Source: a virus. From it: DNA of 13,198 nucleotides. The notes beneath the pieces are model-generated. The model made no database searches. It worked only from the letters and a program-made list of their open reading frames with translations, and was not told where the DNA came from. Positions within the stretch are counted from its first letter, which is position 1. The number at the start of each line of letters is the position of its first letter. Positions 1 to 13,198 of this stretch are shown here, piece after piece. The stretch lies in the UHGV virus genome UHGV-2130109; one strand, 5' to 3'. The translations under genes were made by a program, and so were the position numbers.

Positions 1-252
1 GCGCTGACCGTCGTTCTGCACCCGGTAGTTCCCGAATGAGCACTTCCTGTGAAGCGGCTGGATGCCCGCACGGTTCAGGATTTTTTCAACCCGCGCCTGA
101 TGATTCAGGCGGTTAATTTCCTCGCTGCGCTTACGGCCCTCAGCCAGTTGCCATTCCCGCCATTCGTCGGTCGTCCGGAACGGTGCTGCCACGTGCGGTG
201 GTGCCAGACGGCGCACCCGTTCAAGAATCCCTCCTGTCGAAATGTTTTTCAT
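1..252 (-). CDS. DnaC-like replicative helicase loader, N-terminal part only (gene continues beyond left edge of window)
   Basis: Reverse-strand translation from ATG (252-250) reads MKNISTGGILERVRRLAPPHVAAPFRTTDEWREWQ...GIQPLHRKCSFGNYRV, which matches from memory the N-terminus of E. coli DnaC (..PAHIKPAFKTGEELLAWQ..GIRPLHQNCSFENYRV..). Start lies 7 nt downstream of the stop of the O-like gene, the typical phage replication-module arrangement. Confidence 0.75.
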   Translation of the reverse strand, partial: MKNISTGGILERVRRLAPPHVAAPFRTTDEWREWQLAEGRKRSEEINRLNHQARVEKILNRAGIQPLHRKCSFGNYRVQNDGQR

Positions 253-258
253 GGCTGA

Positions 259-1341
259 TTACCCCCTGAAACCCGGCGGAATTTCGGTGTCCGGTTCAGA
301 AATGTGATTCACGCAACGCAGGCTGACTGCGCCAGCCTTCGGCAGCGACCACGGATTTTCGAAATTCCTGTTCGGGCCAAAAAACGTCGATGCCTGCTGA
401 ACAAATTCAGTTCCCGCTTTCCCGGTAGCCTCCAGGTATCTTGCGTAACGCCTCACGCCATCCAGCACGACATCCGGTGACACCCCTTCGCGTAATCTGG
501 CCCTCCAGGCATTGAACGCGGATTTCTTCGGGTTTGACCCTGCCCGATGCGGATATTCACGCCAGACCCGTTCGAACACGTCAGGATAATCAACTCGTCC
601 CGCAGACGGTCCCGGCATCTCCCGGGTTAACCCAATCGGCTTCCCGCTCATCGCGGAATCGGCATCAGGCTGCTGCGGTTGGTGCTGTTGCTCCGGTTCG
701 ACGATCAGCACCTGCTGCACACAACGCCCGGAATCTGCTTCCGGTGTCGTGCCAGTTGGTCCTGGACGCTCAGTCAGAACGGGGCAAGAATCCCCCTGTG
801 GGTCCGTGGCGATTTTTTCGCCATGGACCAGAAGGGTTTTATCTCTTTCCTGTTCCTGTTCCTGTTCTTGTTCTTGGCTTGAAAGGGGCTCTGAAGGGGC
901 TTCAATTTTCCGACATGATTCACGTCTGACATCCAGATGGAAATCATCCTTATATCTATCATAAAAGGATGATAAAAAAGGATTTTCCAGCAACGCGGAA
1001 TATTCATTTCTTACCCCAGCACAACGGTTATCGCCAGGTTTCAGCGATTCACCAACCTGCCATGCTGCCATTTCATGCACCCATACAACCTCAGAATCAT
1101 GGTCATAGCTGCAAAAACCAGCCTCGCAAGCCATCTGAAGCCCCTTAGAAGCCCCTTCAGGCTCAAGTCCGGTTTCGTGAGCAATGTACAAAACGGGCAG
1201 GTAATAAAGGCCCAGCATATTGGAATGAGGCGAGGTCATCATATACAACGCCACTACCATACATTCCGGACCAGACTTCCTTAGTTTTCGCCCTGTTTCG
1301 CCTAACCAGAACTGAGGTGAAATTGTTGCGTAATTACGCAT
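259..1341 (-). CDS. Phage replication initiation protein (functional analogue of lambda O), with a C-terminal region resembling DnaT/primosomal-protein-like domains
   Basis: 360-codon ORF with ATG at 1341-1339 preceded by GAGAGGGG SD. Position directly after cII and before the DnaC-like gene. C-terminal block (VDYPDVFERVWREYPHRAGSNPKKSAFNAWRARL...) resembles DnaT-like C-termini as I recall them. Central low-complexity (EQ)n linker. Not similar to lambda O itself. Confidence 0.65.
   Translation of the reverse strand: MRNYATISPQFWLGETGRKLRKSGPECMVVALYMMTSPHSNMLGLYYLPVLYIAHETGLEPEGASKGLQMACEAGFCSYDHDSEVVWVHEMAAWQVGESLKPGDNRCAGVRNEYSALLENPFLSSFYDRYKDDFHLDVRRESCRKIEAPSEPLSSQEQEQEQEQERDKTLLVHGEKIATDPQGDSCPVLTERPGPTGTTPEADSGRCVQQVLIVEPEQQHQPQQPDADSAMSGKPIGLTREMPGPSAGRVDYPDVFERVWREYPHRAGSNPKKSAFNAWRARLREGVSPDVVLDGVRRYARYLEATGKAGTEFVQQASTFFGPNRNFENPWSLPKAGAVSLRCVNHISEPDTEIPPGFRG
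594..684. repeat. Intragenic copy of the ~90-bp repeat core that is tandemly arrayed upstream of the O-like gene
   Basis: 594-684 (tcgtcccgcagacggtcccggcatctcccgggttaacccaatcggcttcccgctcatcgcggaatcggcatcaggctgctgcggttggtg) matches 1367-1457 with about 2 mismatches and the first ~83 nt of the copies starting at 1487 and 1600. Confidence 0.9.
849..877. repeat. Hexanucleotide microsatellite (CCTGTT/CTTGTT)x5 inside the O-like gene, encoding an (EQ)n linker
   Basis: cctgttcctgttcctgttcttgttcttgg read directly; corresponds to QEQEQEQEQE in the minus-strand protein. Confidence 0.9.
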
Positions 1342-1366
1342 AGTCCCCTCTCATACAAGATTTACT

Positions 1367-1682
1367 TCATCCCGCAGACGGTCCCGGCATCTCCCGGGTT
1401 AACCCAATCGGCTTCCCGCTCATCACGGAATCGGCATCAGGCTGCTGCGGTTGGTGTGACTGCACATTGGTGTGACTGCACATCTTCGCAGACGGTCCCG
1501 GTATCTCCGGGTTAACCCAATCGGCTTCCCGCTCATCACGGAATCGGCATCAGGCTGCTGCGGTTGGTGTGACTGCACATTGGTGTGACTGCACATCTTC
1601 GCAGACGGTCCCGCTATCTCCGGGTTAACCCAATCGGCTTCCCGCTCATCACGGAATCGGCATCAGGCTGCTGCGGTTGGTG
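1367..1682. repeat. Three tandem direct repeats (~112-bp unit; third copy truncated), each containing the ~84-bp O-gene-derived core; the first two also carry a duplicated 16-bp motif TTGGTGTGACTGCACA (iteron-like)
   Basis: Units begin near 1374, 1487 and 1600 with cgcagacggtcccgg(c/t)atctcc(c)gggttaacccaatcggcttcccgctcatcacggaatcggcatcaggctgctgcggttggtg. The 16-mer pairs lie at 1451-1482 and 1564-1595. Array lies between cII and the O-like start. Confidence 0.9.
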
Positions 1683-1729
1683 TTTTTGCTGGCGAAATAC
1701 TTCCAGATGTGGCAGAATTATTTCCGAGT

Positions 1730-1806
1730 ATTGCTCCATGCCCTCTGAATATCAGATATTCATCAGGATTTGCTCAGAACGTCCGGCCCCAACCGGACGT
1801 TTTTTA
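1730..1806 (+). ncRNA. oop: OOP-like antisense RNA overlapping the 3' end of cII, ending in an intrinsic terminator
   Basis: 3' portion CAGGATTTGCTCAGAACGTCCGGCCCCAACCGGACGTTTTTTATT closely resembles lambda OOP 3' end (CTGGATTTGTTCAGAACGCTCGGTTGCCGCCGGGCGTTTTTTATT, from memory). Stem 1777-1785/1792-1800 plus T-run. Antisense to the cII 3' end as in lambda. The 5' end is approximate. Confidence 0.55.
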
Positions 1807-2048
1807 TTTGCATGAGAGTTAATCGCATGCTGAAACGCCCGGCTGATCGGACTGATATCCGATGCCATCTGGAACGCACATAAAATCGCCGCAATGTATC
1901 GCCAGTCGGTACGACTGATCTTCGATTCATGGCAGCCAATCATCTTTGCCAGTCCCCTTTGCGTCAGAGCTGACAGGTTGATAAGTAAATCCGTTTCAGC
2001 TCGATCGATATCGCGCTGTGACAGTTTGCTGTAACTTGTTTGTGACAT
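1752..2048 (-). CDS. cII: cII-family transcriptional activator (lysogeny establishment)
   Basis: 98-codon minus-strand ORF immediately downstream of cro/nutR. C-terminus ...HANKKRPVGAGRSEQILMNI parallels lambda CII ...TNKKRPAATERSEQIQMEF. The N-terminal two-thirds differs from lambda CII. Confidence 0.75.
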   Translation of the reverse strand: MSQTSYSKLSQRDIDRAETDLLINLSALTQRGLAKMIGCHESKISRTDWRYIAAILCAFQMASDISPISRAFQHAINSHANKKRPVGAGRSEQILMNI

Positions 2049-2086
2049 TTCTTATGATTCCAAATAGTGAATAGTTAGTTGAAAGG

Positions 2087-2104
2087 TATGCGTGGAAACG
2101 CATA
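2087..2104 (-). terminator. Hairpin between nutR and cII, candidate tR1-like pause/termination element
   Basis: tatgcgt-ggaa-acgcata: 7-bp stem with GNRA-type loop, at the lambda tR1 position. No strong U-run on the minus strand, so if functional it is probably rho-dependent. Confidence 0.25.
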
Positions 2105-2133
2105 TGGCCTTAGTTGGTCAGATATCTTGGGGC

Positions 2134-2179
2134 TCGCTTTGTCAGCGACGTAGGACGAATGCCCATTGTGAAAAGAGCG
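2134..2179 (-). promoter_or_regulatory. nutR: boxA-like (CGCTCTTTT, complement of 2171-2179) and boxB hairpin (TCGCTGACAAAGCGA, complement of 2134-2148)
   Basis: Lies immediately downstream of the cro stop on the minus strand. boxA is close to the CGCTCTT(T)A consensus. boxB has a 5-bp stem and the same GACAA pentaloop as the nutL boxB. Confidence 0.5.
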
Positions 2180-2186
2180 GTGTTAC

Positions 2187-2387
2187 TTATGCAGTTGTTT
2201 TTTTGTTACTTGGGAAGGGCTTTATTTCTTCCGCATAAACGCTTCCATCAGCGTTTATAGTTAAAAAAATCTTTCGGCCTGCATGAATGGCCTTGTTAAT
2301 CGCGCTTTGATATACGCCGAGATCTTTAGCCGTCTTGGTTTGCCCAAAGCGTATTGCATAATCTTTCAGGGTTATGCGTTGTTCCAT
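2187..2387 (-). CDS. cro: Cro repressor
   Basis: 66 aa, [66 protein letters not shown]; about 2 substitutions relative to lambda Cro as I recall it. SD TAAGGAGG upstream. Confidence 0.95.
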
Positions 2388-2413
2388 ACAACCTCCTTAG
2401 TACAGGCAATCAT

Positions 2414-2477
2414 TATCACCGCTAGAGGTATAATAGTCAACACGCACGGTGTTAGATATTTATCCCTTGCGGTGATA
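2414..2477. promoter_or_regulatory. Right operator oR1-oR2-oR3 with divergent pR (toward cro) and pRM (toward cI)
   Basis: 17-bp sites: oR1 2414-2430 (TACCTCTAGCGGTGATA on the cro strand, one G->A relative to lambda), oR2 2438-2454 (TAACACCGTGCGTGTTG, identical to lambda), oR3 2461-2477 (TATCACCGCAAGGGATA, identical to lambda). The cI ATG at 2488 sits at the 5' end of the pRM transcript, consistent with the leaderless lambda cI mRNA. Confidence 0.9.
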
Positions 2478-2484
2478 GATTTAA

Positions 2485-3201
<717 letters not shown>

Positions 3202-3271
3202 TGAAGGGCTAAATGTCTCCTAATAAAAACAGCAATCATTTGAAATTATTAATAATTATAGAGGCTTAGTC

Positions 3272-4270
3272 TTGGAAATCAGCACGGCGGTTATTCATTC
3301 CGAAGAAGATGCTTTGCGTTTTGTTGAGATGTACATCGCTGGGCAAGATCTTCCTGATGGAATATCATTTGAAGGGTGGCCTAACTTAACCTTCCGTCTT
3401 ACTGGTGACAAATTTCATGGCAGTTTGACTCCTTCTGTCATGAAGGGTTTTGTTGAAATGCAGGCCCAAATAAACCGAGCTTATGCATTGTTAAAGTACG
3501 GAGTTCCTGACCCAAGAAAGCTTTCAAAAGAAGAGAAGGAAGCTATCGAAATTCAGGTGAATGTTGAGAATGGCTCGTCCTTGATAGAAGTTAATATGGA
3601 TGGGTTCATGGGTGAGGTTATACAAACTGCGGTGAGTAAAGTGGGCCCTCAAGAGATCGTTATTACAGTTTTAGGGGTCGCTCTTATATGGGGCGGCGTC
3701 GTCCTATTCAAAAAATATCTAGAAGACCGCAAAGAGATTCGCATGGCAGAAGTAAAAAGCGAGTCTGAGCGTGAACACCTTGCGACCATGCGCTTCATGT
3801 CTGAGCAGGAAACAAAACGAAGTGAATTATTGACTCAGATTATTAGCGAAAAACCCAAGCTAGACAACATGGAAAGACTTGCTCATGACGCAAAAACCGA
3901 CATAGTTAAATCATTTGTCAAGGCTGATACAGCTCAGATTGATGGCGTTGTATTGGATGCAGATCTATCCAAAACCCTCACTACAAATGCAAGGCGGAAA
4001 TCAATGGAGATCCGCCTTGATGGAAATTATCGCATTGAAAAGGTTGACTCCACTGATCCAGAGAGCTTCAAAGTGCAAGTGAGAAATGTTGACTCCGATC
4101 TAAGAATATCGTGCATAGTACAAGATGTTTTTCTCGACGCATCCGAGCATAAAAAAGCTCTTCAGCAAGCTGAGTGGGATAGAAAACCAGTTCATTTGTC
4201 AATCAACGCAAAAGAACTAGATGGTGAAATAAAGTCCGCGATAATACTTTATGTCAAAGAGATAACATAA
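3272..4270 (+). CDS. Hypothetical single-pass membrane protein occupying the rexA/rexB position downstream of cI; candidate lysogen-expressed exclusion/abortive-infection factor
   Basis: 332-codon ORF with TTG start 7 nt after a GAGG SD. Central hydrophobic helix (IVITVLGVALIWGGVVLF, about residues 129-147), soluble N-terminal domain, charged K/E-rich C-terminal half. AT-rich spacer and low GC relative to cI. I recognise no similarity to RexA or RexB. Confidence 0.6.
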   Translation: MEISTAVIHSEEDALRFVEMYIAGQDLPDGISFEGWPNLTFRLTGDKFHGSLTPSVMKGFVEMQAQINRAYALLKYGVPDPRKLSKEEKEAIEIQVNVENGSSLIEVNMDGFMGEVIQTAVSKVGPQEIVITVLGVALIWGGVVLFKKYLEDRKEIRMAEVKSESEREHLATMRFMSEQETKRSELLTQIISEKPKLDNMERLAHDAKTDIVKSFVKADTAQIDGVVLDADLSKTLTTNARRKSMEIRLDGNYRIEKVDSTDPESFKVQVRNVDSDLRISCIVQDVFLDASEHKKALQQAEWDRKPVHLSINAKELDGEIKSAIILYVKEIT

Positions 4271-4277
4271 TCCTCAT

Positions 4278-4303
4278 CCCGGCCTCAGCGCCGGGTTTTC
4301 TTT
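4278..4303 (+). terminator. Intrinsic terminator ending the cI operon (tIMM-like)
   Basis: cccggc-ctcagc-gccggg followed by ttttcttt, directly after the 3272-4270 stop. Confidence 0.6.
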
Positions 4304-4455
4304 GCCTCACGATCGCCCCACCTAAAAACACATAACCAATTGTATTTGTTGAAAAATAAATAGATACAACTCACTAAACATCGCAATTCTGATCTCTCGC
4401 CCTCCAAAGCAATACCCCAATTCAAAAAATAAATTCATATAAAAAACATACAGAT

Positions 4456-4518
4456 AACCATCTGCGGTGATGAGCTATCTCTAGCGGTGTTGACTTAAAT
4501 ACCACTAGCGGTGATACT
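4456..4518. promoter_or_regulatory. Left operator oL3-oL2-oL1 with pL (-35 TTGACT 4490-4495, -10 GATACT 4513-4518), transcribing rightward into N
   Basis: oL3 4456-4472 AACCATCTGCGGTGATG, oL2 4476-4492 TATCTCTAGCGGTGTTG, oL1 4500-4516 TACCACTAGCGGTGATA. Near-identical to lambda oL/pL except G->A in oL1 and oL2 and one change at the oL3 edge. Confidence 0.85.
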
Positions 4519-4586
4519 AAACACATCAGCAGGACGCACTACTCACCAGGGCGGTGAATATACAACGATTCGAATATGAATCTACG

Positions 4587-4601
4587 GCGCTGACAAAGCG
4601 C
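4587..4601 (+). promoter_or_regulatory. nutL boxB hairpin, P22-type (GCGCTGACAAAGCGC)
   Basis: 5-bp GC-rich stem with GACAA pentaloop about 60 nt downstream of the pL start. Matches the P22 boxB sequence as I recall it. No clear boxA consensus found upstream. Confidence 0.55.
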
Positions 4602-4766
4602 AATAACCAAAGTGAACTTTGGGGTGTGGTGAAGGGTTCATGGACGGGAATATGTCGCACGTAAAGCGGCGGGGTCTGCGGGACTATTGCCGAATTGAAG
4701 TAGGCCGAAACAGGTCGAAATGGGTCTCCCACCTACCACACCACCAAAGTTCATCAGGAGGTCTAT

Positions 4767-5150
4767 ATGACACGCAGAACTCAGTTCAAAGGCAATTCAC
4801 GCTCTCATCGTCGTGAGCGTTTAAAGGCAAAGGCATTAGCTAACGGCGTGCTGGCCCGCGAAGAAGCAATAAGTTCAGAAGTATTACACCGCCCTACTCT
4901 AAGCAGAGCGCAGATTCAGGCTAAAGGTACTCACGAAACGCCTGAGCGCATAGAAGACGCTAAGCCAATTAAGTTCATGGCACAGGACGTGATCTGGCAA
5001 CAGAAAGAATACAGACGCAATCTGGAGCGAGCGGCCATTGTGTACGCGAATGAGTTTGGACATAAGCAACCAGAAACTGGTGTATGTCTTCCAAACGTAG
5101 CCATTTACGCGGCAGGCTATCGCAAATCAGGAACAATAACAGCGAGGTGA
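4767..5150 (+). CDS. N: N-like transcription antitermination protein (P22 gene 24 type)
   Basis: 127 aa, first gene of the pL operon, AGGAGG SD. N-terminal arginine-rich motif (GNSRSHRRERLKAKALA) resembles the P22 N ARM (GNAKTRRHERRRKLAIER). C-terminal ..AIYAAGYRKSGTITAR resembles P22 gp24. Confidence 0.7.
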   Translation: MTRRTQFKGNSRSHRRERLKAKALANGVLAREEAISSEVLHRPTLSRAQIQAKGTHETPERIEDAKPIKFMAQDVIWQQKEYRRNLERAAIVYANEFGHKQPETGVCLPNVAIYAAGYRKSGTITAR

Positions 5151-5153
5151 TAA

Positions 5154-5867
5154 ATGACAACGCCTTCAGTTTTGCCGCAAAAATTATGGCGTCCACTTGC
5201 AGAGATTAAAAACTTCGTTGAAAAAATGCCTGATGGCGTTCGACTTACGGAAGTTACTAAAAAAGTTAAGACATTTGCCGAACTGTCAGGCAAGGAGAGA
5301 AACCAGCTCATCGATTTTATCGATAAACGGGAAAGCATCATTGTATTTAAGGTCAGAAAAGAAGGTTCTGGTAACGGAGTAACCTTTTTCCGCCACAAAA
5401 AATATGGATATCCCAAACGGGAAGGAAACGTGACCATCATTAAGGACCTTCAGTCAAAATTATGCACCAGATGCGGGCAGACAAAATCAGTCGATGATTT
5501 TTATTCAGATGCCAGCAAACGTGACGGGAGAGCCATTTATTGTAAGAAGTGCGAATCTGCAATGAAACGCTTGCGCAGAGAATGTAATAAATTAATTCTG
5601 CAACAACAGGAATCTGAAATGAATAACCTCAAAGTAGTTTCACCTTCACCAGAAACACTCAGAAAACAGGCAGAAGAATTGCTGAAAGCCGCCGAAATTG
5701 CGGAGAAAAAACGTCAGGAAGATGATGTATTCAACAAAAAACTCGCGCCCTTAAAACTTGAAATTCTTCAGGCCGCCGGAAAAATGCAGCTTAAACTGGA
5801 CGAGTTCATCGACTGCATGGATGAAATGAATAAAGCGGTTCAGAAACTTAAAGAACTGACCTCCTGA
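5154..5867 (+). CDS. Hypothetical protein with CxxC-x19-CxxC zinc-ribbon motif and coiled-coil C-terminus
   Basis: 237-codon ORF starting 4 nt after the N stop with GAGGTGA SD. Low GC. Motif CTRCGQTKSVDDFYSDASKRDGRAIYCKKC. No family recognised. Confidence 0.6.
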   Translation: MTTPSVLPQKLWRPLAEIKNFVEKMPDGVRLTEVTKKVKTFAELSGKERNQLIDFIDKRESIIVFKVRKEGSGNGVTFFRHKKYGYPKREGNVTIIKDLQSKLCTRCGQTKSVDDFYSDASKRDGRAIYCKKCESAMKRLRRECNKLILQQQESEMNNLKVVSPSPETLRKQAEELLKAAEIAEKKRQEDDVFNKKLAPLKLEILQAAGKMQLKLDEFIDCMDEMNKAVQKLKELTS

Positions 5868-5898
5868 TATTAATAAATCGCAACTCACGGAATTAACC

Positions 5899-6258
5899 AT
5901 GAACGAAACAGAACTGAAGCACATTATCGCCCTGCTTCTGGAAGATGCCCGACAGGTTTATCAACTTAGCCCAAATTCCTCAACGCTGGGACGCATCAGG
6001 ATGGCGGAAGCAGCACTGATACAGGAAAATGAAAACAGCACATCTGAAGTTAGTGCTAATGGTGAAAATGAAGCAATAGAAATAAACAGCAATATCAGCG
6101 ATAGTTGCGTCGCTTACAGCCACCAAATAATTCGTGTAAGTGCAAGAATAATGGAAGTGATGGCAAGTGAGCTTGAAAAGCACAACATCAAGCCCACTGA
6201 TTGTTGTTTAAGAACCGTAATGGACGTTATTTATTACTCGATGTTCCGAAGTCGCTAA
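5899..6258 (+). CDS. Hypothetical protein (119 aa)
   Basis: ORF directly following 5154-5867. Weak SD. Low GC. No family recognised. Confidence 0.45.
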   Translation: MNETELKHIIALLLEDARQVYQLSPNSSTLGRIRMAEAALIQENENSTSEVSANGENEAIEINSNISDSCVAYSHQIIRVSARIMEVMASELEKHNIKPTDCCLRTVMDVIYYSMFRSR

Positions 6259-6658
6259 CAGCTGCGAGTTTTTTCATCAAAAAAGGATTCAAATGCGTCG
6301 TAAAATACGGCAATAGCACCGCCCCTATCTACCGCGGCAGGAACTGCCTTTTGAGGTATTTTTTCTTCCCTGAATTGTGTGTTGTAGGTATCAACAGCCA
6401 GTCGCATCAGAAACATTGCCTTTTCTTCTTATGTCATAAATTCACCCTCCTTACGGGGTTGTAGTTAAGGAGTTCTCCACGGGTCAGGTGGAGTTCGTGC
6501 GCCGGACACGGGTGTGAATCCGGCAATCTCAGTTTACTGAACAGATATTCCCCTGAAAAGCCAGGGCATAACACGAAAGCGCACGGCAAAGCTCGTATAT
6601 CTGTACGGCATCGTTAAATTTTCTTCGACCGTGCGCTTCCGGTTGTGAATAACAACAT

Positions 6659-6716
6659 TGCTGTGTGTAGTCATTGGCGGCATCAGTTTATTGCTGGCTG
6701 ATGTCCGCCCTTTTTT
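6659..6716 (+). ncRNA. dicF: DicF-like small RNA (cell-division-inhibiting sRNA family) ending in an intrinsic terminator
   Basis: ...TTGGCGGCATCAGTTTATTGCTGGCTGATGTCCGCCCTTTTTT shares the UUGGCGG(U/C)AUCAGUUU core and the CCGCCC-U-run terminator with E. coli DicF as I recall it (UUUCUGGUGACGUUUGGCGGUAUCAGUUUUACUCCGUGACUGCUCUGCCGCCC). Preceded by about 200 nt of ORF-poor, hairpin-rich sequence. The 5' end is approximate. Confidence 0.45.
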
Positions 6717-6892
6717 AAAGTGAATTTTGTGATGCGGTGAATGCGGCTAAGCGCACGCGGAACAGTTAAACCGACAGGATGTCACGGCAAGTCATCATCC
6801 CCTGACCCGGCGTTAATTGTTAACTGGTTAACGTCACCTGGAGGCACCAGGCACCGCATCAACAAAGTTCATTTGTGAAAATGGAGATAATT

Positions 6893-7114
6893 ATGATTGC
6901 TCATCACTTCGGGACTGATGAAATACCACGTCAGTGCGTGACACCTGGCGATTATGTTCTTCATGAAGGCCGCACATATATCGCTTCAGCAAACAATATT
7001 GAAAAGAGAAAGCTCTATATTCGTAACTTCACGACAAAAACATGCATTACCGACTGCATGATTAAAGTTTTCCTGGGACGCGATGGTTTGCCTGTAAAGG
7101 CCGAATCATGGTGA
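6893..7114 (+). CDS. dicB: Small protein, possible DicB-like cell-division inhibitor (functional counterpart of lambda Kil)
   Basis: ORF track gives a GTG start at 6875; the ATG at 6893 has a GGAG SD 6 nt upstream. Segment [27 protein letters not shown] is weakly similar to E. coli DicB (INKRKQERELLNKICIVSMLARLRLMPKG, from memory). Lies immediately downstream of the DicF-like sRNA as in the Qin dicF-dicB arrangement. Confidence 0.4.
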
Positions 7115-7188
7115 TGAGCAATAAATACGCTCTCTAAATCCACACTGAAACAACAATTCACATTAGTTATCAACACTGGAAACGTAAA

Positions 7189-7581
7189 ATGAAAGAACTC
7201 GCACAGAACGAAGTGTTCTCAGAATCCTGCCCTGACGCAATAAATGAGCTTAAAGAAATCGCAGCACGCATAAATGAAATATGCAAAAAACACAAGATAG
7301 ATTATGTCTATTCATTTTCAGAGCTAACAGAAATCGCAATTAACGAATATAAGGACAGTCGTTTTGTTTCCTTCGGTTTGTATTGCGAAACTTCCAGCCC
7401 ATATATTCATGCAGCATCTGAAATTGTCGACAGTACAATTAAACCACAGGCAATACTGGAACTGGCAATGGCTCTTCAGCTTATCAGAGAGAATGGTGAA
7501 TGCACCTGTGACTGCCCTGAATGCCAGCACGAACAGACTCAGGCCAGCACCAAAACCGCAAACAAGAAAGCATTTCACTGA
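7189..7581 (+). CDS. Hypothetical Cys-rich protein (130 aa)
   Basis: ORF with C-terminal CTCDCPECQ cluster. No family recognised. Confidence 0.45.
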   Translation: MKELAQNEVFSESCPDAINELKEIAARINEICKKHKIDYVYSFSELTEIAINEYKDSRFVSFGLYCETSSPYIHAASEIVDSTIKPQAILELAMALQLIRENGECTCDCPECQHEQTQASTKTANKKAFH

Positions 7582-7651
7582 AATAAAAAATCCGGCAGCA
7601 CAGGCTACCAAAAAGGGCGCTTATTTTTATCCAGTCAGAGGTTTAAACACA

Positions 7652-9712
7652 ATGAGCACTGATAAACAAGTTTACCCACTGTATTACGAAGCAAAAAATG
7701 ACAAGGTAAGAAAACGCCTCGGCATTAAAGGCGGTTTTTACTGGGCTGAGGCGAAAAAATTATCCATTGCAATCTCTCGTGGTGCTGTTGCGATTGACGA
7801 TGCGGGCTACGATGAAGATGACTTTAAAAAACCTGTTCGCGTTCATTTGCCCGTCGTAAATGACCTTCCACCGGAAGGAGTGTTTGATACCGAATTCTGT
7901 AATCGCTATGAAAAAGGCGGTAACGATGGCATCACCATGATGGCTATACCCTCCGATGACAACATCAACGGTGAAGATGCCACAACGGCTGACGGTGGCA
8001 ACGATGACCCAGACGGAGCTGTTCCGGGTAATGCGGAGAAAATCGAATCCACAGACAGCGACGATGACTGTATTGACTGTGAAATTCCCGTCGCCACTCT
8101 CAGTCTTACCCATCGTTTCCTTCACCTCTTCTTCTTTAGCAAGGATAAAGATGGAAAATACCGGCATCACGCCACACCAGAACAACGTAATAATGTGATC
8201 CGTCTGGAGATGGACACAGAAGATAGTTACCTTCAGAGCCTGCTTACTGCTGTGCGTTCACATCCAGAGCTGGATAAGCTGACGAATTATCACCTTAGCC
8301 GCCTGGCTGAATCTGTAGGGAAAGCATTCCCCCACTCTGCAAATCATCGCATCAGCCCGGCTGAATTCGACAAGTTCATTTCCACCTGGATGAAAACTGA
8401 CTACCTTGATCAGGGCCTGCTGACAAAAGAATGGCAGAACGGAAATTATGTTTCAGGCATTACCCGTACGCCTTCCGGTGCTAACGCTGGCGGCGGAAAT
8501 ATTACCGATCGTGGTGAAGGATTCAAACATGATAAGACATCACTCGCACGAGATGTAGCCACCGGCGTTCTGGCCCGTTCAATGGATGTGGATATTTATA
8601 ACCTGCACCCAGCACACGCAAAACGCGTTGAAGAAATCGTGTCAGAGAATAAGCCGCCCTTTTCTGTTTTTCGCGACAAATTTATCGCCATGCCCGGTGG
8701 GCTGGATTATTCCCGCGCCATTGTGGTGGCTTCCGTGAAAGAAGCACCAATCGGCATTGAGGCCATCCCGGCACGCGTGACTGAATATCTCAACAAAGTG
8801 TTGACCGAAACCGATCACGCTAACCCGGATCCGGAAATCGTGGAAATTGCCTGCGGTCGCTCATCAGCACCGATGCCGCAGCGCGGAACAGCAGAAGGAA
8901 AACATGGCGATGAAGAAAAGCAACAAACATCGGACACAATGGCTAATGAACAGGCAGCGCCTGAATCAGTGGAAGAAATTCCAGTTAAACATAATGAGGA
9001 CACGCAATCACTGGAAAATGTCTCATCTGTAGAAACGAAATACCAGGAACTGAGGGAGGAACTCAATAAAGCCAGGGAAAACATCCCCCCAAAAAATCCA
9101 GTCGATGCCGACAAATTACTGGCGGCTTCTCGCGGAGAATTCGTTGAAGGTATCAGCGACCCAACCGACCCGAAGTGGGTGAAGGGGATCCAGACTCGCG
9201 ACACTGAAGACCAGAATCAATCCAAAGTGGAACAAAATGAGCCAGAAGCGGAACAAAACAGCCCGGATACGCAACAAAACGGACCAGCAGAGCAACAACC
9301 AGAGCCAGTAGCACAACCGGAGCTGGAAAAATCCTGCCGCGTCTGTGCTCAGACTGGTGGGGGCAACTGCCCTGACTGCGGTCCGGTAATAGGAGATGAA
9401 ACTTACGCTGAAATTTTTGGAGAAAACGGCACATCTGCTGAAGAGAACTCAGCACAAGCGGATGTCCTGGAAAGTTCCGCTGATACAACTCATGAACTCG
9501 AGGCAGTTGCCCGGAATGCTCAGGGCAACAATGCGCCCGACGATAAGGCTGATTCAGAACCAGAAATTCTCGACTGGAAAAGACAGCTCGTGATTGCAGC
9601 CGTCTATGGTTTGTGCGCCAACCCCGCATGTATAGCCACAGCGCCAGCAATCCCTGATATCGCCATCATGATTGCCAACAGGCTTGAAAATTTCGGAGGT
9701 GATAAATCATGA
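7652..9712 (+). CDS. Large acidic protein (686 aa) resembling the N-terminal non-nuclease region of RecE (exonuclease VIII) but lacking a recognisable nuclease domain; C-terminal CxxC-x7-CxxC zinc ribbon
   Basis: Start chosen at ATG 7652 (MSTDKQ..., AGAGG upstream) rather than the track's 7364, which overlaps the preceding gene. Blocks such as [50 protein letters not shown] and [28 protein letters not shown] match my recollection of the E. coli RecE N-terminal region. Stop overlaps the gam start (ATGA at 9709-9712). Confidence 0.6.
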
Positions 9713-10005
9713 ATGCCTGGCTTATCCCCGATCGCATTGAAGAGCAGTCATGGGCACGACACTACCAGCAAATTGCCCGTGAAGAAACTGAAGCTGAGCT
9801 GGCAGACGACCTGGAAAAAGGTCTGCCCCAACACCTGTTTGAATCGCTATGCATCGATAATCTGCAACGTCACGGGGCCAGCAAAAAAGCTATTTCCCGT
9901 GCATTTGATGACGATGTCGATTTTCAGGAACGCATGGCAGAACACATCCGCTACATGGCTGAAACCATCGCCCGTCACCAAATTAATATTGATTCAGAGG
10001 TATAA
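9709..10005 (+). CDS. gam: Gam, RecBCD inhibitor (short form)
   Basis: 98 aa, [50 protein letters not shown]...; near-identical to the lambda GamS region as I recall it. Confidence 0.9.
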
Positions 10006-10010
10006 AACGG

Positions 10011-10796
10011 ATGAGTACAGCACTCGCAACGCTGGCAGGGAAGCTGGCTGAACGTGTCGGCATGGATTCTGTCGACCCACAGGAACTGATTACCACTCTT
10101 CGCCAGACAGCATTTAAAGGTGATGCCAGCGATGCCCAGTTCATCGCACTACTGATCGTCGCTAACCAGTACGGCCTTAATCCATGGACGAAAGAGATTT
10201 ACGCCTTTCCTGATAAACAGAACGGTATCGTTCCGGTGGTGGGTGTTGATGGCTGGTCCCGCATCATCAATGAAAACCAGCAGTTTGATGGCATGGACTT
10301 TGAGCAGGACGATGAATCATGTACATGCCGGATTTACCGCAAAGACCGAAATCATCCGATCTGCGTTACCGAGTGGATGGATGAATGTCGCCGCGCACCA
10401 TTCAAAACCCGCGAAGGCAGAGAAATCACCGGACCGTGGCAGTCGCATCCCAAACGGATGTTACGGCACAAAGCCATGATTCAGTGTGCTCGCCTGGCCT
10501 TCGGATTTGCTGGCATCTATGACAAGGATGAAGCCGAGCGTATTGTCGAAAATACTGCATATACTACAGAACGTCAGCCGGAACGCGACATCACCCCGGT
10601 TAACGAAGAAACCATGTCGGAAATTAACGCCCTTCTTACTTCCATGGAAAAAACGTGGGATGACGACCTGTTGCCGCTCTGTTCCCAGATTTTTCGCCGC
10701 AACATTTACACATCTTCAGAACTAACACAGGCTGAAGCTGTGAAGGTTCTTGGATTCCTGAAACAGAAAGTCACAGAGCAGAAGGTAGCAGCATGA
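10011..10796 (+). CDS. bet: Bet (Red-beta) single-strand annealing protein
   Basis: 261 aa, [98 protein letters not shown]...; essentially lambda Bet. Confidence 0.95.
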
Positions 10797-11470
10797 CACC
10801 GGACATTATCCTGCAACGTACAGGGATCGACGTGAGAGCTGTCGAACAGGGGGATGATGCGTGGCACAAATTACGGCTCGGCGTCATCACCGCTTCAGAA
10901 GTTCACAACGTGATAGCAAAACCCCGCTCAGGAAAGAAATGGCCTGACATGAAAATGTCCTACTTCCACACCCTGCTGGCTGAGGTTTGCACCGGTGTGG
11001 CTCCGGAAGTTAACGCTAAAGCGCTGGCCTGGGGAAAACAGTACGAGAACGACGCCAGAGCCCTCTTTGAGTTCACTTCCGGCGTGAATGTTACTGAATC
11101 CCCGATCATCTATCGCGACGAAAGTATGCGCACCGCCTGCTCTCCCGATGGTTTATGCAGTGACGGCAACGGCCTTGAACTGAAATGCCCGTTTACCTCC
11201 CGGGATTTCATGAAATTCCGGCTCGGTGGTTTCGAGGCCATAAAGTCGGCTTACATGGCCCAGGTGCAGTACAGCATGTGGGTGACACGAAAAGATGCCT
11301 GGTACTTTGCCAACTATGACCCGCGTATGAAGCGTGAAGGACTGCATTATGTCGTGGTCGAACGGGATGAAAAATACATGGCTGGTTTTGACGAAATGGT
11401 GCCAGAGTTCATCGAAAAAATGGACGAGGCACTGGCTGAAATTGGTTTTGTATTTGGGGAGCAATGGTGA
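10793..11470 (+). CDS. exo: Lambda-type 5'-3' exonuclease (Red-alpha)
   Basis: 225 aa, [65 protein letters not shown]...; essentially lambda Exo. ATGA overlap with bet. Confidence 0.95.
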
Positions 11471-11521
11471 TAGCCAGTAGCAACGAGGTGCAAATGATAT
11501 GACAATTAAGGAATACTACCG

Positions 11522-11773
11522 GTGTTCGTTCTAATCCAGCGCGGGCAGTCTTTCGTCGATGCCAACAACTATCCGGTTGAAGTCTGCAAAATCACTCTGA
11601 CGCAGGTAATCTTCCGCAGGCTGGATGGGAGAACCAGAGCCGCTTCAATTAGCGCATTTAATGCAGAATTTGAGCGAATCGATCACAACGAACTACACAT
11701 GATTAAAGCAGAAATTGAGAAGGAAAAGCATATTGCCAGCCTTCGAAAAATGCGCCGCATATCAATCAACTGA
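11522..11773 (+). CDS. Small hypothetical ORF (83 codons, GTG start), possibly a frameshifted remnant
   Basis: Ends immediately before an intrinsic terminator. An 11-codon ATG ORF with good SD (11499-11534) lies in another frame just upstream. Confidence 0.3.
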   Translation: MFVLIQRGQSFVDANNYPVEVCKITLTQVIFRRLDGRTRAASISAFNAEFERIDHNELHMIKAEIEKEKHIASLRKMRRISIN

Positions 11774-11774
11774 C

Positions 11775-11796
11775 AACCGCCTTCGGGCGGTTTTTA
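11775..11796 (+). terminator. Intrinsic terminator (UUCG tetraloop hairpin plus T-run)
   Basis: aaccgcc-ttcg-ggcggtt followed by ttttt at 11791-11795, between the small ORF and xis. Confidence 0.7.
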
Positions 11797-11807
11797 ATGG
11801 CGAAAAT

Positions 11808-12179
11808 ATGGATTCACACAGTATCACCCTCAAAGAGGCCTGTAAGTTTCTCAAGATATCAAGGCCAACAGCTGTTAACTGGATACGAACGGGCCGACTA
11901 CAGGCAACCCGAAAAAATTCTTCCGGTAAAAGATCACCTTATCTCACAACCCGGCAAGCCTGCATTGCAGCACTTCATTCACCGCTGCATACTGTCCAGG
12001 TGAGCGCGGGTGATGGCATAACAGAGGAAAGAAAATGTCACTCTTCCGCAGAGGTGAAATATGGTACGCCTCGTACTCGCTCCCGGGCGGGAAGCGAATT
12101 AAGGAGTCTCTTGGCACAAAGGACAAGCGGCAAGCTCAGGAGTTGCACGACAAGCGAAAAGCAGAACTCTGGCGAGTAG
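11808..12179 (+). CDS. xis: Excisionase (P22 Xis type)
   Basis: Start at the ATG of [36 protein letters not shown]... (helix-turn-helix-like). The 3' end overlaps the int start, as is common for xis-int pairs. Track ORF 11715-12179 includes a TTG-initiated extension that I did not use. Confidence 0.6.
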
Positions 12180-13198
12180 ACAGACTGGGGGATATGCCAG
12201 ATGTCACTTTCGAAGAAGCCTGCCTGAGATGGCTTGAGGAAAAAGCCGACAAGAAATCCATCGATTCCGATAAATCCAGAATCGCATTCTGGATTGAGCA
12301 TTTCGAGGGAATAAGGATTAAGGATATATCGGAGGCAATGATCTACTCAGTTATCAGCAAAGCGTATAACCGAAAAACAAAGGAGAGATGGAAGTTGCAG
12401 GTGGAGGCTGCATTAAGAAAAGGGAAAGAACCACCAGCCTATATACCTAAATCGGTGAGCACGCAAACAAAAGCAACACACCTGGCAATGATCAAGGCTA
12501 TTCTGCGCGCCGCAGAGCGAGACTGGAAATGGCTTGAAAAAGCACCTGTAATCAAAATACCTGCCGTAAAAAACAAACGCGTGAGATGGCTGGAAAAAGA
12601 AGAAGCCAGGAGACTCATTGATGCATGTTCTGATCCCCTGAAATCTGTAGTTAAATTTGCACTGGCAACTGGCCTGAGGAGATCAAACATTATTAATCTG
12701 GAGTGGCAACAAATCGATATGCAGCGACGTGTTGCCTGGGTAAACCCTGAAGACAGTAAGTCAAACCGCGCTATTGGGGTCGCACTGAATGACACTGCCT
12801 GCAAGGTGTTGCGTGATCAAATAGGCAAACATCACCGCTGGGTGTTTGTTTATACCACTGCTGCCAGAAGGCCTGACGGGACAATGACACCAAGCATCAG
12901 AAAGATGCGCCTGGACTATAACACATCGTGGTTAACAGCATGTCGTCGGGCAGGAATTGAAAATTTCCGTTTTCATGACCTCCGCCATACCTGGGCCAGT
13001 TGGTTAATTCAGTCAGGTGTACCACTGTCAGTACTTCAGGAAATGGGCGGCTGGGAGTCTATCGAAATGGTGCGTAGGTACGCACACCTTGCACCTAATC
13101 ATTTGACAGAGCACGCGAGGAAAATTGACGACATATTGGGTGACGATGTCCCAAATTTGTCCCACCCTGAGGTTTTTGAGGATGCAAAGAAAGCATAA
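12035..13198 (+). CDS. int: Tyrosine site-specific integrase (P22 Int type)
   Basis: 387 aa, [21 protein letters not shown]... with C-terminal catalytic motifs (...[40 protein letters not shown]...). Stop codon is the last 3 nt of the window; attP would lie beyond. Confidence 0.95.

Follow-up and report, generated by a model that had tools for sequence, protein, structure and literature searches.

The head-to-tail repeat array found between cII and the replication initiator gene is best read as a duplication of variable copy number that arose by recombination and persists through unequal crossover and gene conversion, and not as a binding-site array or an amplified origin; to this reading, drawn from sequence comparison, we assign a probability of roughly 0.6. 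The analysed stretch of 13,198 nucleotides from virus genome UHGV-2130109, here called the window, carries the features listed in Table 1. An initial reading of the window (the first-pass annotation) had proposed either an amplified origin or initiator-titrating array, or a recent unstable duplication with homogenisation; only the second proposal stood up in what follows. The finding is mostly an ordinary one, an unstable duplication in a prophage, though it has practical consequences for assembly and prophage stability, for the search for the origin and possibly for regulation.

Table 1. Features of the window discussed in the text, in order of position
Feature	Position	Strand	Remarks
DnaC-like helicase loader gene, 5' part	1..252	-	downstream neighbour of the initiator gene
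Replication initiator gene, 360 aa	259..1341	-	
Intragenic source copy of the core	598..684	-	placed by alignment to the upstream copies; initiator residues ~219-248, end of linker
Candidate ori iteron pair 2, two AAGGGGCTTC-type 11-mers	883..904		directly before (GAACAG)n tract
AT-rich dip, GC 0.30-0.37	901..1020		between the iteron pairs; 13-nt inverted repeat at 943-973
Candidate ori iteron pair 1, GAAGGGGCTTCTAAGGGGCTTC	1136..1158		inverted relative to pair 2; within EGASKGL codons
Upstream core copy 1, gene-proximal	1370..1456		differs from intragenic copy at 1/87 positions (G653 vs A)
Head-to-tail array	1373-1683		period 113, 2.7 copies, 98% matches, score 599 (Tandem Repeats Finder)
First 16-mer pair, TTGGTGTGACTGCACA x2, exact	1451..1482		initial 6 nt shared with the end of core 1
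Upstream core copy 2	1487..1569		versus intragenic copy: C>T, 1-nt deletion, G>A
Second 16-mer pair, TTGGTGTGACTGCACA x2, exact	1564..1595		
Upstream core copy 3, cII-proximal	1600..1682		complete core, no 16-mers after it; 4 differences from intragenic copy
Small ORF (MEQY...), 41 aa in window	1614..1739	-	starts 12 nt past the cII stop; runs into array
Oop-like antisense unit	1710..1810	+	cII side of array
cII gene	1752..2048	-	upstream neighbour in rightward operon; PF05269, E = 4.6e-26
Gam, RecT and YqaJ-type exonuclease genes	9709..11470	+	

The array contains three upstream copies of an intragenic segment and four exact 16-mers, as had been noticed at first. Each 113-nt unit holds a core of ~84 nt, which matches the intragenic segment save for 1–4 differences, so the "about 2 mismatches" given originally was roughly right; core 2 has three differences over the shared 84 nt, its 1-nt deletion counted in. 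The third repeat, previously called truncated, lacks the 16-mers but has a complete core. A repeat search of the window located the dispersed fourth core copy within the initiator gene. The exact 16-mer TTGGTGTGACTGCACA occurs four times, at 1451, 1467, 1564 and 1580 (chance expectation from shuffles, 0.14), in two adjacent pairs that are 97 nt apart in units of 113 nt, which is not a helically phased spacing. The core includes a perfect 10-bp palindrome, GGGTTAACCC, with CCGCAG/CTGCGG at its edges. The GC content is 0.57–0.62 across 1381–1680, and a consensus scan found no promoter or terminator within the array. A look by eye for cII boxes, DnaA boxes and CRP-like sites in the 16-mers gave nothing convincing, and our literature search for the 16-mer or the candidate iteron sequence returned no relevant paper. 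The genes of this locus sit on the minus strand, which corrects the context given earlier.

Two other identities for the array were considered and rejected. A structured regulatory RNA was rejected for the lack of any Rfam match at E ≤ 1 over positions 1–3300 and for unremarkable folding, no better than that of shuffled sequences on either strand of the 1-, 2- and 3-copy forms (z-scores from -1.15 to +1.18). A dispersed mobile or REP-like element was discarded, as the core and the unique spacer are confined to one locus in 81 E. coli genomes; neither recurs elsewhere in the 50 kb of POCJ13.

The array is restricted to one narrow prophage clade of E. coli and Shigella. The unique spacer DNA was found in 81 of 5426 E. 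coli genomes, always linked to this single initiator, and the DNA encoding the initiator N-terminal domain in 78 of those 81, the gap being due to three genomes in which this domain has been deleted (see below). Core and 16-mers accompany only initiators that are at least 96% identical. Among 80 viral loci, searched for covariation that would speak for function, none outside this clade has an upstream copy, those with 70%-identical initiators included, and a scan of species-representative genomes yielded only N-domain relatives devoid of copies. Six phage records (four phages) have arrays of the same architecture, as do many complete E. coli chromosomes and a number of contigs from IMG/VR and metagenomes.

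Within this clade the number of copies changes between close relatives, as a comparison of related prophages made clear: replication modules that are nearly identical contain one copy in JNE120442, two in POCJ13 and three in TOE17, all with 90-nt units, and three 113-nt copies in the window. Of the 53 loci usable for haplotype analysis, 42 have two copies, ten have one and a single locus has three. The unit of the relatives, most commonly present twice, measures 90 nt, being shorter by 23 nt plus 1 nt, and the missing 23 nt are the stretch between two 10-nt direct repeats, GAAGCCGATT. The form with three 113-nt units was found in only two E. coli genomes, 23CRST047 and 23CRST049, both complete and 100% identical to the window over this stretch. 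One-copy forms occur on four different cII/initiator haplotypes and with two types of junction, which indicates that collapse of the array is recurrent; they contain no 16-mers.

The copies within a genome also change together. The state of the 23-nt indel is common to all upstream copies of any one genome: the three copies of the window all carry the 23-nt segment and GATGCC, whereas in the other lineage all copies lack the segment and carry GAAGCC. In one locus (L088) the initiator is 100% identical, and the upstream copies are of the standard short form. On comparison of the copies, this sharing of indel states is concerted evolution. The marks of recombination-driven duplication are all found at this locus: head-to-tail copies, a nearby parent, copy-number polymorphism, homogenisation and deletion products. 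Together with the single difference in 87 positions between the gene-proximal and intragenic copies, they bear out the recent, unstable duplication suggested at first.

The gene that contains the parent copy had been called O-like, but it resembles the lambda O gene by position alone. Its product has no Pfam match at E ≤ 0.01, and hence no Phage_rep_O domain, and the gene 3' of it encodes a DnaC-like loader and not a partner of the lambda P type. The protein matches PHROG 1701, "DnaD-like helicase loader", and belongs to a family found in prophages of Escherichia, Shigella, Klebsiella, Acinetobacter and beta-proteobacteria. It is predicted to comprise a winged-helix-like N-terminal domain (residues 6–144), a disordered linker (145–249, AlphaFold pLDDT < 50), a helical C-terminal domain (250–337) and a DnaT-like tail. 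A sequence search of the PDB gave only a weak match, to the C-terminal tail of DnaT, and a fold search with the initiator model gave nothing at E ≤ 0.001 beyond a weak winged-helix (MarR-like) resemblance. The core codes for the tail of the predicted linker and stops at the boundary of the C-terminal domain; homology to other modular initiators starts at residues 228–249.

The position of the parent copy, ~770 nt from the array, means that the same process can delete the DNA-binding domain of the initiator together with the putative origin. Such products were found: the exact interval from an upstream copy to the intragenic copy is missing in three E. coli genomes and in one metagenome contig (L125), all of which are left with neither the N-terminal domain nor the putative origin. 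In SW071619 the deletion breaks the reading frame, and the gene is annotated as a pseudogene; in L125 it produces an in-frame fusion of the small ORF with the initiator's C-terminal domain. Some of these variants could be assembly collapses at the repeats, L125 above all, given its coverage of only ~2x. The locus is a natural hotspot able to inactivate a replication initiator, which bears on the inducibility of those Stx-type and related prophages that contain this module.

A sequence of events that would produce these forms begins with the copying of the linker-end stretch of the initiator gene into the cII–initiator spacer, followed by its amplification head to tail. Unequal crossover or slippage would then shift the copy number between one and three, and a slippage deletion between the 10-nt GAAGCCGATT repeats would convert a 113/114-nt unit into the 90-nt one, the long form of the window being either ancestral or reconverted. 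Gene conversion, in either direction, would keep the copies of a genome alike and, in the lineage of the window, would tie in the intragenic copy as well, while a crossover that joins an upstream copy to the intragenic one would remove the N-terminal DNA-binding domain along with the putative origin. The RecT and exonuclease encoded by the phage may assist this short-repeat recombination. The repeats themselves would have little or no function past belonging to the transcribed leader of the initiator gene. In these respects the locus resembles VNTR-like arrays and segmental duplications, with head-to-tail units 98% alike, one to three copies in close relatives, a shared indel flanked by 10-nt repeats, a dispersed parent tied in by conversion and deletions between copies. 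Unlike them, its parent copy lies in an essential phage gene ~770 nt off, and the array occupies the transcribed leader of that gene.

A role of the spacer itself, as a leader or through its small ORF, has to be weighed against this duplication reading. The cII–initiator spacer might be a selected cis-element, acting through a coupled small ORF or as the upstream region of an oop-like promoter, with the repeats tolerated or modulatory; we consider this possible but unlikely. The small ORF stays open through one, two or three copies of the 90-nt unit (42, 72 and 102 aa, respectively), its stop codon always 17 nt before the initiator start, and the 23-nt and 1-nt deletions total 24 nt, so that the reading frame is preserved. 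The open frame could reflect selection for translational coupling. A single 72-aa product, WP_000438870.1, adjoins seven initiator alleles, four cII alleles and three immunity types. On the other hand, the 113-nt period shortens the ORF to 41 aa in the window, its length ranges from 41 to 102 aa with conservation limited to the first ~31 residues (PHROG 2751 covers only these 31), and a Shine-Dalgarno-like GAGG ends just 2 nt ahead of its start codon. A tblastn search of phages with its N-terminus returned the same six records only. An origin of the ORF as the remnant of another initiator's 5' end is unsupported, as neither this search nor the linkage of the spacer shows any other context.

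The conservation of the spacer also bears on this question. It is near-invariant over 22–27 haplotypes in which both flanking genes vary: 22/22 distinct cII plus initiator haplotypes share one allele of the 177-nt two-copy array and the 72-nt unique part has two alleles, whereas the neighbouring N-domain coding DNA has 16 alleles and ~20 substitution sites in 56 loci. Counted as segregating sites, the difference (1 in 249 nt against 14 in 465 nt) appeared significant, but it weakened to borderline when independent events were counted over the 56 loci (~4 singletons in 250 nt of spacer against ~17 in 462 nt of N-domain DNA), and the contrast was dropped as proof of selection. The spacer is without visible decay, and the borderline contrast hints at purifying selection on it.

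On the cII side, and in favour of a leader, the array adjoins a putative oop-like unit. An extended -10 element, TGGCAGAAT, lies at 1710–1718, 7 nt ahead of the start aligned with that of lambda oop (near 1726), although the consensus promoter scan gave none; this promoter is predicted from its sequence. An intrinsic terminator at 1776–1803 on the plus strand, followed by a T run, is antisense to the 3' end of cII and homologous by alignment to that of lambda, with compensatory changes in the stem. The unit resembles the lambda oop/pO region, and the putative -10 element has the same spacing from the aligned oop start. In lambda, however, gene O begins 32 nt after cII and its start forms the region upstream of pO, whereas here a spacer of ~410 nt, array included, separates cII from the initiator gene. 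Neither a promoter consensus nor an RNA structure signal was found in the array itself, which counts against a regulatory leader.

In a broader version, the whole ~250–410-nt spacer, repeats included, would be the selected element, either a translated leader that sets initiator dosage or a set of protein sites linking origin firing to transcription from pR/pO, and the repeats would double as a deletion route that grounds the prophage. We hold this to be rather improbable, and keep it in view because the spacer hardly varies over many haplotypes and the 24-nt change leaves the reading frame intact. If the conservation of the spacer reflects function, it would represent a new regulatory leader for phage replication genes.

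An accessory origin or initiator-titrating array, in which the initiator or a host replication factor would bind to the core, the 16-mers or both in the manner of P1 incA, is improbable. The repeats do adjoin the initiator gene; the 16-mers are exact, come in pairs and far exceed the chance expectation; the core has its palindrome and its hexamer brackets; the putative origin lies between the array and the intragenic copy, at a similar distance of ~200 nt from each; and the spacer is well conserved. Nevertheless, TTGGTGTGACTGCACA was found neither in the initiator gene nor elsewhere in the window, even with three mismatches, nor in the 50 kb of POCJ13 outside the array locus, and, as described above, one-copy relatives are devoid of it. 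The array has a GC content of ~0.6 throughout, and a GC scan revealed no AT-rich unwinding region. The palindrome is not kept in the intragenic copy of the nearest outgroup initiator (L109), initiators 70% identical do without an upstream copy, and copy number and unit length vary freely. The intragenic segment, described at first as ori-like, is itself GC-rich and codes for the last part of the linker that is predicted to be disordered.

A better candidate for the origin is found elsewhere in the gene. The origin is probably intragenic and formed by two inverted pairs of AAGGGGCTTC repeats, phased at 11 bp, around an AT-rich stretch. Almost all of 80 relatives, and beta-proteobacterial ones besides, carry the sequence AAGGGGCT in either orientation at two places in the gene, nucleotides +184/+195 and +440..+475, and the synonymous positions of the EGASKGL codons are frozen in 53 distinct proteins. 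The AAGGGGCTTC-type motif tracks the DNA-binding domain of the initiator across ~80 relatives, whereas core and 16-mers do not co-occur with this domain among relatives, distant N-domain relatives included. No GAAGGGGCTTC-type site was found in 1342–1751 with up to two mismatches, and the array thus lacks the motif common to the family. The apparent iteron of this initiator family is the AAGGGGCTTC motif and not the array. The search for the real origin of this initiator family, which is widespread and uncharacterised, is thereby redirected to these repeats as the probable site, a prediction that is directly testable.

Known replication systems offer points of comparison. The lambda origin consists of four O-binding iterons within gene O followed by an AT-rich region (annotated in NC_001416). 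The locus described here is similar in its probable intragenic origin at the junction of N-terminal domain and linker, with short phased repeats, an AT-rich stretch (883–1158) and read-through from pR. The array, unlike the lambda origin, lies outside the gene, is GC-rich and is built of 113-nt units with no candidate iterons; the initiator and its partner also differ from O and P, as stated above. Control iterons of plasmids, such as P1 incA and those of F and RK2, repeat the sequence of the origin iterons and are bound by the initiator. The array is like these clusters in lying beside an initiator gene and outside the origin proper, and differs from them in that its repeats do not contain the motif of the candidate origin, so that the shared sequence characteristic of incA-type loci is missing. 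In the Bacillus phage SPP1 (oriL/oriR), initiator-binding repeats are located in gene 38 and a second copy is found elsewhere in the genome, the duplicated elements being initiator binding boxes next to an AT-rich region that serve as origins. Here, too, sequence from the initiator gene recurs in the genome, but what has been duplicated is linker-coding sequence devoid of candidate binding sites.

Another arrangement, in which the repeats bracket an origin-recognition module (N-terminal domain plus iterons) as a cassette for swapping or for programmed grounding of the prophage, is very improbable. It would account for the core lying exactly at the boundary where modular initiators start sharing the C-terminal domain, for natural deletions that take out precisely the bracketed module, for the in-frame fusion in L125 and for the presence of RecT and exonuclease genes in the phage. 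No locus in the genomes surveyed, however, has these repeats around another N-terminal module, and the unique spacer is tied to one initiator; the SW071619 deletion left a pseudogene, the L125 contig may be an assembly collapse, and deletions are the expected accident of any direct repeat.

That the three 113-nt units were mis-assembled from fewer copies is the least credible explanation: repeats longer than short-read k-mers are prone to such errors and the evidence used here consists of assemblies and not of reads, but the identical array in two complete genomes and the same architecture in dozens of independent assemblies, among them phage records, chromosomes and metagenome contigs, make an artefact unlikely, and the units differ at specific positions, which is unusual for collapsed or expanded copies. 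The locus is nonetheless a trap for assembly and annotation, of which the small "hypothetical protein" of variable length is one symptom. The replication module that contains it is different from the Eru1–3 replication types of Stx phages (PMC8044961).

The window comes from a lambdoid E. coli prophage and spans its early region; the minus strand encodes the rightward operon, in which a repeat array separates cII from the gene for a 360-aa replication initiator. TRF detects the array at 1373-1683, with a period of 113, 2.7 copies and 98% matches. Each repeat is built on a core of about 84-87 nt, common to all copies and also present once inside the initiator gene, and paired 16-mers follow two of the upstream cores. 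The 16-mer has four exact occurrences, against 0.14 expected from shuffles. TRF and the alignment, with one to four differences per core, establish that the tandem copies of an intragenic segment and the four 16-mers described in the first-pass annotation are real. The same stretch is 100% identical in two complete E. coli genomes.

Coordinates of the array, the intragenic repeats and the surrounding genes in the window
Feature	Position	Strand	Remarks
Core, intragenic copy	598-684		from alignment
Core, upstream copy, gene-proximal	1370-1456		1 difference from intragenic copy
Core, upstream copy	1487-1569		3 differences from intragenic copy
Core, upstream copy	1600-1682		4 differences from intragenic copy
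DnaC-like helicase loader	1-252	-	start of gene
Initiator, 360 aa	259-1341	-	gene order cII, array, initiator
AAGGGGCTTC-type 11-bp-phased repeats	1136-1158 and 883-904		mutually inverted, inside initiator gene
AT-rich dip	901-1020		GC 0.30-0.37
(GAACAG)n hexamer tract	841-880		encodes QEQEQE...
oop-like antisense unit, lambda-like	1710-1810	+	cII side of array
cII	1752-2048	-	
cro	2187-2387	-	
TTGACT-17-GATAAT promoter	2440-2412	-	presumably pR
Operator half-sites, lambda-type	2414-2430 and 2461-2477		between cro and cI
cI, lambda-type	2488-3201	+	
332-aa gene	3272-4270	+	directly 3' of cI
Integrase, excisionase, YqaJ-type exonuclease, RecT, Gam, ExoVIII-like protein, N		+	

The operator half-sites read TATCACCGC / GCGGTGATA and the presumed pR lies near them. 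The 332-aa gene, a member of PHROG 6191 (unknown function) without a Pfam or PADLOC match, lies where lambda has rexAB and is a candidate for cargo or defence expressed in the lysogen.

Four sequenced phages share the array architecture (POCJ13, 75/02 Stx, phiSTEC1589-Stx1c and PhiR5_2), as do 81 of the 5426 complete E. coli genomes searched, 38 IMG/VR stretches and 14 metagenome contigs. Almost all relatives bearing it have a 90-nt unit, which is the window's unit less one G and the 23 nt between two GAAGCCGATT direct repeats, these 23 nt presumably lost by slippage. Copy number across related prophages varies between one, two and three. Two copies are the commonest state, three 90-nt copies occur in TOE17, and the 3x113 form is found, among complete E. 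coli genomes, only in the two identical to the window. One-copy relatives (JNE120442 and others) lack the 16-mers; these forms are distributed over four different cII/initiator haplotypes with two junction types, so the collapse to one copy has occurred repeatedly. Loci with initiators 70% identical (L012-L021, L109) have no upstream copy of the core, and its palindrome is not conserved in them.

The core has been duplicated and amplified in tandem, and within every genome all upstream copies have their indel state and an A/T variant in common. In the window, the gene-proximal upstream copy is almost identical to the intragenic one. The related locus L088 has an initiator 100% identical to the window's, yet its upstream copies are of the standard short form. 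This sharing of copy states amounts to concerted evolution, whether through conversion or through unequal exchange; the long form may be ancestral or may have been regained from the intragenic copy. Together with the copy-number variation and the near-identical proximal copy, the sharing bears out the earlier proposal of a recent duplication or ongoing homogenisation. Over 259-1100 the window and L088 are nearly identical; beyond about 1100, as far as and including cII, they diverge by 1-4%. This suggests that a recombination breakpoint lies within the sequence encoding the N-domain; the diverged left-hand segment is the one with the rare long-form array. Deletions running from upstream to intragenic copies, with exact loss of the N-domain and everything else between the two cores, are found in three E. 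coli genomes (SW071619 and relatives), which explains why N-domain DNA is present in 78 complete E. coli genomes and the spacer in 81. The same loss is seen in one low-coverage metagenome contig (L125; ERZ791741 NODE-9481, about 2x), in which the deletion from the second upstream copy joins a small MEQY ORF in frame to the initiator C-terminal domain; either a true variant lacking the N-domain or a collapse of the repeat during assembly could account for this contig.

The initiator, which resembles lambda O in its position in the operon, has no Pfam match and is assigned to PHROG 1701. The protein is modular: its residues 1-155 are found joined to different C-termini in prophages of Acinetobacter, Klebsiella and beta-proteobacteria, and the part from about 228-249 to 360 is found joined to different N-termini in phages such as phiP27, SfV and several Stx phages. 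An AlphaFold model built on 32 homologues contains a confident N-domain (6-144), a low-confidence region (145-249) and a confident helical C-domain (250-337), and a structure search returned only weak winged-helix matches. Weak similarity links the tail (residues 336-360, window 259-333) to the ~25 C-terminal residues of the primosomal protein DnaT (NCBIfam E = 0.009; PDB 2ru8, 6aep and 9zbt, E = 0.008-0.025), and the tail may mimic the way DnaT contacts the helicase or its loader. Because it encodes a predicted disordered linker at the module boundary, the core would be free to duplicate and convert. Slipped-strand mispairing, unequal crossover and gene conversion between repeats of 84-113 nt would produce the observed states, and host RecA or phage Gam/RecT/exonuclease would be expected to promote such recombination. 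The array is comparable to a VNTR or a segmental duplication under concerted evolution, and the repeats as such would have little function; we found no description of this array in the searchable literature.

The main rival is a functional leader, in which the spacer would be under selection. The array is part of the leader transcribed from pR ahead of the initiator gene and, as the oop-like unit is on its cII side, lies directly upstream of that unit's candidate promoter. The unit has an extended -10, TGGCAGAAT, 7 nt 5' of the aligned start, and its terminator in the cII 3' end aligns with that of lambda, with both stem sides changed; no Rfam family matches it. The small MEQY ORF begins 12 nt 3' of the cII stop codon. 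Where units are 90 nt long, its frame continues uninterrupted through one, two or three copies (42, 72 or 102 aa) to a stop 17 nt before the initiator start codon; in the window, the period of 113 nt ends it at 41 aa. Its match to PHROG 2751 is confined to the first ~31 residues. The two-copy array (177 nt) is a single allele in 22/22 distinct cII+initiator haplotypes, with an identical 72-aa product beside seven initiator alleles, four cII alleles and three immunity types. There is one segregating site in 249 nt of spacer versus 14 in 465 nt of N-domain, a uniformity that counts against pure neutrality. However, when independent events are counted over 56 loci (about 4 singletons in 250 nt versus about 17 in 462 nt), the contrast is only borderline. 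We retain selection on the leader as a reading, though an unlikely one.

An amplified origin or initiator-titrating array, as proposed in the first-pass annotation, fares worse. A motif scan found zero AAGGGGCT-type iteron motifs in the array, which is GC-rich; the 16-mer has no counterpart inside the initiator gene, and the upstream repeats are absent from loci with 70%-identical initiators. The array is probably neither, and in the features tested it departs from an iteron origin and from an incA-like control locus. POCJ13 has the core and 16-mer at this locus only, across the 50 kb scanned. Nor does the array contain a promoter or terminator consensus or an Rfam match, and neither strand of any copy-number form gives an RNA folding signal.

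The more interesting by-product is that an origin is predicted inside the gene for this initiator family, with iterons in frozen codons. Nearly all of 80 viral loci, and beta-proteobacterial genomes as well, have AAGGGGCT twice at gene nt +184/+195 and a further 1-3 times, 11 bp apart, at +440..+475, just 5' of the (GAACAG)n tract. The first pair falls within EGASKGL codons that, among 53 distinct proteins, are almost always GAA GGG GCT TCN AAG GGG CTT, with free variation at the serine third position only. The second cluster differs between lineages in orientation and encoded peptides, so it is the DNA that is conserved, not the protein. Some relatives have additional copies just 5' of the start codon, and in 50 kb of POCJ13 the 11-mers are essentially confined to the initiator gene. 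The motif appears to behave as the iteron of this family. In the window, the AAGGGGCTTC-type pairs, also seen in loci L006-L085 and L138-L142, flank the AT-rich dip, which contains a small palindrome; repeats and dip are probably the real origin. In L011 / L092 (IMGVR_UViG_2740892231_000013), the first iteron pair (gene nt +184) contains an additional AAGGGGCTTCT copy of 11 nt; the resulting frameshift cuts the initiator to 103 aa, so a change in iteron copy number has disabled the gene. The (GAACAG)n tract directly follows the second cluster in every member examined (L006-L085, L138-L144), even at 25% protein identity, and may act as DNA, through a purine-rich strand beside the iterons, as much as it does as a protein linker.

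What the first reader, a model, noticed from the sequence alone, without database searches (positions are those of the whole stretch)
3202..4303. Single unknown membrane-protein gene replaces rexA/rexB immediately downstream of a lambda-identical cI
In lambda the interval between cI and the terminator before oL holds rexA-rexB, the classic lysogen-expressed abortive-infection pair. Here cI and the downstream terminator/oL look lambda-like, but the interval holds one 332-codon gene. It has a TTG start with GAGG SD, a 70-bp AT-rich spacer, lower GC than cI, one predicted TM helix (IVITVLGVALIWGGVVLF) between a soluble N-terminal domain and a charged C-terminal half, and no resemblance I can recognise to RexA, RexB or any named defence family. 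Placement in the pRM operon predicts constitutive expression in lysogens, as expected for a prophage-encoded exclusion system. This is my top candidate for an undescribed system.
Basis: partly seen in the sequence, partly recalled or inferred. Interest (0 to 1): 0.8.

Follow-up and report, generated by a model that had tools for sequence, protein, structure and literature searches.

The report
Uncharacterised gene in lambda's rex slot
A lambda-immunity prophage has swapped its classic rexA-rexB anti-phage genes for one conserved gene of unknown function, from a large unnamed protein family that sits in typical prophage "accessory gene" slots and next to known defence genes, which makes it a good but unproven candidate for a new phage-exclusion protein.

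Summary
A real 332-codon gene (3272-4270) fills exactly the interval that rexA-rexB fill in lambda. Homology to lambda stops 1 nt after the cI stop codon and resumes 1 nt after the rexB stop, at the t_imm terminator.

cI is near-identical to lambda's, not identical: 2 amino-acid differences, 96% DNA identity.

The protein matches no Pfam, NCBIfam or PADLOC model and no solved structure by sequence. It matches only PHROG 6191, "unknown function". It belongs to a large family of constant length: 1,555 cluster representatives, almost all 320-350 aa. The gene is under strong purifying selection (dN/dS 0.02).

The AlphaFold model (pLDDT 86) has three parts:
- an N-terminal domain with no structural match;
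- a conserved glycine-rich hydrophobic helix followed by charged helices;
- a C-terminal OB-fold.

Whether the helix spans the membrane is unresolved.

Relatives occupy two prophage accessory slots: downstream of repressors, and antisense between Q and the lysis genes. Others lie beside a type VI retron, Type I and Type ISP restriction systems, and PD-T7-4.

A lysogen-expressed anti-phage role is the best reading, but it rests on association only. That the cI-N slot is variable was already known.

The parts
2488..3201 (+). cI repressor, lambda immunity type. It is the upstream gene of the same operon.
   Evidence: Pfam HTH_3 plus Peptidase_S24. 2 aa differences from lambda cI; DNA 96.3% identical over 2173-3202.
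3203..4277 (+). Foreign cassette that replaces the lambda rexA-rexB segment (lambda 37225-35825).
   Evidence: blastn homology to lambda ends at 3202 and resumes at 4278. The same cassette at 100% identity follows other repressor types in IMG/VR loci, and a relic of the cI 3' end is carried along.
3202..3271 (+). 70-nt AT-rich spacer with the Shine-Dalgarno GAGG at 3261-3264. No promoter-like or terminator-like site was detected in it.
   Evidence: Sequence; GC 28.6%; consensus scan.
3272..4270 (+). 332-codon gene of unknown function (PHROG 6191 family; WP_000406300.1).
   Evidence: dN/dS 0.019.
3272..3646 (+). N-terminal acidic alpha/beta domain (residues 1-125). It holds the best-conserved motif, GWPxLTxRLxGxKFxxS(L/I)TPSVMKGF, and the invariant residues Q64, L84 and G101.
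3653..3709 (+). Conserved glycine-rich hydrophobic helix (residues 128-146), kinked at G141-G142. Candidate membrane anchor or insertion helix.
   Evidence: Kyte-Doolittle and flank-charge statistics; Hessa-scale caveat; DSSP helix break.
3710..3928 (+). Highly charged helical region (residues 147-219).
   Evidence: AF2 helices 143-160, 164-171, 178-193 and 195-217.
3929..4267 (+). C-terminal beta domain (residues 220-332) with an OB-fold core, carrying the conserved AEWxRKPVxLSINAK motif.
4278..4303 (+). Rho-independent terminator (lambda t_imm), the end of the cI operon.
   Evidence: Hairpin CCCGGCCTCAGCGCCGGG followed by TTTTCTTT. Homologous to lambda from 4278 onward. Equivalent hairpins follow the gene in other cI-slot loci.
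4456..4518 (+). oL3 (4456-4472), oL2 (4476-4492) and oL1 (4500-4516), with pL (-35 TTGACT at 4490, -10 GATACT ending at 4518).
   Evidence: The pL hexamers are from the promoter scan, and the region is 89% identical to lambda. The operator positions I read from the sequence against my recollection of the lambda operators.

Best explanation
The gene is a horizontally mobile prophage accessory gene (a "moron"). It is co-transcribed with cI from pRM in the lysogen and ends at t_imm. It encodes a roughly 37-kDa three-part protein: an N-terminal domain with no structural match, a conserved glycine-rich hydrophobic helix followed by charged helices, and a C-terminal OB-fold.

The most likely role is protection of the lysogen against other phages.

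The mechanism I commit to is a single-chain functional analogue of RexA plus RexB:
1. The soluble domains (the OB-fold and/or the N-terminal domain) sense an infection cue at or near the inner membrane.
2. The protein then oligomerises through its small-residue (G135...G141-G142) hydrophobic helix.
3. The oligomer permeabilises or depolarises the membrane, aborting the infection.

Shown here: gene reality and strong constraint; the exact cassette swap; absence of a detected terminator between cI and the gene; domain layout; family size; recurrent prophage accessory slots; neighbouring defence genes.

Inferred, not shown: transcription in the lysogen; membrane association; any anti-phage effect; the abortive mechanism.

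Rough odds: anti-phage role about 0.5. Within that, abortive membrane action about 0.55 and block of genome entry about 0.45. The confidence value given (0.28) is for the specific abortive mechanism.
For: 1. Position. The gene occupies the exact rexAB interval of a lambda-immunity region, between the cI stop and t_imm, with no terminator-like site in between. The slot is a recognised hotspot that holds the abortive-infection systems RexAB and BstA (PMC8585504).
2. The same slot in unrelated phages. In Moraxella phage Mcat17 a homologue directly follows an S24 cI-like repressor that is divergent from a cro-like gene. In IMG/VR loci the 98-100% identical gene follows lambda-type cI (L027), 233-aa (L028/L034) and 240-aa (L032) repressors with other N-terminal parts, an unrelated 235-aa repressor (L029/L030/L035), and a 155-aa HTH protein (L037/L038).
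3. A second slot. In 46 of 84 analysed loci the gene is convergent with the antiterminator Q gene, with a gap of about 15 nt. That places it antisense to late transcription between Q and the lysis genes, which fits lysogen expression from its own promoter.
4. Known defence genes nearby in four independent non-lambdoid contexts:
   - a complete type VI retron (HTH_VI 2e-32, RT_VI 2e-88) immediately upstream in Pasteurella phage Pmp14;
   - a Type ISP/IIG R-M enzyme plus GmrSD in an Oceanospirillaceae island;
   - PD-T7-4 (1e-76) adjacent in L095;
   - Type I HsdS/HsdM three genes away in Psychrobacter.
5. Patchy, mobile distribution. The gene is in 9 of 5,426 complete E. coli genomes at >=99.8% identity.
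6. It stands alone: no neighbouring gene is conserved across contexts.
7. A conserved hydrophobic helix with small-residue spacing and a K/R-rich C-flank is present in 254 relatives.
8. Strong purifying selection.
Against: - No experiment, expression data or homology links the family to defence. There is no PADLOC hit, although PADLOC includes candidate (PDC) families.
- The pooled PADLOC scan of 145 neighbour proteins showed only phage methyltransferase-type families and the candidate family PDC-S22 (3 proteins) among the families it listed (first 25 of 218). Any other hits were single proteins not shown. Known defence genes are therefore not a frequent neighbour.
- No background rate was computed for finding defence genes near a random prophage accessory gene, so the four neighbourhood cases are anecdotal.
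- Membrane insertion is uncertain. The Hessa-type sum is +0.5 kcal/mol for this protein and the family median is +2.7.
- The positive-inside rule predicts N-out/C-in. That would require export of a 125-aa N-terminal domain without a signal peptide.
- The OB domain is net acidic (my count from the sequence), and its best structural neighbours are periplasmic or secreted OB folds rather than DNA binders.
- In Mu-like phages the gene is co-oriented with the lysis genes and lies just upstream of them. That could instead mean a role in the lytic cycle.
Confidence: 0.28

Rival explanations
1. Superinfection exclusion at genome entry. The protein is constitutively anchored in the inner membrane and blocks or captures incoming phage DNA or ejection proteins. 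The cell survives, as with P22 SieA or SNIPE, but here without a nuclease.
For: The contextual evidence is the same as for the best explanation. By the positive-inside rule the predicted topology is N-out/C-in (C-flank K+R 4.1 against 1.9 on the N side; 83% of 254 relatives). That is the topology shown experimentally for SNIPE (PMC13190303). An OB-fold on the cytoplasmic face could bind entering DNA.
Against: No nuclease or other catalytic motif was found. All three parts are conserved from Moraxella to Burkholderiales. That is unusual for entry blockers, which tend to track particular phages or host receptors. The OB domain is net acidic. Membrane anchoring is unproven.
Confidence: 0.22
2. 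Not a defence gene. It would be an accessory gene serving the host envelope or physiology (lysogenic conversion), or the prophage's own life cycle, for example lysis timing or control of induction.
For: Most relatives lie beside the lysis cassette. In 46 of 84 loci the gene sits next to Q and the holin genes, and in Mu-like phages it is co-oriented directly upstream of holin and endolysin. The closest OB-fold neighbours are periplasmic or secreted binders such as SilF and the AB5 B subunits. In Caballeronia the gene is chromosomal, next to sugar-nucleotide/aminotransferase-type genes, with no phage genes called within 6 kb. Defence genes are not frequent neighbours.
Against: In lambdoid phages the gene is antisense to late transcription, so it is not part of the lysis operon. 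The taxonomic range is wide, including marine and soil bacteria, which argues against an animal-virulence role. It occupies the same slot as RexAB and BstA, and known defence genes are adjacent in four contexts.
Confidence: 0.25
3. A highly diverged rexA or rexB, or a fusion of the two.
For: It sits in the same position as rexAB. One blastp alignment to RexB exists: 20% identity over 74 aa, E 0.01 in a two-sequence database, spanning the hydrophobic stretch.
Against: PADLOC's RexA and RexB models hit lambda's proteins at 9e-110 and 9e-61 but not this protein at E<=1. hhalign of the family profile against RexA and RexB gives probabilities of 0.1% and 0.2%. The architecture also differs: one hydrophobic segment here against four TM helices in RexB (the latter from my own knowledge).
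Confidence: 0.01
4. A chance ORF or a decaying pseudogene filling the gap left when rexAB was lost.
For: It has a TTG start and no annotation beyond "hypothetical protein".
Against: dN/dS is 0.019. There are 1,555 homologous cluster representatives of constant length. The AF2 model is confident, with pLDDT 86 and pTM 0.81. The PHROG match is full-length at E 1e-137.
Confidence: 0.01

Closest known systems
Lambda RexA/RexB abortive-infection pair
   Same: The genomic slot is identical: between the cI stop and t_imm, in the pRM operon. It is presumably expressed in lysogens. One hydrophobic helix could act on the membrane, as RexB is proposed to do.
   Different: One gene instead of two. No sequence or profile similarity. 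One marginal hydrophobic segment against four TM helices. It adds an OB-fold and an N-terminal domain with no structural match.
BstA (Salmonella phage BTP1; Owen et al. 2021, PMC8585504)
   Same: A single prophage gene immediately downstream of the repressor, found behind many different repressors and also in some non-prophage contexts. BstA is a proven abortive-infection protein.
   Different: I recall BstA as having a KilA-N-type DNA-binding domain and no hydrophobic helix; that was not checked here. No Pfam domain of any kind matches this protein. A self-immunity (aba-like) element was not looked for.
SNIPE / PD-lambda-1 (PMC13190303)
   Same: A single elongated protein with one hydrophobic helix and the same predicted N-out/C-in orientation, with charged helical and possibly DNA-binding parts on the C-terminal side.
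   Different: No DUF4041 and no GIY-YIG nuclease. The hydrophobic helix lies at residue ~128, behind a 125-aa domain, rather than within the first 70 residues.
Other cargo of the cI-N hotspot in lambda-immunity phages (hicAB in mEp234/HK106, gp48/gp49 in HK97, NYN protein in ev099)
   Same: The flanks (cI and oL) and the mosaic junctions are the same.
   Different: The proteins are unrelated. This family is absent from all 50,697 deposited phage genomes except Moraxella Mcat17 and Pasteurella Pmp14.
PHROG 6191
   Same: Full-length member (E 1e-137, residues 4-331 on profile positions 6-334 of 338).
   Different: The PHROG family carries no functional annotation, so membership explains nothing about function.

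Membership tests
RexA/RexB (lambda Rex system) | Sequence or profile match to RexA or RexB | tested here: not met
   No PADLOC hit for the ORF at E<=1. As a positive control, lambda RexA scores 9e-110 and RexB 9e-61. hhalign probabilities are 0.1% and 0.2%.
RexA/RexB (lambda Rex system) | Two-gene architecture: a cytoplasmic sensor plus a polytopic membrane protein | tested here: not met
   One ORF fills the 1,075-nt cassette. There is a single hydrophobic segment; a second-best window reaches KD>=1.6 in only 2% of relatives.
RexA/RexB (lambda Rex system) | Location between cI and t_imm in the repressor operon | tested here: met
   Homology breakpoints at 3202 and 4278. No terminator-like site between cI and the ORF.
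BstA | N-terminal KilA-N-type DNA-binding domain (as I recall the family's definition) | tested here: not met
   No Pfam domain matches this protein, and none recurs among 51 relatives.
BstA | Cognate anti-BstA (aba) DNA element at the 5' end of the gene | not tested
   No comparable element was searched for. The last ~40 nt of the spacer are conserved between diverged copies, but their role is unknown.
SNIPE / PD-lambda-1 | DUF4041 plus a C-terminal GIY-YIG nuclease | tested here: not met
   No Pfam or PADLOC hit. The defining domains are taken from PMC13190303.
PHROG 6191 | Full-length match to the family HMM | tested here: met
   E 1.1e-137, 459.7 bits, residues 4-331 on profile positions 6-334 of 338.
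OB-fold proteins (C-terminal domain only) | Five-stranded beta-barrel superposable on known OB folds | tested here: met
OB-fold proteins (C-terminal domain only) | Binding of a nucleic acid, sugar or metal ligand | not testable with these tools
Bitopic inner-membrane protein | One segment hydrophobic enough to insert by itself, with a consistent flank-charge bias | tested here: inconclusive
   The KD 19-residue window has a median of 1.77, with 72% of relatives >=1.6, and the C-flank is K/R-rich. The Hessa-type sum is +0.5 for this protein and +2.7 as the family median. The AF2 N-terminal domain loses confidence when modelled alone.
Prophage moron / lysogenic-conversion cassette | Insertion between conserved phage genes with sharp homology breaks, and the same cassette in different phage backgrounds | tested here: met
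Prophage moron / lysogenic-conversion cassette | Expression from the repressed prophage | not testable with these tools
   This is inferred only from the operon position and from the antisense orientation in the Q-lysis slot.

The most novel reading that the evidence does not exclude
The family is a widespread, previously unrecognised single-protein anti-phage system of Proteobacterial prophages. Its two soluble domains (one with no structural match, one an OB-fold) would sense infection and drive a latent, glycine-rich hydrophobic helix to oligomerise in the inner membrane. It would be a one-chain equivalent of RexAB with no homology to any known defence protein.
Probability: 0.3. Interest if true: 0.75.

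Novelty: new variant of a known kind. Interest (0 to 1): 0.5.

Why it matters
If the gene protects lysogens, it adds a large unnamed family (about 1,500 clusters at 50% identity) to the catalogue of prophage-encoded immunity. It has no Pfam family and is missing from PADLOC v2.

It would also be a natural counterpart to RexAB, whose mechanism is still poorly understood after more than 60 years (PMC8585504). It sits in the same operon, the same slot and the same immunity type, with a different protein. The two cargoes could be compared in an otherwise near-isogenic lambda background.

It would further support using the cI-downstream and Q-downstream slots of lambdoid prophages as discovery hotspots, as was done for P2 and P4.

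If it proves not to be a defence gene, it is still a strongly constrained, lysogen-positioned gene whose function in prophage biology is unknown.

Tried and rejected
- Diverged rexA/rexB: rejected.
- Known defence families: no PADLOC v2 hit for the protein.
- Pfam and NCBIfam: none for the protein. Scanning all 51 aligned relatives at E<=1 gave only scattered, inconsistent weak hits; the most frequent family, RNase_HII, matched 4 of 51.
- PDB by sequence profile: nothing better than E 0.69.
- Foldseek against BFVD: two full-length alignments to uncharacterised virome proteins at E ~5e-5 but TM-scores of 0.21-0.29. One target is annotated DUF6575, a domain that Vassallo et al. 2022 list among E. 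coli defence proteins. I could not find which PD system carries it; the supplement text does not say. No PADLOC PD model matches, so this stays an unverified lead.
- AFDB Foldseek was unavailable.
- Possible paralogue upstream in the Oceanospirillaceae island (331 aa): unrelated.
- Retron ncRNA in Pmp14: no Rfam hit. The RT and HTH genes are nevertheless clear type VI retron components.
- Pooled PADLOC scan of 145 neighbour proteins: the listed families (first 25 of 218) were phage methyltransferase-type models plus PDC-S22, so it was uninformative for enrichment.
- Fc02 exclusion genes (PMC9936078): unrelated small proteins.
- Own promoter in the 70-nt spacer: none found by consensus scan.
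- Literature search for WP_000406300: no paper.
Full report
**What is in the window**

The window is the early region of a lambdoid prophage. On the minus strand it carries an O-like replication gene, cII (1752-2048) and cro (2187-2387). On the plus strand it carries cI (2488-3201), the target ORF (3272-4270), an N-type antiterminator (4767-5150), accessory genes, bet, exo and an integrase.

cI has HTH_3 and Peptidase_S24 domains. It differs from lambda cI at two residues, T3A and K71N. DNA identity over 2173-3202 is 96.3%.

**Check of the observation**

blastn against lambda shows that homology ends at window 3202, which is 1 nt past the cI stop codon. It resumes at 4278, which is 1 nt past the position of the rexB stop. 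From there it continues through the t_imm hairpin (4278-4295 plus T-tract). The three oL operators (4456-4516) I read from the sequence, and the pL hexamers (4490-4518) come from the scan.

The 1,075 nt between the breakpoints (3203-4277) are foreign. They contain a 70-nt spacer at 28.6% GC, a GAGG Shine-Dalgarno sequence 7 nt before a TTG start, and one 332-codon ORF. The ORF's GC content (42.0%) is only a little below that of cI (45.4%).

The consensus scan finds no terminator-like or promoter-like site between cI and the ORF. The simplest reading is co-transcription with cI. That is an inference, not a measurement.

**It is a real, constrained gene**

- NCBI's pipeline annotates the same ORF, WP_000406300.1 "hypothetical protein", in nine complete E. 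coli genomes out of 5,426, at >=99.8% identity.
- A word-indexed search found 122 homologues of about 330 aa in Enterobacterales, Pasteurellaceae, Pseudomonas, Oceanospirillaceae and Caballeronia.
- An exhaustive HMM search of 1.84 billion cluster representatives found 1,555 at E<=1e-3 and 603 at E<=1e-30. Nearly all of those listed are 320-350 aa.
- Against a copy that is 98% identical in protein but has dS 0.34, dN/dS is 0.019.

**What the protein looks like**

By sequence:
- It matches no Pfam-A, NCBIfam or PADLOC model and no solved structure.
- The only family hit is PHROG 6191, "unknown function", full length at E 1e-137.
- Scanning all 51 aligned relatives against Pfam at E<=1 gives no recurring family.

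By structure, an AlphaFold2 model built on the 51-sequence alignment is confident, with pLDDT 86.3 and pTM 0.81. It has three parts:
- An alpha/beta domain (residues 1-108) holding the family's strongest motif, GWPxLTxRLxGxKFxxS(L/I)TPSVMKGF...Q64.
- A helical stretch (110-217). Its second helix is the hydrophobic segment. That helix breaks at G141-G142 and is followed by very charged helices.
- A beta-rich C-terminal domain (220-330).

**Is it a membrane protein?**

Evidence in favour, from 254 full-length relatives:
- There is exactly one hydrophobic segment, at a conserved position around residue 129.
- Its median uncharged length is 18 residues.
- The Kyte-Doolittle 19-residue mean has a median of 1.77, and 72% of relatives are at or above 1.6.
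- The C-flank is K/R-rich: 4.1 against 1.9 on the N side, with the C side higher in 83% of relatives.

By the positive-inside rule this predicts N-out/C-in.

Evidence against a simple anchor:
- A position-independent sum on the Hessa scale is +0.5 kcal/mol for this protein and +2.7 as the family median. That is marginal for a lone transmembrane helix.
- N-out would require export of a 125-residue domain with no signal peptide.
- The high pTM of the full model, and the drop in N-domain confidence when it is modelled alone, hint that the N- and C-terminal domains touch each other.

I therefore treat "membrane-associated" as likely but unproven. A latent or oligomerisation-dependent insertion helix remains a live alternative. 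The G135...G141-G142 spacing puts small residues on one helix face.

**Where relatives sit**

I analysed 84 loci from IMG/VR and GTDB with a simple ORF caller, plus annotated contexts.

1. Downstream of repressors.
   - In Moraxella phage Mcat17 the homologue directly follows an S24 cI-like repressor that is divergent from a cro-like gene.
   - In E. coli-type loci the 98-100% identical gene follows lambda cI (L027), 233-aa (L028/L034) and 240-aa (L032) repressors with other N-terminal parts, an unrelated 235-aa repressor (L029/L030/L035), and a 155-aa HTH protein (L037/L038).
   - In the loci with non-lambda repressors, a ~30-nt relic of the lambda cI 3' end is retained in front of the cassette. 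The cassette moves by recombination at the end of cI.
2. Between Q and the lysis genes. In 46 of 84 loci the gene is convergent with the antiterminator Q gene, with a gap of about 15 nt, and so is antisense to late transcription. This includes Salmonella and Pectobacterium prophages.
3. In Mu-like prophages of Pseudomonas and in a metagenome contig, it lies just upstream of holin and endolysin on the same strand.
4. Outside recognisable prophages, or at phage genome ends, it lies next to known defence genes:
   - a complete type VI retron in Pasteurella phage Pmp14 (HTH_VI 2e-32, RT_VI 2e-88);
   - a Type ISP/IIG restriction enzyme and GmrSD in an Oceanospirillaceae island;
   - PD-T7-4 (1e-76) in L095;
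   - Type I HsdS/HsdM in Psychrobacter.

No partner gene is conserved across these contexts, so the gene acts alone. Among 50,697 deposited phage genomes only Mcat17 and Pmp14 carry a homologue. No cultured lambdoid phage has it.

**Context from the literature**

The cI-N interval of lambdoid phages is a recognised mosaic hotspot, described by Degnan et al. 2007 as cited in PMC8585504. It hosts RexAB in lambda and the abortive-infection protein BstA in BTP1.

In the phage database, other lambda-immunity phages carry hicAB, gp48/gp49, an NYN-domain protein or hypothetical genes in this slot. Replacement of rex is therefore expected biology. What is new is this particular occupant.

SNIPE (PD-lambda-1) shows that a single protein with one N-proximal TM helix, in N-out/C-in topology, can defend by acting on DNA at the injection site (PMC13190303). 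The present protein shares neither of its domains.

**Interpretation**

The best-supported reading is a lysogen-expressed, horizontally mobile accessory gene whose product protects the lysogen from other phages. I put this at about 0.5.

Within that reading I favour an abortive, membrane-directed mechanism, a one-chain analogue of RexA plus RexB. My reasons:
- All three parts are conserved across very distant hosts. That suits a universal effector (the membrane) better than a blocker tuned to particular receptors or ejection proteins.
- The hydrophobic helix is glycine-rich and only marginally hydrophobic, as expected for an oligomerising or inducibly inserting helix.

An entry block is nearly as likely. 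A non-defence role, in envelope physiology or lysis/induction control, remains a serious rival at about 0.25. That rival rests on the frequent neighbourhood with lysis genes, the periplasmic-type OB neighbours, and the lack of a statistical enrichment test.

A diverged rexA/rexB and a spurious ORF are both excluded.

**Novelty and score**

The kind of thing, an accessory gene in the immunity-region hotspot, is known. The protein family is uncharacterised and has no detectable relationship to any named defence protein. I rate it "new variant of a known kind".

Interest is 0.5. It is a well-defined and easily testable candidate from a large family, sitting in the best-studied prophage operon there is. 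But the case for defence is by association only, and many such candidates exist.

Noticed in passing
window 1394-1732 and 622-734: Three tandem copies of a 113-nt unit lie between cII and the O-like replication ORF; copies 1 and 2 are 99% identical. A fourth, 67%-identical copy lies inside that ORF. No long ORF bridges cII and the O-like ORF, and the replication gene of the related E. coli ML775 prophage is annotated as frameshifted. This may be an expansion of the origin/iteron region or a disrupted O gene.
   Followed up: partly
window 5154-5867 (+): The first gene after N (237 aa, PHROG 2539, unknown function) has a CxxC...CxxC zinc-finger stretch. It shows weak PHROG similarity to endonuclease VII and to Lar-like restriction-alleviation proteins (E 5e-10 and 2e-9). 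It could be an anti-restriction or nuclease accessory gene.
   Followed up: no
window 7364-9712 (+): A 782-aa ORF matches only positions 1-578 of the 877-position exodeoxyribonuclease VIII (RecE) model and scores below its cut-off. It lies upstream of lambda-type bet (10011-10796) and exo (10793-11470). This looks like a RecE-like N-terminal region without the nuclease end, alongside a complete Red system.
   Followed up: no
L029/L030/L035 (about 90 nt upstream of the family gene) and L037/L038: Where the family gene follows a non-lambda repressor, a relic of about 30 nt of the lambda cI 3' end (...CAGTGGCCTGAAGAGACGTTTGGGTGA) remains between the foreign repressor's stop codon and the cassette. 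This marks the recombination joint by which the cassette spreads among immunity types.
   Followed up: partly
L003 (Pasteurella phage Pmp14) 3668-6032: A complete type VI retron gene pair (HTH_VI and RT_VI; PADLOC 2e-32 and 2e-88) lies immediately upstream of the family homologue, at the end of the phage genome. No Rfam retron RNA was detected. Whether the homologue is an added retron effector or only a neighbour is open.
   Followed up: partly
Foldseek BFVD hits to the model of window 3272-4270: Two uncharacterised virome proteins align over the full length at E ~5e-5 but with TM-scores of 0.21-0.29. One is annotated DUF6575. Vassallo et al. 2022 name DUF6575 as a domain of one of their validated E. 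coli defence proteins. The link could not be verified.
   Followed up: partly
L007-L009 (Oceanospirillaceae island) 4591-5586: A 331-340-aa gene with no Pfam or PADLOC match sits directly upstream of the family homologue and of a Type ISP restriction enzyme. It is unrelated to the family (hhalign probability 0.1%). It may be another uncharacterised island gene.
   Followed up: partly

Follow-up and report, generated by a model that had tools for sequence, protein, structure and literature searches.

Two adjacent open reading frames immediately downstream of the antiterminator gene N, i.e., ORF1 (5154-5867, + strand, 237 aa) and ORF2 (5899-6258, + strand, 119 aa), are real genes of the early-left (pL) operon of an E. 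coli prophage that has lambda immunity and resembles Stx phages. The window, by which we mean the whole 13,198-nt stretch of virus DNA that was analysed (UHGV-2130109), carries both exactly where a first-pass annotation made from the letters alone had placed them, and each has a full-length PHROG match. We give about even odds (a probability of roughly 0.5) to the reading that these are two independent early-left genes, ORF1 encoding an oligomeric nucleic-acid-binding early protein and ORF2 a separate accessory protein.

The surroundings of the pair are those of a lambda-type early-left region. Positions 4278-4548 of the window are 91% identical to the lambda oL/pL region, within which a promoter scan located pL (TTGACT-17-GATACT) at 4490-4518 on the + strand. 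The N gene, which we take to be of the 933W/H-19B-like type, follows at 4767-5150 (+ strand) and encodes 127 aa ending in CLPNVAIYAAGYRKSGTITAR. Its identification is based on Pfam PF25694 (N_peptide, 1.2e-12) and is also backed by the RefSeq annotation of identical DNA. At the N/ORF1 junction (5141-5153, + strand), the Shine-Dalgarno sequence of ORF1, GCGAGGT, sits within the last codons of N, the TGA stop of N occupies 5148-5150 and the ORF1 ATG begins at 5154. The Shine-Dalgarno sequence reported earlier for ORF1 was therefore found, but the gap is 3 nt (TAA) and not 4. An acagcgaggt(a/g)a motif was also present upstream of ORF1 homologues in other genera, once behind a lambda-type N (L011). 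As the first-pass annotation had proposed, ORF1 and ORF2 lie where lambda has ral/sieB, in the promoter-proximal slot of the pL operon; in Rac, this slot is taken by ydaG/ydaF/sieB.

Downstream of the pair, a convergent small ORF of PHROG 2605 (6227-6440, - strand) overlaps the 3' end of ORF2; it encodes 69 aa in O104:H4, but in the window it is disrupted, with a stop at codon 3 as well as a 1-nt insertion. It is followed at 6625-6716 (+ strand) by a homologue of the Rac sRNA KilS (PMC8175672) with its terminator, which shares 83% identity with Rac kilS-kilR. The terminator consists of a hairpin (6676-6709) and a T-run (6711-6716), with a fold of -20.5 kcal/mol (z -3.85), and phiSTEC1589 shows a compensatory pair change; an Rfam search of the window returned no family. 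The first gene past the terminator is kil (6893-7114, + strand), encoding a KilR-type FtsZ inhibitor (NCBIfam NF008465, 6.4e-48) with 94.5% identity to Rac KilR. Since the first strong intrinsic terminator that follows N, ORF1 and ORF2 is the one at 6676-6716, the three are probably made together, immediately on induction. No strong terminator was detected between N and 6676, and the interval held four promoter-like sites where 5.1 were expected by chance. Rho-dependent termination is possible there, so that immediate-early timing is something that we infer. A moron, with its own promoter and terminator, was rejected as an explanation for ORF1 and ORF2: neither element was found, the ribosome-binding site of ORF1 lies inside N, and low GC is not distinctive in this region. 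The AT-richness remarked upon in the first-pass annotation does hold against N (GC 0.490) and the red genes (gam/bet/exo, 0.485-0.519), with values of 0.410 for ORF1 and 0.425 for ORF2, but GC is equally low in kil (0.421), orf130 (0.415), orf332 (0.420) and cro (0.408).

The profile and structure searches that had been suggested as a check assigned ORF1 to PHROG 2539, with weak winged-helix fold matches, and ORF2 to PHROG 2982. The ORF1 match extends over residues 3-236 and profile positions 1-228 of 229 (5e-128), and ORF1 carries every invariant column of the family, in the N-terminal domain as well as the C-terminal helix. PHROG 2539 is a small family of Enterobacterales prophages, with 108 representatives in 1.84 billion proteins and ten loci in 185,579 species genomes, nine of them in Enterobacterales. 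ORF1 is under strong purifying selection, its dN/dS of 0.06-0.16 against four phage alleles being comparable to that of kil. It has been cut down to a remnant in approximately 19 E. coli genomes and is thus dispensable, at least for prophage maintenance. Scans of ORF1 against Pfam, NCBIfam and PADLOC (the latter at E <= 0.1) gave no match, and those of ORF1, its three segments and ORF2 yielded sub-threshold noise only (IMD, Stc1, DUF6510, HMMR_N). PF27269 (YonG_N), a merely "faint" precomputed match of some ORF1 relatives, was set aside.

Conservation and synteny were likewise examined, as had been suggested. ORF1 lies directly behind N, 0-20 nt away, in ten loci distributed over six genera (Escherichia, Shigella, Citrobacter, Kluyvera, Buttiauxella and Enterobacter), and these loci span several N types and recombination modules of the Red, RecT or ERF kind. 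An eleventh N-adjacent case, on a metagenome contig, is an AlpA-fused variant of ORF1. Across genera, ORF1 stays with N while the next gene varies. To call ORF1 horizontally acquired cargo, as was done previously, is thus an overstatement for a position-fixed N partner under strong purifying selection.

The N-terminal part of ORF1 (aa 1-90, 5154-5423, + strand) is predicted to form a basic winged-helix domain with a pI of 10.05. It ends in a conserved LRHKKYGYP, the basic RHKK motif of which is kept in the family; the residues of the recognition helix are not highly conserved. The winged helix was modelled at a pLDDT of approximately 90 and Foldseek matched it to PadR, BlaI, RTP and Rpc34, with E values of only about 0.05, as well as to TFIIE, TFIIIC and RNA-binding SelB domains. 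The whole-protein model reached a pTM of only 0.40, and the arrangement of the domains is not to be taken from it. As modelled, ORF1 has the layout of PadR, BlaI and RTP, its best Foldseek matches: a winged helix at the N-terminus and, behind it, a long C-terminal helix that could pair two subunits. It differs from them in having no relationship at the sequence level, an inserted zinc ribbon, a much longer and unrelated C-terminal helix and an early-operon context.

The zinc ribbon lies in an insert (aa 93-150, 5430-5603, + strand) with the pattern C104xxC107-x22-C130xxC133, the spacing between the two cysteine pairs having been given as x19 in the first-pass annotation. There the ribbon was given prominence, but it is not the defining feature, since most family members lack it; the whole insert is missing from those of 172-205 aa. 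The ribbon region has a pI of 9.47 and gave no above-threshold Pfam match. It is of a kind that phage HNH/EndoVII homing endonucleases carry at their N-termini, with the motif CxxCG..K....F......DG....CK.C. The insert matched the ribbon parts alone of phrog_1035, 2340, 2255, 2633 and 5558, the first four being of this endonuclease kind, and the BFVD structures matched were HNH endonuclease N-termini; moreover, certain ORF1 relatives bear AP2 or several ribbons. Unlike these enzymes, however, ORF1 has no nuclease domain, and the matches end short of it (phrog_1035, positions 63-116 of 271). Pfam likewise gave no HNH or EndoVII match, and a nuclease function for ORF1 was rejected because no catalytic domain is present.

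The feature that defines the family is a C-terminal helix or helical hairpin with a heptad repeat (aa 166-236, 5649-5861, + strand), the invariant pattern of which is PE.LR..AE.L..AA..AE ... P199 ... LE..Q ... D...D. The charged coiled-coil tail noticed previously was borne out: 37% of the residues in the C-terminal third (aa 151-237) carry a charge, a single long helix is predicted by AlphaFold2 over 166-236 (pLDDT 83-93 across 200-236), and hydrophobic residues fill 10 of the 11 a/d heptad positions in 200-237. The C-terminal domain recurs in phrog_2565 and in proteins whose N-terminal DNA-binding modules are of other kinds. The modules fused to the conserved helix, i.e., one to three tandem winged helices, one to three zinc ribbons, AP2 and the AlpA HTH, are all of nucleic-acid-binding types. 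As judged from these sequences, the family core of ORF1 is a basic, predicted winged helix plus the C-terminal heptad helix, and the ribbon is optional. The charged residues that are invariant along this helix point to a specific partner more than to simple self-association. A sequence-profile search of the PDB returned nothing significant, the best hits being MukF for ORF1 (E 1.5) and a HAMP protein for ORF2 (E 0.8). A MukF/kleisin N-terminal domain in ORF1 was rejected, as hhalign against E. coli MukF gave a probability of 9.3% over a helical stretch only.

ORF2 (5899-6258) matched PHROG 2982 over its full length (8.9e-71, 1-119 of 119) and encodes an acidic, fast-evolving protein with a pI of 5.0. 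Two helical pairs with a disordered acidic linker between them are predicted, in a model with a pLDDT of 63.6, which is too poor for a fold search. Its dN/dS is 0.3-0.44 at the deeper divergences and up to approximately 1 between close alleles. Full-length relatives were found in E. coli and Shigella only, a profile search brought in no proteins past the first 15, and PADLOC gave no match at E <= 0.1.

ORF1 and ORF2 had been described as a single two-gene cassette, a view that did not survive comparison of genomes, in which ORF1 moves with N and ORF2 with a Rac-like kilS-kil-recE' module. ORF2 is intact in genomes where no more than a 61-aa remnant of ORF1 survives, and likewise in one defective prophage from which N and ORF1 have both been deleted, and its N-terminal module forms part of the first early-left gene in some N-less phages. 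ORF2 is independent of ORF1, and a toxin-antitoxin or other obligate two-gene system was rejected because the two genes are found apart. The N-less phages are temperate phages with a DicA repressor, namely phiES15 and pAEv1818, the first early-left genes of which (gp010 and gp20, respectively) share with ORF2 the N-terminal 50-aa module (44-48% identity) and the promoter-proximal slot. In pAEv1818 the resemblance goes further, a convergent overlapping ORF coming next after gp20 and a kil/recE-type module after that. These phages differ from the window in lacking ORF1 as well as N, and the C-terminal halves of the two proteins, which are likewise uncharacterised, are unlike that of ORF2.

A similar comparison can be made with the Rac early-left region, which has the order ydaG-ydaF-sieB-kilS-kilR-ydaE-racC-recE. 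From 6631 onwards the window is homologous to it, encompassing kilS, kilR, a YdaE-like C-terminus and the N-terminal region of RecE, and ORF1, ORF2 and the convergent small ORF stand in place of ydaG, ydaF and the convergent sieB. However, neither ORF1 nor ORF2 is related to YdaF, YdaG or SieB, and Rac has no N. SieB was also considered as an identity for the pair and rejected: there was no Pfam PF14163 match and no BLASTP similarity to lambda SieB, and the maximum 19-residue hydropathy of 0.55 for ORF1 and 0.73 for ORF2 means that neither has a transmembrane helix.

On the reading that we prefer, lambdoid mosaicism would have placed ORF1 beside ORF2, and N, ORF1 and ORF2 would together form the segment of the pL operon ahead of the first terminator. 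Translation of ORF1 is probably coupled to that of N. The basic winged helix, joined here by the HNH-type zinc ribbon, would serve to bind DNA, or perhaps RNA, and the invariant C-terminal heptad helix would form dimers or higher oligomers, or dock on a partner. Made simultaneously with N, ORF1 might then act in the lytic programme as an early regulatory, architectural or genome-protecting factor, with ORF2 as a small, acidic, helical accessory protein that is separate and fast-evolving. Literature searches by protein accession, context terms and phage names returned no functional data on either protein.

The first-pass annotation had favoured an anti-defence or takeover function for the cassette, and there is some chance, though a low one, that ORF1, ORF2 or both are anti-restriction, anti-defence or other host-takeover factors that are made earliest and, by analogy with Ral, Lar and Ocr, protect unmodified phage DNA. 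The support for this is indirect. Expression is probably very early, the pair being promoter-proximal, ahead of the first terminator and in the slot of lambda ral/sieB and Rac ydaG/ydaF/sieB. Like lambda Ral, the gene for which lies shortly after N, and Rac Lar/RalR, ORF1 is the product of a non-essential early-left gene, and its four-cysteine insert matches phrog_5558, labelled "Lar-like restriction alleviation protein" (2e-9). ORF2, for its part, evolves fast, has a restricted taxonomic range and encodes a small, acidic and partly disordered protein, a profile common among counter-defence genes. However, the "Lar-like" match is confined to a generic zinc ribbon that most ORF1 relatives lack, and the ribbon segment gave no match to Pfam PF14354 (Lar_restr_allev) even at E <= 10. 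BLASTP revealed no similarity of either protein to lambda Ral or Rac RalR; indeed, the earlier remark that neither resembles a lambda gene was correct, comparisons with Ral, SieB, Ea10, CIII and orf28 all giving E > 2. ORF1 is also three to four times larger than Ral/RalR and differs from them by its predicted winged helix and coiled coil, the ribbon being optional. Furthermore, ORF1 is highly conserved and assembled from DNA-binding modules, the libraries searched, including PADLOC, held no anti-defence homologue of either gene, and neither protein is present in the supplements of the large accessory-gene screen in the preprint of Silas et al. The zinc ribbon and its "Lar-like" label have accordingly been dropped as grounds for calling ORF1 anti-restriction.

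We think it rather unlikely that the ORF1 family represents a hitherto unrecognised immediate-early partner of N in lambdoid phages, and ORF2 a counter-defence protein that evolves rapidly. If so, ORF1 would be a modular nucleic-acid-binding protein with an invariant C-terminal helix that engages a specific host or phage target, and it would either guard the phage genome, just become active, against a host defence or modify transcription early on. The segment from N to the terminator would then be a dedicated slot for "first responders", comparable with T7 gene 0.3.

It is unlikely that ORF1 is functionally tied to N, as an RNA-binding or RNA-polymerase-associated tuner of antitermination, N translation or early transcript stability, although such a tie would explain why ORF1 is welded to the 3' end of N. 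ORF1 remains a neighbour of N of several types, its ribosome-binding site lying within N, the fold matches include Rpc34, TFIIE, TFIIIC and the RNA-binding SelB domains, and the invariant charged face of the C-terminal helix suggests a defined partner. The linkage is not universal, however: a distant ORF1 subfamily lies in the nin region, far from N, between a KilA-N gene and a DUF968 gene, the Providencia relative is four genes downstream of N, those of Morganella and Cronobacter phage JK004 have other neighbours, and certain prophages with an N21-type N have no ORF1. Recombination through shared N 3' ends could alone explain the linkage, and H-19B-type N is not known to need other phage factors, which also counts against a tie. 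Finally, it is highly improbable that ORF1 derives from a homing endonuclease without its nuclease, as a relic or a domesticated DNA-binding arm that has no role of its own or acts only as the remnant of a selfish element, for although zinc ribbons, AP2 and possibly winged helices are accessory DNA-binding modules of phage HNH/EndoVII endonucleases, and an HNH-AP2 gene is immediately upstream of the Serratia relative, the dN/dS of ORF1, its fixed position across genera, the absence of a match to any catalytic HNH region and a conserved C-terminal domain unrelated to nucleases all argue against this.

ORF1 marks a conserved, N-coupled slot in a very well studied phage group, and the question that it poses has been narrowed to whether the protein binds nucleic acids, oligomerises by way of its C-terminal helix and is expressed ahead of antitermination. 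We regard the two genes as ordinary accessory content of modest interest; should they turn out to be plain regulators, or accessories that can be dispensed with, the finding is a routine one. In E. coli O104:H4 of the 2011 outbreak lineage, the Stx2a prophage has the N-ORF1-ORF2 order as well, and so have Shigella Stx phages; should these genes influence induction, burst size or host range, this would matter for how Shiga toxin phages spread.

ORF1 (5154-5867, 237 aa) and ORF2 (5899-6258, 119 aa), both correctly placed by the first-pass annotation, are accessory genes of a lambdoid early operon. The window derives from a lambdoid E. coli prophage and spans its immunity and early-left region; the + strand carries the pL operon. 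Its cro and cI are lambda-type (CI is 99% identical to that of lambda), the stretch 2228-3202 is 97% identical to lambda, and a lambda-type oL/pL (TTGACT-17-GATACT) lies at 4490-4518. N (4767-5150; Pfam N_peptide, 1.2e-12) ends 3 nt before ORF1, rather than the 4 nt originally reported, with the ORF1 Shine-Dalgarno sequence GCGAGGT sitting within the last codons of N. ORF2 is followed by a 616-bp gap and then by a KilR-type kil, a 130-aa ORF (orf130; 7189-7581, +), a 686-aa ORF resembling the RecE N-terminus (7652-9712, +), gam, bet and exo (93% identical to lambda), and int. The low GC content attributed to the pair was borne out relative to N (0.41-0.425 vs 0.49) and to gam/bet/exo (0.485-0.52); however, kil, orf130, orf332 (a 332-aa gene in the rexAB slot) and cro are equally AT-rich, so composition does not set ORF1 and ORF2 apart. 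As had been proposed, neither protein resembles a known lambda gene, there being no similarity to Ral, SieB, Ea10, CIII or orf28 of lambda, nor to RalR, YdaF or YdaG of the Rac prophage.

A search of 5.8 billion proteins yielded 66 ORF1 relatives, none of them named, from Escherichia, Kluyvera, Enterobacter, Klebsiella, Citrobacter, Cronobacter, Salmonella, Pantoea, Serratia, Providencia, Edwardsiella, Pectobacterium and others, and only 108 family members emerged when 1.84 billion representatives were searched exhaustively with a HMMER profile. Among 185,579 species, each represented by one genome, 10 loci were detected, nine in Enterobacterales and the tenth on a 2.6-kb contig labelled Martelella, which is probably contamination. 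Alignment of the family defined a conserved core consisting of the N-terminal domain, with LRHKKYGYP at its end, and a C-terminal part (PE.LR.QAE.LL.AAE.AE ... P199 ... KLE..Q ... DE..D ... K). The zinc ribbon lies outside this core, given that members of 172-205 aa lack residues ~93-150 entirely; its motif, described as CxxC-x19-CxxC, is in fact CxxC-x22-CxxC (residues 104-133). All relatives from the profile search keep the C-terminal helix, while the accompanying modules vary i.e., two or three tandem copies of the predicted winged-helix domain (in proteins 365-545 aa long), between one and three zinc ribbons in tandem, an AP2 domain or an N-terminal AlpA-type HTH.

An AlphaFold2 model of ORF1, built with a 64-sequence alignment (mean pLDDT 77.7, pTM 0.40), comprised a confident helix-helix-helix-strand-strand unit at residues 9-81 (pLDDT ~90), a small beta ribbon at 93-130 and a long helix at 166-236. 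The coiled-coil tail noted previously was thus recovered as a charged, single predicted helix, with 10 of 11 heptad a/d positions hydrophobic over residues 200-237. Foldseek searches of the PDB returned the winged-helix proteins Rpc34, PadR, RTP, BlaI and TFIIE with probabilities of 0.96-0.99 but E-values of ~0.05, and in BFVD the matches were uncharacterised winged helices from phages, along with the ribbons at the N-termini of HNH endonucleases. In its mode of action, ORF1 would come closest to winged-helix proteins of the PadR or RTP type that carry a dimerising helix, with a borrowed HNH-type ribbon added. Membership of the PadR and RTP families was rejected, as was membership of Ral/Lar, SieB, the HNH nucleases or MukF. 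We put at roughly 0.5 the probability that ORF1 is an oligomeric nucleic-acid-binding early protein produced with N. DNA or RNA binding is proposed mainly because the modules that partner the C-terminal helix are of nucleic-acid-binding type in every case, and because the N-terminal domain and ribbon region are basic (pI 10.05 and 9.47); the C-terminal part is mildly acidic. The heads would bind DNA or RNA and the helical tail would oligomerise or bind a partner, in a role that might be regulatory, architectural or protective. An anti-defence function, as first suggested, would draw support solely from the early timing and, for ORF2, from its typical counter-defence appearance. The zinc ribbon and the "Lar-like" label lend it no support: at the sequence level, the ribbon matched EndoVII/HNH PHROGs and phrog_5558 ("Lar-like") in their ribbon portions alone, and Pfam Lar_restr_allev gave no match to ORF1, even at E <= 10. 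We consider this explanation unlikely.

In ten loci, the ORF1-family gene lies directly 3' of N with a gap of 0-20 nt. These are the window, PhiR5_2, O104:H4, phiSTEC1589 and POCJ13, a Citrobacter prophage with an 86-aa N, Buttiauxella, Enterobacter, and two Kluyvera-type prophages, one having a lambda-type N (PF11438) and the other a 121-aa N. An AlpA-fused variant on a metagenome contig is likewise directly after N. The replication/recombination modules of the N-ORF1 loci vary (Red, RecT or ERF). Approximately 14 nt 5' of the start codon, acagcgaggt(a/g)a, move together with ORF1 and were also found after the lambda-type N, although there they have ceased to code for the N C-terminus. Such adjacency would be accounted for if ORF1 were an accessory to N itself, which is less probable again, given that the family also has locations independent of N. 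The Providencia homologue is four genes after N, the Morganella one has different neighbours, and in Serratia the homologue follows an HNH-AP2 gene and an apparent N remnant. A distant 172-aa subfamily, also present in an Stx1 phage, occupies the nin region upstream of Q, with a KilA-N gene and a DUF968 gene on either side, and in a 93-kb Cronobacter phage the homologue is flanked by a large methyltransferase-like gene and a DnaB-like helicase ORF. In the Serratia prophages (comparison loci L014/L015, 5411-5997), an HNH_3-AP2 endonuclease gene was observed at the expected place of N, and a 36-aa ORF with an N-like ending (…CLPEVAKFAAGNR…) sits directly before the ORF1 homologue; a homing endonuclease may have inserted within N or beside it.

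Both ORF1 and ORF2 are real genes, already catalogued as hypothetical proteins and PHROGs. They match, over their full lengths, phrog_2539 (5e-128) and phrog_2982 (9e-71), respectively, both families of unknown function. ORF1 dN/dS was 0.06-0.16 against four phage alleles (dS <=0.19), a constraint equal to that of kil; this purifying selection contradicts the idea that ORF1 is a decaying homing-endonuclease relic, which we regard as very improbable. ORF2 dN/dS was 0.3-0.44 at deeper divergence (dS 0.4-0.55) and 0.5-1.2 among close alleles, indicating a coding but fast-evolving gene. The 1.2-kb block was present in 81 of 5,426 complete E. coli genomes (nearly complete in 61), chromosomal in every case and including O104:H4 Stx2a prophages, and in six phage records representing four phages i.e., the Shigella Stx phages 75/02 and POCJ13, phiSTEC1589-Stx1c and PhiR5_2. 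In O104:H4 2009EL-2050 (NC_018650.1; 4668-5051 of comparison locus L003), ORF1 is preceded by an intact 127-aa N ORF, 97% identical to the window N, for which RefSeq gives merely a 69-nt "regulator, incomplete" pseudogene.

The two genes had been viewed as one cassette, but ORF2 proved to be separate. In ~19 E. coli genomes, with an N that we take to be phage-21-type, a mosaic junction within ORF1 spares just its last 61 codons and ORF2 is intact; in one defective prophage, ORF2 lies directly after cII. Where ORF1 occurs outside E. coli and Shigella, a gene other than ORF2 always comes next. Full-length ORF2 relatives formed 15 clusters from these two hosts only, several being truncated or frameshifted. 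The N-terminal 50 residues share 44-52% identity with proteins of Cronobacter phage phiES15, Aeromonas phage pAEv1818 and a Serratia phage; in phiES15 and pAEv1818, which lack N, the early-left genes that follow a DicA-type repressor start with this one. The ORF2 protein (pI 5.0) gave a weak AlphaFold2 model (pLDDT 63.6) of two helix pairs with a disordered acidic linker between them, and no transmembrane segment was found. A convergent small ORF (6227-6440, -; phrog_2605) overlaps the ORF2 3' end by ~30 nt, and has the same place and orientation as sieB in Rac; in pAEv1818, too, the ORF2-like gene is followed by an overlapping convergent ORF. It encodes 69 aa behind a strong Shine-Dalgarno sequence in O104:H4, is interrupted in the window by a stop at codon 3 as well as by a 1-nt insertion, and is missing from POCJ13. 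The ORF1/ORF2 pair is a mosaic joint between an N-type module (N and ORF1) and a Rac/DicA-type module (ORF2, the convergent ORF, kilS, kil, the ydaE-like ORF and recE'). The novelty is descriptive and concerns which ORF1-family domains are core and which optional, the modular relatives of the family and its welding to N, together with the separateness of ORF2 and the placement ahead of the KilS terminator.

The kilR 5' UTR gives rise to KilS, an Hfq-associated sRNA of 98 nt (PMC8175672). Identity to Rac kilS-kilR is 83% over window positions 6631-7125, and the KilS homologue maps to ~6625-6716 (+), where Rfam gave no match. This homologue, just upstream of kil and conserved in related Stx phages, includes the KilS intrinsic terminator (hairpin 6676-6709, T-run 6711-6716, +; -20.5 kcal/mol, z -3.85), the hairpin of which has a compensatory base-pair change in phiSTEC1589. 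Downstream of pL, no strong intrinsic terminator precedes it, and the sole other + strand candidate is a 5-bp stem inside N. From this arrangement, we infer that N, ORF1 and ORF2 would be transcribed together ahead of N-dependent read-through, whereas in lambda tL1 lies directly after N.

Several further features of the window were observed. The 332-aa gene (orf332; 3272-4270, +; phrog_6191), directly after the lambda-type cI, has one predicted transmembrane helix (aa 128-146) and no significant match in Pfam, NCBIfam or PADLOC, and is a candidate for an exclusion or defence gene expressed by the prophage; in other N-ORF1-ORF2 prophages this slot holds a RuvC-family gene and a Ser/Thr kinase, or DUF1828. 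The C-terminal CxC..CxxC stretch of the 130-aa ORF is weakly similar to the YnfU/YdaE zinc-binding family, and this ORF diverges strongly (59-71% identity) among phages otherwise alike. Similarity of the 7652-9712 ORF to RecE (exonuclease VIII) is limited to the N-terminal ~600 residues of the latter, the nuclease end being absent, and a complete lambda gam-bet-exo set lies downstream. Finally, the O-like replication gene (259-1341, -) has a QEQEQEQE/QQHQPQQPDADS region, and the peptide HQPQQPDADSVMSGKPIGLTRR occurs again in a pair of short ORFs on the minus strand immediately downstream (1423-1739, -), which suggests duplicated replication-gene fragments or iteron-like repeats.

Follow-up and report, generated by a model that had tools for sequence, protein, structure and literature searches.

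The window, the whole 13,198-nucleotide stretch of UHGV virus genome UHGV-2130109 analysed here, is the early-left (pL) arm of a lambdoid prophage. On the minus strand it carries cII (1752-2048) and cro (2187-2387). The plus strand carries a cI-type repressor (2488-3201), the N antiterminator (4767-5150; Pfam PF25694 N_peptide, 48.7 bits), two genes without assigned function (5154-5867 and 5899-6258), kilR (6893-7114), a RecE-family gene (7652-9712), gam, bet and exo (9709-11470) and an integrase that begins at 12035. The stretch from 6259 to 6892, between the second of the two genes without assigned function and kilR, holds no annotated gene. From 4808 to its end the window is identical to the ynfG-adjacent prophage of E. 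coli 23CRST047, and it differs from that prophage in the immunity region upstream of 4808; no match to the whole window was found among the complete E. coli genomes of the collection searched. A first-pass annotation of this DNA had placed a division-inhibition module in the pL operon where lambda has kil, and this location was borne out, since the locus lies downstream of N in the pL arm.

The last gene before the RecE-family gene (6893-7114, plus strand) encodes KilR (73 aa), known as the FtsZ inhibitor of Rac-type prophages. The translated sequence is close to K-12 KilR and matches the NCBIfam family NF008465 ("FtsZ inhibitor protein", 161.1 bits with a cutoff of 92) over residues 1-73 of 73, and RefSeq names the identical gene kilR. 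It had been called weakly DicB-like, but BLASTP returned no alignment to K-12 DicB at E <= 100.

The kilR Shine-Dalgarno sequence GGAG lies just 3' of a structured leader (6717-6892, plus strand), which has a closing helix of ~22 bp (6718-6739 with 6859-6882) and inner hairpins at ~6809-6835 and ~6837-6851. This closing helix is also predicted in the Qin and Rac leaders. At gathering thresholds, Rfam gave no match in the whole window; the matches to DicF, STnc100 and RprA described here were obtained at relaxed thresholds and all fall under their own gathering scores. The full STnc100 model (RF02076) aligns with 6700-6907 at 33.1 bits, where the gathering score is 47 (34.1 bits for the Qin leader and 28 for the Rac leader). 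In comparison with the STnc100/PasD prophage RNAs, the element here is the 5' UTR of kilR, and the same leader stands before dicB in Qin. A 2026 preprint relates STnc100 to PasD and does not mention KilS, DicF or RprA. The published 72-nt form of DicF has a 3' end generated by RNase III (PMC5069750), and this end maps to ~6730, within the 5' strand of the closing helix, so that the ~22-bp helix is a likely RNase III substrate.

Upstream of the leader, all structural elements that had been listed from the letters of the sequence were found, at most one or two bases from where they had been placed. These are the CCGGA/TCCGG pair (6502-6506 and 6519-6523), the CCCTG-AAAAGC-CAGGG hairpin (6551-6566), a 10-bp long-range pair of AAGCGCACGG (6577-6586) with its perfect reverse complement CCGTGCGCTT (6629-6638), and an intrinsic terminator (GGCGGCATCAGTT..GGCTGATG-TCCGCC followed by T6; 6676-6716, plus strand), with which a terminator scan agrees. 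The region had also been described as free of plus-strand ORFs of 60 codons or more; this holds for 6465-6720, but the start of 6440-6720 is touched, and only touched, by an unannotated TTG ORF (6201-6464). The minimum free energy predicted for 6440-6716 is -98.6 kcal/mol, compared with -81.5 ± 4.8 kcal/mol in dinucleotide shuffles (z -3.6; none of 200 shuffles folded as well). By sequence and folding, the region divides on the plus strand into an upstream structured spacer (6440-6566) with local hairpins at 6475-6493, 6501-6524 and 6551-6566, a large stem-loop (6567-6647), a single-stranded linker and the terminator. In an alignment with Qin and Rac, the upstream spacer shows homology with the ydfC-dicF spacer of K-12 Qin.

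The large stem-loop is closed by a helix between 6567-6586 and 6629-6647 with the core AAGCGCACGG/CCGTGCGCTT, and its pairing is conserved beyond chance. Among 21 distinct relatives, 89.5% of the cells of the helix are paired, compared with 26-46% in slid controls. Four pairs are altered on both sides (A-U/G-C, G-C/U-A and G-C/U-G); these double changes mostly separate two haplotypes and thus represent few independent covariation events. The pairs were counted by extraction of the two arms and in a clean alignment of the 21 sequences, as a MAFFT alignment of 113 full spacers is too gappy around a Qin-type insertion for this helix. The terminator keeps its GGCGG/CCGCC base in the relatives, with one compensatory C-G to U-A change. 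It provides the 3' end of the RNA described below and likely its Hfq-binding module, and the base of its stem is common with DicF.

Judged by its sequence, the RNA encoded at 6627/6657-6716 is an ortholog of K-12 KilS (b4833) and a paralog of DicF. In K-12, KilS is annotated upstream of kilR and is an Hfq-associated RNA from the kilR 5' UTR that was predicted from Hfq RIL-seq and confirmed by northern blot (Bar et al. 2021, PMC8175672). It is ~98 nt long, binds Hfq, starts at 1418502 and has one RNase E site, internal and ahead of the seed, at 1418471 (PMC8175672). This site is nt 32 of KilS (..AACGAC↓AUUGCUG, the arrow marking the cut), at or one base before a 16-mer shared with the window, where the cleavage context is conserved (AACAAC↓AUUGCUG). 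Chao and colleagues reportedly described RN↓WUU as the RNase E consensus in 2017, and we take the context AAC↓AUUGC of KilS and the window to fit it. In the window the longest predicted form (6627-6716, plus strand, ~90 nt) begins where the K-12 transcription start maps by homology, and the predicted processed form (6657-6716, plus strand) has ~60 nt. The single-stranded linker AAUAACAAC↓AUUGCUGUGUGUAGUCAUU (6648-6675, plus strand) contains the predicted RNase E site (6656/6657) and the 16-nt seed (6657-6672).

The window RNA is 91.5% identical to K-12 KilS over 59 nt of the 5' part, the whole seed included, and 20 of 20 nucleotides are identical in the 3' arm of the terminator and the U-tail. 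Both RNAs also sit right before the kilR leader, encoded on the same strand as kilR, and they have the leader and kilR themselves in common. This identity with KilS, which likewise falls under the threshold of the DicF model, makes the RNA a KilS ortholog and DicF paralog and not DicF itself. The hairpin loop of the window is 8 nt shorter and of other sequence (UUUAUUGCUGG; KilS has UUUUUUUCUUGAAGUUCGG). The 200 nt upstream are of Qin type in the window and of Rac type in K-12 KilS; in Qin, DicF arises by processing. The window locus stands in an apparently complete pL operon with N, whereas KilS of K-12 lies in a decayed cryptic prophage. The TG of the extended -10 element of K-12 KilS is replaced by CG (TGTTAAATT becomes CGTTAAATT), with the hexamer TAAATT retained at 6615-6620, and a promoter scan showed no plus-strand sigma-70 promoter for the RNA; steady-state expression in a lysogen is therefore doubtful. 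A 7-nt AUUGCUG repeat between seed and loop is at chance expectation for an RNA of this size. In the literature searched (one library), KilS appears only in PMC8175672 and is linked to neither DicF nor RprA.

The seed AUUGCUGUGUGUAGUC (6657-6672) is identical at 16 of 16 positions to nt 60-75 of RprA, a host sRNA that regulates biofilm formation. The surrounding cassette of the window, AAUAACAACAUUGCUGUGUGUAGUC, aligns with RprA 47-79 in 29 of 34 columns with two 2-nt gaps, and K-12 KilS matches RprA 50-75 in 25 of 26 columns. The local alignment score with RprA is 41, compared with 23.6 ± 2.2 (maximum 31) for shuffled RprA against the whole window, and the RprA model (RF00034) reaches 32.6 bits on 6597-6719 (E 0.084; gathering score 70). 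RprA is an RNase E substrate (PMC6202311). Its nt 60-105 (the last 47 nt) are the natural RNase E-processed form and the most conserved part and suffice for csgD repression; nt 60-97 pair with csgD site I and nt 45-75 with ydaM/dgcM, both confirmed by compensatory mutations (PMC3465796, PMC9262595, PMC6202311). The window seed thus matches the 5' end of processed RprA. The ~13 nt upstream of the seed are similar as well, an RNase E context of the RN↓WUU type included, and both RNAs are built as seed, 3-nt spacer, terminator and U-tail. The window RNA differs from RprA in that it is borne by a prophage, outside the rprA locus, and has no counterpart of the RprA 5' stem-loops, of the rpoS-activating region or of the anti-csgD sites Ia and II; the terminators are unlike, and the full three-hairpin architecture of RprA is absent from the window. 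With McaS, which represses csgD in K-12, the RNA has the motif CA(C/U)UGCUGUGUGUA in common, complementary to the same site of the csgD leader; the likeness is confined to this motif, and the rest of the RNA and the locus are unrelated.

Pairing was predicted with 22-nt windows against shuffled-target controls, as full-length duplexfold of long RNAs ignores intramolecular structure and is uninformative. The window RNA is predicted to pair with the csgD leader at -99..-82 through 16 contiguous pairs (-27.2 kcal/mol, z -4.2), where K-12 DicF gave nothing above background. Predicted duplexes with the start codon region of dgcM (-22.5 kcal/mol, z -1.9) and with the 3' end of yncL, the sole reported KilS partner (-23.3 kcal/mol, z -1.5), are only 1.5-1.9 sd better than those with shuffled targets. 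RprA-type pairing with the rpoS leader is at background level, and the AACGAAUU element reads AACAUU in the window. Regulation of csgD could be weak, as the RNA has the RprA anti-site Ib without Ia and II. Several KilS-type relatives have seed substitutions that would weaken csgD pairing. The few partners reported for KilS in K-12 RIL-seq (yncL; PMC8175672) did not include csgD. Expression of csgD is poor under those conditions.

For the processed form, the predicted cost of opening the seed is 1.9 kcal/mol and equals that for RprA 60-106. For the K-12-like primary form it is 6.9-8.4 kcal/mol, since the 3' arm of the long helix, left there without its partner, pairs with the seed and masks it. 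In these models the seed becomes cheap to open only once the RNA is processed, so that processing would activate the window RNA.

The reading that we prefer, with a probability of roughly 60%, is that the region is the kilR leader of a pL operon encoding a KilS-type sRNA of the Hfq class, with an RprA-like seed directed at csgD and dgcM and a kilR gene gated by N. Transcripts from pL or from a weak internal promoter would fold into the stem-loop at 6567-6647, the single-stranded A/U-rich linker and the terminator at 6676-6716. Polymerase without N modification would halt at this terminator, leaving the toxic kilR silent and releasing an RNA with a defined 3' end. RNase E would then cut at AAC↓AUUGC (6656/6657), in line with the sites mapped in K-12 KilS and RprA, to give a species of ~60 nt whose free 5' seed is the seed of processed RprA. 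With Hfq, this seed may pair with the csgD 5' UTR, through RprA site Ib, and with the dgcM start region, so that the prophage RNA would act as an RprA mimic that lowers curli and biofilm regulators, and not on ftsZ as DicF does. After induction, N-modified polymerase would read through to produce KilR, which would block FtsZ, and the 22-bp leader helix would be the likely RNase III site that parts the sRNA from the kilR mRNA. The RNA is then best read as an ordinary member of a known, barely characterised sRNA family, for which mimicry of RprA on curli regulators is a model prediction.

The same terminator could instead serve kilR in cis alone, as an N-overcome terminator with a processing helix, the released RNA being a by-product without trans targets. 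We regard this as rather unlikely, although several observations agree with it: the strong terminator separates N from a toxic gene and is transcribed in the same direction as both, the same terminator and leader precede three cargoes (dicB, kilR and isrK/C4), the RNA has no clear promoter of its own in the window, and complementarity between seed and kilR leader is not above chance (-21.6 compared with -19.7 ± 2.6 kcal/mol in shuffles), giving no sign of autoregulation. However, the ortholog in K-12 accumulates, and it is found bound to Hfq and joined to other RNAs in chimeras (PMC8175672). One would not expect a by-product to stay identical over 16 nt to a validated host sRNA seed right at a mapped RNase E site, and DicF, of the same slot, is a proven trans-acting sRNA. 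K-12 kilR is silenced by NusG-dependent termination and is toxic on readthrough (PMC10798246). This silencing, together with the position of the terminator between N and kilR, makes gating of kilR plausible; such a role is compatible with the sRNA role, cis and trans functions not being mutually exclusive, and the terminator probably also gates kilR.

That the RNA is a true DicF, an ftsZ-targeting antisense sRNA in a double division-inhibition module of the dicF-dicB type, was the proposal of the first-pass annotation, and much of the observation behind it stands. The spacers of the window, of K-12 Rac (sieB-kilR) and of K-12 Qin (ydfC-dicB) are homologous end to end in a three-way alignment, and the RNA occupies the identical slot ahead of a division inhibitor gene. 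The DicF core given in that annotation is accurate, as TTGGCGGCATCAGTTT (6674-6689) agrees with nt 14-29 of K-12 DicF at 15 of 16 positions, and the hairpin base UUGGCGG.AUCAGUUU ... CCGCCCUUUUU and the sequence downstream of the terminator are common to both. The DicF model is the best Rfam match of the RNA (E 5.6e-8), and maturation probably follows a like logic (RNase E for the 5' end, terminator or RNase III for the 3' end). However, the covariance model that had been suggested as a check (RF00039) scores 6662-6710 at 43.3 bits, under the gathering score of 48, compared with 76.7 bits for K-12 DicF and 39.1 bits for K-12 KilS. What sets the three spacers apart is a single cassette flanked by the anchors CCGGUUGU and UGGCGG. 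Its length is ~150 nt in Qin, with the 5' arm of DicF inside it, but 26-28 nt in both Rac and the window; in place of the DicF cassette the window thus has an RprA-like one of ~28 nt.

DicF pairs with xylR through its 5' arm and with the ftsZ Shine-Dalgarno sequence through its ACUCCG loop (PMC5069750). Both are replaced in the window, the xylR-pairing arm UUUCUGGUGACG by AUUGCUGUGUGUAGUC and the loop, which pairs with ftsZ/pykA, by UUUAUUGCUGG. A divergent 5' region had been pointed out before; by sequence it does differ from that of K-12 DicF, and the targets should differ too. The known DicF-ftsZ duplex was recovered with K-12 DicF and not with the window RNA (22-nt windows, shuffled targets). 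One duplex of the window RNA with the ftsZ leader is predicted at -51..-27 (-24.3 kcal/mol, z -3.3), but its position is 5' of the ribosome binding site and it engages part of the terminator stem. Since the downstream protein also has no similarity to DicB, we consider a true DicF improbable. What survives of the dicF-dicB module is a DicF-related locus within a long, structured leader that is followed directly by a gene for a division inhibitor; the RNA is not DicF and the gene is not dicB. For annotation, it follows that sub-threshold DicF matches adjoining kilR should be labelled KilS and not DicF. A role in coding for small proteins, with the RNA structure incidental, is very improbable: ORFs of 45-51 codons exist (6741-6878 on the plus strand, 6434-6589 and 6534-6683 on the minus strand) and in one related phage record the homologous DicF region is covered by a hypothetical protein annotated on the minus strand, but none of the ORFs matches an NCBIfam family, relatives differ here by gaps of 5-17 nt in the spacer alignment so that the ORFs are not conserved, RefSeq annotates nothing here in the identical genome, and conservation tracks helices, not codons.

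The locus proposed here to encode a KilS-type sRNA does not represent an uncommon transfer of a Qin module: KilS-type RNAs were found at 80% query coverage or more in 1828 of 5426 complete E. coli genomes, and among the matches listed none had an annotation beneath it. RefSeq leaves KilS unannotated in nearly all genomes other than K-12. Apart from chance hits, an exact 18-mer of the leader is confined to Escherichia and Shigella among species-representative genomes, and it occurs in at least 120 viral contigs. The element is thus a widespread, ordinary prophage feature, and the window carries a fresh allele of a known but uncharacterised sRNA.

We classified 143 loci by seed, hairpin and cargo. 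The slot holds at least four seed cassettes (the DicF type, the KilS/RprA type, type C CCCAUGUUGAUUACC and type D CCAUGUGUAGU) and at least four hairpin types. A DicF seed is usually linked with dicB (81 loci) and a KilS seed with kilR (29 loci); recombinants combine a DicF seed with kilR (n = 3), a KilS seed with dicB (n = 1) or a KilS seed with a DicF hairpin (n = 2). At about ten loci the same leader is followed by a third cargo, Rfam isrK with C4 antisense RNA, both above their gathering scores. Seed types C, D and E had no Rfam match that would mark them as mimics of other sRNAs.

From these data we tentatively propose, with less confidence than for the window itself, that KilS-type RNAs are prophage sRNAs of the DicF family in which the DicF cassette was exchanged for a segment of 26-28 nt homologous to, or captured from, rprA. 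They would mimic the RprA/McaS seed on csgD and dgcM and tune curli and biofilm formation in about one third of E. coli genomes. Their locus would be a modular seed-swap slot with at least four seeds, at least four hairpins, three division-related cargoes (dicB, kilR and the c4/isrK-icd type) and one conserved leader. If so, DicF and KilS are two alleles of one recombining sRNA locus and not unrelated RNAs, and KilS would clearly exemplify how a mobile element can copy the seed of a core sRNA. Should the RprA-identical seed have the predicted function, the csgD/dgcM biofilm switch would receive input, at the site used by RprA and McaS, from a prophage element that is very common. KilS was already annotated in K-12; the present analysis adds its cassette relationship with DicF, a seed at a mapped RNase E site that is exactly that of RprA, and the modular nature of the locus. 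Taken together, these suggest for KilS a concrete function that can be tested.

In the window allele, an upstream part of Qin type is joined to the KilS seed and a AUUGCUGG loop. This allele is rare, being present at 99% identity or more in four complete genomes. A Stx1c phage carries a 93%-identical copy of the leader and kil.

Neither kilR nor dicB was found in the slot behind the sRNA and leader in ten relatives (L016, L050, L122, L132, L135, L142, L160, L183, L074 and L102). Using Rfam, we detected in this slot isrK (60-64 bits against a gathering score of 50) followed by the C4 antisense RNA (77-80 bits against a gathering score of 45), both located about 170-420 nt past the exact 18-mer of the leader. 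Together, isrK and C4 constitute a module of the P1 c4/icd type, so that besides kilR and dicB this leader can be followed by a third kind of cargo.

The kilR leader itself is predicted to be closed by a helix of about 22 bp (window 6718-6739 with 6859-6882), and the closing helix is also predicted in the leaders of K-12 Qin and K-12 Rac. The 72-nt form of DicF has a 3' end generated by RNase III (PMC5069750), and this published end maps within the 5' strand of the leader-closing helix. Past the terminator, AAGCGCACG occurs a second time (6750-6758), so that the 3' arm of the long-range helix (6630-6638) has two possible, mutually exclusive partners: 6577-6585 and, where transcription continues past the terminator, the second copy at 6750-6758, which might give an alternative structure.

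The motif (C/U)UGCUGUGUGUA is common to McaS (K-12 mcaS, L193 1159-1252), RprA and the KilS-type RNAs (window 6655-6668) and is the complement of one site in the csgD leader. Four KilS variants (L125, L126, L141 and L094) have CACUGCUG instead, which replaces a G-U pair with csgD by a G-C pair.

Beyond kilR, a complete gam-bet-exo (lambda Red) set directly follows a RecE-family exonuclease gene (7652-11470); this single operon therefore encodes two recombination systems, one of the RecE family and the other lambda Red.

From position 4808 on, the window is exactly the prophage of E. coli 23CRST047 (L001), whereas over 1-4807 the immunity region is not the same: cI differs, and the window's own region contains an unknown ORF of 332 aa (3272-4270). 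The recombination junction between the two lies just within N or before it.

On the minus strand (6428-6436), a good Shine-Dalgarno sequence (GGAGGG) precedes an ATG whose frame runs for two codons before it meets a stop (ATGACATAA). Since a 69-aa hypothetical gene is annotated at the matching place in the related prophage L198, the sieB position is probably occupied here by a gene that has been disrupted.

Finally, a tandem repeat (1373-1683; 113-bp unit, 2.7 copies, 98% match) is flanked by cII and by a minus-strand ORF of unknown function (259-1341, 360 aa) for which a Pfam search gave no match. TTGGTGTGACTGCACA is present twice in each 113-bp unit, and the repeat could be an iteron/origin-like array or a set of operators.

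Follow-up and report, generated by a model that had tools for sequence, protein, structure and literature searches.

A nuclease-less RecE-family protein with a conserved C-terminal tail, encoded next to lambda-type gam-bet-exo

We have analysed a window of 13,198 nucleotides from the virus genome UHGV-2130109 (the whole stretch of DNA under study, to which all coordinates refer), and have found that the prophage gene overlapping the start of gam-bet-exo encodes the N-terminal region of RecE (RecE-N) joined to a short conserved tail, with no nuclease domain. Nuclease-less RecE-N proteins with this tail constitute a maintained, previously undescribed phage protein family, and are not a fresh accident. 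Our literature search returned no description of a nuclease-less RecE, of the Pfam family PF06630, or of RecE in anti-defence. As to the architecture and the evolutionary picture, we are highly confident that the gene is an intact, selectively maintained and non-enzymatic paralogue of RecE.

Full-length RecET is the preferred tool for direct cloning through linear-linear recombination, and it owes this to the N-terminal region of RecE. It is found here that nature maintains this region in a protein of its own, which is under purifying selection and is encoded beside Red in infectious Stx phages and the O104:H4 lineage, and alone in other genera.

Gene and domain organisation

The open reading frame at 7652-9712 on the + strand encodes 686 aa with no internal stop, according to the ORF list and the translation, and a GAGG lies 11 nt 5' of its ATG. 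In E. coli TOE17, an identical coding sequence (WP_032188272.1) has been called by PGAP as the same CDS. The gene and its parts are as follows.

7652..9712, + strand: nuclease-less RecE-family gene, 686 aa, with the TGA stop at 9710-9712
7652..7951, + strand: N-terminal alpha/beta domain of the RecE-N module, residues 1-100
7952..8071, + strand: acidic variable loop, residues 101-140, predicted to be disordered (pLDDT ~30; variable in alignments; net charge of -22 over residues 48-145)
8072..8863, + strand: conserved helical domain of the RecE-N module, residues 141-404, delimited by AF2 pLDDT
8864..9571, + strand: long acidic linker rich in Q/E/P/N, residues 405-640, predicted to be disordered (pLDDT <50)
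9335..9379, + strand: CxxC-x7-CxxC zinc-ribbon motif, residues 562-576, read from the cysteine positions and inherited from RecE
9572..9709, + strand: conserved C-terminal two-helix tail, residues 641-686, which takes the place of the nuclease domain
9695..9712, + strand: junction with gam, read from the sequence: a GGAGG Shine-Dalgarno at 9695-9699, then the ATGA overlap

A usable AF2 model was obtained from a diverse alignment of 50 sequences, while 24 close homologues gave a pLDDT of only 34. In this model, the helical domain (residues 141-404) shows pLDDT values of 70-94 per 10-residue block, mostly 83-94. According to the alignments it is also the most conserved part of the family, and it contains an LTETDH motif and a conserved loop. 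A CxxC at residues 140-143 straddles the border between the acidic loop (101-140) and this domain. Within the linker, residues 405 to ~599 are common to K-12 RecE (aligned with RecE 363-555), and residues 601-640 form a fast-evolving spacer with a dN/dS of 0.36-0.63.

For the folded core (residues 1-100 and 141-404), the structure search gave no fold match in PDB or BFVD, and a sequence profile of the N-module only had no match in PDB. A profile of the full alignment did match 8kel, but solely via the DEDD domain of other family members, and this match has been rejected. Judging from the model, the fold seems to have no relative among solved structures, and DNA binding does not appear to be indicated by the structure.

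Relation to RecE and absence of the nuclease domain

The sequence-only reading of this DNA had noted a likeness to the N-terminal region of RecE, and this homology is borne out by both profile and pairwise comparisons. The NCBIfam model NF007259 (exodeoxyribonuclease VIII) matches with an E value of 1.1e-227 and is covered at positions 1-578 of 877; the whole-protein score of 758.3 bits is below the curated equivalog cut-off of 1269 bits. The Pfam family PF06630 also matches (E 1.3e-10). In BLASTP against K-12 RecE, residues 48-599 align with RecE 40-555 at 54% identity (E 8e-180), and the similarity ends at query 599 and RecE 555. Overall, residues 1 to ~599 of the 686-aa protein are homologous to RecE 1 to ~555, and only residues ~600-686 (~87 residues) are non-RecE. 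The same reading had taken the acidic Q/E/P region and the zinc ribbon for parts of a C-terminus foreign to RecE. This proves to be wrong, since K-12 RecE also bears an acidic Q/E/P region (~400-555) and a ribbon, CNACGQTGGDNCPDCG, at 516-531.

The absence of the nuclease, which had likewise been claimed, is confirmed. In the Pfam search, the PD-(D/E)XK nuclease family PF12684 is absent from the 686-aa protein and present in P0174 and P0120, and in BLASTP there is no similarity to RecE 588-866 and no alignment past RecE 555. A frame-shifted remnant of the nuclease can also be rejected, as blastn and tblastx of the tail against Rac recE-recT gave nothing. Databases name the 686-aa protein an exonuclease, which it is not.

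With RecE of the Rac prophage (E. coli K-12 b1350, 866 aa) the protein shares the core, the acidic linker and the zinc ribbon, and the upstream synteny (kilR, then a YdaE-like gene) is shared as well. However, Rac RecE has a PD-(D/E)XK nuclease (~588/606-866) where the 686-aa protein has a helical tail of 46 residues, and RecE normally pairs with a downstream recT, whereas the downstream partner of the 686-aa protein is gam-bet-exo. A closer full-length RecE, P0120 (1049 aa, followed by RecT), is 86% identical over residues 1-591. Since the N-module is so similar to that of a RecT-linked full-length RecE, the C-terminus was exchanged, and not slowly decayed.

The C-terminal tail

The final 46 residues (641-686) are modelled by AF2 as two helices (642-656 and 658-679) at a pLDDT of 60-68. 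The 686-aa protein carries here the motif A-A-x-x-G-L-C-A-N-P-A in a helix-turn-helix, without a catalytic C-terminal domain. With a dN/dS of 0.05 at a dS of 0.35, the tail is the most constrained part of the protein, and 113 of 120 close homologues have it in almost unchanged form. When a profile of the tail was searched against 1.84e9 proteins, its matches were confined to RecE-N proteins, apart from a few small ORFs. The tail is kept even on RecE-N proteins that are only ~30% identical to the 686-aa protein.

An origin of the tail from lambda is rejected, as there is no lambda DNA homology 5' of 9730. The tail is not a known domain either: when it was scanned by itself against Pfam and PHROG, just the parent families phrog_607 and phrog_26058 were returned, and a match to PrgI at an E value of 0.19 is meaningless. 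Searching 50,697 phage records by tblastn with the tail matched the same six records only, and tblastn with P0128, a small stand-alone tail ORF, gave no further phage contexts. The tail is a third-party cassette, neither Rac nor lambda DNA.

Operon context and mosaic structure

The genes and control regions around the 686-aa gene are listed below.

4278-4557, + strand: pL/nutL-homologous region, 89% nt identity to lambda 35550-35824
4767-5150, + strand: N antiterminator gene (N_peptide PF25694)
6875-7114, + strand: kilR-type FtsZ inhibitor (NF008465, E 6e-48)
7189-7581, + strand: 130-aa protein with a YdaE/YnfU-like zinc motif (NF038384, E 1e-3)
9709..10005, + strand: gam, 98-aa short form (PF06064, E 5e-65; 84% identical to lambda Gam residues 41-138)
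10011..10796, + strand: bet, lambda Red beta (TIGR01913, E 1e-49; 94% identical to lambda Bet)
10793..11470, + strand: exo, lambda exonuclease (PF09588, E 4e-30; 98% identical to lambda Exo)

A downstream gam-bet-exo of lambda type, joined to the gene by an ATGA overlap, had been recognised in the sequence-only reading, and the identities above together with the overlap at 9709-9712 agree with it. The ATG of gam occupies 9709-9711 and the TGA of the 686-aa gene 9710-9712, with the GGAGG of gam falling inside the last codons of the 686-aa gene. The 4-nt overlap is also present in phages 75/02 Stx and PhiR5_2, while the geometry of the junction differs in L013 (a 2-nt gap) and L014 (a 23-nt overlap). 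Exo is the only recombination nuclease of the operon. On the upstream side, the gene order matches kilR-ydaE-(racC)-recE of Rac, and the same order is seen in phages. No strong + strand promoter was found in the kil-to-gam interval, and the pL/nutL region and the N gene place the 686-aa gene in the early-left (pL) operon. Given this operon and the ATGA overlap with gam, the 686-aa protein is co-expressed with Gam, Bet and Exo when the prophage is induced.

The lambda Red region, with kil and cIII on its 5' side, has Gam, Bet and Exo in the same order, and expression from pL with the N antiterminator is shared as well. In lambda, however, the small kil gene lies directly 5' of gam and there is nothing like the 686-aa protein, whereas here a 2-kb RecE-derived gene overlaps gam, and Gam is of the short form only, unlike that of lambda.

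At the nucleotide level, the left side is Rac/RecE-like, with kilR and recE at 89% and 76% identity to Rac, respectively, and with 92% identity to a full-length recE up to 9256. The right side is lambda-like, the DNA at 9730-11471 being 92% identical to lambda. The ~470 bp at 9257-9729 match neither Rac nor lambda DNA; the first part of this stretch, including the zinc ribbon, is RecE-like at protein level up to about residue 599. The region had been interpreted as a recombination junction between a RecET-type and a Red-type module. The mosaic with its Rac-like left and lambda-like right side agrees with this, but a plain crossover that kept a fragment of RecE does not explain it, because these ~470 bp match neither side and the tail is a third-party cassette.

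Selection, distribution and exchange of C-terminal cassettes

Over the whole protein, dN/dS is 0.22-0.28, and more than 100 intact clusters at 90% identity (680-700 aa) share the tail architecture. The junction of tail and gam was observed in 80 of 5426 complete E. coli genomes, including O104:H4, and the order kil-130aa-RecEN-gam-bet-exo is also present in the infectious phages 75/02 Stx, POCJ13 and PhiR5_2. It could be argued that the gene is a non-functional remnant, i.e., a recE truncated as the Red module recombined in, and open by chance. The region is indeed mosaic, and frameshifts or truncations affect some copies (L012, L017, L018). Nevertheless, we strongly disfavour this explanation and consider it hardly tenable, since the 2-kb frame is intact in all those diverged clusters at such a low dN/dS, constraint is strongest in the very part that is not RecE (the tail), other genera have the same architecture at ~30% identity, and infectious phages carry the gene.

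We have further surveyed 80 species-representative loci from Enterobacteriaceae. Of these, 45 have a PD-(D/E)XK C-terminus, and recT is next in 42 of the 45; another 26 have a DEDD exonuclease C-terminus, none of them with an adjoining annealing protein; and 5 have the tail. RecE-N is a portable module with interchangeable C-terminal cassettes (5'-3' nuclease, 3'-5' DEDD exonuclease, or tail), swapped within the disordered linker. A three-way system on one module is thereby revealed, namely PD-(D/E)XK with recT, DEDD alone, and the tail.

The proteins that join RecE-N to an Rv2179c-like DEDD 3'-5' exonuclease (PF06630 + PF16473) come from prophages of Klebsiella, Citrobacter, Enterobacter and Atlantibacter. 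They have the same two-domain N-module, and their locus lies just before xis-int in Rac-like prophages. They differ from the 686-aa protein in that the 3'-5' exonuclease replaces the tail and that neither gam nor an annealing protein adjoins in any of the 26 loci.

RecE-N with the tail also occurs as a stand-alone gene in Buttiauxella, Lelliottia, Citrobacter meridianamericanus and a Cedecea-like contig. As in the 686-aa protein, the N-module and linker are followed by L-T-[FYW]-x-Q-Q-L-x-x-A-A-x-x-G-L-C-A-N-P-A and then a second helix. However, the N-module is just ~27-33% identical to that of the 686-aa protein, the tail is less hydrophobic, the linkers are shorter and the zinc ribbon is lacking. 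No gam, bet, exo or recT was found near these loci. The stand-alone set comprises the proteins P0129, P0130 and P0132-P0137 and the loci L041, L078, L079, L092 and L095.

The suggestion that this part of RecE has an independent role is well supported by the low dN/dS, the number of intact clusters and the recombinase-free tail-type relatives.

Possible functions

We tentatively propose, with modest confidence, that the 686-aa protein assists in the handling of DNA ends and recombination intermediates without being a catalyst itself. Its N-module would provide the same binding or tethering by which full-length RecE is far superior to its bare nuclease domain in the joining of two linear DNAs. 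Self-association or partner docking, for which RecE has its oligomeric nuclease domain, may be provided by the hydrophobic tail, and resection would be supplied in trans by lambda Exo. For the tail, with its pLDDT of 60-68, oligomerisation or docking is purely conjectural. Full-length RecE boosts linear-linear recombination, and the function of its N-terminal region is left undefined in reviews (PMC11611040; PMC11610958). Prophages that lack an annealing protein, an exonuclease and gam also encode tail-type and DEDD-type relatives, so the core job of the N-module cannot strictly depend on a phage recombinase. Reportedly (Fu et al. 2012), the N-region of RecE may need joining in cis to the nuclease, which would argue against action in trans. 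It is possible, though rather doubtful, that the RecE N-region is an autonomous module with a fold unlike any solved structure, which enterobacterial lambdoid phages use with exchangeable C-terminal cassettes, and that its nuclease-less tail form acts alone, for example by tethering DNA ends or by inhibiting a host or defence protein.

A role in host takeover or anti-defence, unrelated to recombination, is somewhat unlikely when taken by itself, and is nearly as likely as that of a recombination accessory. RecE-N would then bind a host or defence protein, the C-terminal cassette would merely modify or localise the activity, and the tail form would work by binding alone. This could account for the tail-type and DEDD-type relatives that stand alone next to xis-int with no recombinase, for the position of the gene in the accessory region of pL, next to kil and gam, whose products both act on proteins of the host, and for the strong conservation of polar residues of the core domain across genera, such as a conserved ligand or host target would impose. 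However, PADLOC gave no match for the protein or its neighbours (its library consists of defence, not anti-defence, proteins), no fold relative was found, the sole known phenotype of the RecE N-region is recombination, and the module is tied to recT in nearly all of the nuclease-type loci. Membrane tethering, with the tail serving as a tail anchor or re-entrant hairpin that holds RecE-N at the inner membrane, is improbable. The 19-residue Kyte-Doolittle maximum of this tail is 1.75, above the usual membrane threshold of ~1.6, and the tail lies at the extreme C-terminus; but the maximum is 1.05-1.27 in distant orthologues, with D, E and K in the second helix, the invariant N-P breaks the hydrophobic run, and AF2 models a helix-turn-helix.

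The sequence-only reading had emphasised an extreme acidity and suggested a DNA mimic, i.e., an acidic protein that occupies the sites where RecBCD, restriction enzymes or the like bind DNA, and in this way reinforces Gam. In favour are the net charge of -52, the translational linkage to gam, and the fact that acidic disordered tails of some replication proteins mimic ssDNA. Like Ocr, ArdA and Gam, the 686-aa protein is negatively charged, and it is an early-expressed phage protein adjoining Gam. Even so, we consider a DNA mimic very unlikely. The acidity is no more than that of an ordinary RecE (pI 4.64 and D+E 17.8%, against pI 4.70 and 17.0% for K-12 RecE, similar in both halves). Of the net charge, -45 is in segments predicted to be disordered and the folded domains are near neutral; that is, the charge sits in disordered linkers and not on a rigid, DNA-shaped surface as in Ocr, ArdA and Gam, and the protein is five to seven times larger than these. 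The fold search gave no match to ArdA or Ocr-like proteins (ArdA E 9.7, probability 0.02). The linker varies in sequence and length, with dN/dS up to 0.63 in residues 601-640, and is shorter in other genera. In addition, recombination by full-length RecET is still improved by Gam (PMC4381043), so the RecE N-region does not substitute for a RecBCD inhibitor.

Implications for RecE and its annotation

The gene offers a natural experiment, in which the RecE-N module can be studied without the nuclease and in trans with Red. Should RecE-N be able to act in trans with Red, lambda Red could acquire from it the linear-linear cloning ability that only full-length RecET now has. If the reading as an autonomous module is true, the 'dispensable' two-thirds of RecE would have a function. 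The databases show a systematic misannotation in this family, as the nuclease domain is missing from hundreds of entries that bear the names 'exodeoxyribonuclease VIII' or 'RecE family exodeoxyribonuclease'.

The RecE N-terminal module and its foreign C-terminus

We have compared the focal protein with RecE of the E. coli K-12 Rac prophage. By BLASTP, its residues 48–599 correspond to K-12 RecE 40–555 at 54% identity (E 8e-180), which confirms the RecE N-terminal similarity noted in the sequence-only reading and places its end at RecE 555. The NCBIfam model NF007259 is matched with E 1.1e-227, over model positions 1–578 of 877 only, and the score of 758 bits is below the equivalog cut-off of 1269. 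The nuclease is indeed absent: no PD-(D/E)XK domain was found by domain search, and no frame-shifted remnant of it by tblastx. Exonuclease VIII is defined by four features, and the protein lacks three of them (nuclease domain, curated score and recT partner). The name 'exonuclease' should not be used for it.

On the other hand, the acidic Q/E/P-rich region and zinc ribbon, formerly read as a C-terminus not derived from RecE, were wrongly assigned, as K-12 RecE has its own acidic Q/E/P stretch and CxxC-x7-CxxC ribbon (CNACGQTGGDNCPDCG at 516–531). Neither is the acidity extreme, the pI of 4.64 being equal to that of RecE (4.70). Only residues ~600–686 are foreign to RecE.

With a shallow alignment, AlphaFold2 gave a pLDDT of 34; the domain map was derived from 50 diverse homologues (alignment A4).

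Domain map of the focal protein (AlphaFold2)
1–100: alpha/beta domain, pLDDT 74–91
101–140: acidic disordered loop
141–404: helical domain, pLDDT 70–94 per 10-residue block, mostly 83–94
405–640: disordered, with the zinc ribbon within
642–656 and 658–679: two tail helices, pLDDT 60–68

Conservation across the diverse family is limited to residues 1–100 and 141–400, and the low-confidence segments hold −45 of the net charge of −52. For the folded core, Foldseek detected no credible relative in PDB (best E 2.4) or BFVD (best E 0.37), and a PDB sequence-profile search with the N-terminal module (RecE-N) alone returned zero matches.

Operon context and lambda Red neighbours

The window comes from a lambdoid prophage of E. 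coli, and a CDS 100% identical to the focal gene occurs in four complete genomes of this species. In one of them, strain TOE17, PGAP names it 'RecE family exodeoxyribonuclease' and gives the order focal-gene copy, Gam, Bet, lambda exonuclease, DUF4222 protein, integrase.

Features of the operon
4278–4557: pL/nutL homology
4767–5150: N gene
7652–9712 (+): focal ORF, 686 aa, with GAGG upstream of its ATG
9695–9699: GGAGG, Shine-Dalgarno of gam, within the last codons of the focal gene
9709–9712: ATGA, overlap of focal stop and gam start
9730–11471: 92% DNA identity to lambda

The pL/nutL homology and N, together with the finding of no strong + strand promoter inside the operon, show that the focal gene is a member of the pL operon. 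Its ATGA overlap onto gam is as previously described. The genes downstream are true lambda Red genes, as the sequence-only reading had it: Gam is 84% identical to lambda Gam residues 41–138, and Bet and Exo are 94% and 98% identical to their lambda counterparts.

The GGAGG of gam is encoded by the last codons of the focal gene (F-G-G-D), which may partly explain the conservation of the extreme C-terminus. Compared with lambda 32816–33232, the gam of the window (9709–10005) is the 98-aa short form only, and lambda homology begins 21 nt within the ORF; the annotated lambda Gam has 138 aa, with a 40-codon N-terminal extension that has no counterpart in the window. Just 5' of kilR, at 6679–6705 (+), the coding strand has a terminator-like hairpin and then a T-run; read-through into kil, RecE-N and gam would need N-mediated antitermination. 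In Rac, the corresponding region holds the KilS small RNA.

A maintained family

The protein search has revealed more than 100 clusters (90% identity) of 680–700 aa from E. coli and Shigella, 77–100% identical with full-length coverage. The same tail, a two-helix C-terminus at residues 641–686 in which one position is I or V, ends 113 of the 120 best matches. Six of the other seven end before the tail and carry PF06630 only, three being labelled partial; the last is P0120, a full-length RecE. Against two phage orthologues, dN/dS is 0.22–0.28 overall, while the tail shows 0.05 (at dS 0.35) and the spacer 601–640 shows 0.36–0.63. Four infectious phages (Shigella phage 75/02 Stx, POCJ13, PhiR5_2 and phiSTEC1589-Stx1c) share the order kil, ~130-aa gene, focal-type gene, gam, bet, exo, and the 4-nt overlap with gam recurs in 75/02 Stx and PhiR5_2, the two loci examined in detail. 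The tail-gam junction is present in 80 of 5426 complete E. coli genomes, O104:H4 strains among them. Overall, the focal protein belongs to a maintained family and is not an accident. The selection data exclude a dead remnant.

Origin of the tail and exchange of C-terminal cassettes

Searches of Rac, lambda and Pfam gave nothing similar to the tail. Its profile, searched against 1.84 billion representative proteins, gave 11 matches in all. Ten were retrieved, and all ten contain the motif; they are RecE-N proteins, RecE-derived fragments and a few small ORFs, and the remaining match is a 1338-aa protein (E 8e-4). Carriers only ~30% identical in the N-module occur in Buttiauxella, Cedecea, Lelliottia and Citrobacter, and share L-T-[FYW]-x-Q-Q-L-x-x-A-A-x-x-G-L-C-A-N-P-A followed by the second helix. 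The focal N-module is 86% identical to that of P0120 (1049 aa, followed by RecT), and the two genes show 92% DNA identity up to 9256, so C-terminal cassettes swap within the disordered linker. Judged by these comparisons, the tail is a third-party cassette and not a by-product of a RecET × Red crossover, the junction formerly taken as the source of this architecture.

Some variant tails (in P0117 and P0121–P0125) continue beyond the hairpin, with DDEYMPNF, DDEHMPDF or SDERLPDF as their last residues. Such ends resemble the acidic tip (DDDIPF) at the C-terminus of E. coli SSB, a docking element for many genome-maintenance proteins. The tail of the window ends in GGDKS, without an SSB-like acidic end.

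Using local BLAST and HMM searches, we have classed 80 loci taken from Enterobacteriaceae (plus Erwinia) genomes that represent their species.

C-terminal parts joined to RecE-N and their neighbours
PD-(D/E)XK nuclease: 45 loci; recT next in 42
Rv2179c-like DEDD 3'-5' exonuclease (PF16473): 26 loci; annealing protein in none, integrase in 25
Tail: 5 loci; gam, bet, exo or recT in none
Partial: 4 loci; mixed followers

Direct look-ups of gene context are consistent with this. Downstream of the tail-type genes of P0127 and P0117 comes gam-bet-exo. Those of P0129 and P0130 lie directly 5' of DUF1187 or Rrf2, then xis and int, and the DEDD-type P0206 lies directly 5' of xis and int. The RecE-N module thus needs no nearby phage recombinase, which supports the independent role once proposed for the preserved part of RecE. 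At locus L012 (5272–6671), the tail-type gene is frameshifted and gam comes after it; an AAA_24 (Sak4-like) protein then takes the place of bet-exo. Loci L017 and L018, likewise E. coli/Shigella prophages, also have gam then AAA_24, the RecE-N (+tail) gene of these loci being frameshifted or truncated; the association of Gam with the tail-type gene thus does not depend on Bet and Exo.

The DEDD fusions form a large family in Klebsiella, Citrobacter, Enterobacter, Atlantibacter and Kluyvera prophages (loci L008, L009, L022, L032, L036–L037 and L053–L059 among others), directly 5' of xis-int. It has apparently received little or no prior study, and its exonuclease polarity (3'-5') is the reverse of that of RecE.

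Possible functions

Full-length RecE greatly improves linear-linear recombination, and the function of the N-region itself has been called unknown (PMC11611040; PMC11610958). Since this gain is the only phenotype known for the N-region, we favour, tentatively, a role for the focal protein as an accessory without catalytic activity that acts on DNA ends or on recombination intermediates. Its N-module would bind or tether as it does in full-length RecE, the hydrophobic tail would take over from the oligomeric nuclease domain by self-associating or docking, and resection would be provided in trans by lambda Exo. A host-takeover or anti-defence protein with no relation to recombination is the main alternative; we consider it nearly as likely, as stand-alone relatives exist and the gene takes an accessory position beside kil and gam.

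The earlier idea of a DNA mimic is poorly supported, as the charge sits in variable disordered linkers, there is no similarity to known mimics, and full-length RecET still benefits from Gam (PMC4381043). With a Kyte-Doolittle value of 1.75, the E. coli tail could be a membrane anchor, but the values of the distant tails (1.05–1.27) speak against one there. The tail-bearing variant may be of use in recombineering.

The focal protein represents a tail-bearing, nuclease-less variant among RecE-N proteins. Our literature search found no description of it, and databases already contain many copies, misleadingly named. It makes the old question of RecE N-terminus function directly testable.

Other features of the window

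Directly 5' of the focal gene, a 130-aa protein (7189–7581, +) has a C-terminal cysteine cluster, ECTCDCPECQHE, and a weak match to the YnfU/YdaE zinc-binding family (E 1e-3). In Rac, ydaE likewise lies between kilR and recE; the grouping of kilR with a YdaE-like gene and RecE-N is thus conserved. A 237-aa early-left protein (5154–5867, +; phrog_2539, unknown function) is conserved in related Stx phages, its residues ~99–163 weakly resembling an endonuclease VII, HNH or Lar-like restriction-alleviation zinc-finger region (E 5e-10 to 1e-6).

Between the cI-like repressor (2488–3201) and pL, where lambda has rexAB, lies a 332-aa ORF (3272–4270, +; phrog_6191, unknown function, E 1e-137) with the hydrophobic segment IVITVLGVALIWGGVVLF. 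This ORF may be a moron with an exclusion or defence role, though PADLOC gave no match for it.

Three tandem 113-nt repeats (1394–1506, 1507–1619 and 1620–1732), the first two 99% alike, are joined by a diverged copy (67%) at 622–734 within the O-like replication gene (259–1341, minus strand). All four share the 32-nt core CGCAGACGGTCCCGGCATCTCCCGGGTTAACC, and they may have arisen when part of the replication gene or origin region was duplicated.

In TOE17, PGAP annotates an HTH (excisionase-like) gene, flanked by the DUF4222 gene and the integrase, as an incomplete pseudogene. The window counterparts of this excisionase-like/integrase region are 11715–12179 (+) and 12035–13198 (+), and the integrase ORF is complete (387 aa), its stop codon being the last triplet of the window.
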